A stretch of 63,982 nucleotides of DNA, counting the filler, from Collodictyon triciliatum (taxonomy: Eukaryota): the NCBI GenBank assembly GCA_043381765.1. It is 5 parts of 5 records of this genome, joined end to end, with 100 filler letters (N's around TTAATTAATTAA, not from the genome) between each part and the next. Parts side by side here need not be neighbours in the genome. Positions count along the whole stretch, not along the records: positions 1 to 13,425 come from JBHJMP010001988.1; 4 more parts are not named here. One strand, written 5' to 3'. Made by a program: the position numbers and the translations under genes. The notes beneath the pieces are model-generated. The model was given only the letters and a program-made list of their open reading frames with translations, was not told where the DNA came from and did not search any database. This document shows positions 1-63,982 of the stretch, piece by piece. Position 1 is the first letter of the stretch, and the number at the start of each line of letters is the position of its first letter.

Positions 1-3000
1 AAAAAAAAAAAAAAAAAAGAGAAAAAAAAAGAGTAAAAAAAAGAGTAAAAAAAGAGTAAAAAAAAAAAAAAAGAGAGTAAAATACCCATCTAGAAAAGTT
101 TGCGTCCTTGAAAGTGATATACTTGACATTATATAAGTTAGTGAGCGAAATGGAATACATCTTACAGTCAAATTGATACATGAAGATACATTTGTGGTGG
201 TATACATACAATTAATTGGGAGTACATCTTCAGTAATATATCAAAATATAGTTCGTTCCTGAGCTTCGCTAATTGAAAGAACAAAGGGAAGGGCTACGAT
301 AAAATGTTAGTATATAAAGACTCGATATATCAGTCCCTTTATCTGTTTGTGGTCACCTCGAAGAACAACCCAGAAAATTGTATTTTGGGAAGGGCCTATG
401 ATAAAAAAAAGTTTCAAATATTTATTTCCTCGGAATAAACGGTTGAAAATGATATGATTTGCTATTCACCCGGGTTCGTGGCTGATTTACATGCTTTGCG
501 ATAATAAGTTCTGAAAAAAGATAGAAATATCTTAGAATGAGAAATGGATACGTTACAAGAGGATGTGAACATAAAAGTTAAACACAGAGCTCACCTAACA
601 GATGCGGCATCACAAGTTTCACTACGATAACGGATCCTTGAAGATAATTTTTTTAAAAGATGCGGGTACAATATATTAATCAGGTTGTTAAATGGATTCA
701 TTAACTCTTATAGTCCATAAACAATAATACTACAAATCTTAAAGAAGTAAATCTTACTTGAATATATTTCTGATAATTCACTATCATTTTGTGTTGTGCA
801 AGCAAATAGAAATCCCATGATCTTAGTATTGAGGCAAAGACCCGATATGACTTGTAAAGAGCTATTTTAATGATAATTTTTTTTCTTAAGAATACCTTTA
901 TATGATTTTACTTTTAAATATTATTTACATGATTTTTTTTTAAAAAAATACTTGAAGAAAGGAGGGTACATAAGCCGCTGCGCGGCTTCAGTTTTGAGCT
1001 GGACACTTCTTGACGATTGATACTAGAACCGGTTGATATGAAATGTAGATGAAAGAGCCTTGTAAATGTAAAATGCATAATATCCGCAATATGTCGAACA
1101 GGAAAATAAAAGCGTGCATTCAAAAAAAAACCAGTGAACATATCAAAATTAAAATAAAACCAATCGGAAGTATGCCTCCACAATCTGTAGAGCTGCGCAA
1201 TTTAAAAAAAAAAGAATTAGATAATTAATGCGTTTTATTGTTTAATATTAAACCTAAAATTTATGCGAAAATGCTGTGCTAAGTCCAATTACTGACCATC
1301 AAGTTTCTCAAAGTCCAGATTCTGCGAATGTACATCCTCTAACAGCTATTTTGGAAGGTAATACAAATAAATGGCCTCCATTTGTATAATTATTATTATT
1401 ACTAATAAAGAGGAGGGAAGTCTCGTAGGAAAAGTTTATACCAATAAGTGTGACATTATGGTGGTAAATTAATTACATCAGACAGAGCAACAAAAGAACT
1501 ATGTTCCATATGGGGTGATACATGTGTCAATAGTAAAGCGACCAGATCCTGGCAAGTCAACCCAGTGATGCCCAAAATATGATTTCCTGGTATATAGATA
1601 TAGGTAGTTTTTTTAAAGAAAAAAACTATTGGCCACACAATATGTTATTCGTTTTTATTATTTACAGTCATTTGAATTAAACCTACGCTTGGATCTGTAC
1701 GATATTTGTATAATTTCCAGAATCTATTTTCAAAGTGACGTATTTTTGGTTTGAAATAAAAAAAACCAAACTCTGCTATTATATATGCTTGTATATATTT
1801 TCTCAAAAAATTGAATAAAATGAGAGTAAAGTTACTAATCATACATATCTAATGTGTTTTTGGGAAGACGATGAGTGTTCAATCGCCAGGCGAATGAGTT
1901 GAGTATGTCCCTCTTGCTCGATCTGTTCTACATCCAGAAAACTAAAGTAGTTTGATAGACCACACCACAGCACTTCATACGGAACATCAAATTTTACCAA
2001 GGGTATTAGAAGTACTTCCTTGTCACTAAAATCGAAAAAAAATTTGACAAATAAAAAAGAAGATTTGCTTAGTTTAAGAAAGAGACAAAGGGTAAAAACA
2101 ATATTTTGATGTCTGGCAAAGATATATTTTCGAAAGTTAAAAACATATAAGATGCTATTTCCACGTATTTATATAAAGAGATATTTGAAAATAAGCTTGG
2201 TAGTCACATTTTCAATGCCACATCTCTTCTATTTGCTGACAACATATCTACAGATATGGAGAACTTATTTAAATTTGATAATGATTTCACTGGACTTAAA
2301 TTATTCGTAAAGTGCGTGATTTTCTTTGATAAGATTGGTAAACACGATTTTCTCACATTTTGCAGCAAGGTCCAGCTTTGGGATGGAGGGAAAAGAGAGT
2401 GCCATAGAATCAAAAGTCTTCAGCAAGCTAATCATGAAAATTCTATCAAAGAGAAATAGAAAAGAAAAGAGTTATCGATGCTCTCGAGACTAATACCATA
2501 CTCATCAAAATTTTTTTCTTGCAGCCAATATACAACCTGACAGATAAATTAGGAGAAAATAGCATGTGTGCCGCCCCCATCGCTAGTTTTTCAGGAATTT
2601 CATCAAAACCGATGTCATGGTATTCGAGAAGATCAGGTATTTTCTATGAAACAATAAAATTATATTTTATAGATAAAAAGTAGAAGGATATATTAAAAAT
2701 GACTAAAGGTATGCTGACGAATACACGCTTGATTCAGACAGATTTTTTTGGCTTCTAGTATCATTGAGATGTTGATATTTTTTCAAACACATTCACAGAG
2801 CAACCGCAGGATATTAACATACTAAATGGAGCAGATTCCATATCCCTTCGTCAGCCAAATATGTAATATCGAGCATAGCCGTAAATATTGGAGCACATCT
2901 ACTAGGAAAAGGCCCCTCTTGCTGGTGAACGTCTTTTTTTTTTGTGTATTTATTTAATTATTGTTTTTGCAGTTTTATTGTTTCATTTTTCTTTTATAGT

Positions 3001-3300
3001 GGCAATACCCATACATGATATATTTCTATATAGATTGAAAATGTTGATTCAGTACTCGCCAATCTATCTTACAATTTCACTAATTTTGCTCGCTTTCATT
3101 CGATTTGTAAAAATATATTAAACATAGGAGATATGCACAAAATGTCGAATAAATCACTCTAATTTACCAAGCTCGCTCAGCCCGCAAATAAGAAGCTCTT
3201 TTGTTGCATACGAAAGGCGATCAAAAATCCCAGCTCGTTCAGGTTGCGTCTTTATTACAAAGTCCTTCCACTTCTCAAACGCGGATGCACTATAAGCATG
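1..3300 (-). CDS. Multi-exon hypothetical protein gene, partial (3' end runs off the window); exon structure unresolved
   Basis: Short coding-like segments bounded by GT/AG on the minus strand: SAFEKWKDFVIKTQPERAGIFDRLSYATKELLICGLSELGKL, KIPDLLEYHDIGFDEIPEKLAMGAAHMLFSP, DKEVLLIPLVKFDVPYEVLWCGLSNYFSFLD. No family recognised. Confidence 0.45.
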
Positions 3301-3851
3301 ATAATACACATGATAATAAAATGAATAATAATTAGAAAAACTAAATGATAGGGATGGTAGTAATAGATATGGAAATACATGTGCGACTGAACCTGGCAAT
3401 TATGAAACCGCATGTAAAAAAAAAAAAAAAAACGAAATGTGTTCAAAAAATGAGGGGTTTCTTTCTTGAAGGGGGTAAGGTTTTTATTTCATAACAGACC
3501 AGCGAAAGCATGAGCAGAAGGTCCCCAGAGACAAATGAATTTGTTTCACAAGCTCTTGATCATCATCGTATGCTGAGGTAAGTTCTTGCCCAGGCGCTGC
3601 AGAGCGGCACCAGAAGTGATCTTCCATAGCCTACATAATAAGATGAGTTACCATAGAAAACATTAATTACTGTAATACCACATTGCCCACCCCACTCCAC
3701 TCCCCGTGCTATACTTGCATTTTTTTTCTTTTCCCTGTTATATATAACCATGAACGACAAGCAACTTATGGAGCCCAACAGTAAACATCAACTATACAGA
3801 GATGTGGCTGGACAGCCGCCAGATACCTCGTAGTAGCATATTACTTACACA

Positions 3852-3958
3852 GTTTGTTTGTTTGTTTGTTTGTTTGTTTGTTTGTTTGTTTGTTTGTTTG
3901 TTTGTTTGTTTGTTTGTTTGTTTGTTTGTTTGTTTGTTTGTTTGTTTGTTTGTTTGTT
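3852..3958. repeat. (TTTG)n microsatellite
   Basis: Direct reading. Confidence 0.95.
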
Positions 3959-4087
3959 GTTACGCCAGAATGTTCGAACCCAGCCGACGCCCAAAATCCA
4001 ATTCCAAATTCCAAATCTGTAATATACCCGAATCTGGAAAAAGCAAGCGGTTGGAAACCGCAATTCCGAGAAGGACTAGATTGGCGC

Positions 4088-4233
4088 CGATGAATGCCTG
4101 CTGACCATACGCAACCTGGGAAAGCTGGGAAAGCCGACGCAGAGAGCGAAAAGGTCACTTGACCACATCCCTTACAACACAGGTTATGCACCGAGACACA
4201 CCGACGATGAATGCCTGCTGGCCATACGCAACC
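4088..4233 (+). repeat. 29-bp direct repeat pair CGATGAATGCCTGCTG(A/G)CCATACGCAACC
   Basis: Copies at 4088-4116 and 4205-4233, one mismatch, 117-bp (in-frame) spacing. Confidence 0.85.
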
Positions 4234-4774
4234 GGAGTACCGCAACCTACTAGTAAGACGGAGCGAGCTCTTTCAAACGAATAGTAAAGGGAAAGAAAAA
4301 GAATCTGGAGCGAGCTCCTATAATGGAGCAAGTTAGAGGCGAAGTAATAGTCCTTTGCTCACGGAGTATGAGCGTGCAAGGCGCAACGAATACAACTCCG
4401 TGACATGGACGACTTAAACGCTCCTAGCCTGCTATTGCAGGGAGATATCAAAACATACGATATTGCAACCCGTAGGACAATACAACAAATATCTTTCATT
4501 TATCTTTGATATTAAAACGACATGTTTAATGAAGAACTAAGTCAAGTCAAACATTCCCTTCAATGAAGTGAATTAAAGCAATTAAATAAATAAACAGTGA
4601 ATAAGTTTTATGTCATTTGATTTGGCCGGAGTATGATTTTGACGGCTTTCATGTTGATAAATGAAGTTTTGAGAAGCTTGAATATGGAATGGCACATTAA
4701 TATAAAAACTATATAGCTCGATTTGAAGGAGCATGAATTTAAGACAAAAGGTCATTCCATCGCGTCCAGTCAGC

Positions 4775-5114
4775 ATGAGCGACGATCAAGTTTCCAAATA
4801 TGAAGCAAAAGTATAACAAAAAAGTGCCTGCAAAATAAGGAGCAAGACGAAGGAAATATTTATAGTGTGGGAGAAAAAAAAAGCGGTCTTGAAAAAGTCA
4901 AGAGGCAAAATGAGACGCCTGAAGAAAGGGAGGTAGACTAGCAAAGATGCGGATTTACGATAGACAAAGACAGCAAAGGGATATACTCCAGCGAAGAGAT
5001 GAAAGGCTCAATGACCAAGCGATTTGCGCAAGGAATCGAAGAGAACAAGAGGCTACCGAAGTAAGGGTTGATAGGCCTCAAGCTTCAGTCATCGACCCAC
5101 GGGTAGCAAGATAA
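4775..5114 (+). pseudogene. Degenerate STPR-repeat ORF resembling a Helitron RepHel N-terminus
   Basis: NETPEERE-[frameshift]-RLAKMRIYDRQRQQRDILQRRDERLNDQAICARNRREQEATEVRVDR resembles ETxEERxxRL STPR repeats. Has in-frame stops and a frameshift. Confidence 0.45.
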
Positions 5115-5879
5115 GCATGATTACAGCGCCCAGTATTATTGCTCTGATTCATTCATCCGTTTTTTCTCTTTCTTTTTTATCTTCTGCCTTTTCTTTCTCT
5201 TCGGTCTCATCCAGCCTGTAAACGGATAAAATTCATTACAAAGGTTGTGACGAACTTGGTTTTATCCTTTTCAAGGTACAACACTTTTCATACAACGAAA
5301 GTGTACCCATATAAAGCATTCAATCGCACAGCCAACCACCGAATTAAATCTGGATTGAGAAAAGCAGGAGCTTTGGTGAATCTTAGAAACAACCTAAATA
5401 ATGTAATAGTATAATTAGTGTGTAATAAGTTTAAAAATACTTTATAATCTCATTCTATTCCTAAGATAAATTCATATTTTATTTTCCATTTATCTGTAAA
5501 TATCATTAAAATTCATAAAATTACAGACAACCCCTTGTCTTGGCCCAGACAGAACCCACCCTATAAACCTGCCACTAAACATACATTTCAAAAAAGCATA
5601 CTATCCACACTTGCGGCGATAATCATGTTGTTTGGAGCCGATATCTTGACTTTCAGTCGCAATGGCCGTATGGCCGTCCTTTCGAACTCGCCGAATCGGC
5701 TCTCAGCGTTTTGTCTCAAATCACTTATAAAAATTTTTTTTGTATGTTTGTTTGCCACAATGCGCACATTTTGAGAGTCTCGGTAGATGTTTAATTTTAC
5801 ATAATTGATTTTGTGCAGTTGTTTTTTTTTTTTTATTCGATGGACTGAAGTTTTATTAAAATTGAAAATTCGGTGGTTT

Positions 5880-7818
5880 TCTAAAGGAAAAAGTAAAACA
5901 AAGACTTTCAGACGAAGAAAAGAAAACGTCTTGAGTCTGAGAATATAAATTCTGTAGAACCACATTATCGAAACATGAAAAACATCTCAAAGTTGATTGT
6001 AAAGAATGCGGATGACTATGACAAAACCAACGATACGGTTTTACTGTGTCATAATTTGGTTACCGACACTTATCTGTTTGCAAGATGTTACATATTGAAA
6101 TCACAACAACTCCCAACAATCGATGAAATGTTTTTTTCGTACGCTTTAAAGACAGTTGGAATAGATCCACAAGATAGACACGCAAGATTAAAAAAAAACT
6201 ACCAGATATAAGTAAAGACATGATGACTTTTTATCTCTATGATTTCCGATTCCTTTTGTCCCGAGAAGAACGCTTTCCGTTGGTTTGACGGTCTCATGTA
6301 TTACCGTACTTGGAGATGCAAATGTTAACAGCTTATCATAATAACACTAAGGAGCATTTTGTAAAGAGGTTACTGCGCTTTATAAACCGAACAGTGACTA
6401 AATATGAGAATGTTACGGAAGCTATTCAAAAGGCAAAGTTACGAAAGTTAAAAAAGCCATCTTCAAGAATATCGAAATATCGGAACAATATAAAGAATGG
6501 GCTAGAATCGCATTTGCATCGTATCATTCCCAGCGATGTTGTAAAAGGTATCGAATATGACGTCAAAGTTAATCCAAGTAAGTACATTCCATGTCTGATT
6601 TACATGAATCGCATTTTTGAGGACATTGGAACCAAACTGTATCAACCAATCTCTATAAGAAATAACAATATACCGCGTCATGTTACTCAAGATACTGCAT
6701 GTTTGATATATCTATTAGTATTAACTGGAAAACATTATTACTGAAGAATATATCAGGATGCAAAGATACCCTATGGGATAACTTCTTTGAAATGAAGAAG
6801 ATGGTCTTTCGTCAAAGAGACTACAATTTTAAATACACGATACAAACAGACGGCTTGGCGGTGTCATTATTGTTTGAAAAGAAAGGTATTTCAAATTCAA
6901 AATTCAAAATTCAAAATTCAAAATTCAAAATTCAAAATACCAATATTATCAAAAAAAAACCTAGAAAATGTTTATATAGATGAGCTTTCTGAAGAGCAGT
7001 TATATTTATTAGCGACAAAAAAATTAGTTTGGGTGGACGCAGGTAAGCCTAATTTGGTTTACATGGTGGACGAGACAGGTAAGAAATTACGTTGCACAGC
7101 GCACCAAAGAAAACATGATAGCGAATCTCTTTAAAGTCACAAAATACTTTTGCGCGAGAAAGAAAGAAAAGTACAATGCTTTCAGGGATATATATGGCAA
7201 CAGATTTACAAAGTGCTATTTCTTTTGGTCACATGACTTTTGAAGAGAATCAGCAGTTTGAGGCATCAAGAGTATCTTCAATCGATTTAGAGATAGAACT
7301 GAGTAAATATAATTCACGCACAGTCGATTATGAAAAAAATTCGAGAATATGTATCTATGAAATCAAGATATCAGATAGAACTTTCCAGATTTTATAAACA
7401 AGTAACTTTTCGAAAGAATGGGATGGAGACAGTAAGTTCATACAAAAAGAAGTGAACAGTTGTTTATGGGCCGAATCGAAAAGACATTTGGCAAGGATGT
7501 TGTACTGACGTGTGGAGACTGGAGTAGAAAATTTCCGATGAAACATTCTAAGCCAACCATCGGAAGAGGGTTACGAAGAATACTATCCAAATGCTTTGAA
7601 ACAGTTAGTGTAGATGAATTTAGAACCTCCACGGTGTATTGTAACTGCGAAAAAGAAACTGGGATATATGAGACTGAAAGGAAACTCAAAAAAAAGTGTA
7701 TAGATGCCTCGTATTTAAAAAATGCAATCGCTTAGAAGGCAAACAAAGTGTATTCTTGGCAAGGGACAATAACAGCGCTTATAATATACTCAACAAAGTT
7801 CCTTTAATCCTTCAATAA
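5880..7818 (+). pseudogene. Fanzor (TnpB-derived RNA-guided endonuclease, Fanzor1-like), frameshifted
   Basis: Consecutive + strand fragments give an N-terminal ...TDTYLFARCYIL...LPTIDEMF, then TAYHNNTKEHFVKRLLRFIN, TIQTDGLAVSLLF, RuvC-I WVDAG (D at 7036), GDWS...PTIGRGLRRILSK, RuvC-II VDEFRTS (E at 7616), a CNC...KKC zinc-finger region, and RuvC-III LARDNNSAYNIL (D at 7765). Confidence 0.88.
6890..6937 (+). repeat. (TTCAAAA)n heptamer expansion inside the Fanzor ORF
   Basis: Direct reading, about 6-7 units. Confidence 0.9.
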
Positions 7819-7842
7819 TGCATACACCTTCCTCTAAAAAAT

Positions 7843-7983
7843 AGGCTGTTGGGTCTTTCTTGGCAGCCTTCACCACTACACAATGTTTGTGAAAAAAAGT
7901 GGTGAGACCTTGGGTACTAACGCACCAGGTTTATCAATCGAAAGATGGTATACCCCCTTCTAGTAGTAGGATAAAATATATGG
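7843..7983 (+). ncRNA. Candidate Fanzor omegaRNA scaffold plus flanking guide
   Basis: Tandem hairpins directly after the Fanzor stop: AGGCTG 7843-48/CAGCCT 7864-69; TCACCACT 7870-77/AGTGGTGA 7898-7905; ACCT 7907-10/AGGT 7927-30; TATCAATC-GAAA-GATGGTA 7932-50. Then CTAG at 7960-63. Confidence 0.55.
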
Positions 7984-8329
7984 AGATTCATGAATAAGGT
8001 GAAGGAGGTGAAGGAAGAGACCAATCAAAAGTGCAGGAATCCAGCGCACACAAACAGCTTGCAACGCAACAAAAAACAAAGGCAAACCAGGATTCCTGCG
8101 TAAACATACCAAAATTAAAAAAATTAAATCTTGAAGCCTGCATCGATTCAAACTGTCGATTTTGGAATTCTGAATCACATTCCCGTGCTCATCCGCCGTC
8201 CTCCCTTCCAACGCGCTCCTTTCCAGAAGAACAGAGACAGGCCTTATTCCGAATTATGTTCTTTTTTCTTCTACTTAACAAGGGCACACTCTTTTGCAAA
8301 TTATCGATTTGATATACTCGTTTCACACA

Positions 8330-8510
8330 TGTTTTGTTTTGTTTTGTTTTGTTTTGTTTTGTTTTGTTTTGTTTTGTTTTGTTTTGTTTTGTTTTGTTTT
8401 GTTTTGTTTTGTTTTGTTTTGTTTTGTTGTTTGTTTGTTTGTTTGTTTGTTTGTTTGTTTGTTTGTTTGTTTGTTTGTTTGTTTGTTTGTTTGTTTGTTT
8501 GTTTGTTTGT
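8330..8510. repeat. (GTTTT)n/(TTTG)n compound microsatellite
   Basis: Direct reading. Confidence 0.95.
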
Positions 8511-8844
8511 GATGTTGTATTATCTATTTATTAATCATACCACCGCAGGAGGAGACAAGTAAAATTCAATCTCATATATTGACCAATACTGCGAGGCAAA
8601 ATAGAATGTTATGGGGTGCTCAGTTGCCCTTGTAGTTTTCTTTGGTTTTCCTGTTGCTCATACTCCTCTAGTTTTTTTTTATGTACACAATTGGTGTGTT
8701 TGGGGTGAGTAGGCCTCATTTCCCTTGTTTCTGGTATATGAGAAAGGAATGCAGCAGATGAAAGACAACACCTCTCAATAGAAAATAAAATAAAATCAGT
8801 TTCCATCAACAAAACCAACCCAAAGGTGATCAGGGCGGGGCTTC

Positions 8845-11261
8845 ATGACGGATTCCTCAGGGGAGCATGAAACAGAGGAGATCCTCATCGAGTTGAGAAA
8901 AGGAACCGGCAACAGACAAGGTTTTTTTTTGGTCCAGGATAAAAAATGTGTCGCTTTATACCTTCAAGGAATACTATTGCTTTGGATTCGATTCTGCTGC
9001 GATATAAATGAGAAAGTTGAAGTTTGCATTCACAGTTTTCCGGGGTTTTTTTTTTATAATCCCAAACATATTCTTATTTAAATGGGCATATATTTTTAAT
9101 CCATGAAATTATCTAATTTCATTTTATCAATCGAAAAATAGCAGCCAGCAGCCCGGCAAATATTGCTCATGTATTTGCGTATACATACAAATTTTCACCC
9201 AATATAGATAGCAGGATTCGCTATATGCAAATAAATTATTAATAAAACGCTTATATTTTCACATAAAGCCTTTTTATCTTTTTTTTTTAAAAAAAATACA
9301 TTTAATATATTAACATAGAAAGATGATATGAGACTCACTCCTTTGTTTCTAGAGTTTGACGTGATACAAAAGGTTTGTAATTGTCATCCATTTTACCATA
9401 AGGTGGTAAAATATCCTTTTTTTTCTCCTTAAAAACTGAAAAATCCCAAGATCAAAGATACAGAGAATGACGCTGAATCGAATGGCTCTATACCTAATGC
9501 AATCCCACCATTGCCCAAGCTAGTTCGTTTTACTTCGAAACATTTATGCAAGCTGCTTCTAGTTACATGACAATATTAACTTCAAATGTTATAGTAATTT
9601 GAAATATATAATTGAAGGTGCAGATGACGCAGTCGAATATGGAATTACGATCTCCAACCCCGGAACAAGGTGTTTTGGGGAAAATGATTTAAACTATATA
9701 CATTTCTCACTTCTATCCATAACGATTTTTTAACTTATATTTTGCATCGTTCAGAATCTTCTCTCTTCTCAGGAATTCTAATTGGACCGAAAAAAATAGT
9801 AAATTTAAACTTCTCAAGGAGAGCACCATCGGTTTGGATTTTTAAATATACTTTTTGTGAATATATAGCTTCACTGGAAAAGTTCTATTTTAAAATATGA
9901 TTTTTAAAAATTAATTTCAAGAGTCAAAGCGCTCAAAATACTCCTGAATCCAAGAAAATTTTATTGAATCAGAGCATAACCGATGAATCTGAGTATGATT
10001 ACTACCCCAATCTTGTCTCAATAATGATTATATTCATCACTCTTTTCAAACAAAATAATATCATCGAGATTTACCCCTCAAATCAATTTTAATTATAGAC
10101 CATCTAAAATGGAAGAGGAAATTCAGATTCATAATGTCGACTCACCAGACATTCTTGTTATAGAGGACACTATCCCTTCAACTCTGATGAACGTGAAGGA
10201 GAGGTATAACCTCACAATTGCTTCCTTCTGAAATATTTCTTTAATTTTAATTTTTTCTCGTTTTTCTATACTAAATTTCCTTAAATTATATTTCTTATTA
10301 CCTAGTTCAAAGGGAGAATCAATCGCATTAGAATATACTGTCATTTCCAAAAGCGACATTACCACATCAACGTTAGAATGTAATTTATGTTTGTTGTATA
10401 AAATAATATAATTTATTGTCTGTTTTTCATTCCATTTCAGACTTCATTTCAAAGAACTCAAGCAGAGTGATATGTTAATTACGTGCGCCTATACTAGCAA
10501 TACCTTTTGTTGATATCCAATCTCAAAATGATGAAGTCGAAAAGGATTACAAGAAGCCACGTAAAAACTGAATACAGAATTTACATCTAGAATCTCTAGT
10601 TAAACTCGATATATATATATATATACAAATGCTCAAATCAATAAAATTGATAACCTTCCATTTCCATTCATATGTACATTGTCCCCAGCACCCGCAAAAG
10701 ACACGGTAAGTCATATTCCTACATAACTAAAGATGAATGCAAAACTATGAGCTCATTCATACCTAAAATAAATATATCACAATTATATCAACTACAGCAG
10801 GAACTATGGGATAATAACAATTCGTCTTCCATAGAATCACGCGCCAAATAAGCCCGAATTCTCTAGATTTATACAAATAAGCTCCAAAGCCCGGAGCTGG
10901 CAGAAGAAAGCATCAAAACAAAGGACCGATGAATCTGATCCGATCAAAAAGGTGAGTTTTTCCAAGAGAAAGTATTAAAGAAATTAAATATGGCAATTAA
11001 CTCTTCTTGGAAATATCTTGGATTGTGCATGGGACATTCATTTCATATTAAGCAAAAGTGTTGACAATTTATGGGATGATAATATTGTTACTTTAAACAT
11101 TCTTAGTATGAAAGATCCCTAAAGCAGATGCTTGAACTTCAGATAAATCGCTCCAAAACAGAAGTGAATATTCGTCTCCATCTTTTCATCCACTTTCCAT
11201 ATTTTCCATTCTTTTCGTTCTTTTCATTGTTTTCAATTTTTACTTTTACTTTTACTTTTGC

Positions 11262-11297
<36 letters not shown>

Positions 11298-11655
11298 ATC
11301 CTAATTAAACCCTATGTATTCATTTGGAATGATGCCAGATACTTTTTACCTAGTCCTAAAAGACGCCCTTTGAAAAGCCTCATCAATAATACTACTGATT
11401 TAGGTTCCATTTGCGCTTCGAATGGATATTTATGAAGAAACATACCCCATCCTGCAAAAGACCGTCGAAGTAAATACCTTCATTAGTTTTGATCTGTCTC
11501 ACTTTTATCACTTTTCTAAAAAAAAAATATAATCATAATTGAATATGTTCAAGATGTACATAGCAGAACTCGGACCTCGGCATCATGTGTCGGTGGCCGC
11601 TATCAGAAGACTGCGGGAAATGGCCAGTATCCTTCGAAGGACATGTGAATATTAG
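8845..11655 (+). CDS. Multi-exon hypothetical protein; last exon weakly TPR-like
   Basis: Starts MTDSSGEHETEEILIELRKGTGNRQ|GT, followed by many small GT-AG exons (e.g. ...SDPIKK|GTGAGT). Last exon AELGPRHHVSVAAIRRLREMASILRRTCEY* has TAG at 11653-55. Confidence 0.45.
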
Positions 11656-12687
11656 CGCGCCGAATCCACTCGGGGCTATTTTCCTTTGATTCATTTCATA
11701 TTCCTTTTTGTTGTACCTATCTGAATAGTATATTCTGCATTGATAATGAGCCTATCCACCAGCAGCTAAGTAATAAGCATTTATCACATCCATACTCAAA
11801 GCATATTCTCCAAACTATATTTTCTATTGATAATTACCTGGTAGCGCAATAAATAAAAAAAAACCTTGTAATGGCGTCATCCTTCACAAGTTAAGCATGT
11901 TACATGGGATTAGACTAAAGGAAGTGATACAATAATACATAAGTCTTGTCAATTGAATTATTGAATAGCATATTCATTCATTCTTCTATTTATTCACACA
12001 CACACAATGACAGTGAAGTGTTTTATTACTAAAGGGAAAATATATGTGTTCTGATGCAAAATTAACGAAGGTGTGATAACAATGTTCTTACATCTTTGAG
12101 ACTAGAACGAACTCATATAGAATGCATAATCTTTCCCTTCGAGATATAAGTATATTCTTGGGGCTTGTATCGCGCTCAATTTTAGTTCACAAGGAACGAT
12201 GAGCCCAATCTACGATTTACCCAGCGAGCAGCTGCAATGACATAGTCAAATGAGAGCCAAGAAACATCCCTGCAGCAGCCCTTTCCTTTTCTTCTTTTTT
12301 TATATGAGGCACAAGTCCGGCGAAGGTTCAATCATTAGGCAACCTTGATGACAACCCCTAAGCACTGTGAAGGACGAGCGAACCGAAACTCGAGACAAAA
12401 AGGGCGAAAAAGAAAAAAAAGAGGAAAAAGAGAAGAAAAATAGGACAAAAATGCCTGCACCAAAAGGAATCACATGTGCAGATAATTGCCGCTTGTTCTC
12501 GAGTCTATTTATATTCTTTTCTATTTTCTCTTCAGCAACACTTATACTTCAACCCCGTCCAATCTTCTGCACAAACCTTTCCAAGCATAACAAATCCACA
12601 CGAAACATCCGCCGCACCAAGAAACAACTCCGAGCCGATCGCAAGAAACATCAGAGTCTTAGAGCCAAAGAAACCCCGCTTTGTCCT

Positions 12688-13197
12688 ATGCTGCGCTCAC
12701 TTTTTCCAGGATCCTTTTCTCTCCCATGTCAAAGTCTTGCCAGAAACACCATGCTTATGCGGTGCGGCAGTAGCAGCAAAACAAGCAAAGCAAACGCTTC
12801 TCAACAGAGTCCAAAACGTGAGGCAACGCCTTTGACACCAGCAGATATTGCACAGCTCAAAGGCGAAGTACAAGCAAAGGCTGCCGAACTCAGCATCCCG
12901 TGTTTGGGATTTACAACCGGTGCAGCAGTGGATGCAGATACTTTGGCCCACTTTCGAGAATGGCTAAGCAAAGGGTATCATGGAAATATGCGCTTTCTTG
13001 AGAGACCCGACCGGCTCGCTCGTCGTGAAAACCCAGACCTGATTCTGCCCAACGTGCGCTCGGCAATCCTTTTTCTTCTACCGTACTTGCCCGGCCGCAA
13101 ACACTTCCCAGACGCTCAAAATGATGCACGAAATGGTGCGGTATCATCCTATGCTTGGGGCCGCGACTATCACGACATTCTCGGGGATAAACTCCAG
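12688..13197 (+). CDS. queG: Epoxyqueuosine reductase QueG-like protein, first exon, with putative mitochondrial targeting peptide (truncated by contig end)
   Basis: FREWLSKGYHGNMRFLER...RENPDLILPNVRSAI...GAVSSYAWGRDYHDILGDKL matches the QueG N-terminal motifs (WLxxGYHGxMxY/F; SxYAxGRDYH). N-terminus MLRSLFPGSFSLPCQSLARNTMLMR is Arg/Ser-rich with no acidic residues. GT donor at 13198. Confidence 0.85.
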
Positions 13198-13425
13198 GTA
13201 AATCACATGGCCTATTTCGTGCTATGAAATAGTAAACATTGATTGTTGGAACATGCGCGTGGCTAATGTTAGATTATATTATGTTAAGTTAGGTTTTTAT
13301 AATATTTTATAACACGATTTGATTTGATTTGATATGATTTGATTTGATTTGATTTGATTTGATTTGATTTGATTTGATTTGATTTGATTTGATTTGATTT
13401 GATTTGATTTGATTTGAATTGATTT

Positions 13426-13525
13426 NNNNNNNNNNNNNNNNNNNNNNNNNNNNNNNNNNNNNNNNNNNNTTAATTAATTAANNNNNNNNNNNNNNNNNNN
13501 NNNNNNNNNNNNNNNNNNNNNNNNN
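13426..13525. other. Artificial contig spacer
   Basis: N44-TTAATTAATTAA-N44 (stops in all six frames). Confidence 0.98.
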
Positions 13526-13682
13526 TTATCATTTTCTATATCATTTTCTTTATCATTTTCTATATCATTTTCTTTATCATTTTCTTTATCATTTTCTTTA
13601 TCATTTTCTTTATCATTTTCTTTATCATTTTCTTTATCATTTTCTTTATCATTTTCTTTATCATTTTCTTTATCATTTTCTT
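13526..13682. repeat. 12-bp tandem repeat (TTATCATTTTCT)n
   Basis: Direct reading, at the contig start. Confidence 0.9.
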
Positions 13683-13775
13683 TTTCAACAACGTGATTAG
13701 TCAGGGAGAGTGATGGGCACATCATGTAAAATGCATATTTGGGATACACCACTAATGTCAGAGCTGTAGTCTTAC

Positions 13776-16552
13776 CGAACAGCAGTCTCAGAACCGTGTT
13801 CCTTGAAGTCTACAAACTTCATGACTTCGGCGCAAATGAAGCTTAAGTAAATCCACCACAACGTAAGGAATGGATCGAGTGATATATTGAGGAACAAAAA
13901 GGTAAATTTAAAACAGTAATTAGATGTCATAGTAACCCAAACGAAGCAAATATATCCTTTCATGATAATGATTGATACAAATGATAACTTCAATTTGAGT
14001 TTCATCCTGAAATGTTAGTCTGTGTACTTACCCCTTTTCAAAGTCAGAGTGAATGGTACCGGCAGCCTGAGGAGCTTTGGTGCCACCCTGACCAAATTTA
14101 ACCATTCATTACAATGGATTCTCAATATGTATCATACGTATTAGAACTCAAGTTCGTACACAGATGGAGATGAAGATTTAAATATGTATGTTGTGGTAGA
14201 CGCATAATGACAATAAAATATGGTTATCTTATCCATAATAGGTTTACAGAAAAATAAAGAAAATAATATTGATTTATGGTATGTGCCCAAGATACAAATG
14301 ACAGCATAAATGCAACTTCTTACAGAGATTGTCCAGCACTTGACTTCGTCTTCTCCAGCAGTGAAGAAGTGAATCTAACAAAGATTCCATATTAGTAGTG
14401 CGTTGAGACTATGGCCAAATACAAACAATATGGTGTATTGTCATGGATATGTGATATTTACAAGTCGGAGCGAGTGGTAACCAGTCGTGATGATTTTGGA
14501 GAGGGCGCTGTTCACAGACTTAGTTTCGCAGTAGGCTTTACGGGCGGCATCGTCAGGGAGAGACATGAGCTTTAGGTCATTATTAATATTAACAAAACGG
14601 TGACAAATATTCAATCGATGCCAGCAAATTTGCTGAGAATGTTTATATTGTGTTTGTTTTGTTTCTTTTAAAAAAAAAATAGTAACGTAATATGGTCATT
14701 GGGTAAGCTATTACATGGGATTCAAGTGCACCGCTGAAAGGAATCAGGATTTCGCCTCCAGACTTCTCATCGATCCACGCCTTAATCTTTGGCAACCTTG
14801 AATGTGCACGGATGCGAATCAACCATATGAACAAATGCACATAAAGGTTTCTGCCGTGCAGAAAAACTGGGAATACTGTGATAAGAGTGTATATATAGAG
14901 AGAGAGTGCAAATTTGATCGCACGCGAAGAATGATACCATTTATTCTTCTTTCGGGCATAGTCTTCCTCAGAGAGATTAACCAGGAAAATCACTGGCTTT
15001 GCTGTAAGCAACTGGTGCGGGTTGATGAACTCAGCCTGGAGCAATCATTTATTGTTTGTGTGAATAGTAGTCATCTGAAAAAATATTAAATATTAAAAAT
15101 TGGAATGGTGATATTGAATTCAATAAAGGAAAATTTTTTGGAAAAGAAACAGAAATAGAAATAGGGGTTTTGGATAAGTATTTTATGGCTTTATTAAAGC
15201 GTAAGCCAAACAATTTAACATATAATGATGTGTCAGTCCCATACCTCGGCAGCCTTCCAGTCACCAAAGCGGACCTGCTTGCCTTCTTTGACCCACTCGT
15301 ATACTCTCTTTAGTGCTTCCTAATTAAAAAAAAAAGTGGGCGAATACTTTAAGAAATACATAAGGCTGGGATTATTGTGGTAAATAGTCCTTATAATATG
15401 TGCAATTCTTGAGAATCTTGCATAATGCTTATCATAAACTCACATATTCTGCCTTCTTGGATTTATCAACTCTTTGCACGTGTTTTTCAAGAGTATCGAC
15501 CAGCTAATAAATAAATGGATCAGCTCGCCTTCAAGCAACTATACTTAAATATAGGGACAAAGTATTCCATAATAGGAAAAGGATTGTAACTATTTTAAAC
15601 AGACTTTTTGAAGCAACTCGAGGTCCTTCAACCGCAACTCCTCACAAATGATTTCCAAGTCGCGGATTCTATGTGTATTAAAAAAATTACATAATAGTTG
15701 ACAGTTTTCTTCGGCATAAAGTGATATGTAGTTTCGTGTTATAAATATGGGGAAATCTCACGGATTGACATCTCCTTCCACATGAACAACATCCTCGTGA
15801 TCGAAGGCGCCTGTAAGAGTTAATGCCCACGGTTAGATCAAGGAGTTGAGGAGTAAAAGAAGGTATCCCAATATTCAGGACCATTTTTTCCCTTTATTCG
15901 ATTCAAAACATTATTCAGAACAATGAAATATTCAGAACATCAATAGGCTCAATTTGGCCCGTGATGTAGTACATGTATCTTGGCCGATTAATGAGAGAAA
16001 ACTCACGAACGACATGGAAAATGGCATCCACGGCGCGGATGTGAGACAAGAATGCATTGCCTAAGCCTTGGCCTTCTGAGGCTCCTCGTACAAGACCAGC
16101 AATGTCAGTCACCTATTGTTGTTAAACGAGAGTTGAAGCCAAGAGGGCAATAAGGTTTTACACAAAATATCGAAAGGAAGACTTGCTTAATAAATGAATT
16201 GAGTACGAGTTGGATGCGTGTATGTGTATTCGTTCTTTCTTTATGTTCTGGTACGTGTGCAAAGAAAGTATTGAAAAGTCGAGGATATGGTGCTTTTTTG
16301 TCATACGTGCAAAAACCCAGGCACTTGACTTCCTGGCTTGTGGAAGGTGCAAAGCCAGTCGAAGCGCTCATCAGGCACAGGAATGCGACGTGGATATTGG
16401 CAATAAGAAAAAATTAAAAATGTTTCTCGTAACTCTGTCTATATGATAAAGTGAAAAGTAACAGGCTTTAGGACACAGTCTGACAAACGCATAAGACACA
16501 AACGAAAGTGCCTCTGGATCAATCCGCTCCAAGAAAAAAAATATATTTACAC

Positions 16553-16629
<77 letters not shown>

Positions 16630-16831
16630 AAGGATGAGTATTAAAACACTTATTGATGTTTGGGTCGATCGTGCAGAAAGGATAGTTTTCCGCAGGGACA
16701 TCAAGCTTAGAAAGCGTGTTGAAGAAGGTACTTTTCCCGACATTTGGCAATCCGACGATGCCTATCTTGAGCTGTCCACTCACACGGCCCAGCATAATTC
16801 GCTCTTCTTTTTTCTCAGCTTTGGGAGGCAT
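13776..16831 (-). CDS. OLA1: Obg-like ATPase OLA1/YchF, at least 13 exons, 3' truncated
   Basis: Motifs [102 protein letters not shown], reconstructed by manual splicing. Confidence 0.96.
16390..16653 (-). other. AT-AC intron with U2-like donor in OLA1
   Basis: Donor ATAAGTGT, acceptor ATATCCAC. Splicing restores [14 protein letters not shown]. No in-frame GT-AG solution was found nearby. Confidence 0.8.
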
Positions 16832-17029
16832 TTGTGTGTTCTTTGGGACTGATCAACGAGTTGTTGCACAAAGAACAAGAAAAAGAACAAGAAAAAGAAC
16901 AAGAGAACATAAGGTCAGAATGTATGACTGAACGAAAAAAATAAAGGTAAAAAATAATGAGTTTGTACAGAAACTTAGACTGCTTCAACTATTATGATAT
17001 TGAGTACGAGTTTAAGTGGGTTGTCAAAG

Positions 17030-17222
17030 TCTTTTTGTGTTTTTGTTTCTTTGTTCTTTTTGTTTGTTTCTTTGTTCTTTTTGTTTGTTTCTTTGTTTCT
17101 TTGTTTCTTTGTTTCTTTGTTTCTTTGTTTCTTTGTTTCTTTGTTTCTTTGTTTCTTTGTTTCTTTGTTTCTTTGTTTCTTTGTTGGTTGGTTGGTTGGT
17201 TGGTTGGTTGGTTGGTTGGTTT
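17030..17222. repeat. (TTTCTTTG)n/(TTGG)n microsatellite
   Basis: Direct reading. Confidence 0.9.
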
Positions 17223-17929
17223 TGGAAAGTAGGAAATTCTTGTGCGCCTTTCATGACAGAGAGGGAAGGGAGGATAGGAGCAGAAGGAAATCTATGAAAG
17301 TGCGGGGGGCGCAGCCAACCTGAAGTTGTAAGGCTCGATTGTTGTCTCCGGTCGTAAGTTGCAGGATGTGTGATTCCGGAGCAGAGGGCGCCGAAGACTT
17401 GAACGGATCAAGAGCTTCCGATCCTGTGTGGTCAACTTTCATCCAAATTCGGATATTATAATATAATAGTATTATATCTCTCATTATATTGATAATGAAT
17501 CATATAAGAGTAGAAAATTAATATGTATCAATATATATATTATATAATATTAAGAATAATGTTTACGAGTTAAATTTAAGATTTTGAATATTTGAATTTT
17601 ACTGAAGGTATATTAAGTGCAAACACATATACCGTCTCGTTTTACCAGAAAAGTTGGTATTAATTTCATTCGATGAGCACTGCTATCGATACCAGCACGA
17701 GAACCCTGAGCAGCCATAACCTCCGGCCCAAAACTGCTTCGAGAGATCGAAACCAGAAATCCACCTACCCCCATTGGGACAGCAACGAGACAACACCCAC
17801 CCACCGTTTTTCCCAGCTCTGAGTCTACCCACAGAAAACCAGCATCCAATCTCGCCCCGCCTAAACTAACTCTTGCCACGTACCCTTAGGCTCCCTTCTG
17901 CACTAGACCCACCAAAGCCCGATCACCCT

Positions 17930-18822
17930 ATGGTACGAGTCTATTCATCCCAGATCTCATCCCGCAGCTAGCTACGCCTCTGTCGGCCTTCATTACCCTA
18001 CTTCTCTTCAACTCATCACGTAACCCACAGGCTGCCCAGGAACCAGAGTTCAAGCTTGTCCTTGTCGGCGACGGAGGCGTCGGAAAGACCACTTTCGTCA
18101 CCCGCCACATCACTGGAGAGTTCGAGAAGAAATACGAAGGTTGTGAATAGAGCCACTTGCCAAGCTTCCCCATCGGGACCCCTGTTCCTTTCTCGCTAGC
18201 CCTGCCACTTTTTCAGACTCCTTTTTCGTCTCTGGGCATCCTTTCATTTTCGACACCGCTTTACTAAATGTGATTCGCCCATTTGTCTTCAGCCACTGTC
18301 GGTGTGGAGGTCCGCAAGCTGCGCTTCTTCACAAACCGCGGAGCGCTCGCCTTCAACGTGTGGGACACAGCCGGACAGGAGAAGTTTGGCGGGCTGCGTG
18401 ACGGCTACTACATCGGCGGCCAGGCAGGCATTATCATGTTCGACGTGACCAGCCGCACCACCTACAAGAACGTCCCCAACTGGCACCGTGACCTTACGCG
18501 TGTCTGTGAGAATATCCCCATCGCGCTGGTGGGCAACAAGGTGGACGTCAAGGACCGCAAGGTCAAGGCCGGCCAGATTGTCTTCCACCGCAAGAAGAAT
18601 CTGCTCTACTTTGAAGTCTCGGCCAAGAGCAACTACCAATACGAGAAGCCGTTCCTCGGCCTCGCCCGCAAGCTGGTCGGAGACCCGGCCCTGACGCTCA
18701 CGGCCCAGCCCAGCACACTGCCCCCAGAGGTGGCCATCGACCCCGCCTACATCGCCCAGCAAGAGCAGGAGCTGCACGCCGCCGAGTCCGCCCCCCTGCC
18801 TGAAGGAGACGAGGAGTTCTAA
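17930..18822 (+). CDS. RAN: GTP-binding nuclear protein Ran (exons 17930-17932, 18031-18139, 18293-18822)
   Basis: [60 protein letters not shown] and an acidic tail PLPEGDEEF. The first coding exon is the ATG alone. Confidence 0.98.
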
Positions 18823-19468
18823 GCTGCAGGCGCGACCGGCTACTCGAAGGGACCAAAGCCCGGGGGCATGTGCAATGACCCGCCCTAATGTCACGCCTTG
18901 CCCGGCCCGTGCAATCACACTAGGATGGTAGTAGTATCCCCGTCCGCAGTCCATTCGCATAGGGTCTGGCTGGCATGTTGTCTGGCCATGTCACACTTGC
19001 GCCTCCGTCCTCAGCATGTCTCGGGACATACCATCCAATATCAGTCCCTCCCCATTTCTTCCACTACTGCGTTTTTTTTTCTTCCTCCGTCTTCGCTTTC
19101 TCTGCCACACTCTCCCTTTCGTGCCGCGCTCACCCTCGTCCTCCCAGCCTCGCTCACTCTGTCGAGCATCCAACTGCACATCCACTGTACACCTTTTGCT
19201 CTCCCGGAAGGCTCCAAAATAAACCCCGTCTCAACACCTTACTCACACACACGCCTGTCCAACGCCAGCCTATGTCGCATATCGGTTACCTAGGCGTCGG
19301 ATAGTTGCAGCGGGGTTCTTATATCGGAGCTTCGACTCCTCAGAGGGCGCGTGATGGAAACCACTTGCATCACGGCTTAGTCCACGCATCACACAGCAGG
19401 TGGGATTTTGCTGAGTGCCGCGTAGCCTGACGTCCTACACTCCCAAGATTCAGACGCGATAATCACGG

Positions 19469-21604
<2,136 letters not shown>

Positions 21605-21803
21605 TACGACCTGTCAGAGAGAAAGTTTGGTTGAATAAATTCGACCACCAAATTAGTATACCTTGATGATGATTTCGCATCATTTCTTGTACCCACTCGT
21701 CTCCACCACTTGCTTGAGAAGGACCTTTTATGGTCGTACTCTTTCATTTCACATTCATGATAGGCAGGAAAGATAAGCAGGATGTAAACATCAATCTCTT
21801 CTT

Positions 21804-21837
<34 letters not shown>

Positions 21838-22023
21838 CAAAACATTCAACAAGGTAATCAAACGTGCGTGATTTAATCGACGATGCCGGCGAATCAGTAG
21901 AGAACCAACACACAGACTCGGAGAGTTCGAGTTCATATAGCATCGGCACAAATCAAGATTGTGATGCCTGAAAAAATGTTCCTGATGACAATCGTATTCG
22001 CCATCAGTGCGGCGGGTATTGGT

Positions 22024-25000
22024 TTAGTGAGAAAAATAAAAAAGATGAGCTTCTCCATGATTTTTGCACCCGACGAAAGGGCAAGTCGGAGGGTGTCGGT
22101 ACTGCTCCCAATGTGTTTTCTTTTGGTCTCGGCAGAAGCCCCCATAGCGGCAAGCTGGAAGGAGAGCCGATGCCCCAGAAATCCCCGACACTATTTTCAT
22201 TCTATCCAGAGCGTCTTTGAAGATGGTGAAGTTGTTGACGGAGTTATGGTCATCCTTAATTGCAAAGATGATCTGTGATAAAGTACGTGTGCCTGTCTTA
22301 GTATTTTAAAATAAAGAAATAAAAGGATAAACAGGAATAAATTAAAAAAATGCAATCAAGCGAAGTACTGATACGACAATTTGACGGTATGTGCTCGTAA
22401 TCTCCTATACACTCCCAATTAAAATAAAAGGGAGGAAATTCAATTAAATAAATAATAACTCTTTTAAAGTAGTGACCAAAGGAGTGAATCACAGATGAAA
22501 ATGCCTCTGCAACTACCGTTGGTGGGTTATTGTATGCCCCGCATCCAAGGGCACCAAGAATAACCACATTGCATTCATTATGAATGCATATCTTTAGAAT
22601 AGTCTCGATTTTTTTGGACGTATCGTAAAATTCGCCAAGCCCAAACTGCCGGTTGCGTTCACTCTTGATGGCATACGCAGCAACAAAATCGCATTGGAAG
22701 ACTTCGTCCAGAAGAGGATAACCTTCGGATTCTAAGCCGCGGAATACAGTGACATCTTTTGTATACGCGCCACCGAAGGGTTCCATGGGGTAACCCTCTG
22801 ATATCATCTGAGGATTTTCACTTTCCCATGCACTATCCAGTCGAGTGCAGTAATTTGAGCGCCGAAATAAATTCTCTTCCTGGGCAGCATCCCCTTTTTT
22901 ATATCCACCTCCAGGGCTAAACTTTGAGGCCATATTTAACACAGCCACATTTTTCATCCCTCTGTTTTCCGACAATATCAACCTTGCTGCCTCTAAGCAA
23001 TCAAGATTTAGCACTTGAACGGTGTGTCGATGTGAACTCAATCCAGTGGGGAGAAAAGGGGCTTCTTTGTAAAACGTATTCCTCCCGGCTGATGGTATAA
23101 GTATGCGCTTCCCTTTTGAATTCAAAAAATGCCCATCTCGGAAATATTTGATCGTATTCAACATTACCATTACTCTCATAGGACGGACTTCTTCAAGGCT
23201 GCCCCGTGGATTTGTTGATGTTGAGGCTGCTTTTCTTTTTTCGTATATTTGGAATGCTTGCAACCATGCTTGTGGGCTCCATTTCTTGTTTCCGTGTTCC
23301 CATGTTCGAATACATTCGCATATGTGAACATATTTGCACAAAATATCAGGATTAAAGTCTTCAATAGAAAATGTTGTTTCTATTGATGGAGGTGGGACAG
23401 GCATATGATGTCCTTCTATGTAAGATTCAACAGAGTCTTTTTCACTTCGTGCTGAACCTCGTCGCACATACTTCGTTTGTTCTAGAATTAGTGAAATCGA
23501 TTATTTTTTTATTAAATCTTTTGCACAAAAGTAAGAGAAGGAAATGGCGTGTATCTGATTTTTTTCTTCCATTTGACAAATAAAAACATTCATTTTACCT
23601 AGACTTGCAAGGGTTTTTTTATTATCTGATACTGTGATGATTGTGCGCCCAATTGTTAATTTCTCGCCAGAAAGAATTGATATCATATCAGAAACATTAA
23701 AGAATATTGCCTTCACCACACGTTCAGACGAACTCTGTAATTGCTCGATGTTTATGGCCAATATATCAATATTATTAGTCCTGAAATGTGATAAAAGACC
23801 TTCGTACAATTCGATATTCGTAATTCCGTGAAAGTACAGAGATAAGGGCGCCCATTCAATCTTCAATGTATTCCAGACGTAAGGATTAGACAACAAAATT
23901 CCTTCTGATGTAAGAAAGTCACTCATTGTGATGATATGTTTCCCGTATGTATAAGAGTATCTGGCTTTAGAGGCTCTCAAAAAGGATTCGAACAGTTTGT
24001 TAGGCTCTGTGGGCTCAAAATCCAAAGATACTTGTATGTCAACACTCTTAGACTTGGATACAAAGAACAAAACCCCATCAGAGTCAAAGGACCCAACTCT
24101 AAAAACATCTCCTGTACTAAATTTCTCAACTGATACATAGAACGCATTTATAAGTGGAATAGGTGTGATAAACCTTATGTCTTTTCGATGCTTCCTTAAT
24201 CCTTCCAGTGCACGAGGTTTCAAAAGTTCATCGGAAGAAAATATGCTGATAAAATAGCTAGAGTCTGCCTGTAATCGTTTCGCCTTTGGTGATTCTGGCT
24301 TGGGTTGTGTGTTTACTCTATCTTGATTTTCCCTTTTATGGGGGTCGGCTTGATACTGATCTGTTGTAGCTGGCACCTCATTCGATGTCTTTCGTATATT
24401 AGATCTTTCACTTGGGTTTTCTATATATCCGAAAGGCTCACCAGACGCGCCTGTATTCGACCGTGGTATTATTTTGGTTGAGGAGCTGGCCGGAGGTACA
24501 TGGTTTGTATCTAGAACGGGTCTAACGGGAGGATTTTCGTCACACTCACCAACCGTTTGTGGTTTACGTTGGGAAGAGGCTGATGTTGGCCTATTTGCAG
24601 TTAAAATAGGCTGTTTCAATCTAGGAGACGGAGACAAACGCCGGGAAGGGGTTTCGCGTATTTCTTTATCCATCGCATTCTCATAAGTACTTGCATTTGC
24701 TTTGCCTATAATATCTGCACCACCGGTGAGAGCCACATCGGGGTCAGATATAATATTACCACCATAATTTGGTATCTTTGGTGAAGCTATTCGGACTGAT
24801 GAAGATTTAGAATGTTGATCAGCATGTGCTTTGGGCGCTACAGAGACTGCTGTTTTTCCTTTGTCTGATTTTGACACAATCCCGCCGTAGTATGTAGCCT
24901 GGGACGTTCTATTTGGTGAAACCGTATCTAACTCCGTATCGTAAGACTTTGGTGAGGTGGTATTCGAGTTTGAATCAACTTTTCTGAATCTGGGGACTCT

Positions 25001-26694
25001 CTCGGTAAATTCCGGAACATTACCGTCTATTTTAATGACTGACTTTGATAATATTCTATGGCTGAAAAAATGTGCATATGGAAGTTCGATTGGAGAACTT
25101 TGCCTATCGAATATGTCGATGGAATTATCAATCAAGTTTAGCGAGTGTCTGATATGTTGCTTGAGAAACAAGAGATATTCTTGAAACTTCGAACATTGCA
25201 TGAGTGTGACCTCGCGATATCTTTCAATCTACAGATTAAGATTTAGCTTCATACTACTATTGTCGAACATAACTGAGAACTACGCATTATATAATGATAT
25301 AAACAGGAAGTAAATCCCCGATTTAAAACAAAAAAACATACCTTTTCTGAAAATATTCGTTCTTCTTCGTCTATCATCATTCTTGCCTTTTGAAACTGCT
25401 TTTCTGCATCGATTTTGAGCTCCATAATGTAATTTTCAATCTACACAAGTAAAAATAATAATAATTCATTTGTTTTTTCTTTCATCAACTATACCACGGT
25501 ACAATGCGAGCAAATAAAAGGGGTAATATAATATATAGAAAGAACAAAACGAAGTGTTAAAACATACCCCTTTCATTTTTGTCTTAATATCAATATGGTG
25601 AGTAGCTGCAAATCCTTCCTTCTCTATTAGTTGAGACTTGGTCTTCTTCAGTTCTTGGAGTATTAGTTGAACTCCGTATTCATATTTTTCATGACGATGT
25701 TCACCATGTTGTGAAGTGTCTGTTTTTGCACATTCATTACACATGAAGATAATCTCCGCATGCCCATCAAGGCAAATTTGAGCAAAAGGAAGACTGTGTC
25801 TTTGACAAATGGAACTGACTGGCGCCTTTCTTGTCACTGGAAGCTCCCTTTTATATCAAATATAATTATTAAAGATATGGCATAAATTTAGAACAGAGGT
25901 TTTTTTTATTTTTTTATTCTTCCTTTCAATTTTGTGCAGGATGGTGAAGATGTTAAATTTAGAACAGAGATATTTTTTTTTCTCTAAGAGTGCTTGACAA
26001 ATAAAACCAAGGAAGTTTCAGTATTCAATATTGGTGATCATCTTTATGTGTAAAATATCACCTCATTTGAAACGGCAATATGCAAATATGAATGAAATAT
26101 ATATATATATATATATATTGGAATTAAAACATGAAAAGGGCGGTTTTACCACTATGATTATAGCTATAGTAGTTATTATCAATATATACGTGGGTGATTT
26201 CGAGAAAATAAGAAATTGGATTTTATAAATAAAAAGAAAATCAAATTACTTTGGGGGTTTTCTTTTAAAAAAAAGGAAAGAAGGTAGATTGTATTACACA
26301 ACCTTATTCTATGTTTAGTGAGCTCGGTTGTTGACCCGTGGGCAGAAAAGCATTTTTTGCAGAGCATCCCACACCCGTCCAAGCAAGATGCATCGGCGTG
26401 TGTGCCTTTGTGCTTCTCACATTTCCGCTCCAGATATGCATCTTTTTCGTAGTAGGAAGCCAACTCCAAATGAGAAGTAGACAAAGGAAGGGTAGAGACT
26501 CGGCCGCCTTCGAGCTTGAAAGCTTTATTGCACAGAAAACAGCAGGGCTCGGTTTTGCTGTCCGTGTTGGTCGGGTCAGAGAGTCCTTTGTGAAGTTGCT
26601 CAACACAGGCTGAGCAGTAGACGTGTTTGCAGGGAAGAATATGCAGTTCGTTCAGTGCCCTACCGCACCCCGGGCAGATCCACTCGCTTTCCAT
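22024..26694 (-). CDS. RING/B-box/coiled-coil (TRIM-like) protein fused to an RRM-like region, a bacterial-type PARG (DUF2263/TIGR02452) macrodomain and C-terminal PBZ-like zinc fingers
   Basis: RING CPGC...LPCKHVYCSAC...CFLC; two B-box-like CxxH...C motifs; coiled coil; PARG signature VLNMASKFSPGGGYKKGDAAQEENLFRRS plus LGALGCGAYNNPP. Last exon 22272-22024 encodes CRYGGFCRDQKKTHWEQYRHP and CPFVGCKNHGEAHLFYFSH*. Six exons are joined in frame by GT-AG introns. Confidence 0.82.
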
Positions 26695-26848
26695 CAGATC
26701 GCCTAGACTTTTTTCTTTTCTTTTTAAATCATTTGGTCAATACACTTTGTTATAATTTCCTTTCTCTTCTAGATGTCGAAATTATTGCTTTTTTTGTGTG
26801 TGCGTGTTTTTTGTTTTTTGTTTTTTGTTTTTTTTTGTTTTTGTTTTT

Positions 26849-26932
<84 letters not shown>

Positions 26933-27032
26933 NNNNNNNNNNNNNNNNNNNNNNNNNNNNNNNNNNNNNNNNNNNNTTAATTAATTAANNNNNNNNNNNN
27001 NNNNNNNNNNNNNNNNNNNNNNNNNNNNNNNN
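26933..27032. other. Artificial contig spacer
   Basis: N44-TTAATTAATTAA-N44. Confidence 0.98.
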
Positions 27033-27035
27033 GTT

Positions 27036-27268
27036 TTCTCCTACTCGCGTTTGCTCTCTCCCATGCGCTCCCATCCCGCCCCTTTGTATGGCATAACCTC
27101 GCTACACTTTGAATCGAATAAAGGAAAAAAAATCACTGATTTCTTTCCAGTGCTACCCTCTCCACAGTAGTGTATTCTCCTACTCGCATCTGCTCTCTCC
27201 CATGCGCACCTATCTCGCCCCGTTGTATGGCATAACCTCACTGCACTTTGAATCGAATAAAGGAAAAA
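27036..27268 (+). repeat. Tandem duplication, ~139-bp period
   Basis: TTCTCCTACTCGC...GTATGGCATAACCTC...CACTTTGAATCGAATAAAGGAAAA at 27036-27128 and 27175-27268. Confidence 0.9.
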
Positions 27269-27384
27269 TGTGGTGAACTGTTTGGGTGTAGGTTAAAAAA
27301 ATTACCTTAATAAATCGTATATTTGCTTGCTTATTTACTGAAGCGTTTTGAAAGGGATGACATCGATCCAAGATGTACTAATCT

Positions 27385-41262: not shown

Positions 41263-44200
41263 CTAGCGAGCGAAATCATAAGGGTACCGTAATTTTACCT
41301 CATCGTAGAGTTCCAGTTTCGACAAGGCCTCAGAGATGGACAAAGTGGCTGCGTCGGATGGTTTGTCTGTGTTAGCCCAGCACGGAAGACTGGTCAGACC
41401 ACTCGCGGCCCTCTTCACGGAAACATTACCGCCAAACTCTATCACTAATTCGCTCAGATTCACGAGTGTCGTTAGCCATGCGGGCAAATCATCAACCTGA
41501 TAGCAAAATTAGTCATACAAATGATTAAATACATAAATGAAATTGAATGATGGAAGAACAGAAAGAAAGAATCATAGGATAAACCATATGCTGAATATAA
41601 AGATATGTGTCGATTTGCGATGCCAAAAAAAAAAAACTGACTTGGTTTCCGTGCAAGCGGAGACATGACAGGTCTGTCAAGACAGACAACTCTGAAGGCA
41701 ACTGTGTGATTTTGTTGTGACTGATATCCAGTTTGTAAATGAAAGACAGAGACGAGATTCCAGAGGGAATCTCGGATATCTCATTCTTGCTCACATCAAT
41801 GGCGCGCAAGCTACTTAGCCCAAGTACCTCGGTAGGCAACCACGATATGCTGTTACCGCTCAGGTATATTTGCTCCAAATTGGTCAGCCTCGATATGTCA
41901 GCAGGTATTTCAGTTAGTCCATTCCTCGCCAACGAAATATTGAACAACATAGTCAGAGATAGAACAACCTCCGGAAATGATATGAATTTGTTGTCATCGG
42001 ACTGGAGAAGTCTGATATTGGTCAATTCTGACATTGTAGACGGAAGTGAGACCAAGGAGTTACTGCACACGTTGAGCTGTTGTAGATTAGCCAAGAGCGA
42101 AATGACATCGGGCAAAGTTGTCAGCTTGTTGTACGAGATGTCTAGATCGCGGATATTTGACATTATTGTTATCTCTGAGGGTAAGCTTTCAATGGCGTTG
42201 TGGCTGAAGTCGAATCTTTCAGACTGTACCATCACATAAGCAACACTTGGGATTTCAGTGAGGCTATTGTAGAACATATCCAGGCTGTTCAGGGTTGTCA
42301 ACTGAGAATACTCCGATGGAATCTCAGATATACTGTTGTTGTTAAAGTATAGCGAATACAACTCAGAGAATGAGGAAAATTCTGGCGGCAAGTTTGAGAG
42401 CATGTTATACGATAAGTTAATGAATTTCAACCCTTTGACATTCGACAATGCTATCGGAACGGAGATGAGAGAATTTCCTTGGAAATTTATATCTATCAAG
42501 GAGGAAAGTATGGATATTGTATCAGGGATTTCAGACAACTGATTGGATGACATGTCTATTCTGGAGAGACTTGTCAATAATGAAACCTCAGAAGGTAGGC
42601 TCGTTATCTTATTCCCCTGCAGCTGAAGTTCCTTCATGTTACTGAGAGAGAAGAATTCTTGCGGTATTTGAGATATTTGATTATGGTAAAGACCAAAAAT
42701 TTGAAGCTCAGACAGCATCGAAATTTGTGCTGGTAGCACTGACACTTGGTTATCATTAAGATGGATTTCATAGAGTTGTCTGTGGACTAAGATCTGATTA
42801 GGGATTTCGGATATGTTGTTTTTACAACAGCTCAATGCCCGGATCCTTGTTAAACGCGTCAAGCCAGATGGCAAGGCACTAATTTCTTGTGATGAGATCT
42901 CGAGATATGTGCAATTCGTAATATGTTGTTCTCTGGGCTCTACGCGAGAACAGACCCTCTCAAGCTCCATCAACTCTTGACCATTTTCGAAGGCATTAAC
43001 AAGTGCGTGATGGACTTCTGCAATCCTATCAGGAGACACGCGAAGTTCATTCAAGTAGGAGAGGGCCGCCATTTCAATTGGAAGGACAGAAAGTGGATTG
43101 TTTTGAATGAAAAATATCTTCAAATGCGTCAATTTGGATATGTTAGTATCTAAGTGACCTATCATATTGTCATTCAAGTATAATTTTGAGATTTTAGTCA
43201 AGCTAAAGAGCCCAGTCCCTGTGTTCTGGATCTTGTTGTGGCTTAGGTCAATATAGCTCAAATTCACCAGCACAGATATCTCATCTGGAATAACGGATAT
43301 TTCATTCAAACTAAACTTGAGTTTTTCGAGGTTGGTCAATGATGATAATACCTCCATGGGCAAAACTGGGGCATTATTGCAGCTGAAATCCAATTCCTTT
43401 ATGTTTTGGAGTAACGACAGTCCTTGCGGGATTGAAGAGGCACTGAGAGTAGATAAGCACAAATTGGTAGACTCTATCAGCTGGCTGGTGCTAGGTGCCC
43501 ATGAACCACCTAATTCCTGCAATCCTTTGATTTGCTCGCCTGTTTTGATGGCAGGATGGGATGTATTTTGTTCCCCAGAAATGTTATTTCCATCTATGTG
43601 TAGAATGCGTAAGTTGCTCAAGAATTGGATGTCGGCTGGGAGACCAGTAAGTTGATTACTGCTGACATCAAATTCGCTCAGATTTGAGAGCATACTGATT
43701 CCCTCGGGTATCTCTGTTATTTGGTTGGAGGGAATCAAAAAGACTTGGAGGTTTGTCAAGGTATAAATCTCAGGAGGTATAACAGATATTTTGTTGGACC
43801 CGGCATTCAGTATCCTCAGATTTGTTAATGTAAGAATACTGTTGGGTATGCTTGTCAGCTCGTCGCTATTTATATCCAGTTTGAACAAGTTCACCAAGAG
43901 AGAGATTTGCTTGGGAAATTCTGGAATTTCTTTATAGAATATGCCAAGGTAGGCACAATTGATCAACGAACCTTCATACGGCTCCCAGATTGTTGCATAT
44001 CCGAGCAAGTCTTGCATCAATCCTCTGTTATTGGTGGCCTCAATGGCATATCCAGGAACTGCGTCAATAGCATTTCCGTTGATGCCGAGGTCTTTCAAAT
44101 TGGTAAGAAGAGACAACTCTTTGGGTAAGCTAGATAAACAGTTGTCCTCGATGCGAAGAACATTGAGGTTTACCAACGAGGATATCTCGGCAGGGATGTA

Positions 44201-44809
44201 GGAAATTTTATTTCCATTGGCACTGATATCAACTAGGTTGGTCATCTGAGATATCTGAGGAGGGATGAACGTGAGGGCGTTGCCGTCCATATTCAATACT
44301 TGCAGTTGTGACAATTGAAATATTGCATCCCCGAATTCTGTAATTTGATTATAATCCAGTTTAAGCACGAGTAGATCTGAAAGCAGAGAAACACCGTGGG
44401 GCACATGCGGTATACTCTTAAATGATATACTGATCCTGGTGCAGTTGATTAGCGGCTCGGACGAAGGTGCCCAGGTGTTACTCATATAAGATGTTGTCAG
44501 CTCCTCGATTTCTTCCAGTGACTCTCCTCGGCGAAATGCGTCAGTCAAGTCCTCTGGCATGTCTTCATGCCAGTCGCCTGATACTTGCAGGACATGGAGA
44601 GTAGACATTTGCTTTAGATATGCGAGCAAAAGTGGCAGCTGCCGGGCATCCACAAAGATGGCCTTGAGTTTGCTCAACCCTGTGATTGGATACAGGGTTT
44701 GTGGCAGGCTCCTTCCGCGAAAGTCTATCATGACGCACGCCTCTGCGGGCTGGTCACTTGGAGACCAAACTACATCAGCCTCCTGAAGCTCATATGTGAA
44801 TCGCTCCAT
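41263..44809 (-). CDS. Large leucine-rich-repeat protein (one ~3.2-kb exon plus a short last exon)
   Basis: More than 30 LxxLxLxxNxLxxLPxxI repeats. HGNQ|GTCAGT donor near 41641; last exon VDDLPAWLTTLVNLSEL...YDFAR*. Confidence 0.9.
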
Positions 44810-45566
44810 GGTGTGGTCGCTCGGCTTGAGGCGTTCTCGTTTGGATACTAATGCTTCCCACGCGGTGCAACGGTTCCGTACAGTCCAGGCTGGTTGGGCT
44901 AGATGACATGCATTTTCCAGTTTAAGACTAACGGGCTGACTATAGTTCGCATGTGTGTCGTGAACGCGGTCTTATACACGAGCCCAAGCCTTTACCCCAT
45001 CAACGACTGCGCGACTGTGGGTTGTGGTTTGTGTCCTTCAGGTTGATTGACTTTTGGCACATGATGGACATGAAAGGAGAAAACTTTATATACATAACAG
45101 ACTGGGCAATCAAGAAGGTACCGTATCATCTCCTGACAGTCTTATTTGGAAAAAAAGGGAGGAATGTCACACGCATGCATCTGGCGTTTGTTTGCAGGAA
45201 CACAGATACCCGCAGAGAAGGCTCCTCTGTGATATCTCCACATTTAGATATACTTAACGTGGCAACCTCTTTGACGCCACCAGCACTCCTGCACAGCCTT
45301 TCAGAGGAAAGCGGAGGGAAACGTGGATCACGTCACCCAATAAAAGGCAAGGATGGATCGGCCGGCTGAATAATCACCCACCGAGCCGGTCATGAGATTG
45401 GGAATCCGGCGGTCCGTGTAGTTGATAATCAGTGAAAAGCAAAACAACAAATGTACGATATGCTGGGCAGATGCAAGAAGATGGATTAATGAACGAACAA
45501 TAATTATAAAAAAAAGAGAGAGAGAAAAAAAAAGAATGAAAATGACCTCGGAGAATTAAGTTGCCA

Positions 45567-46190
45567 ATGGCCTTGGCGGATGTAAGCCTAACCCAAACAC
45601 CTCCCAGGAGACCAGAGAACAAAGACATGCCCCCAAACATCCCACAGGAGCAGAGCGCCCAGGCTTCAACCGACCGGCCCCCGTTGAATGAAGACTTCCA
45701 GCGTGTCCTGGACTACCTGCATTCCCGCCTGCAGCCGCCCGCAGAACATCCGCGCCTGCCGCTTTTTCATCCCAATCTCCCGCCAATCACAGTCATGGGG
45801 ACCATGGTTGCCATGGCTACTCGGCATGGACGCTCGTTGGAAGCCGTGTTGTCTCTGATTCAGCAGTTCGAGGTGGTCTGCTTCGACTGCCTCTTGGATG
45901 CAGTGGCCATGCTGGAGCGTCTTCGGTATCTTCTCGTGGATGCCGCTGATACTGCCACACAAGGAGCTCCGGTCTGGACGCCCCAGACGCTTCCGCTATT
46001 GCTGGTTGTAACATGCAAAATCTGTGCGTTCTATTGGTCTCTGAACCCTTATCGTGAAGAAATGTTTGCAAGCATTGCCAATGTCTCGGTGGATGTGCTC
46101 TTGTTTCTGCAAAACGCGCTTTTCCCGGAGGGTGGGTGTGGTGAACCGGTGCTCAGCTACGAGTATGAACACATCAAAGGCAGTATTTAG
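45567..46190 (+). CDS. Divergent PHO80/cyclin-P(U)-like protein, intronless
   Basis: LPLFH..., CLLDAVAMLERL, WTPQTLPLLLVVTCKICAFYWSLNPYREEMFASIANVSVDVLLFLQNALF parallels the PHO80-family cyclin box (LALVYIDRL...NVHRLL...AKF.DD.YY.N..YAKVGG). Confidence 0.6.
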   Translation: MALADVSLTQTPPRRPENKDMPPNIPQEQSAQASTDRPPLNEDFQRVLDYLHSRLQPPAEHPRLPLFHPNLPPITVMGTMVAMATRHGRSLEAVLSLIQQFEVVCFDCLLDAVAMLERLRYLLVDAADTATQGAPVWTPQTLPLLLVVTCKICAFYWSLNPYREEMFASIANVSVDVLLFLQNALFPEGGCGEPVLSYEYEHIKGSI

Positions 46191-46750
46191 AGATGGAGAA
46201 GATCAGGTCCTATCAGTTCCTTTCCTCTTTCTTTTTCTGTTTCCTTTTTTCTTTTTCTTTTTCTTTTTCTTTTCTTTTTCTTTTCTTTTTCTTTTCTTTT
46301 TCTTTTCTTTTTCTTTTTCTTTTTCTATTATCTTTATCTTTTTTCTTTTTTTCTTTTTTCTTTTTTTTCTTTTTTTTCTTTTTTTTCTTTTTTTTTTCAT
46401 TTTCATTTTTTTCTTTTTCCTCGTTCGATTGCAAACCTGGTATCAAATCTTGTGATTTTTGAAGCCCGACGTCAGAATGCTTCGCTGCCTCAAACATGTT
46501 GGATAGAAAAGAAAGTCGAAAGGTGGAATAAGGAGTGCATACCGTCAAGGTGGTGAATCTCATTTGCAACTACCATTATATTTCAACATGCCATTAGAGA
46601 GGCACAAACAGAAATCGGACTTTATGGAAATTTGTCTTATGATAAAAAGAAAACCCGATTATTTCACTAAACTCAAGCGTGATTTTTTTTTCCTTTATTC
46701 GATTCAAAGTGCATCGAGGTTATGCCATACAAAGAAGCGAGACATGGTAT

Positions 46751-47870
46751 TTATAGTGGAGAGCAAACGCGAGTAGGAGAAGAAACTACTATGAAGACTA
46801 GCACTAGAAAGAAATCAGTGATAGCGAGCTGGTCAGGTGAACGTCCCAACTGGTTGATTGGTTGCATGGGTAGCAGGGGTTGGATATGCTGTGGGAGATA
46901 TCTTACGACACATTCCCACATCTCTCTTTGCTTGCGGTCAGAGTAGCGAAGAATGCGAGCGTGTTTCAGCAGGCTGTTCAGGAAGCTGTATTTCACGAGG
47001 CTTTCCAGCCTGGATATATTGATTTCTCGTTCGGGTGAATCATTAGAGCGAGAGAATGCACGCACACTCCACAAGGGCCACAGCATATGTCCCCTTGTGA
47101 CTGTCCAGAGTATTCTAGAGTCGTGGGTCATTTGGTATTGTGGGCCAAACAGGATATCTGACACGCTGAGACGGTTGGGAGCATAATCAAGCTCATAGAG
47201 CATCTTGTGAGTAGATTCTGTCACTTTTTGAGCAAGGGAGCACTTCACAAATGTGTGTTCGATAGAGTCATCTCCGCTATGGCACATGGTGCATTCTGGA
47301 GAGGTCGTTGCTGCATGGACTACGCGCGCACCTATCCACAGCTCTCTGTTGGAGATATCGAGAAGTTGGGCGCGGTGTTTCGGGAGTAGCTGAGGTATAC
47401 GGGCTTGCTTCCAACTTTTGACTATCGGCGGGTCTACAATGCCTATAGTTTCGGTTCATCGACCCCATCCGAAGCATGGTAGCGGATTGGCTTGAAAAGC
47501 ACTTTGTTAATGGGTCTGCTTGTATCTGACAAGATTTGGGACTATCCTCGTTCTTCCCTTAAAAAGGATTCGGTCTCCACATTTGTAACCCAACCGTCGC
47601 GTCTGTTTCGTGCAAAGAGAAATGGATCCGATCGGTATGCTTCGAGAATCACAGCGACGCGCCGGGTGGCTCGGGCAAAGAGTATTCACACACAAGCCGG
47701 ATGGCTCATATGCAGCCCACGATATCCTTGAAGCGCCAAGAACGCCGCCCCTAAACTTGTTCTGCAATCTGACATAGTGCGTTGATAAAAACATACCGTC
47801 AAGTAGCATGGCCACCAATCAGTCGTCCGAGTTTTGGCGGGAGTGTTTACGCAAGGAACTGTCCATTACA
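46751..47870 (-). mobile_element. 5'-truncated, degenerate non-LTR retrotransposon (L1/Tx1-like ORF2 C-terminus)
   Basis: CTMCHSGDDSIEHTFVKCSLAQKV (zf-RVT Cx2Cx7Hx4C) followed by ...MLWPLWSVR... Upstream frames are broken by stops and frameshifts. Confidence 0.6.
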
Positions 47871-49299
47871 GAGTATGTCTCTGGATACAGTACGCACTGT
47901 CCAACCCACCCAGTTTTCCTTTTTTTTTTTCCTTTTTTTCCTTTTTTTTTCCTTTTTTCTTTTTTTCTTTTTTTCTTTTTTTCTTTTTTTCTTTTTTTCT
48001 TTTTTTCTTTTTTTCTTTCATTTCACATCAACTTCGTCTCGATGAGTCAGCTCCTTTGAGAGATCCCCCGTTTTTCTTAAACTGTAATCCAAATCCTGTG
48101 CCGTCCGTAGGAAACACAGACTCGAAACGCTTCCCGCCTTGGTACAATTTTTTTAATTTATTTATTTATTTATTAAAAAAAATGACCGAAAAAAAGAATC
48201 AGGAAGAAAGAAGCCACTGAAAGAGGAAGTAACCTCAAATGCAAAACACATCAAATGTGACGAATAAAACTGCTGCTGTCATTTGCATGCGTCATAACCA
48301 TCGCTTCGCAATGGAATCCTGAGTCGAGCAACGATCCCACTAATCTAAGCACACACCATTATAGAAGCTCCCTCCAAACTTCGAAATGAGAGGACCGCCG
48401 CCCCAGCGCAGCTCTCGTTCCACAAGGTATCAGACCCACACCCATTCGAGCCCCTCTTTTTCGACAGCGGTCTTCCATTCGATCTGCTCTATATATGATC
48501 GACTCCACTTGGAAGCATCCCCTCACGCACGAAAGCCAGGCGCCTTGCTCAAAGGAAACAAAAGCAGGTCGCTAATCAATCACCCTTTTGTTGACCAGCT
48601 CCCCGCGTCCAGACCCAAAGCCTCCACAGATGCGCTTTGTCAGTCCGGGAGCCTTCCAGCTCGCCCGCCAGCAAGCGCTGCAAACAACAAAGAGAGAAGC
48701 CTGGTCTGGCCTCCCGCGCTTTCCAAAGCCCACCACTTTGAATCGCGAAAACACGCTGTTTGACACGTATAATCCTGTTCGCGCCGGGCCGTTCAATCGG
48801 GCGCCTGTCGTCCATTCCCAGTTTTACACCAATACTCCTTTTACCGGCCTACTGTAGGATTCGCATGGTGCATGGCCAGAATCATTCATACTGTTGGGTT
48901 GTGGAGTTGAAAATGCATTTTTTTTATTTTCTTTTTTTCTCTTTTCTCTTTTCTCTTTTCATTTCTCCTCTCATTTACACAATAAAGCCATAACTAGCAA
49001 TATCATAACTAATAGAGTTAGTCCCTAGATTTAATCAAACTCCATTCCCGACGCGGCTTTTAGCTATCAAGCGAGCCACCTTGTGAAAGCAATTTACACA
49101 CGGAGATATATATATTGGTTTATTGTGACGCCATCCATCACGGCCATGGGGTCGGTGAATTAGAATAACGGCAATCTGGAGCTGAAGATAATGCCAAACA
49201 ACGTGATACTATTATATGAAGGAAAGGACTGCGAGAGCCCTTTGCGCTGAACTCATCAGTCACAAACTCAATTGTGAGAAAACAATAGTGAAAAATCCA

Positions 49300-52200
49300 C
49301 TTGTCGATTCTCTCTGAAATACTCGACCTTCTCACTGCGTTTTCACCCCTTTTCATCATGCTGCATCTTCAGCCTCCTTAGTGGCCTCGTGCATCTCTGA
49401 GTCTATTGAATAAAGAGCCGCATAATGATATATTTTTTTTCTAGAAGGCTAAGCAGAACAAAAATATCACGATGCGCGTATGCATCCGATATAGAAGCGC
49501 ACTCTTGACATTTTTCCCAGCACTCATGATATATTATTATCTCGAATCCCTGGAGGGTAATAGGTAATCAATTGAAACTTACTCAAGCCCAAGTCGGGTC
49601 GGCTGGATGATATCAGAGGACTCGTCATTAGGGGGACATATGAGGATTTCCGACTTCCAGAGGAAGAAGGCGGGGTGTGTGGGGGCTGTCCTATCTTTGC
49701 GTTTATAAATCATTTCGATGAGTGTCAGATAACTGTAATACAAGATGAAACGTTGGATAAGCGTAACAAAGGATGCTGGTCGTAACTTTGTCTTATGAAG
49801 ATATATTCACTTTAAAAGCTATACTATATTAAGATTGTAAAAAAAAAAAATTCATGATAATCTTGCATTCCTCGGCTTCAGAAAGGAAAAATTACTCCTT
49901 GTTCAGGTGTTAGACGTGATGTACGCCTTCGAGGAAACTCTAAATCGGATGATTGGAACAGCGAGCTCATTGTCGGGGACTTCTCAACCGCTAAATCTTG
50001 TGCACTCCGAGAACTTGTTATCCCTCCTTTTCGACCAAAGTGGGCGGCGCCTTTTCAAAGTAGGCGATTAATTATTTTTTTTAACAAATTTAAGTAAAAT
50101 TGCGTAAAGTAATTATTTCCATGTGTGTATATTGATCCAAAGAATTGCTACCTGTATCTATAAGCGACTGCTCAATCAGCTGTTCTTTTGTATAGGTAGC
50201 TGAAAGCTCAAGGGTTCCCTCTGTATGGATTGAAAGGGTGAGTGGGATATTTACACCAGCCAGGAAATGATTGAGTGCAAAAGTTACGTCTGGATGTCCC
50301 TGGGCTGCGTGAGCCTGATGCAATTGAATTATTAAATAAATAAATAAAAGTGAATCATTTTCAGATAGCCACAAAGGTATGTGATGATATTGTTTACAAG
50401 TTGATTACATTTTTAGTACAAAGAAATGATTTATAAAGCACTTACGCATCGAAGAGTACAGATTTATGTCTTCTCTTGACAATGATTTCGATAGATGCGC
50501 CTTAATGATATCTTGCTCAACAACTGCTAAGGATGCCACCACATCACCACCTATAAAATACCATAATGATTTGACTAACCGAGAAATAGAAATACATTCT
50601 CCCGACATATCTCCGAACGAACCGTAGGATAGGACATCATAAATGACTGCTAATTAAAACTTTCATAGTATTACGTGTCAATATTTTATCTTCTATCAAT
50701 TCCTCAGCCGCCACACGGTTCAGTAACTTGTTGTGGAGAACTTCGGATGCAATCATAAGCATAAATATTATGTAAAAAAGCTTGTTTGAATTTCTTTTCT
50801 AATTAAAACATGTTAATTGAATACGAACCATGATTGGCATTAACTCTCCCTTCGATATCGTCAAACTCTGTTTATTAAAGACTATGAGTAATGAAAAAGA
50901 AAGGAATAAGAAAAACACTAAGCTAATAACTTCGTATGGCTTCTTACCCTGTTTAATAGCCTCCTCGTTGATATGTTGGATATCTGCTCTTACTTTCTTT
51001 GAACGCTCGCTAGGAAGTTCTAGTGAGTTAAAATTTTGAATAGGAAACCAGCAGGGTTTCTATCTCATTAAATAAATAAAAAAAAATGCAATAAAATAAG
51101 AGAGTTCCTAACCTTGGCTCATGGATAAACTTACATCGTTCCTGGCCTCTGTTTGTAAGGATTTTCAAACATAATCACACAATTAAATTTAAGAAATCAA
51201 CATGGTTTTTTACAATCAAACGCAGATGTCTCAATGATTCACTATTTACGTTCGAATTCGATGGTTACTACAAGCCTCTGTTCAGATTTGGATTTTTCCT
51301 TCGACAGTATGGGAGGAAGTTTGGGATTCTTTCCTAGGCGCTCTAATGAGAACATATTTATTATTATTATTATTTAAAAAATAGGAGTATACCTTGGTCT
51401 AGAATTTTAACTCGGATTATGGAGAAAACATAAATATAAAATGAATAGTCACCTCCTGATTCAGGGCCTAACTCAGTACTTGAGTAGACTTTTTCTATTT
51501 TGGCGAGCACTGGTGTTCTGGGAATCATATAAAATAATTTGAGAAATTTGTAACATGATATCGATATCATAACAACTGAACAAGAAAAATATCAACATTA
51601 CCCAGATCCCTTAATGGATGAAAAGCTGCCTTCGTTTGCTGCATTTTCTGAATTATTCCCCTAATACATCAAAACTAAGACATGGATATGGTTATCGTAT
51701 TCATGGTATTCTCTGAGTGAAGAAGGATTGGGAAAGAATACGTCAGCAGCAACACTAGAATTTTCATTTCCGTTGTTGGATCCACCAGGTTTTTTCTCTT
51801 CCTTTTCTATTGGTACCTTCGCCGACTTATATATAAACCGTTCAATTAAAAAAAAAAAGGACCAGACGGGGGTGTTATTATAAATATAACAATTCTTCAA
51901 AAAAAAAGTAATGGAAGTGATGTACAAATTTTGATGACTAACTCAATTTTTGTCAAAAAAAATTCTCATCGTAATAAGTGGCTATGAATCCACATTTACC
52001 TGCGATTCATTTGTTGGCTCTTTCTGCTCGTTCGCAGATAATGTGATTCCCGTATGTGGCTGTATGACCTGTTTCTCCTCATTATGAACAGGCACGATTT
52101 TTTCTATCTCCTCATTTTTCCTGTTAATCTCTGGCTTTAATTTGTGTCCCTCAGAAACATCCTGGTTCACTCTAGGTTGTTCTGTGGATATGTATAAAAT

Positions 52201-52506
52201 ATCGTCAAATTAAAAATAAAAAGCAAAAAGTAAATAAAAAATAAAAAGCAAAAAACAAAAAAAAAACGAAACTATGGTAATATATTAAATTAAGACCCCT
52301 TTAAATTGATTAAAGTTGTATTTACTTTTAGAATTACCTTTTATTTGTAACACTTCCTTCGCCAAGGGAGCAGGGTTGGGAGTATTTTCGTTGCTTTTTC
52401 CAATCAGAACTTCCGCTGTTGGTTGAGAAGGAGCGATGTTTGGCCTCGTGTCCTCAGCAGGGACGACTTTATTTGCGGCTTTCTTTGAGCTCAGACAAGC
52501 ACCCAT
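49300..52506 (-). CDS. Multi-exon hypothetical protein with N-terminal dual-acylation motif; 3' end approximate
   Basis: Starts MGACLSSKK (MGxCxS). Many GT-AG-bounded exons on the minus strand. Confidence 0.55.
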
Positions 52507-53005
52507 CACCCGACCACTCCGTTTGCTTTTTTTTTTCCTGTTTTGATTAGAATTGAAACCAATTAGAAGATGAAGCCAAAAGAAGATTTATTGGATAGTG
52601 TTGGATAATATAGCGGACATAAGTACACTCTTGCTTTATCTAATCATGTAACCTAAAGTGCTCTTGGGTGACATATATATAATAGGTGCGGATGAAGTTA
52701 TTCGTAGCTTTTGGCATACAGGGTCGAAAGAACACGACAAGCGTATAATTCGTTGGCCATTGCCTGATTTTATGGCTGCGCGGTATTGTGAGTTGCGCGG
52801 AATGAATCACACAGAGGCGAATCGGAATAAAAAAATATAGATGAAACAAAAAAAAAAGAAAAAAAAAGAAAAACTGGACCATCATTCGCTACATAAATCA
52901 ATGAGAAAAGGAGAGAAAAAGACAAAAAGGCGGATAGGAAATACTTCTCAAGCGAATCGATCAACAACCCGGGCGAATAAGGAGAGGAACAGAGAGGAAG
53001 GAAAC

Positions 53006-53938
53006 ATGGCTGGCTACACCTCAGAGACGGCCGATAATAATGAGTGAAAAATAGAGTAACAGGAAAAAAAAAATAAAGCAGTAATAAAGCTGAGCAAACA
53101 CAAGTCGGATATCCTCACATAAACTATCGCAGAAAATAAGAGTAGTCAGTTGCATTCCAAACAGAAAATGAGTTTGCGAGTAGATTGTTGGAAAGTTGTA
53201 ATTTTACGGCTCCAATAGACCACGTCATCAATGGAGATTTGTGCGAGATGTGCGCGTCTCTGTTCCATATATGTGCTTATTCCAGAAACGCTGATTCCGT
53301 TGAGATGCATCGGTTTAAAATAGACATCACCCGTTACTGCATAATTCCATGATGTGATGTATGTACTCATATAATAGAAAAGAGGCATTTAAGTATATAT
53401 AATCAGTTTAGATGATAATTAACACCAATATTATATATGTACTTATAAATTCCGCTTTTGAACAAATGTGTTTTTTTCATGTTCCCACACCTTTCGGTGC
53501 TGTCTTATCCCACTTCGCTTGCATGACACATAGGATGGGCGCTCTGAAGTTCTGTGTGTGCAGCCCACAATCGAAGGTTCTACAAAACATTCGATGAAAT
53601 CTGGAGCGTGGTCGGGGTCTTAAAGCCAGCATGTCAGGCTCAATTGGCTTTTAAGCGGCTTCAGCCAGAGCAGCCGTTTGTTCTGGAAAACAAGCCGACG
53701 ACAGGAAGACCTGCCAATAATGAAATAGGATGGGCTGAGCAGATTCACCAAAACCAGCCTATGGCGCCTGTCCCTGAGGAAGGTCGGGAATTCTCTTTCT
53801 CCATCTAATGTCCATTCCATTTAGCCAAGCGTCACTGTTTGCATCGCTAATGTCCGGACCAGCCATTTCCAACCCTGTCTTTGCGCAAGGTTCGTCCCAG
53901 GAGTCCTCTGATACAGAACTTACTCACACCTCTCCGTA
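53006..53938 (+). CDS. Partial hypothetical protein gene, truncated by contig end
   Basis: MAGYTSETADNN|GT; later exon RRFYKTFDEIWSVVGVLKPAC...PVPEE|GT. Confidence 0.35.
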
Positions 53939-54038
53939 NNNNNNNNNNNNNNNNNNNNNNNNNNNNNNNNNNNNNNNNNNNNTTAATTAATTAANNNNNN
54001 NNNNNNNNNNNNNNNNNNNNNNNNNNNNNNNNNNNNNN
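53939..54038. other. Artificial contig spacer
   Basis: N44-TTAATTAATTAA-N44. Confidence 0.98.
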
Positions 54039-54123
<85 letters not shown>

Positions 54124-55038
54124 AAAAAAAAACAAAAACAAAAAAACAAAAAAACAAAAAAAAAGCATTTTTTAGTTCATCAACCTTAATGCTTGATTAT
54201 TTGTGGTATTGTTCATGCGTCTATTACATCATACGCAATGAGCGATTATCACATCGGGTTGTGTGTCTGTTCATCCATTTGAATACACCCACAACGAAGC
54301 CAACACAAATCCAAAATAGCCTTCCAAGGAAACAAAATCAAGTCGTTGCCTCACCAGAATATATTCCTTCGGCAACAAACCCGCGATACGAAATCCGTTC
54401 ACACACCACGCGAGGAAGAAGCGAAAGAAGAGTACCATTTCTTTTCTTTGCTCTTTAATTAATTTCTCTCCTTTTTTTTTAATTACTTCTCTAATCCGCG
54501 AATGATATGGCGCTGCATTGTCGGGCAAAACAACATGAATGAAGTTAATATCCCAGCCCTCGCTTTTCATATGCTCCTCCTTTGATAGATGTTTTTCCTA
54601 TATATTATATCGCTTGGTGCGAATTGCTCGTCTATTCACGTAATAACAAAGAACAAGAAGAATTAGAAAAAGAAATGATGAAAGACATTACTATACGCCG
54701 CGCAGGGGTAGCGCTCCTTCCATCAGATGCTATTCTTTTGAAAGTCTTGGCACGATTCCAACCGCAAGAGATATCATCACCGTCACATCAGAGGTTTTCT
54801 TCCTTCCTTTCTTTATTTCTGTCTCTCCCTTTAGGCACATTTTGTATCCAGAAAAAAAAGACAGAAAAAAAAAAAAACCACGTCCCGTCAGAAACCGGGT
54901 GGGCTAACAGGCCTTCACCTTTTGTAAAGCAGGAGCAAGACAGTAAATCCCTCCAACCAGATAAGAGCCCGATAGGCCGACAGAGGCACGCCACAAGCAG
55001 ACAAAGAGACAAGACCAAAGGCCTTTGACTTTGTCCAG

Positions 55039-55387
<349 letters not shown>

Positions 55388-55781
55388 GCTATTGATTATG
55401 ATGAATCTTTCACCCATCCCGTTTTCTTCCCACTCTGACATAAAATAGGTATTCAACAACGTGACGACTGTGTGAATATATATCATAAAGCAAAGTACTG
55501 CAAAATAAATCACATATTAATTATTATTGTGTTTTTTTTTTTTTAAAAAAAAACATGGCCTCTCAACACTGATATCCCTTGCATGTGCGCACCTCCAAAC
55601 AAACGATTGAATACCGGAGTCACCTGCGATCTTATCTGCGAGATATTTTTATGATACTTGGAAACCGATGACGCAAAAGATAAAATACAATGCAACGTCA
55701 AATGCGTGGAAAACGTGCGACATTCATAAACAATCACTTCCCTGTTTTTCGACCTCTTCTTTTCTTTCTCCTCGCTTCTTC

Positions 55782-55890
55782 TTCCTTTCCTTTCCTTTCC
55801 TTTCCTTTCCTTTCCTTTCCTTTCCTTTCCTTTCCTTTCCTTTCCTTTCCTTTCCTTTCCTTTCCTTTCCTTTCCTTTCCTTTCCTTTCC
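55782..55890. repeat. (TTTCC)n microsatellite
   Basis: Direct reading. Confidence 0.95.
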
Positions 55891-55908
55891 CGTCCCGTCC
55901 CTGCCCAA

Positions 55909-58063
55909 TCAAATATCCGGGGCATCTGGATTGACCACGGGCCGGTCGCCCAGAAGCGAGACCGCGCCGCCAGGATTGAGATAAAAGAAAGGATAGTACG
56001 GGCCAAGGTCGGATATGCTGCTTGGAAGAGGCTGCTTCACAATCTGGCCGTTGCGCTGGTTCACAATCATCAGCTGGAAGGCTTCCAAGTCCACGGTGAC
56101 GGTCAGGACATCTCCCGTATCGAAGCGGGCCGAGGGACAGCCGGACCATGATGTGGAGTTTGAGTAGAGCGTCCCGAGTGAGTGCCAAGAGTATGAGGCA
56201 AACAGGCTGTACCCGTTCTTGCCTTTGCATGTCTTCTGAATCACGCCCACTGCAATGCCGCCAAAGCCCCGGTTGTTGATGCGGACAGAGTATGCGTGCA
56301 GACCGCTCCAGAAGCCTTCTGTCCCAAGGACAAAGCCGTCTGCGTGACCCTCTACAGAGGCCAGTTGCATGTTCTGTGTGAGGGCGATAGTCTTTGCACA
56401 CTCCGAGATATCAAAAGACCACGAGCGTGGAGGGAAGTCTGTCAGGTCAAGAGATAGAACCGCCGGCGAGGGTGGAGGCGGGGGAGATTGAGAGGCTGGA
56501 TTGGGTTGCGACAGCTTTGCGTTGCTTGAGCCCTGTGAGGTTGTGGGGAGCGCTGCATCAGAGGACTTCCAAGAGCGTGCATCGCGGTCCGACATGGGCA
56601 AGGTGCTGTGTGTCTCTTTGTGATGAAGTACTTGCAGAAGCGAGGATATGGATTGGTCGATGGACTCAGCGACCTTGTGGAGACGTGTTTGGAAGTGTTG
56701 TACAGTCTTGTCTTCATCCGGCTCTGTTCGTGTGGTATGATGTGCGTCGATGATCTTTTGCGACTCCTTGTCGATTCCGTCCATCAGGAGCGTCAGGTGA
56801 GTGTTCATCAAGAGAAACTGGGGGTCGCTGGTGTGCTCCATGATGCCTTCTAGGGCAGTCAGGCTGCCTTGAAAGAACGATAGCTTCTCGGATACCTGTG
56901 TCTCGTCTGCCTGCCAGCCCCGCATATTGGTCCTCATTTCTCGAGAAATCTGCTCGCGCAATCCACGTCGGCGATCTTCCAGTGTCTGCATCAGCGTGCC
57001 GATACATCGGTCCAGCGCCTCCAACATCCTTGTTTCCTTGCGTTCACAAACCTGCGATTGCTCTCGTGCGTGTGCGCTGATGGAGGAGATGGGCTCAATC
57101 AACATCCTACACATGCAAATGTTGACTAAACAAAACAAAACAAAACAAAACAAAAAAGGATAATAATAACTATAATAATAAACAAAACAAAAAAAACTGA
57201 TGAGAAAAACAAATGCGTGTTTCTTCAACATCTATTTTAACACAACACAACACAATAGATAATAATATTTCTCATAGTACTTTTTTTTCTTACAATCATC
57301 ACCGATGAGTATTCACCAATAGATAGGAGGAGACAAATAGCAGACACGCCACCAAAATAGAAAAATCATTATTGACAGACCTTGTCTGTTGAATCCGATT
57401 GCTTAGCTGACTCCTTTGACTCAAAGCAGCATCAATGACTGGAACTGAGCCGTGCTGGTGCTGCTCAAGCGCACAAAACGTGCACACAAGCACACGACAC
57501 GACTGAGCCGGGCAGTAATACTTGAGCCTCTTGCCATGTGCCCTGCAGCGTAGAACGTCGCGTCGATCAGGTACGGTGCTATGCTGGATACTTTGTGCTG
57601 CAAGACTCGCGGCAGAAGAAGGCACCAGAGAAGAAACTGCGCCGCTGATTGTAAAGAAGGAGGACTGGTGCGACGCAATGGGGACCGGGACAGAGACAGG
57701 ACTCGTCTGAGTCGCAGACTGGGCCGGCAAATCAACTGCATGGTAAGGCGCCGAAAGGGCCGAAAGGGCGAGGTAGACGGGTTGATTGACGGGCAGCGCG
57801 CGCATGTCTGACTCAGCAAAGAGGCGCAAGGAATGCAGACAGAGCGGGCATTCGCGCTTGAGGGCAGGCATTTTGAGCAGGCAGGCCAGGCAGCAGATGT
57901 GAGCGCAAGGCAGAAACTTTGGGACGCGCTCGTGGATGTCAAAGGCTGCTTGGCACACGGGGCAGATGTATGGGCTCGGGAGATGGCTGATGGAGTCCTT
58001 GCGTGGGAGCGAGGCTTCTGAGGAGGATTCGCTGGGCGTGGCGGTGGTGCTTGTGCTCTGCAT
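55909..58063 (-). CDS. TRIM-like RING/B-box/coiled-coil/SPRY(B30.2) protein (exons 58063-57381, 57106-55909)
   Basis: RING CPVC...PKFLPCAHICCLAC...CPLC; B-box CRAHGKRLKYYC...CRVLVCTFCALEQH; coiled coil; SPRY-like VLGTEGFWSGLHAYSVRI...IAVGV...GDVLTVTVDLE...YYPFF. Confidence 0.88.
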
Positions 58064-58439
58064 TGATCTCTGTCGCCTATCACCTGGTTGTTGTCGGTCT
58101 AGTGGCACTTGTCAGCTTCTACTTCCACTTTTTTTTTTTGTTTTTTCTGCATTTTTTGATTTGTTTTTTTTGCATTTTTTGATTTATTTTGATCCTCGTG
58201 AGTTTGATTTGTTGGGATTCGAATTCAATGAAGTCGAGCGTCCCCAAAAATATTCGTGCGTCTAAAAATTTTCATTCATTGTCTACTTCTGGAAATCAAA
58301 TGCGGGATTCATCTTTTCACATCAAATGGACGCTCGTTCAACAATTTTTTTTACAAGTTTGTTGTCATTTTTTTTTATTTACTTTAGTCTCTTAACCTAA
58401 TTGTAACGTACTGCGGCATACCAACACCTAACCCCAACC

Positions 58440-61331
58440 ATCTCAACGAATGAGGTGTGTATCGGGGCATCCTAGTTCGAAGGATGTGGTGTTGTCAAAT
58501 AGTCTTGTGGGTTTAGTTGCTGCTTCGGTTCTGAATTGAACGAGCTGCTGGAGTCGCTTCGGTGATGGGCTTGTTTCTTTCTGGAGACGGCAGCGTGGTA
58601 CATCAACCAAACCTCCGAAATCACATGAAAGAATTAATCAAATAGATCCTTTCCCAATTTCCTCCGGCTCTAGAAATAAAATTCAATTTTTCTCTCGATT
58701 TTTTTTTTTACTACCATTACTGATTCACAATACCTGTTCGTTTATCCTTGCTTTTCGACCTGACCTCATCTCCATTTGTCTAAGCCGAGTCTGTCAAAAT
58801 TCGCAACACAAACCATCGACGTTACTTAAAAATATAATTATCTTAACTTCTCATTTGCATTTAAAAGTAGAAGCGATAGTAACAGACGAGTGCAGTTTGA
58901 ACAATCGAAGGCAATATTCTTCAATGCAAGACCGAATCCAGATACGTGATTGTGATAATAATTCAAGATAACCAAACCTCATGTCGAGCATGCTCCTCGG
59001 GATTTTCAAGATAGTTCAATTTCAGCTCTAGTGCTGGTAGAACCAGCTTTCCACTTGATGTGTCCTTTTCTGAATATCCAAAATCCTATATTATTATTAT
59101 TATTATTATTATTATTAGAGATGCTAGTATGTGCCTAAGTCCGATTGGTAGTGAGAAGGTAAAGATGAAAATGAGGATGATGATATGTGCACAATTATAT
59201 ACTGAGCCGTACAGATCGAGGTGAATCAATTTTGATTTGCTTTTTGGGTTTCCCGTGTATTTGTGAATTTTGATGGTGGTGAGTTCTCTCTGTGTTTAAT
59301 TCTCGCGTCTTTAAGTGACTCAAAACTAAAGCACGAGTGACATTCAATTAATTAAAAGATGAGACAGTACGGGAAAGTTTAGGTGTTCAAAATCAACTTC
59401 ACTGGGACATGACGAATAGCCTAAACAAATGACCAGAAATAAACAAATATCAAATCAAAACCGTGTGGTAATGAGTTGCGGTGTGCTGATACTGTAATCG
59501 GTGCACTTCTGGATGTTGCCATGGACATGATACCAGGCTCGCTGTCTTGATTATTTTGTCAAAAAAATCACTACACAAAGTTATATAATTTCTCTGTAAA
59601 AAAAGTGTAGAGAAATGGATAGTATACTCTGTTGTTGAGGAGATTGCATCGGTATGTCATTTCCTGAAGTCATGATCGTTAGCTTATCCTTTGTGTGAGG
59701 ATTTTGTATCTTTTCATTCAGTTCCTCTCCTTCCCCTGTGGCCTCTGGGTGATGATGGTCCGTGGGCTCATTTAGCTCAATAGATATGCGTATCTCCCTC
59801 AGCTTTTTTCAATTAAAAAATAATCAGAAAAGGTCGAATCAAGCAACTTCTGTCTGCCCTTCACAATCAAATAGAACCTTTGTTGTTGGTTTTGCAGGTG
59901 GCGGTTTGGGAGTAAGTTTTAGAACATGTCCTCTCGAACGCAAATCATCATGCCTCCCAAATTTCATACTTTCTTTTCTTTTTTCTGACCCTGATAGAAT
60001 AGAATCAGCTCTCTATGTAATTTTAAAAAAAAATTAATTCTAAGACATTATCTAATGAAAATAATACCCATAACAATATATATATATCGATGCAAGTAAA
60101 AATTAGACATGGTAGAAATCATGGTTGCTTTTCCAGTATCCGATTTCCACTTAAATGAAGAAAAGAGAACCTTCATGTCAAGTTCGTGTCTTAATTTTCC
60201 TCTGTCTTCTTGATTCTGCTCGAGTTTTGTATATTCCTCTCTCAAAAGCTGAACCTCTTTTTTGAGATGAGCTAGCCTCTTCATCTCTTCATTTTGATCA
60301 ATAACTGAATGGTTCTCGTGGAGCCATCCGTTCTATATGGTTGCATAATGTGTGTTATAAAAGGCAATCTATTTTGGTAGCGCTGCTGTATTCAGAATTT
60401 CGTGTGTTTACACGTATAATATTATTATTTGGTCAAATAGTTATATTCTTAGATATTACCTCCAGTAATGAATGAATTTCTTGAATGGTCTCAGTAATTG
60501 TAAATATCTTGTTGCGAACGTTCTTCATTTTTTCACTTTCACTCTGTTTATATTTGTAATGATTAAAATGTAATATGAAAGAGTGAGTCATACTAATTAA
60601 GTGGAGCAGAATAGGCAAATCAATATTGTTATTCCCTTTCTTCTCAATTTGAGTGCTGATTGAGATAATAGTTCGGAAACAAAACATCACGAAAAATGTT
60701 TATGAATAGAGAATAATTTTGCTGTTTTTTTTTTAAGGTTTGAGGCATTATTAATTGAAAGGTATGAGCTCAAATAAAATGAGTAAGTACAATGTAAGAA
60801 ACACCGAACATAAAAAACGCAAGGCATACATAGTCGAGCACTTCTATCTCCCTGCGAACGGCACTTTCATTCCAGTCTGAAAAATGGCGTAGTATATCCA
60901 AAGACTTTTTGCAAAACATCGACTGCGGAAACTCTTGCAGTAATAAATCCTCTCGTTCTTGCAGATTTTCATTGTGTTCTTTCATTTTGTTGGCTTTTGT
61001 TGGCTTTTCCTGGCTTTTCCTGGCTTTTCCTGGCTTTTCCTGGCTTTTCCTGGCTTTTCTTGGCTTTTCTTGGCTTTTCTTGGCTTTCTTGGCTTTTCTT
61101 GGCTTTTCTTGACTTTCTTGGCTTTTCTTGGCTTTTCTTGGCTTTTCTTGGTTTTCTTGGTTTTCTTGGTTTTCTTGGTTTTCTTGGTTTTCTTGGTTTT
61201 CTTGGTTTTCTTGGTTTTCTTGGTTTTCTTGGTTTTCTTGGCTTTTCTGTGTGACAGATCTTTCCTTCGAGTTCCAATACACGTTTTATTGAGTCTCTTT
61301 GCTTTTTCGGTTGGTTTATGCGACGACGCAT
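58440..61331 (-). CDS. Multi-exon coiled-coil-containing hypothetical protein; boundaries approximate
   Basis: Exon-like segments (EREDLLLQEFPQSMFCKKSLDILRHF; KRLAHLKKEVQLLREEYTKLEQ; LPALELKLNYLENPEEHARHE) with GT-AG borders. Confidence 0.45.
61000..61247. repeat. 9/10-bp tandem repeat (TTTTCTTGG / CTTTTCCTGG)n
   Basis: Direct reading. Confidence 0.9.
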
Positions 61332-63982
61332 ATGGTATGAAATCGCAGATTTAAACTCGAAACGCTGTCTTCTATTCTTACGGCCTAAAATATACGGTAT
61401 GTAGAAGTGTTTGCTTATTTGGATATTTCACACGGAATCATTTGGTGGGATAACAAGATTATATGTATTTGGTATGTCAAAGTGGAAAATGTTTTTTTTT
61501 TTCCTTTTGCTTTTGTGCAAATAGTTCCAATTTCTTTCCGCCTTGTATCTTTGAGTGAGCCGGATGGGTCTCGGCTTCAGTTTGATATCATGAAGGACTG
61601 AATCTGAGCTCATGATAATCCTTAACGTGCAGATATTGACTCATACTGCTTGATTTGCAATGCACCGCCCAAAGGTCGTATTCTTGCGCAGGCTGGTTTG
61701 TCAAGATTTTTTTTTCTCTCATGCGAATCAAATTGTTTGTTTGTCAAGATAATATGGTGGCGCTCCCAAAAGGTTTTTTAAGACAAGAATAAAATAAAGA
61801 ATATTACTTTGATATGGTGCTATGAAAATAAAAACAATTGGATTGTATTTAGATGGGAACGTGATGGAAACCCCTGCGATTAAAACGAGACATGAAATGA
61901 TTCATATCTGCCAAAGGTTCCTGGTGTTAGCATGATTCAAGGACATAAGGTAAACGGCTCTTTGATATGTGAAACATACAATGAATTGAGTATCTCATCC
62001 AATTATTGTCCCATTATTCTTTCTCTCTTTATTCTTGGTCCATCTCTTCGGCCTTCTGACGCTTGCGTGCGTGCTTGTCAACGACTTTACGTCCGCGCTT
62101 GTTTGAGACCTCTTTCTCCATCGGCTCGGCTGCTGTCTCTTCCTGGGCCAGCTCAACTTCGGTCTCCAGTTCGCGTTTCTTTTTCTCTTTCTTCATGATT
62201 ACCCCGTGATGAAGTGCAGGAAGTTCATATAATATGAGATTAGCCCGAGTAGTATCCAGCAGAGGACTTCAGGAAGATATTCATAAGGATGATAAATGCG
62301 GTGTGATGCTCGATTCAGAATAAAGAGGAAAAAAAAACCTCAGCCTTCTTTTGTAATTTCTCCTTCTTCTTGCGCTCTCGCTCCACTTCCTCTTTCAACA
62401 ATATCTCGTGGTACTTCTTCTGCTTGTTGCGGTTGTTCTTTCGGGACTAGAGCGTGAGCCCCGTCCAAAAAAAAAAAAAAAGAAAAGAAAAAGATGGAGT
62501 GAAAAGAGTGAGAGGAAGAAAAGAAAAACTCGGTTAATAAAAAGCCCCCTTTTTTTTCTCTTTTTACCAGGGTATATAACGAACAATAATAGTGATTAAA
62601 CCGAAAAAAAAAACAGGTATCTTTATCTTTTTCTTTTCAGTTTTCTTTATTTATTTCTTTTATATTATTTAATTGCATATATAAAACGATCCAGTCCTTC
62701 ACACATACCATCTTTGTTGTGTTGTCTTCTGCAGCGTTTCTACTTTGCTTGAGGCCCGACTGACTCTAACTTCACGAGATCGCTCGTCTGCTAATCTGTT
62801 TGTGGCTGCGGCTCTGTTTCGACTGGAAATAAACCTGCGTATGAAAATCCCTTCTTGAATGTTGCATTCGGTTCGGGATATGTCATATCGAATATGTTGT
62901 TGGAGGGATTTGAGTAAAGGCGCATAGACATCGCACTGATGTTGTCCTTGATTCGCGCAAATAATCATTGAGACTGAACTAGTCGAATAAAAGCATCAGA
63001 ATAGATAAATATAGGATTTTCGTCATCAGTAAGGATGATGTTCGATTGGGAGCAAGAGCGCTGATAACATCGCGGATTTTTTTTTCCTTTATTCGATGAT
63101 AACATCGCGGATTTATTGCTTGTAGTTGGACGACGCGCAGTCGGTATGTAATTTGATACTGTAAATGAGTCTTTATTTCATAGGACAAGGGGTGCCTGGA
63201 TATCGTAGAAATCGGTAAATAGAGGGGAAATAGCGCAATCGGGCAATCATTCTGCAAGGAGCTCGGTTTGCGATGTCCAATCAACGTGTGACATAAACAT
63301 CGCCCAAATGTTTCTGTTCTCAGAGATAAAGTATCCTGTTTCTTCTCCAATTCTCTCCCTTTCAATAATAAATAACTTGCTATCAGCCTTGCATATTTCG
63401 TGATACACACCATTCGACACCTATGAAAAGTTATCATAGATGTTTAAATCTCTTATTAATAAATAAATAATTCGGCTGTGCATGTTGTCAGTAACATCAA
63501 ACCACAAAATTGATTGTGTCCAATTAAATTAGTGTAAAGGAAATAGAATGTTTCAAGAAAAAAACGCGTTCTCAATAGATTCGGTATAAAACTCTCACTC
63601 GTATTTTCCCAGCACGACACGATTCTGATAATAGCATGGCCTCTTCAACTATGGTTGATTATTATTATTATTGTTTAAGGCATGTTTGAGACTGCAAGAT
63701 TACGGTGCATGTTAAATTCTTAGATTTACAGTCTAAAATAAATATGCAGCCCTTTTTGAATTTTGAAGAGTATTCCGAAAAAGAAGAGAAAAGAGAAAAA
63801 AGAAAAAAGAAAAGAGAAAAGAGAAAAAGAAAAAGAAAAAGAGAAAAGAGAAAAGAGGGCATAAAGAACAAACAATTTCAATTTTTATTAATACCTGCTT
63901 CACCAATTACATCGTAAGCAAAGCGAAGTCTCCCTATATAAACCAAATGAGTTTAACGAAGTTATATTTAGGTTGGTTAACA

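Follow-up and report, generated by a model that had tools for sequence, protein, structure and literature searches.

According to passages of PMC3627910 and PMC10432273, SPu-1 carries terminal inverted repeats (TIRs) of 30-33 nt and putative TA duplications. In these same passages its family includes degraded or partial copies beside intact ones (42 loci, 19 of them full length; 17 full-length copies, 9 intact ORFs). The SpuFz1 RNA is made of a 75-nt scaffold followed by a 14-15-nt guide after the stop, as stated in a part of Saito et al. 2023 (PMC10432273). In Guillardia theta, sections of Xu et al. 2024 (PMC11423790) describe for the GtFz1 omegaRNA a scaffold of four stem loops, SL1 and SL2-SL4, and SL1 is given there as seven base pairs in three of three solved Fz1 RNAs. 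In parallel, a passage of PMC10432273 places the coding sequence of the GtFz1 omegaRNA over the ORF's final 17 codons.

The window considered here is the whole stretch of Collodictyon triciliatum DNA that was analysed, 63,982 nucleotides with filler included. Its plus-strand region 5924-7818 is very probably a dead Fanzor1 gene, present as a single copy in the window, and the fossil of an SPu-1-like 'Fanzor1-only' DNA transposon that was inserted between eukaryotic cellular genes and then underwent neutral decay. By analogy with SpuFz1 and its relatives, the living element would have encoded an RNA-guided endonuclease of the TnpB type, combining a zinc finger with a split RuvC domain (D-E-D). 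This protein would have carried an omegaRNA made from the element's 3' end, and the last 14-15 or so nucleotides of the RNA, read from flanking DNA, would have been the guide. The omegaRNA coding place would by position be about 7800-8000, where four hairpins (7843-7950) may be leftover scaffold.

Identity of the 5924-7818 locus

A family HMM of 661 nodes, built from 123 sequences, aligns 5924-7815 on the plus strand collinearly with intact Fanzor1 proteins of 590-680 aa. The matches fall in three forward frames (E 8.2e-13, 5.8e-64, 4.1e-16, 1.3e-38 and 1.9e-10), their order is collinear, and they cover nodes 9-588 of the 661, spread over seven frame segments, a similarity well above what chance would give. 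These segments and the features between and after them are as follows.

5924..6199, plus strand: N-terminal segment of the Fanzor1 pseudogene, frame 2 (HMM nodes 9-97)
6202..6738, plus strand: frame 1 segment with the LTAYHNNTKEHF motif, internal TGA at 6286 (HMM, GtFz1 match)
6741..6890, plus strand: frame 3 segment with YTIQTDG (HMM nodes about 277-345)
6890..6937, no strand: (TTCAAAA)n microsatellite in a variable linker of the pseudogene (read from the sequence)
6964..7167, plus strand: frame 1 segment with RuvC-I (WVDAG), internal TAA at 7132 (HMM)
7272..7339, plus strand: frame 3 segment, LSKYNSRTVDYEK (HMM nodes 415-437)
7340..7684, plus strand: frame 2 segment carrying RuvC-II and a degraded first zinc-finger pair (YCNC), four internal stops at 7358 (TGA), 7376 (TAG), 7403 (TAA) and 7433 (TAA) (HMM, PDB)
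7687..7818, plus strand: frame 1 segment carrying RuvC-III and a degraded second zinc-finger pair (CLVF..C), premature TAA at 7816-7818 (HMM)
7843..7950, plus strand: four predicted hairpins, by position a candidate remnant of an omegaRNA scaffold (fold prediction)
7964..7983, plus strand: guide start proposed in the initial annotation (position)

The frame changes into the 6202..6738 segment at an A9 run (6190-6198), and again at a second A9 run that follows the microsatellite (6951-6959). Positions 7168-7271 are poorly alignable and lie where the closest fragment, P0002, has additional sequence. The C-terminal tail of the family (HMM nodes 589-661) was not found in the window copy.

The locus stands alone in its surroundings: tblastn with 150 relatives gave 296 HSPs in the window and none of them (0/296) fell outside 5500-8200, which corresponds to one Fanzor1 copy within 64 kb. 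With the fragment 7436-7735 as query, 662 proteins were retrieved at E<=1e-3, 48 of them at E<=1e-10; a word-based protein search with the same fragment returned 28 candidates, none of which scored. Solved Fanzor1 structures were matched by two of the six frame fragments searched singly in the PDB. The first (6289-6744) matched GtFz1 (E 5.7e-8), SpuFz1 (E 3.3e-4) and PpFz1 (E 1.2e-3), and the second, for the 7340..7684 segment in frame 2, matched PpFz1 (E 8.6e-9). Fragments 6796-7134, 6666-6983, 7122-7397 and 7678-7818 had no Fanzor match in the PDB. The Fanzor chains matched there came from Parasitella, Guillardia and Spizellomyces and none is named Fanzor2; every one of them is Fanzor1. As judged from sequence comparison, the locus is a decayed Fanzor copy and specifically a Fanzor1. 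An intact relative, P0006, aligned with SpuFz1 over residues 14-607 (E 9.2e-37). In Pfam, the six window fragments matched no TnpB or Fanzor family, every match being far below cut-off, and intact relatives gave weak, below-cut-off matches to PF07282 (Cas12f1-like TNB domain; E 0.002-0.009).

The three RuvC residues of the window copy sit in three different frame segments: the D of WVDAG (RuvC-I; codon 7036-7038, frame 1), the E of VDEFRTS (RuvC-II; codon 7616-7618, frame 2) and the D of RDNNSAYNI (RuvC-III; codon 7765-7767, frame 1). They align with D372, E530 and D581, which together with T318 and D319 are invariant columns among the relatives; N148 is nearly invariant, and the window motifs match these columns. 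The motifs quoted in the initial annotation (WVDAG, VDEFRTS, RDNNSAYNI, TDG and YxNNxxxHF) were all found where it had placed them, on conserved columns, and the HMM (E down to 5.8e-64) and PDB searches (PpFz1 and GtFz1, as above) agree with its assignment to the TnpB/Fanzor proteins.

Decay of the gene

The copy is interrupted by six internal stops (2 TGA, 1 TAG and 3 TAA) and by six frame changes, four of which are at A runs of 7-9 nt. Together with the collinear HMM matches, these breaks support the earlier proposal of a decayed Fanzor copy. The zinc-finger region, also reported earlier, is present but has lost two of its four cysteines: it reads YCNC and CLVF versus CxxC in the relatives, in which C537, C540 and C564 are invariant and C567 occurs in at least 90%. 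After the RuvC-III Asp, 16 residues remain versus a median of 44 in 126 relatives (5th-95th percentile 27-66), so that the tail is about 28 codons below the family median and the stop at 7816-7818 is premature. Upstream of the copy, no start codon is identifiable. The tree branch leading to the window copy is long (1.09 substitutions per site). The gene is dead, and the copy itself cannot make the nuclease.

It is highly improbable that the locus still encodes a working Fanzor1 whose breaks reflect homopolymer assembly errors, introns or recoding. The three catalytic residues are all retained and the four frame changes at A7-A9 runs could be assembly errors; nevertheless, the six stops and the two other frame changes would remain even then. 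The stops lie in frame inside well-aligned conserved segments and, since they are of all three kinds, a single stop-codon reassignment is ruled out. Likewise, introns are rejected as the cause of the breaks because the alignment carries on through the frame changes without any loss of residues. The loss of two zinc ligands and of the start codon and the short tail also speak against a living gene, as does the fact that other stop-to-stop frames of the window are open for up to 1148 aa and contain eight A/T runs of at least 7 nt.

Viral relatives, element ends and origin

In IMG/VR, 499 pattern matches were obtained, of which 464 encode relatives of the locus; giant-virus MAG names are attached to many of the contigs. 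The nearest intact proteins with retrievable DNA (loci L001-L078) share 33-38% identity with the window over the aligned parts, and the viral relatives are collinear with the window copy throughout. Their elements are intact, 2.36-2.44 kb long and TA-flanked, with TIRs of about 30 nt that start with TACACC and finish with GGTGTA in 51 of 65 loci, and a small upstream ORF is found in 62 of 69. At the 3' side, as seen from 58 ends, lies an RNA of six helices that begins about 60 nt upstream of the stop codon and breaks off sharply, at its right end, about 82 nt downstream of it. RNAalifold on a MAFFT alignment recovered the outer helix alone. The other helices were read by eye and then counted, a procedure whose counts lean towards the drawn structure: 88.6% of cells are paired versus 43-50% when the partners are slid, controls that are far lower. 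Compensatory changes were observed in 22 of 32 pairs, and none of 500 shuffles reached the observed values. The nearest intact relatives are SPu-1-like TIR elements with a covariation-supported structured RNA at the 3' side. This side result, a single Fanzor1 3' RNA in 58 natural variants from giant-virus-associated relatives, clearly covarying and sharply bounded on the right, may prove of more use than the fossil itself.

Around the window copy, these marks were looked for and not recovered. A TIR search of 5200-5950 against 7790-8150 gave a Smith-Waterman score of 21; shuffled sequences averaged 21.4, and 106 of the 200 did as well. An inverted-repeat listing contained low-complexity pairs only, and GGTGTA is absent downstream of the ORF. 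Because no terminal inverted repeats are detectable, the 3' end may be truncated or eroded. The small upstream ORF of the viral elements (56 proteins used as queries) has no counterpart upstream of the copy, the best E in the window being 0.23.

The abundance of viral relatives raises an alternative, namely that the fossil came via a giant virus, as an integrated viral segment or as an element that moved from the virus into the host, and not as an old resident cellular transposon. Besides the IMG/VR matches, the Atlas clusters around P0006 point in this direction, being 92-100% Viruses and most commonly Nucleocytoviricota. So does a tree that groups the window copy and all 66 viral loci within a 95-member clade (support 0.966), although the join of the copy to the viral clade has a support of only 0.38 in this tree, which is unrooted, has members picked by their similarity to the window and includes metagenomic proteins without stated origin. 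Against it, those neighbouring genes that Pfam recognises are of cellular, eukaryotic type (Ras-family GTPase, QueG, PARG, LRR and RING/B-box/SPRY) and no viral hallmark family was detected among the 10 ORFs tested. Moreover, two metagenomic fragments, P0001 and P0002, form the sublineage of the window copy (53-57% identity), and the IMG/VR scan for this sublineage gave 139 pattern matches and no confirmed one; the TIRs, small upstream ORF and flanks of the viral elements are also missing at the copy. Taken together, an arrival through a virus seems unlikely, and insertion of an SPu-1-like transposon between cellular genes remains the preferred reading.

Other collections were also scanned. 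In JGI metagenomes, a protein fragment gave 160 pattern matches, none confirmed, and a 20-nt query taken from the hairpins gave no match. A sequencing-run search with the stretch found small word shares (0.05-0.10) in six runs, with no RNA run listed.

Downstream hairpins and comparison with known systems

Four hairpins (7843-7869, 7870-7905, 7906-7931 and 7932-7950), with stems of about 8-10 bp, belong to the predicted minimum-free-energy fold of 7819-7983. This fold has an energy of -43.8 kcal/mol and a z of -2.06, and 7 of 200 shuffles are as stable. A 130-nt stretch over the hairpins reaches -37.3 kcal/mol, a value attained by 1.9-2.4% of GC-matched windows of the 64-kb sequence. Because the minus strand folds as stably as the plus strand over the cluster, there is no strand asymmetry pointing to an RNA. 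As far as fold prediction goes, the cluster is real and moderately rather than strongly unusual, so that its earlier description as a dense four-hairpin group stands for the predicted structure but its signal is only moderate (top 2% or so). The remark that it begins 25 nt past the stop is correct to the letter yet gives a wrong impression, since this stop is premature: from the tail lengths of relatives, the ancestral stop should lie at about 7849-7963, with a median of 7900. The cluster therefore probably covers what used to be the coding tail.

Two covariance models were derived from the viral RNA, R1 for the whole 3' RNA (145 positions) and R2 for its first two helices (54 positions). Neither had a match at E<=10 in 7800-7970, and their best hits elsewhere in the window were at E 0.4 and 0.16, respectively. 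Profiles of the viral 5' and 3' flanks run with nhmmer gave nothing past the coding part at 7732-7793 (E 0.66), and nothing was found in the window by Rfam at gathering thresholds or by tRNA scans. A by-eye likeness of TTCACCAC...GTGGTGAGACC in the window to the GTCTTTCACC-stem-AGACC core of the viral RNA was discarded, as neither R1 nor R2 matches there.

The chance is close to even, though somewhat below it, that the hairpins have nothing to do with an omegaRNA and are chance-folding flank or unrelated DNA (for example if the 3' end was lost) or degraded coding tail. This would agree with a z of about -2 that several shuffles equal, with the share of comparable windows that are as stable, with the equal stability of both strands, and with the absence of model matches and of a TIR. 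It would also agree with an undetectable C-terminal tail and an ancestral stop expected within the cluster. On the other side, the hairpins sit where Fanzor1 omegaRNAs are expected to lie, judging from passages of PMC10432273 and PMC10530073 and from the viral family. In addition, the solved Fz1 omegaRNAs diverge widely beyond the first stem loop, according to a section of PMC11423790; because of this divergence and a protein identity of only about 35%, the failed model match carries little weight. The first helices of the viral RNA also lie within the coding tail, and an overlap with the former tail is therefore expected here. The identification of the hairpins as omegaRNA in the initial annotation has only position and a z of about -2 in its favour, and there is no match to R1 or R2; as a candidate by position, a remnant of the omegaRNA scaffold at 7843-7950 is a tentative possibility. 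A right end at 7963 with a guide starting at 7964 is plausible only by position.

A joint reading would treat the window copy, P0001 and P0002, which share the YCNC change and the extra stretch after RuvC-I, as a separate sublineage of cellular Fanzor1, one that the IMG/VR scan did not recover. The omegaRNA of this sublineage would be a four-stem-loop scaffold kept at 7843-7950 over the ORF tail, and intact active partners would be present elsewhere in the genome and could use such RNAs in trans. As a whole, this reading is rather doubtful.

Decayed Fanzor1 copies are a known kind of element, on record next to intact ones for the founding SPu-1 family (PMC3627910, PMC10432273), and the supplementary locus tables of PMC10432273 and PMC10530073 may already include the family. 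A single fossil without partner copies adds no mechanism and matters little alone. Its value would be that of a pointer if the genome holds intact copies of the sublineage, which would offer a further Fanzor1/omegaRNA pair to set against SpuFz1, GtFz1 and PpFz1.

Among described systems, the locus resembles SPu-1/SpuFz1 of Spizellomyces punctatus (Bao and Jurka 2013, PMC3627910; Saito et al. 2023, PMC10432273), whose one ORF encodes a Fanzor1 of about 630 aa with the same domain order, D-E-D and CxxC..CxxC. P0006 aligns with SpuFz1 end to end, whereas the window fragment 6289-6744 itself reaches it with an E of only 3.3e-4. Unlike SPu-1, the window copy lacks a detectable TIR, its ORF is broken and its 3' RNA is only a candidate. 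The viral Fanzor1-only TIR elements are of the PUl-4/SPu-1 type described in part of PMC3627910, and the window differs from them in that TIRs of about 30 nt, a small upstream ORF and a covariation-supported 3' RNA are all undetectable. GtFz1 is the best match of the N-terminal fragment of the window, and the four hairpins predicted in the window recall the GtFz1 scaffold, as does their probable overlap with the old ORF tail, a likeness of number and position only. On the contrary, the window stems of about 8-10 bp differ from the seven base pairs of the solved Fz1 SL1. Finally, the locus shares with the TnpB/omegaRNA (OMEGA) systems of IS200/IS605 a RuvC-plus-TNB core and the logic of a guide RNA derived from the right end, but it differs from TnpB by its eukaryotic Fanzor1 lineage and larger N-terminal part, and none of the six window fragments reaches a TnpB-type Pfam family.

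A dead Fanzor1 gene

By its sequence, the broken gene at window 5924-7818 (+), here called the window copy, is a Fanzor1. Pfam matched no family in six window fragments and a word-indexed protein search found no relatives. In the PDB, fragment 7436-7735 matched Parasitella Fanzor1 (E 8.6e-9), and the top three matches of fragment 6289-6744 were the Fanzor1 proteins of Guillardia (5.7e-8), Spizellomyces (3.3e-4) and Parasitella (1.2e-3); the remaining four fragments matched no Fanzor. With fragment 7436-7735 as query, exhaustive HMMER searching returned 662 proteins at E<=1e-3, of which 48 reached E<=1e-10; the best identity was 59%, and the length of many was 590-750 aa. The best full-length relative, P0006 (634 aa), aligns through residues 14-607 with the Spizellomyces Fanzor1, SpuFz1 (E 9.2e-37), and gave only weak matches, below cut-off, to PF07282. 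T318, D319, D372, E530, D581, C537, C540 and C564 were invariant among 17 aligned relatives, and C567 and N148 nearly so. The metagenomic protein P0004, a 378-aa Fanzor1 fragment, bears the source name '6-pyruvoyl-tetrahydropterin synthase', which is probably a mis-annotation since the protein aligns to the Fanzor1 family.

All the motifs quoted in the initial annotation were found in the window on direct reading and all-frame translation, as were YTIQTDG and LTAYHNNTKEHF in the window copy, where the motifs are spread over different frames. The copy is made up of seven collinear segments, as mapped by tblastn and by a profile HMM built from 123 relatives (661 nodes).

Segments and motif codons of the window copy (plus strand)
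5924-6199, segment, frame 2, HMM nodes 9-97
6202-6738, segment, frame 1, HMM nodes to about 275
6741-6890, segment, frame 3, HMM nodes about 277-345
6964-7167, segment, frame 1, HMM nodes 352-411
7036-7038, D codon of WVDAG
7272-7339, segment, frame 3, HMM nodes 415-437
7340-7684, segment, frame 2, HMM nodes 437-553
7616-7618, E codon of VDEFRTS
7687-7815, segment, frame 1, HMM nodes 548-588
7765-7767, D codon of RDNNSAYNI

Pieces matched by the family HMM in the window had E-values of 8.2e-13, 5.8e-64, 4.1e-16, 4.2e-4, 1.3e-38 and 1.9e-10. All 296 tblastn HSPs obtained with 150 relatives fell within 5500-8200, and no second Fanzor copy was found within the window. In the variable linker of the pseudogene (6890-6937), a (TTCAAAA)n microsatellite has expanded to about seven units.

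Six internal stops (6286 TGA, 7132 TAA, 7358 TGA, 7376 TAG, 7403 TAA and 7433 TAA) and six frame changes were observed within the aligned segments. Introns are ruled out as the cause of the breaks because the alignment to relatives crosses every one uninterrupted, with zero residues lost, and an altered genetic code is ruled out as the cause of the stops since TAA, TAG and TGA are all represented. At A runs (6190-6198, 6951-6959, 7333-7339 and 7688-7695), assembly errors could in principle account for four of the six frame changes, in which case six stops and two frame changes would still persist. Open stop-to-stop frames of up to 1148 aa in other parts of the window contain 8 A/T runs of at least 7 nt, a weak sign that the assembly copes with such runs. 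Further lesions pointing to a dead gene are the replacement of two of the four zinc ligands (YCNC, CLVF), the lack of any start codon and a short tail, in which the RuvC-III Asp is followed by only 16 residues up to the TAA at 7816 (median in 126 relatives 44, 5th-95th percentile 27-66). The C-terminal tail of the family (HMM nodes 589-661) was undetectable in the window by profile search. The Fanzor1 gene is dead, and the reading of this locus as a decayed Fanzor copy was right, specifically for Fanzor1.

Surroundings, intact relatives and origin

The fossil is located in AT-rich, microsatellite-rich intergenic DNA, and long microsatellites and N runs break up the window at several places. 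Seven of ten long frames tested had Pfam matches, six of them to cellular families (a Ras-family GTPase, QueG, a microbial-type PARG, a large LRR protein and a RING/B-box plus SPRY pair) and the seventh to a zf-RVT retroelement remnant; viral hallmark families were matched by none of the ten. The zf-RVT frame (46751-47455, minus strand, E 9.5e-7) is a probable non-LTR retrotransposon remnant, unrelated to the Fanzor fossil. The RING plus B-box (57299-58111) and SPRY (55909-57231) frames are adjacent, in a TRIM-like arrangement (55909-58111, minus strand). Upstream of the pseudogene, a repeat-free patch with higher G+C (5520-5720) could be the old 5' part of the element; it showed no Rfam match and no similarity to viral 5' regions.

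Searches of JGI metagenomes returned no copies for either the protein fragment or a 20-nt hairpin stretch, and six sequencing runs gave small word shares only. The closest proteins, P0001 and P0002, come from short metagenomic contigs and are 53-57% identical; both have the YCNC change of the window copy, and P0002 also its extra stretch after RuvC-I.

When IMG/VR was scanned with a 17-protein alignment, 464 of the 499 pattern matches could be confirmed; many of the 78 loci retained are on contigs whose names mark them as giant-virus MAGs. The longest plus-strand ORF was 565-654 aa in 76 of the 78 loci, and Atlas clusters around P0006 were 92-100% Viruses, Nucleocytoviricota being commonest. 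Identity between the IMG/VR proteins and the window copy is 33-38%, and no member of the copy's own sublineage was found in IMG/VR. Copies in differing contexts have DNA in common that starts about 430-470 nt before the ORF and runs on for about 60-90 nt past the stop, and terminal inverted repeats (TIRs) of about 30 nt or more, starting with TACACC and ending with GGTGTA, were observed in 51 of 65 loci. These elements (among L010-L078; for instance L014:2557-4935) are complete, Fanzor1-only and 2.36-2.44 kb long. They are of the known SPu-1 / PUl-4 type, described in passages of PMC3627910 as having Fanzor1 as sole encoded protein and TA-flanked TIRs. In 62 of 69 loci the left TIR is followed, ahead of the Fanzor ORF, by a small basic plus-strand ORF of at least 70 aa, and no counterpart was found upstream of the window copy.

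Examples of the small upstream ORF
L010:1776-2066, plus strand
L014:2629-2934, plus strand

In a FastTree of 130 sequences, for which the broken gene was read through with an X placed at every break, the window copy was on a long branch (1.09) inside a clade of 95 (support 0.966) containing all 66 IMG/VR loci, and its immediate join had a support of only 0.38. The direction of transfer is unreadable from this tree because it is unrooted, was sampled for similarity to the window and includes metagenomic proteins that carry no origin labels. Viral spread of Fanzors was already proposed, in passages of PMC3627910 and PMC10432273. As the fossil of an element of a known kind, the window copy is ordinary and of low interest.

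The hairpin cluster downstream of the fossil

A candidate omegaRNA had been proposed at 7843-7950, with a right end at 7963. The four hairpins it comprises are seen in the minimum-free-energy fold of 7819-7983 (-43.8 kcal/mol, z -2.06, 7 of 200 shuffles equally stable). Equal stability was found in 1.9-2.4% of GC-matched windows in a 130-nt scan (1938 windows, both strands), and the minus strand over the hairpins is equally stable (-33.1 to -38.5 kcal/mol). Together, these folding results point to a real, modestly unusual cluster with no mark of RNA over DNA feature.

The hairpins probably overlie the former coding tail, since family tail lengths place the expected ancestral stop at about 7849-7963 (median 7900); in the viral family the first helices likewise overlie the coding tail. 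The right end would be expected somewhere around 7910-8050, because relatives have about 60-90 nt between stop and right end; 7963 falls within this range and no feature singles it out.

Covariance models built from the viral 3' RNA, R1 (whole RNA, 145 positions, 32 pairs) and R2 (its first two helices, 54 positions), matched nothing within 7800-7970 at E<=10; the best matches they gave elsewhere in the window were at E 0.4 and 0.16. With viral flanks, nhmmer matched the coding part 7732-7793 only (E 0.66). No inverted repeat was found between 5200-5950 and 7790-8150 (score 21, shuffle mean 21.4, 106 of 200 shuffles as good), and the viral end motif was absent downstream of the window ORF. All these negatives are weak because of the protein identity of about 35% and the variable Fz1 scaffolds. 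The hairpins of the initial annotation stand, and the models, viral flanks, TIR and end motif gave no tie to a known omegaRNA; assigned by position alone, 7843-7950 would be an unproven omegaRNA, and the proposed 7963 boundary, the guide and intact siblings elsewhere in the genome are likewise putative.

Just past the proposed guide is a 10-bp inverted repeat, GCAGGAATCC / GGATTCCTGC (8033-8042 / 8091-8100). The first hairpins (7854-7874) also form a 21-nt pair, 76% complementary, with 7998-8018.

The 3' RNA of the viral relatives

In the IMG/VR relatives the right end is sharp, and similarity among 58 3' ends breaks off right after GGTGTAA. Six helices, drawn by eye on the alignment of these ends and then counted, are supported by covariation: 88.6% of their cells are paired, versus 43-50% with partners slid by 1-3 columns, and compensatory changes were observed in 22 of 32 pairs, values that 0 of 500 shuffles reach. 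By itself, RNAalifold recovered the outer helix and no others. The stop codon is inside the third helix, and in the last two the right TIR is paired with upstream sequence.

This layout agrees in three respects with published Fanzor1 omegaRNAs. As given in passages of PMC10432273, the 75-nt scaffold of the SpuFz1 RNA takes in the right IR and is followed by a 14-15-nt guide, and the Guillardia (GtFz1) RNA overlaps 17 codons of the ORF; a passage of PMC10530073 has the right TIR overlapped by Fanzor RNAs. The three solved Fz1 RNAs described in a part of PMC11423790 share a seven-base-pair first stem loop and vary in the remainder, with four stem loops in GtFz1 and two in SpuFz1 and the Parasitella PpFz1.

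What the first reader, a model, noticed from the sequence alone, without database searches (positions are those of the whole stretch)
12688..13197. Bacterial-type cobalamin-dependent QueG with a mitochondrial-like presequence in a eukaryote
Seen: QueG N-terminal motifs, a preceding Arg/Ser-rich acid-free extension, and a likely spliceosomal donor followed by host-type microsatellite, which argues against bacterial contamination. Established: QueG (B12 plus two 4Fe-4S clusters) does the last step of bacterial queuosine synthesis, whereas eukaryotes typically salvage queuine. Inference: this organism may finish queuosine synthesis on organellar tRNA, a little-described B12-dependent eukaryotic pathway.
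Basis: partly seen in the sequence, partly recalled or inferred. Interest (0 to 1): 0.75.

Follow-up and report, generated by a model that had tools for sequence, protein, structure and literature searches.

The report
Protist mitochondrial queuosine synthesis from GTP
A freshwater protist carries spliced nuclear genes for every enzyme bacteria use to build the tRNA base queuosine from GTP, each with a mitochondrial-type address tag, although eukaryotes are thought only to scavenge this micronutrient.

Summary
Window 12688-13197 is exon 1 of a six-exon, 429-aa QueG. The contig breaks in the intron's microsatellite, and the other exons, with both Fe-S motifs, lie on contig C10186. Mitochondrial QueG, QueA and a bacterial-like TGT are already described in Chloropicon and red algae as a salvage module (PMC12301720), so that part is not new. 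What goes further: this genome also has intron-containing FolE, QueD, QueE, QueC and QueF, the whole route from GTP. All 8 of 8 pathway genes start with an Arg-bearing, acid-poor extension; 0 of 4 cytosolic controls do (rule set post hoc). A relative's transcriptome holds complete QueF and QueC. The origins look mixed: QueF alphaproteobacterial, QueC in a clade whose named members are Heimdallarchaeia, TGT of the chlamydial type. Nine literature searches found no eukaryotic de novo route. Weak points: QueE's 3' half is off-contig, the TGT pocket is the type that is queuine-only in Chlamydia trachomatis, no targeting predictor was run, B12 use is unchecked, and there is no biochemistry. The scan had noted the SAM-QueD gene before (e1-7302041), not the pathway.

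The parts
12688..13197 (+). Exon 1 of nuclear queG (170 of 429 aa). Exons 2-6 lie outside the window on G000:C10186 minus strand (1646-1321, 1247-1175, 908-760, 643-535, 340-218)
12688..12819 (+). Predicted mitochondrial presequence-like extension (aa 1-44, no Asp/Glu); weakest hydrophobic moment (0.45) of the eight pathway starts
   Evidence: targeting is inferred, no trained predictor was available
12871..13197 (+). QueG N-terminal and DUF1730 region, with the GxDYH motif carrying the His106 equivalent
13198..13425 (+). 5' part of intron 1: phase-0 GT donor, then (TGATT)n microsatellite from about 13317 to the contig end. C10186 begins (minus strand) with the same repeat family and a phase-0 AG acceptor
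12451..12453 (+). Upstream in-frame ATG; alternative start that would add 79 aa; no RNA contig covers 12475-12604
13426..13525 (.). Artificial spacer joining unrelated contigs; nothing to its right belongs to this gene

Best explanation
This is the last enzyme of a complete bacterial-type queuosine pathway, encoded in the nucleus and imported into mitochondria. Proposed order: a second, presequence-bearing FolE makes dihydroneopterin triphosphate from GTP; QueD, radical-SAM QueE and QueC make preQ0; QueF reduces it to preQ1; the bacterial-like TGT swaps preQ1 into G34 of mitochondrial GUN tRNAs; QueA adds the epoxycyclopentane from SAM; and this QueG reduces the epoxide using cob(I)alamin fed by two [4Fe-4S] clusters. 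A separate cytosolic set (FolE, PTPS, QTRT1, QTRT2-like) serves pterin synthesis and ordinary queuine salvage. SHOWN: the genes, exon chains, family assignments, QueG catalytic residues and N-terminal composition. FROM ESTABLISHED KNOWLEDGE: the chemistry and order (PMC9561289, PMC5175355 passages). INFERRED: mitochondrial import, activity, preQ1 use by this TGT, B12 supply, an intact QueE 3' half.
For: QueG: 429 aa without an internal stop over 6 exons with GT-AG ends and both Cys motifs. His106, Asp134 and Arg141 equivalents are present. QueA: 166 of 332 identical to a bacterial QueA over residues 4-340 of 341, 7 introns. QueF: 136 of 153 identical to EukProt protein P0002, 2 introns. QueC: 201 of 253 identical to EukProt P0148, 6 introns. 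QueE: 81 of 135 identical to P0244, 4 introns. Scores were 390-990 against 43-65 for reversed queries. QueD halves: 33 of 67 and 31 of 58 identical to Neochlamydia QueD (TIGR03367). Two FolE, two PTPS-family and three TGT-family genes; in each family only one has the extension. 8 of 8 pathway starts have at least 2 Arg and at most 1 Asp/Glu in the first-exon residues examined (9-30 aa), against 0 of 4 host controls, 3 of 119 prokaryotic QueF and 2 of 119 other QueC hits. P0002 and P0148 have extensions of the same character but different sequence. RNA-library contigs in 4 of 4 runs laid cover the exon and none covers the intron.
Against: The presequence rule was set after seeing the sequences, and QueG's hydrophobic moment (0.45) is no higher than two controls (0.45, 0.53). 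The presequence-bearing TGT has Leu and Gly at the Zymomonas Cys158 and Val233 positions, the BL-TGT pocket; C. trachomatis TGT uses queuine only (PMC11570991 passages). QueE is seen only to residue 153 of 275 because contig C650 ends. It was missed by TIGR03365, TIGR04508 and a motif search and scored only E 0.67 with TIGR04349. QueG, QueD and both TGTs are split over contig pairs joined by inference. RNA depth is 2-4, from contigs that may include DNA, and the exon1-exon2 joint was not read. B12-related genes, QNG1, YhhQ and QueH were not searched.
Confidence: 0.7

Rival explanations
1. Salvage module only, as in Chloropicon: QueG and QueA finish Q on tRNA from imported preQ1 (or the TGT inserts queuine directly), while the early genes are incomplete or make preQ0/preQ1 for another use.
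For: BL-TGT pocket; QueE 3' half unseen; the published precedent is salvage; QueD carries an unusual SAM domain.
Against: All five early enzymes are present, spliced, open over the aligned parts and carry the same type of extension. QueC and QueF are complete ORFs in a relative's transcriptome, 79-89% identical. QueA needs preQ1-tRNA, so some TGT must insert preQ1. Human TGT accepts preQ1 analogues (PMC9561289 passages), so a Gly233 pocket does not exclude preQ1.
Confidence: 0.15
2. The pathway is real but works partly or wholly outside mitochondria (cytosol or dual targeting), modifying cytosolic tRNA.
For: No predictor or localisation was run; QueG has an upstream in-frame ATG that would add a hydrophobic stretch and a weak amphipathic signal.
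Against: Extensions sit on exactly the bacterial-type paralogue in each duplicated family. Chloropicon orthologues are predicted mitochondrial. Diphylleia rotans mtDNA encodes 27 tRNAs covering all amino acids (PMC4779616 passage), if the lineage call holds.
Confidence: 0.09
3. A decaying relic: the genes are still recognisable but the pathway no longer runs.
For: Low RNA depth; one gene only half seen.
Against: No stop or frameshift was needed in any spliced alignment; identity to the relative is high in the enzyme cores while the extensions diverge.
Confidence: 0.04
4. Bacterial contamination or chimeric contigs.
For: Fragmented assembly (14576 contigs); best database relatives are mostly prokaryotic.
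Against: Each of the eight genes has GT-AG introns, several with host-type microsatellites, on separate contigs without operon order. Spliced orthologues exist in EukProt.
Confidence: 0.02

Closest known systems
Mitochondrial BL-TGT/QueA/QueG/YhhQ salvage pathway of Chloropicon and red algae (Turmel et al. 2025, PMC12301720; passages, section 16 and a supplement word search seen, tree figures not seen)
   Same: Nuclear QueG, QueA and BL-TGT with mitochondrial-type N-termini beside a cytosolic eTGT; same Leu/Gly TGT pocket.
   Different: That pathway starts from imported preQ1. The passages list no FolE/QueD/QueE/QueC/QueF, and QueC and QueF have 0 hits in its supplement text. Here all early enzymes are present, in a lineage that earlier notes place near Diphylleia, far from Archaeplastida.
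Bacterial de novo queuosine pathway (FolE, QueD, QueE, QueC, QueF, Tgt, QueA, QueG; E. coli, B. subtilis)
   Same: All eight enzyme families, with QueG catalytic and Fe-S residues.
   Different: Nuclear, spliced, scattered genes with extensions; apparently mixed donors; SAM domain on QueD; chlamydial-type TGT pocket in place of Cys158/Val233.
Epoxyqueuosine reductase QueG (TIGR00276, PF08331; PDB 5d08, 5d6s)
   Same: DUF1730, DYH, Asp134 and Arg141 equivalents, two cluster motifs.
   Different: About 45-60 aa N-terminal extension and five introns; B. subtilis Gln220 is not kept (aligns to Ile/Glu in P0001 and here). Closest full relative seen is unnamed Logan protein P0001 (60% over the part of exon 1 aligned); the 25 best of 51 plasmid-record QueGs are 39-43% identical to P0001.

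Membership tests
QueG | QueG-specific N-terminal DUF1730 domain | tested here: met
   PF08331 53.4 bits against cut-off 25.1
QueG | Two [4Fe-4S] cysteine motifs | tested here: met
   CxxCxxCxxxCP at aa 254 and CDxCxxxCP at about aa 307
QueG | Catalytic Asp134, His106 and cobalamin-face Arg141 | tested here: met
   Mapped by my reading of the 5d08 alignments (offset 28), partly through P0001; roles from PMC5175355 passages
QueG | TIGR00276 whole-protein cut-off (200 bits) | tested here: inconclusive
   Only exons were scored (68+112+42+28+25 bits); relative P0001 scores 340
QueG | Cobalamin-dependent reduction of oQ-tRNA | not testable with these tools
   Needs assay or complementation
Bacterial de novo Q pathway | FolE, QueD, QueC, QueF, QueA genes intact | tested here: met
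   QueD split over two contigs
Bacterial de novo Q pathway | Intact QueE | tested here: inconclusive
   Residues 18-153 of 275 aligned, CxxxCxxC split by an intron, then the contig ends
Bacterial de novo Q pathway | preQ1-type TGT pocket (Cys158, Val233) | tested here: not met
   Leu and Gly instead; substrate use untested
BL-TGT (chlamydial-type) | Leu158/Gly233 pocket and N-terminal extension | tested here: met
   no tree was built
Mitochondrial matrix proteins | Cleavable Arg-bearing, acid-poor amphipathic presequence | tested here: inconclusive
   Composition met in 8 of 8; no trained predictor, cleavage site or localisation
Chloropicon-type salvage pathway | YhhQ precursor transporter | not tested
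   No own-genome searches left

The most novel reading that the evidence does not exclude
A eukaryote that makes queuosine from GTP in its mitochondria and, through tRNA turnover, supplies its cytosol too, so it needs no bacterial queuine. The pathway would be an old mosaic, with QueC from the Asgard-related host and QueF from the alphaproteobacterial endosymbiont, kept here and cut down to salvage in other eukaryotes.
Probability: 0.2. Interest if true: 0.95.

Novelty: new variant of a known kind. Interest (0 to 1): 0.85.

Why it matters
Papers state flatly that eukaryotes lack the enzymes for de novo queuosine synthesis (PMC9561289 passage; PMC13326639 abstract start, 2026; PMC12301720 passage). 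A full, spliced, apparently mitochondrial set would be a clear exception and can be tested with standard E. coli deletion strains and LC-MS. It would add B12-dependent and radical-SAM tRNA chemistry to mitochondria of a second, distant lineage. It bears on whether queuine dependence in animals, fungi and plants is a loss. It also offers a natural test of whether chlamydial-type TGTs insert preQ1.

Tried and rejected
QueE was missed by TIGR03365, TIGR04508 (its one E 0.72 hit is a chance Cys-rich stretch next to an actin gene) and a Cys-motif DNA pattern (none of the 8 loci translated was QueE, and the true motif is split by an intron). It was found through the weak TIGR04349 hit. A single-sequence AlphaFold model of P0148 was useless (pLDDT 31.8). 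Source names for P0001, P0002, P0148 and others could not be looked up, so the Diphylleia link rests on earlier notes. Taxon-wide genome sampling around the archaeal and chlamydial relatives could not be run, so donors are leads only. Plasmid searches did not place QueA, TGT or QueG and found nothing for the QueE exon. The QueC tree is the quick method on 82 rows: 74 of the 120 hits, which were collected with an archaeal query, plus 8 others; no clade test was run. Cyanobacterial origin of QueE is my recollection of the sequence type; Atlas clusters for P0244 name three different phyla. Anaeramoeba (PMC11550330) and Andalucia (PMC7050145) papers have 0 main-text hits for queuosine terms. Lack of RNA cover at 12475-12604 is not taken as proof of the start. 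Full-length models were built only for QueG; the other genes are judged from exon alignments.

Full report
1. Observation. The stretch 12688-13197 is an open frame of 170 codons whose last 110 residues are the N-terminal part of QueG (PF08331 E 2.5e-14; TIGR00276 positions 2-107; PDB 5d08 and 5d6s). The first 42 residues have 10 Ser, 3 Arg, 2 Lys and no acidic residue. A GT donor follows. The window is five contigs joined by artificial spacers, and contig C1988 ends at 13425 in a pentanucleotide microsatellite.

2. The rest of the gene. TIGR00276 found 5 matches in the genome: the window exon and four pieces on C10186 covering positions 105-315. C10186 starts, on the minus strand, with the same repeat family and a phase-0 acceptor. 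The six-exon model gives 429 aa with no internal stop, GT-AG ends, internal introns of 73, 266, 116 and 194 nt, and both Fe-S motifs. The unnamed relative P0001 aligns in order over 358 of 383 residues across the two contigs. His106, Asp134 and Arg141, whose roles are given in PMC5175355 (passages), are kept by my reading; Gln220 is not. Contigs from three freshwater metatranscriptome runs and one run guessed to be RNA cover 12618-13198 at depth 2-4, and one leaves the genome at the donor. This is weak support: contigs can hold DNA, and the joint was not read.

3. What is already known. Turmel et al. 2025 (PMC12301720; passages, section 16, supplement word search) report predicted mitochondrial BL-TGT, QueA, QueG and YhhQ in Chloropicon, and the first three in red algae such as Galdieria, as a preQ1 salvage route. 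The supplement's tree figures could not be seen and may list further eukaryotes with QueG.

4. The whole pathway is here. QueA on C909: 166 of 332 identical to a bacterial QueA, 7 introns. TGT: 12 matches on 5 contigs, read as a BL-TGT (C4297+C1519; Leu/Gly pocket), a QTRT1 (C10655+C3562; Val/Gly pocket) and a QTRT2-like gene (C4646; my reading). QueC on C2820 and QueF on C4685 are 201 of 253 and 136 of 153 identical to EukProt transcript proteins P0148 and P0002, through 6 and 2 GT-AG introns. QueD is split over C5266 and C5683, carries a SAM domain and is distinct from a eukaryote-type PTPS on C4032. QueE on C650 was hard to find (missed; E 0.67). Its exons align to QueE protein P0244 at 81 of 135 over 4 introns, score 390 against 43 for the reversed query, up to the contig end at residue 153 of 275. 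FolE occurs twice, on C118 and C7233.

5. Targeting. All 8 pathway genes begin Met-Leu and have at least 2 Arg and at most 1 Asp/Glu in the first-exon residues examined (30 aa, except 24 for QueC and 9 for QueE). None of 4 host controls (second FolE, PTPS, QTRT1, OLA1) does, and only 3 of 119 and 2 of 119 other QueF and QueC hits do. I set the rule after seeing the sequences, and QueG's hydrophobic moment is no better than two controls. In each duplicated family the extension is on the paralogue the pathway needs. Earlier notes place the organism near Diphylleia (e1-7154820, e1-7200054); I could not check this. D. rotans mtDNA encodes 27 tRNAs for all amino acids (PMC4779616 passage), so mitochondrial substrates should exist.

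6. Origins (leads). QueF: of the best 120 of 4881 hits, the first is P0002 (97% over the exon) and the rest are 74-83%. Every one named below phylum level belongs, by my knowledge of the genera, to Alphaproteobacteria, and most are unnamed. QueC: P0148 is 54-60% identical to its top-scoring relatives and at most 44% to the listed plasmid QueCs. In a quick tree of 82 rows it falls in a 50-row clade (SH-aLRT 98) with 5 of 6 Heimdallarchaeia-named sequences, but that clade also holds L060, which looks bacterial from its neighbours, and the sample is biased. QueD: best of 16 plasmid hits is Neochlamydia, 51%. The TGT pocket is the chlamydial type. QueE looks cyanobacterial to me from recall; one search does not settle it. 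QueA and QueG were not placed.

7. Mechanism and weak link. The best reading is matrix synthesis GTP to preQ1, insertion into mitochondrial GUN tRNAs, then QueA and B12-dependent QueG (confidence 0.7). The weak link is the TGT: the C. trachomatis enzyme uses queuine only (PMC11570991 passages). Against that objection, QueA and QueG have no substrate without preQ1-tRNA, and human TGT, also Gly at this site, takes preQ1 analogues (PMC9561289 passages). B12 handling, QNG1 and YhhQ were not searched.

8. Novelty. Nine searches of the held library and the scan's notes gave no report of a eukaryote with the de novo route. The library lacks most subscription papers; Manna and Harman 2016, Yuan 2019 and Biela 2013 I know only through citing papers or a listing. 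The QueG alone is a new member of a described kind; the complete pathway in a eukaryote is a new variant of a known bacterial system. Interest 0.85.

Noticed in passing
window 5897-7735 (+): Several short frames that read like a broken TnpB/Fanzor-type transposon protein (RuvC-like and Cys motifs by recall); 4 pieces gave no convincing Pfam hit.
   Followed up: partly
window 14643-16852 (-) and 17890-18822 (+): Multi-exon OLA1/YchF-like GTPase (MMR_HSR1 hit) and a Ran gene on the next contig; ordinary host genes.
   Followed up: partly
window 19900-21335 (+): Exons that look like gamma-glutamyl hydrolase by recall; no Pfam support in the two pieces scanned.
   Followed up: partly
L025 (G000:C5266 minus, 620-898): A SAM (sterile alpha motif) domain sits between the presequence and QueD (PF07647 E 3.5e-12); it might scaffold the pathway, untested.
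   Followed up: partly
L049 (G000:C13527): Near-identical copy of the 3' part of the cytosolic-type FolE gene on C7233, probably an allele assembled apart.
   Followed up: no
L030, L035, L036, L038, L040-L042, L044: 10 of 17 pattern matches are near-copies of one 29-base word on different contigs, suggesting a dispersed repeat family.
   Followed up: no
L060 2461-3240: A QueC of the same archaeal-type clade in a GC-rich metagenome contig with bacterial-looking neighbours, so this QueC type moves between domains.
   Followed up: partly
window 13426, 26933, 40436, 53939: Four N44-TTAATTAATTAA-N44 spacers: the window is five unrelated contigs.
   Followed up: yes

Follow-up and report, generated by a model that had tools for sequence, protein, structure and literature searches.

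The interplay between ubiquitin and ADP-ribose is under active study and involves ligases such as RNF146, CHFR and the DTX enzymes. CHFR (FHA-RING-PBZ) and RNF146/Iduna (WWE-RING) are both E3 ligases that bind poly(ADP-ribose) (PAR), and the known PBZ proteins APLF and CHFR belong to DNA-damage and checkpoint pathways. Neither CHFR nor RNF146 is known to possess an eraser in the form of a PARG or macrodomain, nor B-boxes or a coiled coil of TRIM type, and the known ubiquitin-PAR couplings join a ligase to a reader, none of them including the PAR eraser itself. Roles in antiviral defence have been assigned to animal TRIMs as well as to macrodomain and PARP proteins. TRIM/RBCC proteins display a RING, B-box 1, B-box 2 and a coiled coil ahead of a C-terminal module that varies among them; outside animals, Marin (2012; PMC3503706) found only the MATH-bearing TRIM37-type subfamily. 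Regarding the eraser, the combination of a bacterial-type PARG with PBZ fingers in Adineta vaga has already been published (Perina et al., 2014; PMC4245714, who cite Slade et al., 2011).

Within the window (i.e., the whole stretch of DNA that was analysed, 63,982 nt), a minus-strand gene located at 26694..22024 encodes a predicted protein of 1,223 aa whose putative domain order is that of TRIM/RBCC proteins, while its C-terminal module is a PARG-PBZ unit and its host a protist. The proposed working principle, a RING ligase linked to a module that binds PAR, is that of CHFR and RNF146; sequence relationship to these two proteins was detected only at the finger motifs. On balance, we consider it somewhat more likely than not that this is one six-exon gene of a Diphylleia-related (CRuMs) protist, whose RBCC-linker-PARG-PBZ product would read, erase and ubiquitin-mark PAR. 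The PARG belongs to the microbial-type family (mPARG), i.e., Pfam PF10021/TIGR02452, formerly DUF2263.

Gene organization and transcript contigs

The original prediction of one spliced open reading frame at 22024-26694 proved exact in its coordinates: with a start ATG at 26694 and a stop TAA at 22026-22024 (minus strand), the region reads as one gene of six exons (Table 1), separated by five introns of 455, 127, 113, 117 and 187 nt, all of them GT..AG and in frame. Upstream of the ATG the contig extends for 238 nt, and the gene may thus have an additional 5' exon. When the window was translated in all six frames, the motif patterns of this gene were each found inside it only, except for a second RING located in another gene; Rfam and tRNA scans of the window gave no match.

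Contigs matching the gene came from two public runs (X1 and X2). None of the runs listed for this region is on record as RNA; that X1 and X2 are RNA is a guess, and DNA or pre-mRNA may be among their content. Positions 22826-25732 received no contig cover, and run X3 contributed none. Among the five introns, only intron 5, which separates the PARG and PBZ exons, has contig support: an exact splice joint (22460/22272, CT..AC on the plus strand) is present in the X1 contig, and the same joint with 3 odd letters in X2. Exon 1 is covered by contigs from X1 and X2 and is therefore present in both runs, with 3 substitutions in 392 nt (L34L silent, I6L and L88M conservative); the sole other coding difference, G1081G in exon 5, is silent. 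Over 252 nt of intron 1, by comparison, these contigs differ by 4 substitutions and one deletion of 1 nt, which speaks for the gene model. However, the exon 1 contigs extend unspliced at least 250 nt into intron 1, and for this reason a single RING-to-PARG transcript is only the best model. The single transcript originally predicted is thus backed at the PARG-PBZ joint but not at the RING end.

These contigs, crossing from exon 1 into intron 1 with no joint, would also be compatible with two products: a 172-aa RING-B-box-1 protein that retains intron 1 (stop at 26179), and a separate coiled-coil-linker-PARG-PBZ protein with a downstream start. The latter would resemble P0367 of Diphylleia rotans, a protein of 1,011 aa with a helical (coiled-coil) start, 2 Cys in its first 130 residues and no RING or B-box match. 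We regard this alternative as quite improbable, since exon 2 is in frame only if spliced to exon 1, with which it agrees in phase. It harbors a complete B-box pattern with no in-frame ATG upstream of it, the first Met lying inside the finger, and therefore needs exon 1. Moreover, the 1-nt deletion of the X1/X2 contigs falls in the would-be read-through frame, and the unspliced stretch could derive from DNA or pre-mRNA in these runs. A single six-exon gene thus remains the preferred model.

Table 1. Location of the exons, domains and motifs of the RBCC-PARG-PBZ gene, in window coordinates.
Feature	Coordinates	Strand	Evidence or detail
Exon 1: start codon, RING, B-box 1	26303..26694	-	donor AAG|GTTGTG
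C3HC4 RING finger, aa 7-55	26530..26676	-	full Cys/His pattern
B-box-like finger 1, aa 92-128	26311..26421	-	Cys/His pattern
Exon 2: B-box 2 and coiled-coil start	25568..25847	-	acceptor AAAAG|G, donor GGG|GTATGT
B-box-like finger 2, aa 145-183	25691..25807	-	Cys/His pattern
Putative coiled coil, aa ~185-300, exons 2-4 (span includes introns 2 and 3)	25100..25687	-	heptad windows
Exon 3: 99 nt, 33 codons, phase 0-0	25342..25440	-	acceptor TGTAG|, donor |GTATGT
Exon 4: coiled-coil end, linker, middle domain	23599..25228	-	543-codon open frame, TGTAG| to AG|GTAAAA
Low-complexity linker, aa ~325-578	24266..25027	-	60-78% polar, Pro or Gly per 40-aa block
Middle domain, ~220 aa, aa ~579-800 (originally predicted as RRM-like folds)	23600..24265	-	
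Exon 5: core of the microbial-type PARG macrodomain, preceded by an N-terminal extension	22460..23481	-	
PARG catalytic signature GGG-x7-QEE, GGGYKKGDAAQEE	22874..22912	-	aligned to solved PARG chains
Intron 5, 187 nt, within the macrodomain	22273..22459	-	X1 contig joins 22460 to 22272
Exon 6: end of the macrodomain (last strand and helix), then PBZ fingers and stop codon	22024..22272	-	
PBZ finger 1, CRYGGFC-x6-H-x5-H	22093..22152	-	Pfam PF10283, E 0.002
PBZ-variant finger 2, CPFVGC-x6-H-x5-H	22027..22083	-	pattern match
3' untranslated region, at least to 21868	21868..22023	-	spliced X1 contig extends there

The RBCC-like front end, the linker and the middle domain

All eight zinc ligands are present in the RING finger. 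Its matches to Pfam RING models (E 0.0018-0.01) all fall under the cut-offs, the best reaching 18.4 bits against 27, and the closest PDB chain is the TRAF6 RING (E 0.003), followed by TRIM5. In the alignment it reads CPGC where TRAF6 has CPIC. An Ile or Val at this position constitutes a key contact of RING domains with the E2; as Gly replaces this residue, the ligase activity of the RING is doubtful. The same Gly would suit a scaffold rather than a ligase, namely an oligomeric, PAR-tethered PARG whose RBCC portion dimerises, localises or recruits a partner E3. The sub-threshold Pfam RING scores and the relatives of the same PARG clade, which carry no RING, point in this direction as well, and in the second RBCC gene of the window the RING retains CPVC...CPLC. 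On the other hand, the zinc ligands are complete, the differences of exon 1 from the X1/X2 contigs are silent or conservative, and the independent occurrence of RING and mPARG in rotifers argues that the pairing is useful. We consider a scaffold unlikely, and retain a PAR-directed ligase and eraser as the favored reading.

The remaining candidate elements follow the RING in RBCC order. B-box 1 scored below the cut-off of the Pfam zf-B_box model (E 0.043; 14.4 bits against 24.1). No Pfam match was obtained for B-box 2, and exon 2 gave no meaningful match against the PDB; among the 30 feature matches of this finger in the ESM Atlas, 19 corresponded to PF00643 clusters, the best of them having a score of 0.93 and 179 features in common. 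Downstream, proline-free heptad windows at aa 177-275 accounted for 41 of 72 scoring windows, compared with 27 +/- 15 in shuffled sequences by a crude home-made count, and a coiled coil of ~110 aa is putative. Therefore, the RING, the two B-boxes and the coiled coil of the original prediction are recovered as patterns, but with RING and B-box Pfam scores under the cut-offs and a coiled coil derived from heptad counts.

A word-based search with exon 1 for longer proteins, which is weak evidence, returned 84 candidates, none at E <= 0.01. Resemblance to the second RBCC gene of the window was limited to the RING, exon 2 giving no match to it. No kinship to any recognised TRIM subfamily was detected in the exon 1 word search or in the comparison of exon 2 with the PDB; consequently, the protein is described here as having a TRIM-like design and is not placed in the TRIM family. 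A single-sequence AlphaFold2 model of exon 1 was unusable (pLDDT 45.9).

The linker of ~250 aa matches no Pfam family and is probably disordered, judging from its composition. Regarding the middle domain, the RRM-like folds proposed originally found no backing, although the available tools are weak here: Pfam gave no match at E <= 1, the ESM Atlas no usable match, and phmmer against 231 relatives nothing under E 1.5. When an alignment of the window protein with P0367 was compared by hhalign with the regions that precede PARG in six relatives, the probabilities were at most 0.5%. The AlphaFold2 single-sequence model was unusable (pLDDT 37.8), and BLASTP of exon 4 against P0001 of D. rotans gave a non-significant alignment (23% identity, E 4.8). 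The domain occupies the same position as a similarly family-less domain in D. rotans P0001/P0367.

PARG macrodomain and C-terminal fingers

Membership in the microbial-type PARG family is certain at the sequence level, the PF10021 match at 22739-23158 having an E-value of 1.1e-22 and 81.4 bits against a curated cut-off of 23.5. The signature GGGYKKGDAAQEE aligns to the corresponding motif in the 3SIG (E 4e-9) and 5ZD* chains, and the diphosphate-binding glycine loop GALGCGAYNN to GAWGCGVFGN of 3SIG; the bacterial-type PARG with intact GGG-x7-QEE that had been predicted was hence confirmed by alignment to solved PARGs. A GGG-x6-8-QEE signature is kept in 218 of 231 relatives. The macrodomain is predicted to be catalytically intact, its hydrolase activity being read from these motifs. 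A library search with exon 5 yielded 6,273 matches, the best being D. rotans P0001 (E 1.9e-75), and in exon 6 the stretch IIFAIKDDHNS... matches the PARG C-termini of relatives, with Jimgerdemannia P0003 matching over all 82 aa (E 6e-15). The one metagenome locus retrieved in the scan with the PARG exon (L001, 57% GC) was discarded as a relative, as it aligned over 53 pre-PARG residues at 38% identity and contained no PARG.

Regarding the tandem PBZ-like fingers of the original prediction, the first fits the pattern and the second is a variant. Finger 1 (CRYGGFCRDQKKTHWEQYRH) displays C-x5-C-x6-H-x5-H with [FY]-G after the first Cys, and scores 18.5 bits with PF10283, under the curated cut-off of 22.7; it matches the APLF PBZ at E 0.0016 and a rotifer-type PBZ at E 4e-9. 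Finger 2 has C-x4-C, lacks Y-G and departs from the PBZ pattern. The same tandem of a PBZ and a CP..C...H.F.F.H finger is found in P0010, Jimgerdemannia P0003 and D. rotans P0095, and by sequence resemblance the C-terminal pair is homologous to fingers that adjoin PARG in D. rotans, in fungi and in proteins of rotifer type. Residues Y381, Y386 and R387 of APLF are described as critical for PAR contact (PMC6264785). In the alignment, finger 1 keeps the equivalent of Y381 and has R-D in place of the Y386-R387 pair, which counts against the proposed PAR docking; this change is common to the rotifer-type (P0010) and fungal PARG-attached fingers.

Relatives, proposed function and host contig

Ubiquitin-system domains beside mPARG recurred among 93 long relatives: RING in 4, a UBC E2 in 1 (P0082) and WWE in 1 (P0083). 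Further fusion partners of mPARG included ARH, NADAR and Tpt1. A strict PBZ motif is present in 80 of 231 relatives, and the mPARG-PBZ combination appears widespread. The four RING proteins, all predicted from bdelloid rotifers (P0088, P0090, P0060 and P0093), carry RING and mPARG, with or without PBZ. No B-boxes were found in relatives, whether sought with a regular expression that finds all three B-boxes of the window (0 of 233), in precomputed Pfam assignments (0 of 93) or by scanning (0 of 14). In the main text of openly accessible papers, we found none combining B-box, PBZ, macrodomain and RING, nor a description of a RING- or TRIM-linked PARG or of an architecture with a tripartite motif, a macro domain and PARG. 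The architecture had been put forward as undescribed; in these searches this held for the B-boxes, but bactPARG-PBZ is published and the rotifer proteins already combine RING and mPARG. The gene product is, in terms of domain content, a variation on known combinations of PAR reader, eraser and E3, and its B-boxes are new with respect to the relatives examined.

In a tree of 50 of the 231 relatives, the window protein lies within a eukaryotic group of 32 rows (SH-aLRT 92) and, more closely, in a clade of 5 rows (SH-aLRT 98) whose other members lack RING. The rotifer RING forms are located deep inside a rotifer-only clade of 22 rows (SH-aLRT 98), separate from that of the window; therefore, the pairing of RING and mPARG arose at least twice, and the bdelloid fusion is independent. 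The bdelloid proteins resemble the predicted window protein in having an N-terminal RING, mPARG and PBZ in a single polypeptide, whereas their RING is best matched by the RING-H2-type PF13639, and neither a B-box nor a coiled coil directly follows it. Proteins of the A. vaga mPARG-PBZ type share with the window protein the PARG family (30-38% identity for the rotifer proteins), an N-terminal extension before the Pfam core and the tandem of PBZ and variant finger directly after the macrodomain. The rotifer proteins have extended arrays of fingers, fingers of the RanBP2 or C3H1 kind and large regions at the C-terminus, whereas the window protein has a putative RBCC front end and only two fingers. 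The nearest homologues, D. rotans EP00002 P039766/P039767 (P0001/P0367), have a PARG domain 43-47% identical and the same order of helical N-terminus, Ser/Pro-rich linker, family-less middle domain and PARG; their assembled transcripts, which may be 5'-incomplete, lack RING, B-box and PBZ.

From these domains we infer a PAR-directed ligase and eraser function. In the proposed mechanism, the C-terminal fingers would dock the protein on PAR, the PARG domain would hydrolyse the polymer, and the coiled coil would dimerise the protein. The RING, if it engages an E2, would ubiquitinate the PARylated protein (e.g., an automodified PARP) or itself. One polypeptide would thus read, erase and ubiquitin-mark the PAR signal, terminating it and so uniting the action of PARG with one like that of CHFR or RNF146; a response to DNA damage or stress is the most plausible setting. 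The role in defence or DNA damage and the likeness to PARP14/DTX3L that were originally suggested are conjecture by analogy. An innate-immunity or anti-virus effector, in which a TRIM-like sensor would remove or mark ADP-ribosylation during infection instead of acting as a housekeeping DNA-damage factor, would draw only on the analogy with animal TRIMs and macrodomain/PARP proteins and on the fusion of mPARG to many "conflict"-type domains in relatives (ARH, NADAR, Tpt1, WWE). It seems very unlikely to us, given that the neighbours on the contig are housekeeping genes and that APLF and CHFR belong to DNA-damage and checkpoint pathways.

Within the favored reading of a PAR-directed ligase and eraser, a stronger version, which we hold only tentatively and consider rather doubtful, would be a true TRIM-style RBCC ligase in a deep-branching CRuMs-type protist, a ligase whose C-terminal "sensor" is a PAR eraser plus reader, i.e., a PAR-gated E3 that trims PAR and ubiquitinates its target. 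If true, together with the RBCC-SPRY gene of the same assembly, modular TRIM design beyond the TRIM37 type would not be an animal invention. Together with the independent rotifer RING-mPARG-PBZ fusions, it would also imply that the coupling of ubiquitination and PAR removal has been selected repeatedly. A natural single chain of ligase, eraser and reader would constitute a compact system to test the order of PAR removal and ubiquitination, a value to which the similar rotifer fusion adds. With it, TRIM-like RBCC proteins with non-MATH C-terminal modules would extend to a poorly sampled eukaryotic supergroup. If the RING is inert or the transcript split, what is left would be an ordinary representative of the mPARG-PBZ group, which is widespread in eukaryotes.

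The protist host assumed in the original prediction agrees with the Ran gene on the same contig, whose product is 85% identical to that of Diphylleia rotans (CRuMs) and at most 75% to anything else among the matches listed; D. rotans is the nearest named relative of both Ran and the PARG protein. An animal affinity suggested by the TRIM-SPRY gene was dropped, given that this Ran is only ~70% identical to animal Ran and that the TRIM-SPRY gene lies on a separate contig. The contig of the PARG gene also carries a gene for an OLA1-like GTPase beside that for Ran, both of them housekeeping genes.

Gene model and transcript structure

Stop-to-stop open reading frames aligned along the minus strand between 26736 and 22024 were joined into a six-exon model whose introns (455, 127, 113, 117 and 187 nt) all display GT..AG borders (5/5). 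The joined frame remains open for 1,223 codons, from an ATG at 26694, with the contig ending 238 nt upstream, to a TAA at 22026-22024, in exact agreement with the coordinates originally predicted. This gene, designated RBCC-PARG (RBCC for RING, B-boxes and coiled coil, TRIM-style), is real and unusual.

Features identified in the window (positions along the whole stretch)
Feature	Position	Strand	Remarks
RBCC-PARG exon 1	26694-26303	minus	model from sequence
RBCC-PARG exon 2	25847-25568	minus	model from sequence
RBCC-PARG exon 3	25440-25342	minus	model from sequence; 99 nt, phase 0-0, strong splice sites
RBCC-PARG exon 4	25228-23599	minus	model from sequence
RBCC-PARG exon 5	23481-22460	minus	model from sequence
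RBCC-PARG exon 6	22272-22024	minus	model from sequence; 82 residues
Ran GTPase	18067-18822	plus	same contig as RBCC-PARG; 55% GC island in a 36-40% GC contig
Second TRIM-like gene, more canonical	55909-58111	minus	RING, B-box, helical region, SPRY; other contig, 52% GC stretch
QueG-like ORF, 291 aa	12352-13227	plus	N-terminal DUF1730 of epoxyqueuosine reductase, E 3.9e-14; other contig
Leucine-rich-repeat ORF, 1,148 aa	41525-44971	minus	single frame, almost all repeats; other contig
zf-RVT ORF	46751-47455	minus	reverse-transcriptase zinc-binding; near leucine-rich-repeat ORF

Two small public sequencing runs (X1 and X2) match parts of the locus with 95-99% identity. A 655-nt X1 contig, extending to 21868, joins 22460 to 22272, which is exactly the predicted intron 5, and the same joint occurs in X2, evidence that the RNA is spliced from the PARG core to the PBZ exon. 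The single spliced transcript of the original prediction is thus sustained for its PARG-PBZ part, but not at the RING end, as no exon 1-exon 2 joint was seen among the X1 and X2 contigs. In both runs, exon 1 contigs extend into intron 1 for 250 nt or more; they could stem from pre-mRNA, from contaminating DNA or from an isoform that retains the intron, and they speak for a split transcript in place of one RING-to-PARG fusion. We consider such a split unlikely, given that exon 2 carries a whole B-box pattern without an in-frame ATG upstream of it, exons 1 and 2 are compatible in phase, and exon 3 displays the features of a phase 0-0 exon. Furthermore, the ORF that would read through intron 1 bears a 1-nt deletion in the X1/X2 contigs while their coding differences are silent or conservative, which also favours a single gene. 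RBCC-PARG is therefore probably expressed as a single transcript.

Domain composition and proposed activity

The catalytic region matches the microbial-type PARG domain (mPARG, PF10021) with E 1.1e-22 (81.4 bits, cut-off 23.5). Solved PARG chains (3SIG, E 4e-9; 5ZD*, E 2e-8), which we take to be the enzymes of Thermomonospora curvata and Deinococcus radiodurans, align over both the signature GGGYKKGDAAQEE and the GALGCGAYNN loop. These matches corroborate the proposed bacterial-type PARG with intact signature, and at the sequence level the catalytic site is intact.

Towards the C-terminus, pattern searches located a PBZ finger at residues 1182-1201 and a PBZ variant (finger 2) at 1205-1223. 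Finger 1 aligned with both APLF fingers (E 0.0016), and the two fingers together aligned with a rotifer-type protein that bears its own 'PBZ + variant' tandem (E 4e-9 and 2e-8) and with protein P0003 of the fungus Jimgerdemannia flammicorona (E 6e-15), here along the full 82 residues encoded by exon 6. The expected tandem of PBZ-like fingers was accordingly recovered as one PBZ and one variant, but with a PF10283 match (E 0.002, 18.5 bits) below the cut-off of 22.7. In finger 1, the alignment shows a replacement of the APLF Y386-R387 pair, residues that contact poly(ADP-ribose) (PAR) according to an excerpt of PMC6264785; this replacement is common to the PARG-attached fingers of rotifer-type protein P0010 and of fungal proteins. 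As for the middle region, no Pfam family matched the exon 2, 3 or 4 ORFs, and the RRM-like folds suggested for residues ~579-800 were borne out by no route.

At the N-terminus, pattern searches identified a complete C3HC4 RING (residues 7-55) and two B-box-like Cys/His patterns (92-128 and 145-183). Several Pfam RING models matched weakly (E 0.0018-0.01, every one below its cut-off), the closest RING in PDB was that of TRAF6 (E 0.003), with TRIM5 weaker, and zf-B_box gave E 0.043 on the first B-box region. Exon 2 had no sequence match in PDB; language-model features within it adjoin the B-box clusters (score 0.93, 19/30 hits). A crude heptad count scored 41 of 72 windows at residues 177-275, compared with 27 ± 15 in shuffles. 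In six-frame translation of the whole window, the zinc-finger patterns were limited to this gene, except for the RING of the second TRIM-like gene, whose B-box was also found with a relaxed pattern. Hence, the predicted RING, two B-boxes and coiled coil hold as Cys/His patterns and a heptad cluster, though not as Pfam matches above cut-off, and the order and spacing of these parts, as read from sequence, are RBCC-like.

With this composition, the fingers would tether the protein to PAR, the PARG domain would degrade the polymer, the coiled coil would dimerise the protein, and the RING may ubiquitinate a PARylated target or the protein itself, the net effect being that the PAR signal is ended. 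By analogy, the working principle would be that of CHFR or RNF146, RING ligases coupled to PAR, joined to a PARG. A serious rival, which we hold to be less probable, is that the RBCC part is only a scaffold: the RING reads CPGC where TRAF6 has CPIC, whose hydrophobic residue (Gly here) presumably contacts E2, and finger 1 has lost the APLF pair. A role of the protein in defence would not exclude either reading, and we regard it as very doubtful.

Relatives and origin of the architecture

An exhaustive HMMER search retrieved 6,273 PARG relatives, all with identity of 48% or less, and a word-based search aimed at long proteins yielded a list of 93. GGG-x6-8-QEE is kept in 218 of the 231 distinct relatives fetched, and the strict PBZ motif occurs in 80 of them (77 of the 120 long ones); thus mPARG-PBZ proteins are common in eukaryotes, including bdelloid rotifers, Jimgerdemannia and Diphylleia rotans, and the combination has already been published for Adineta vaga (section 3.2 of PMC4245714). 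In J. flammicorona P0003 and P0004, PBZ-pattern fingers (CSFGGRC...H...FYH) lie C-terminal to the mPARG domain, P0003 having a variant finger in addition. Further modules of the ADP-ribose or ubiquitin systems are fused to mPARG among the relatives: a UBC E2 domain (P0082, Rotaria), WWE (P0083), Tpt1 with NADAR (P0074) and, in P0111 and others, ADP-ribosylglycohydrolase.

Of the 231 relatives, only four have a RING; each is a predicted protein of a bdelloid rotifer in which Pfam confirms RING and PARG. Their PBZ exceeds the cut-off in P0088 and P0090, stays below it in P0093 and is detected by regex only in P0060. No B-box was found in 233 sequences by a regex that recovers all three window B-boxes, nor in 93 relatives by precomputed Pfam or 14 freshly scanned. 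In a PARG-domain tree of the window protein and 50 of the 231 relatives (181 omitted, including the partial RING protein P0093), the clade of RBCC-PARG (5 rows, SH-aLRT 98) is completed by three D. rotans proteins and a metagenome fragment, whereas the RING-bearing rotifer proteins lie deep in a rotifer-only clade (22 rows, SH-aLRT 98). Their best RING model is the RING-H2-type PF13639, unlike that of RBCC-PARG, and together these differences indicate at least two independent origins of the RING-PARG pairing. RBCC-PARG has its nearest homologue in D. rotans P0367 (1,011 aa), where a helical N-terminus is followed by a linker, a middle domain and PARG, and where RING, B-box and PBZ are absent; either this transcript is not complete, or the RBCC and PBZ ends belong specifically to the lineage of the window.

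The literature searched contained no account of a PARG linked to a RING or TRIM module, and in the excerpted text of Marin (2012; PMC3503706) only the MATH-bearing TRIM37-type subfamily occurs outside animals. Against the relatives and literature searched, novelty of the architecture stands as regards the B-box, but not for mPARG-PBZ, already published, or for RING with PARG, present in the rotifers. RBCC-PARG belongs to kinds already known, the 'eukaryotic mPARG-PBZ protein' and the 'PAR-coupled RING ligase', and is not a new category.

Contig context and other features

The true contig of RBCC-PARG (13526-26932) also bears Ran and an OLA1-like GTPase. The Ran exon is closest to a EukProt protein of D. 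rotans (85% identity), with no more than 75% for the other matches listed, among them animals, fungi, red algae and haptophytes. PARG likewise has its nearest homologues in D. rotans, confirming a protist host, near diphylleids (CRuMs). Within intron 1, a dispersed short repeat of ~50 nt (25900-25954) reaches summed depths of ~1,160 (X1) and ~760 (X2), in many contigs, on both strands and with unrelated flanks.

The window comprises five near-equal pieces (13,425; 13,407; 13,403; 13,403; 9,944 bp) separated by artificial spacers (13426-13525, 26933-27032, 40436-40535, 53939-54038), each N44, then TTAATTAATTAA, then N44, and the neighbourhood across them is not real. Simple repeats occur at the spacer-side end or start of four of the five pieces, which resemble contigs from a fragmented assembly sorted by length.

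QueG is typically bacterial, and the QueG-like ORF may have been acquired by transfer or may sit on a contaminant contig. The second TRIM-like gene displays a CPVC...CPLC RING, a B-box (Pfam E 1e-5) and a SPRY just below cut-off (E 1.1e-5, 26.0 bits against 26.3), and its likeness to RBCC-PARG is limited to the RING; judging from the excerpts of Marin (2012; PMC3503706), an RBCC-SPRY gene in a protist assembly is unusual. A trinucleotide microsatellite of ~480 bp at ~54900-55400 would read as poly-Y, poly-I, poly-L or poly-N by frame.
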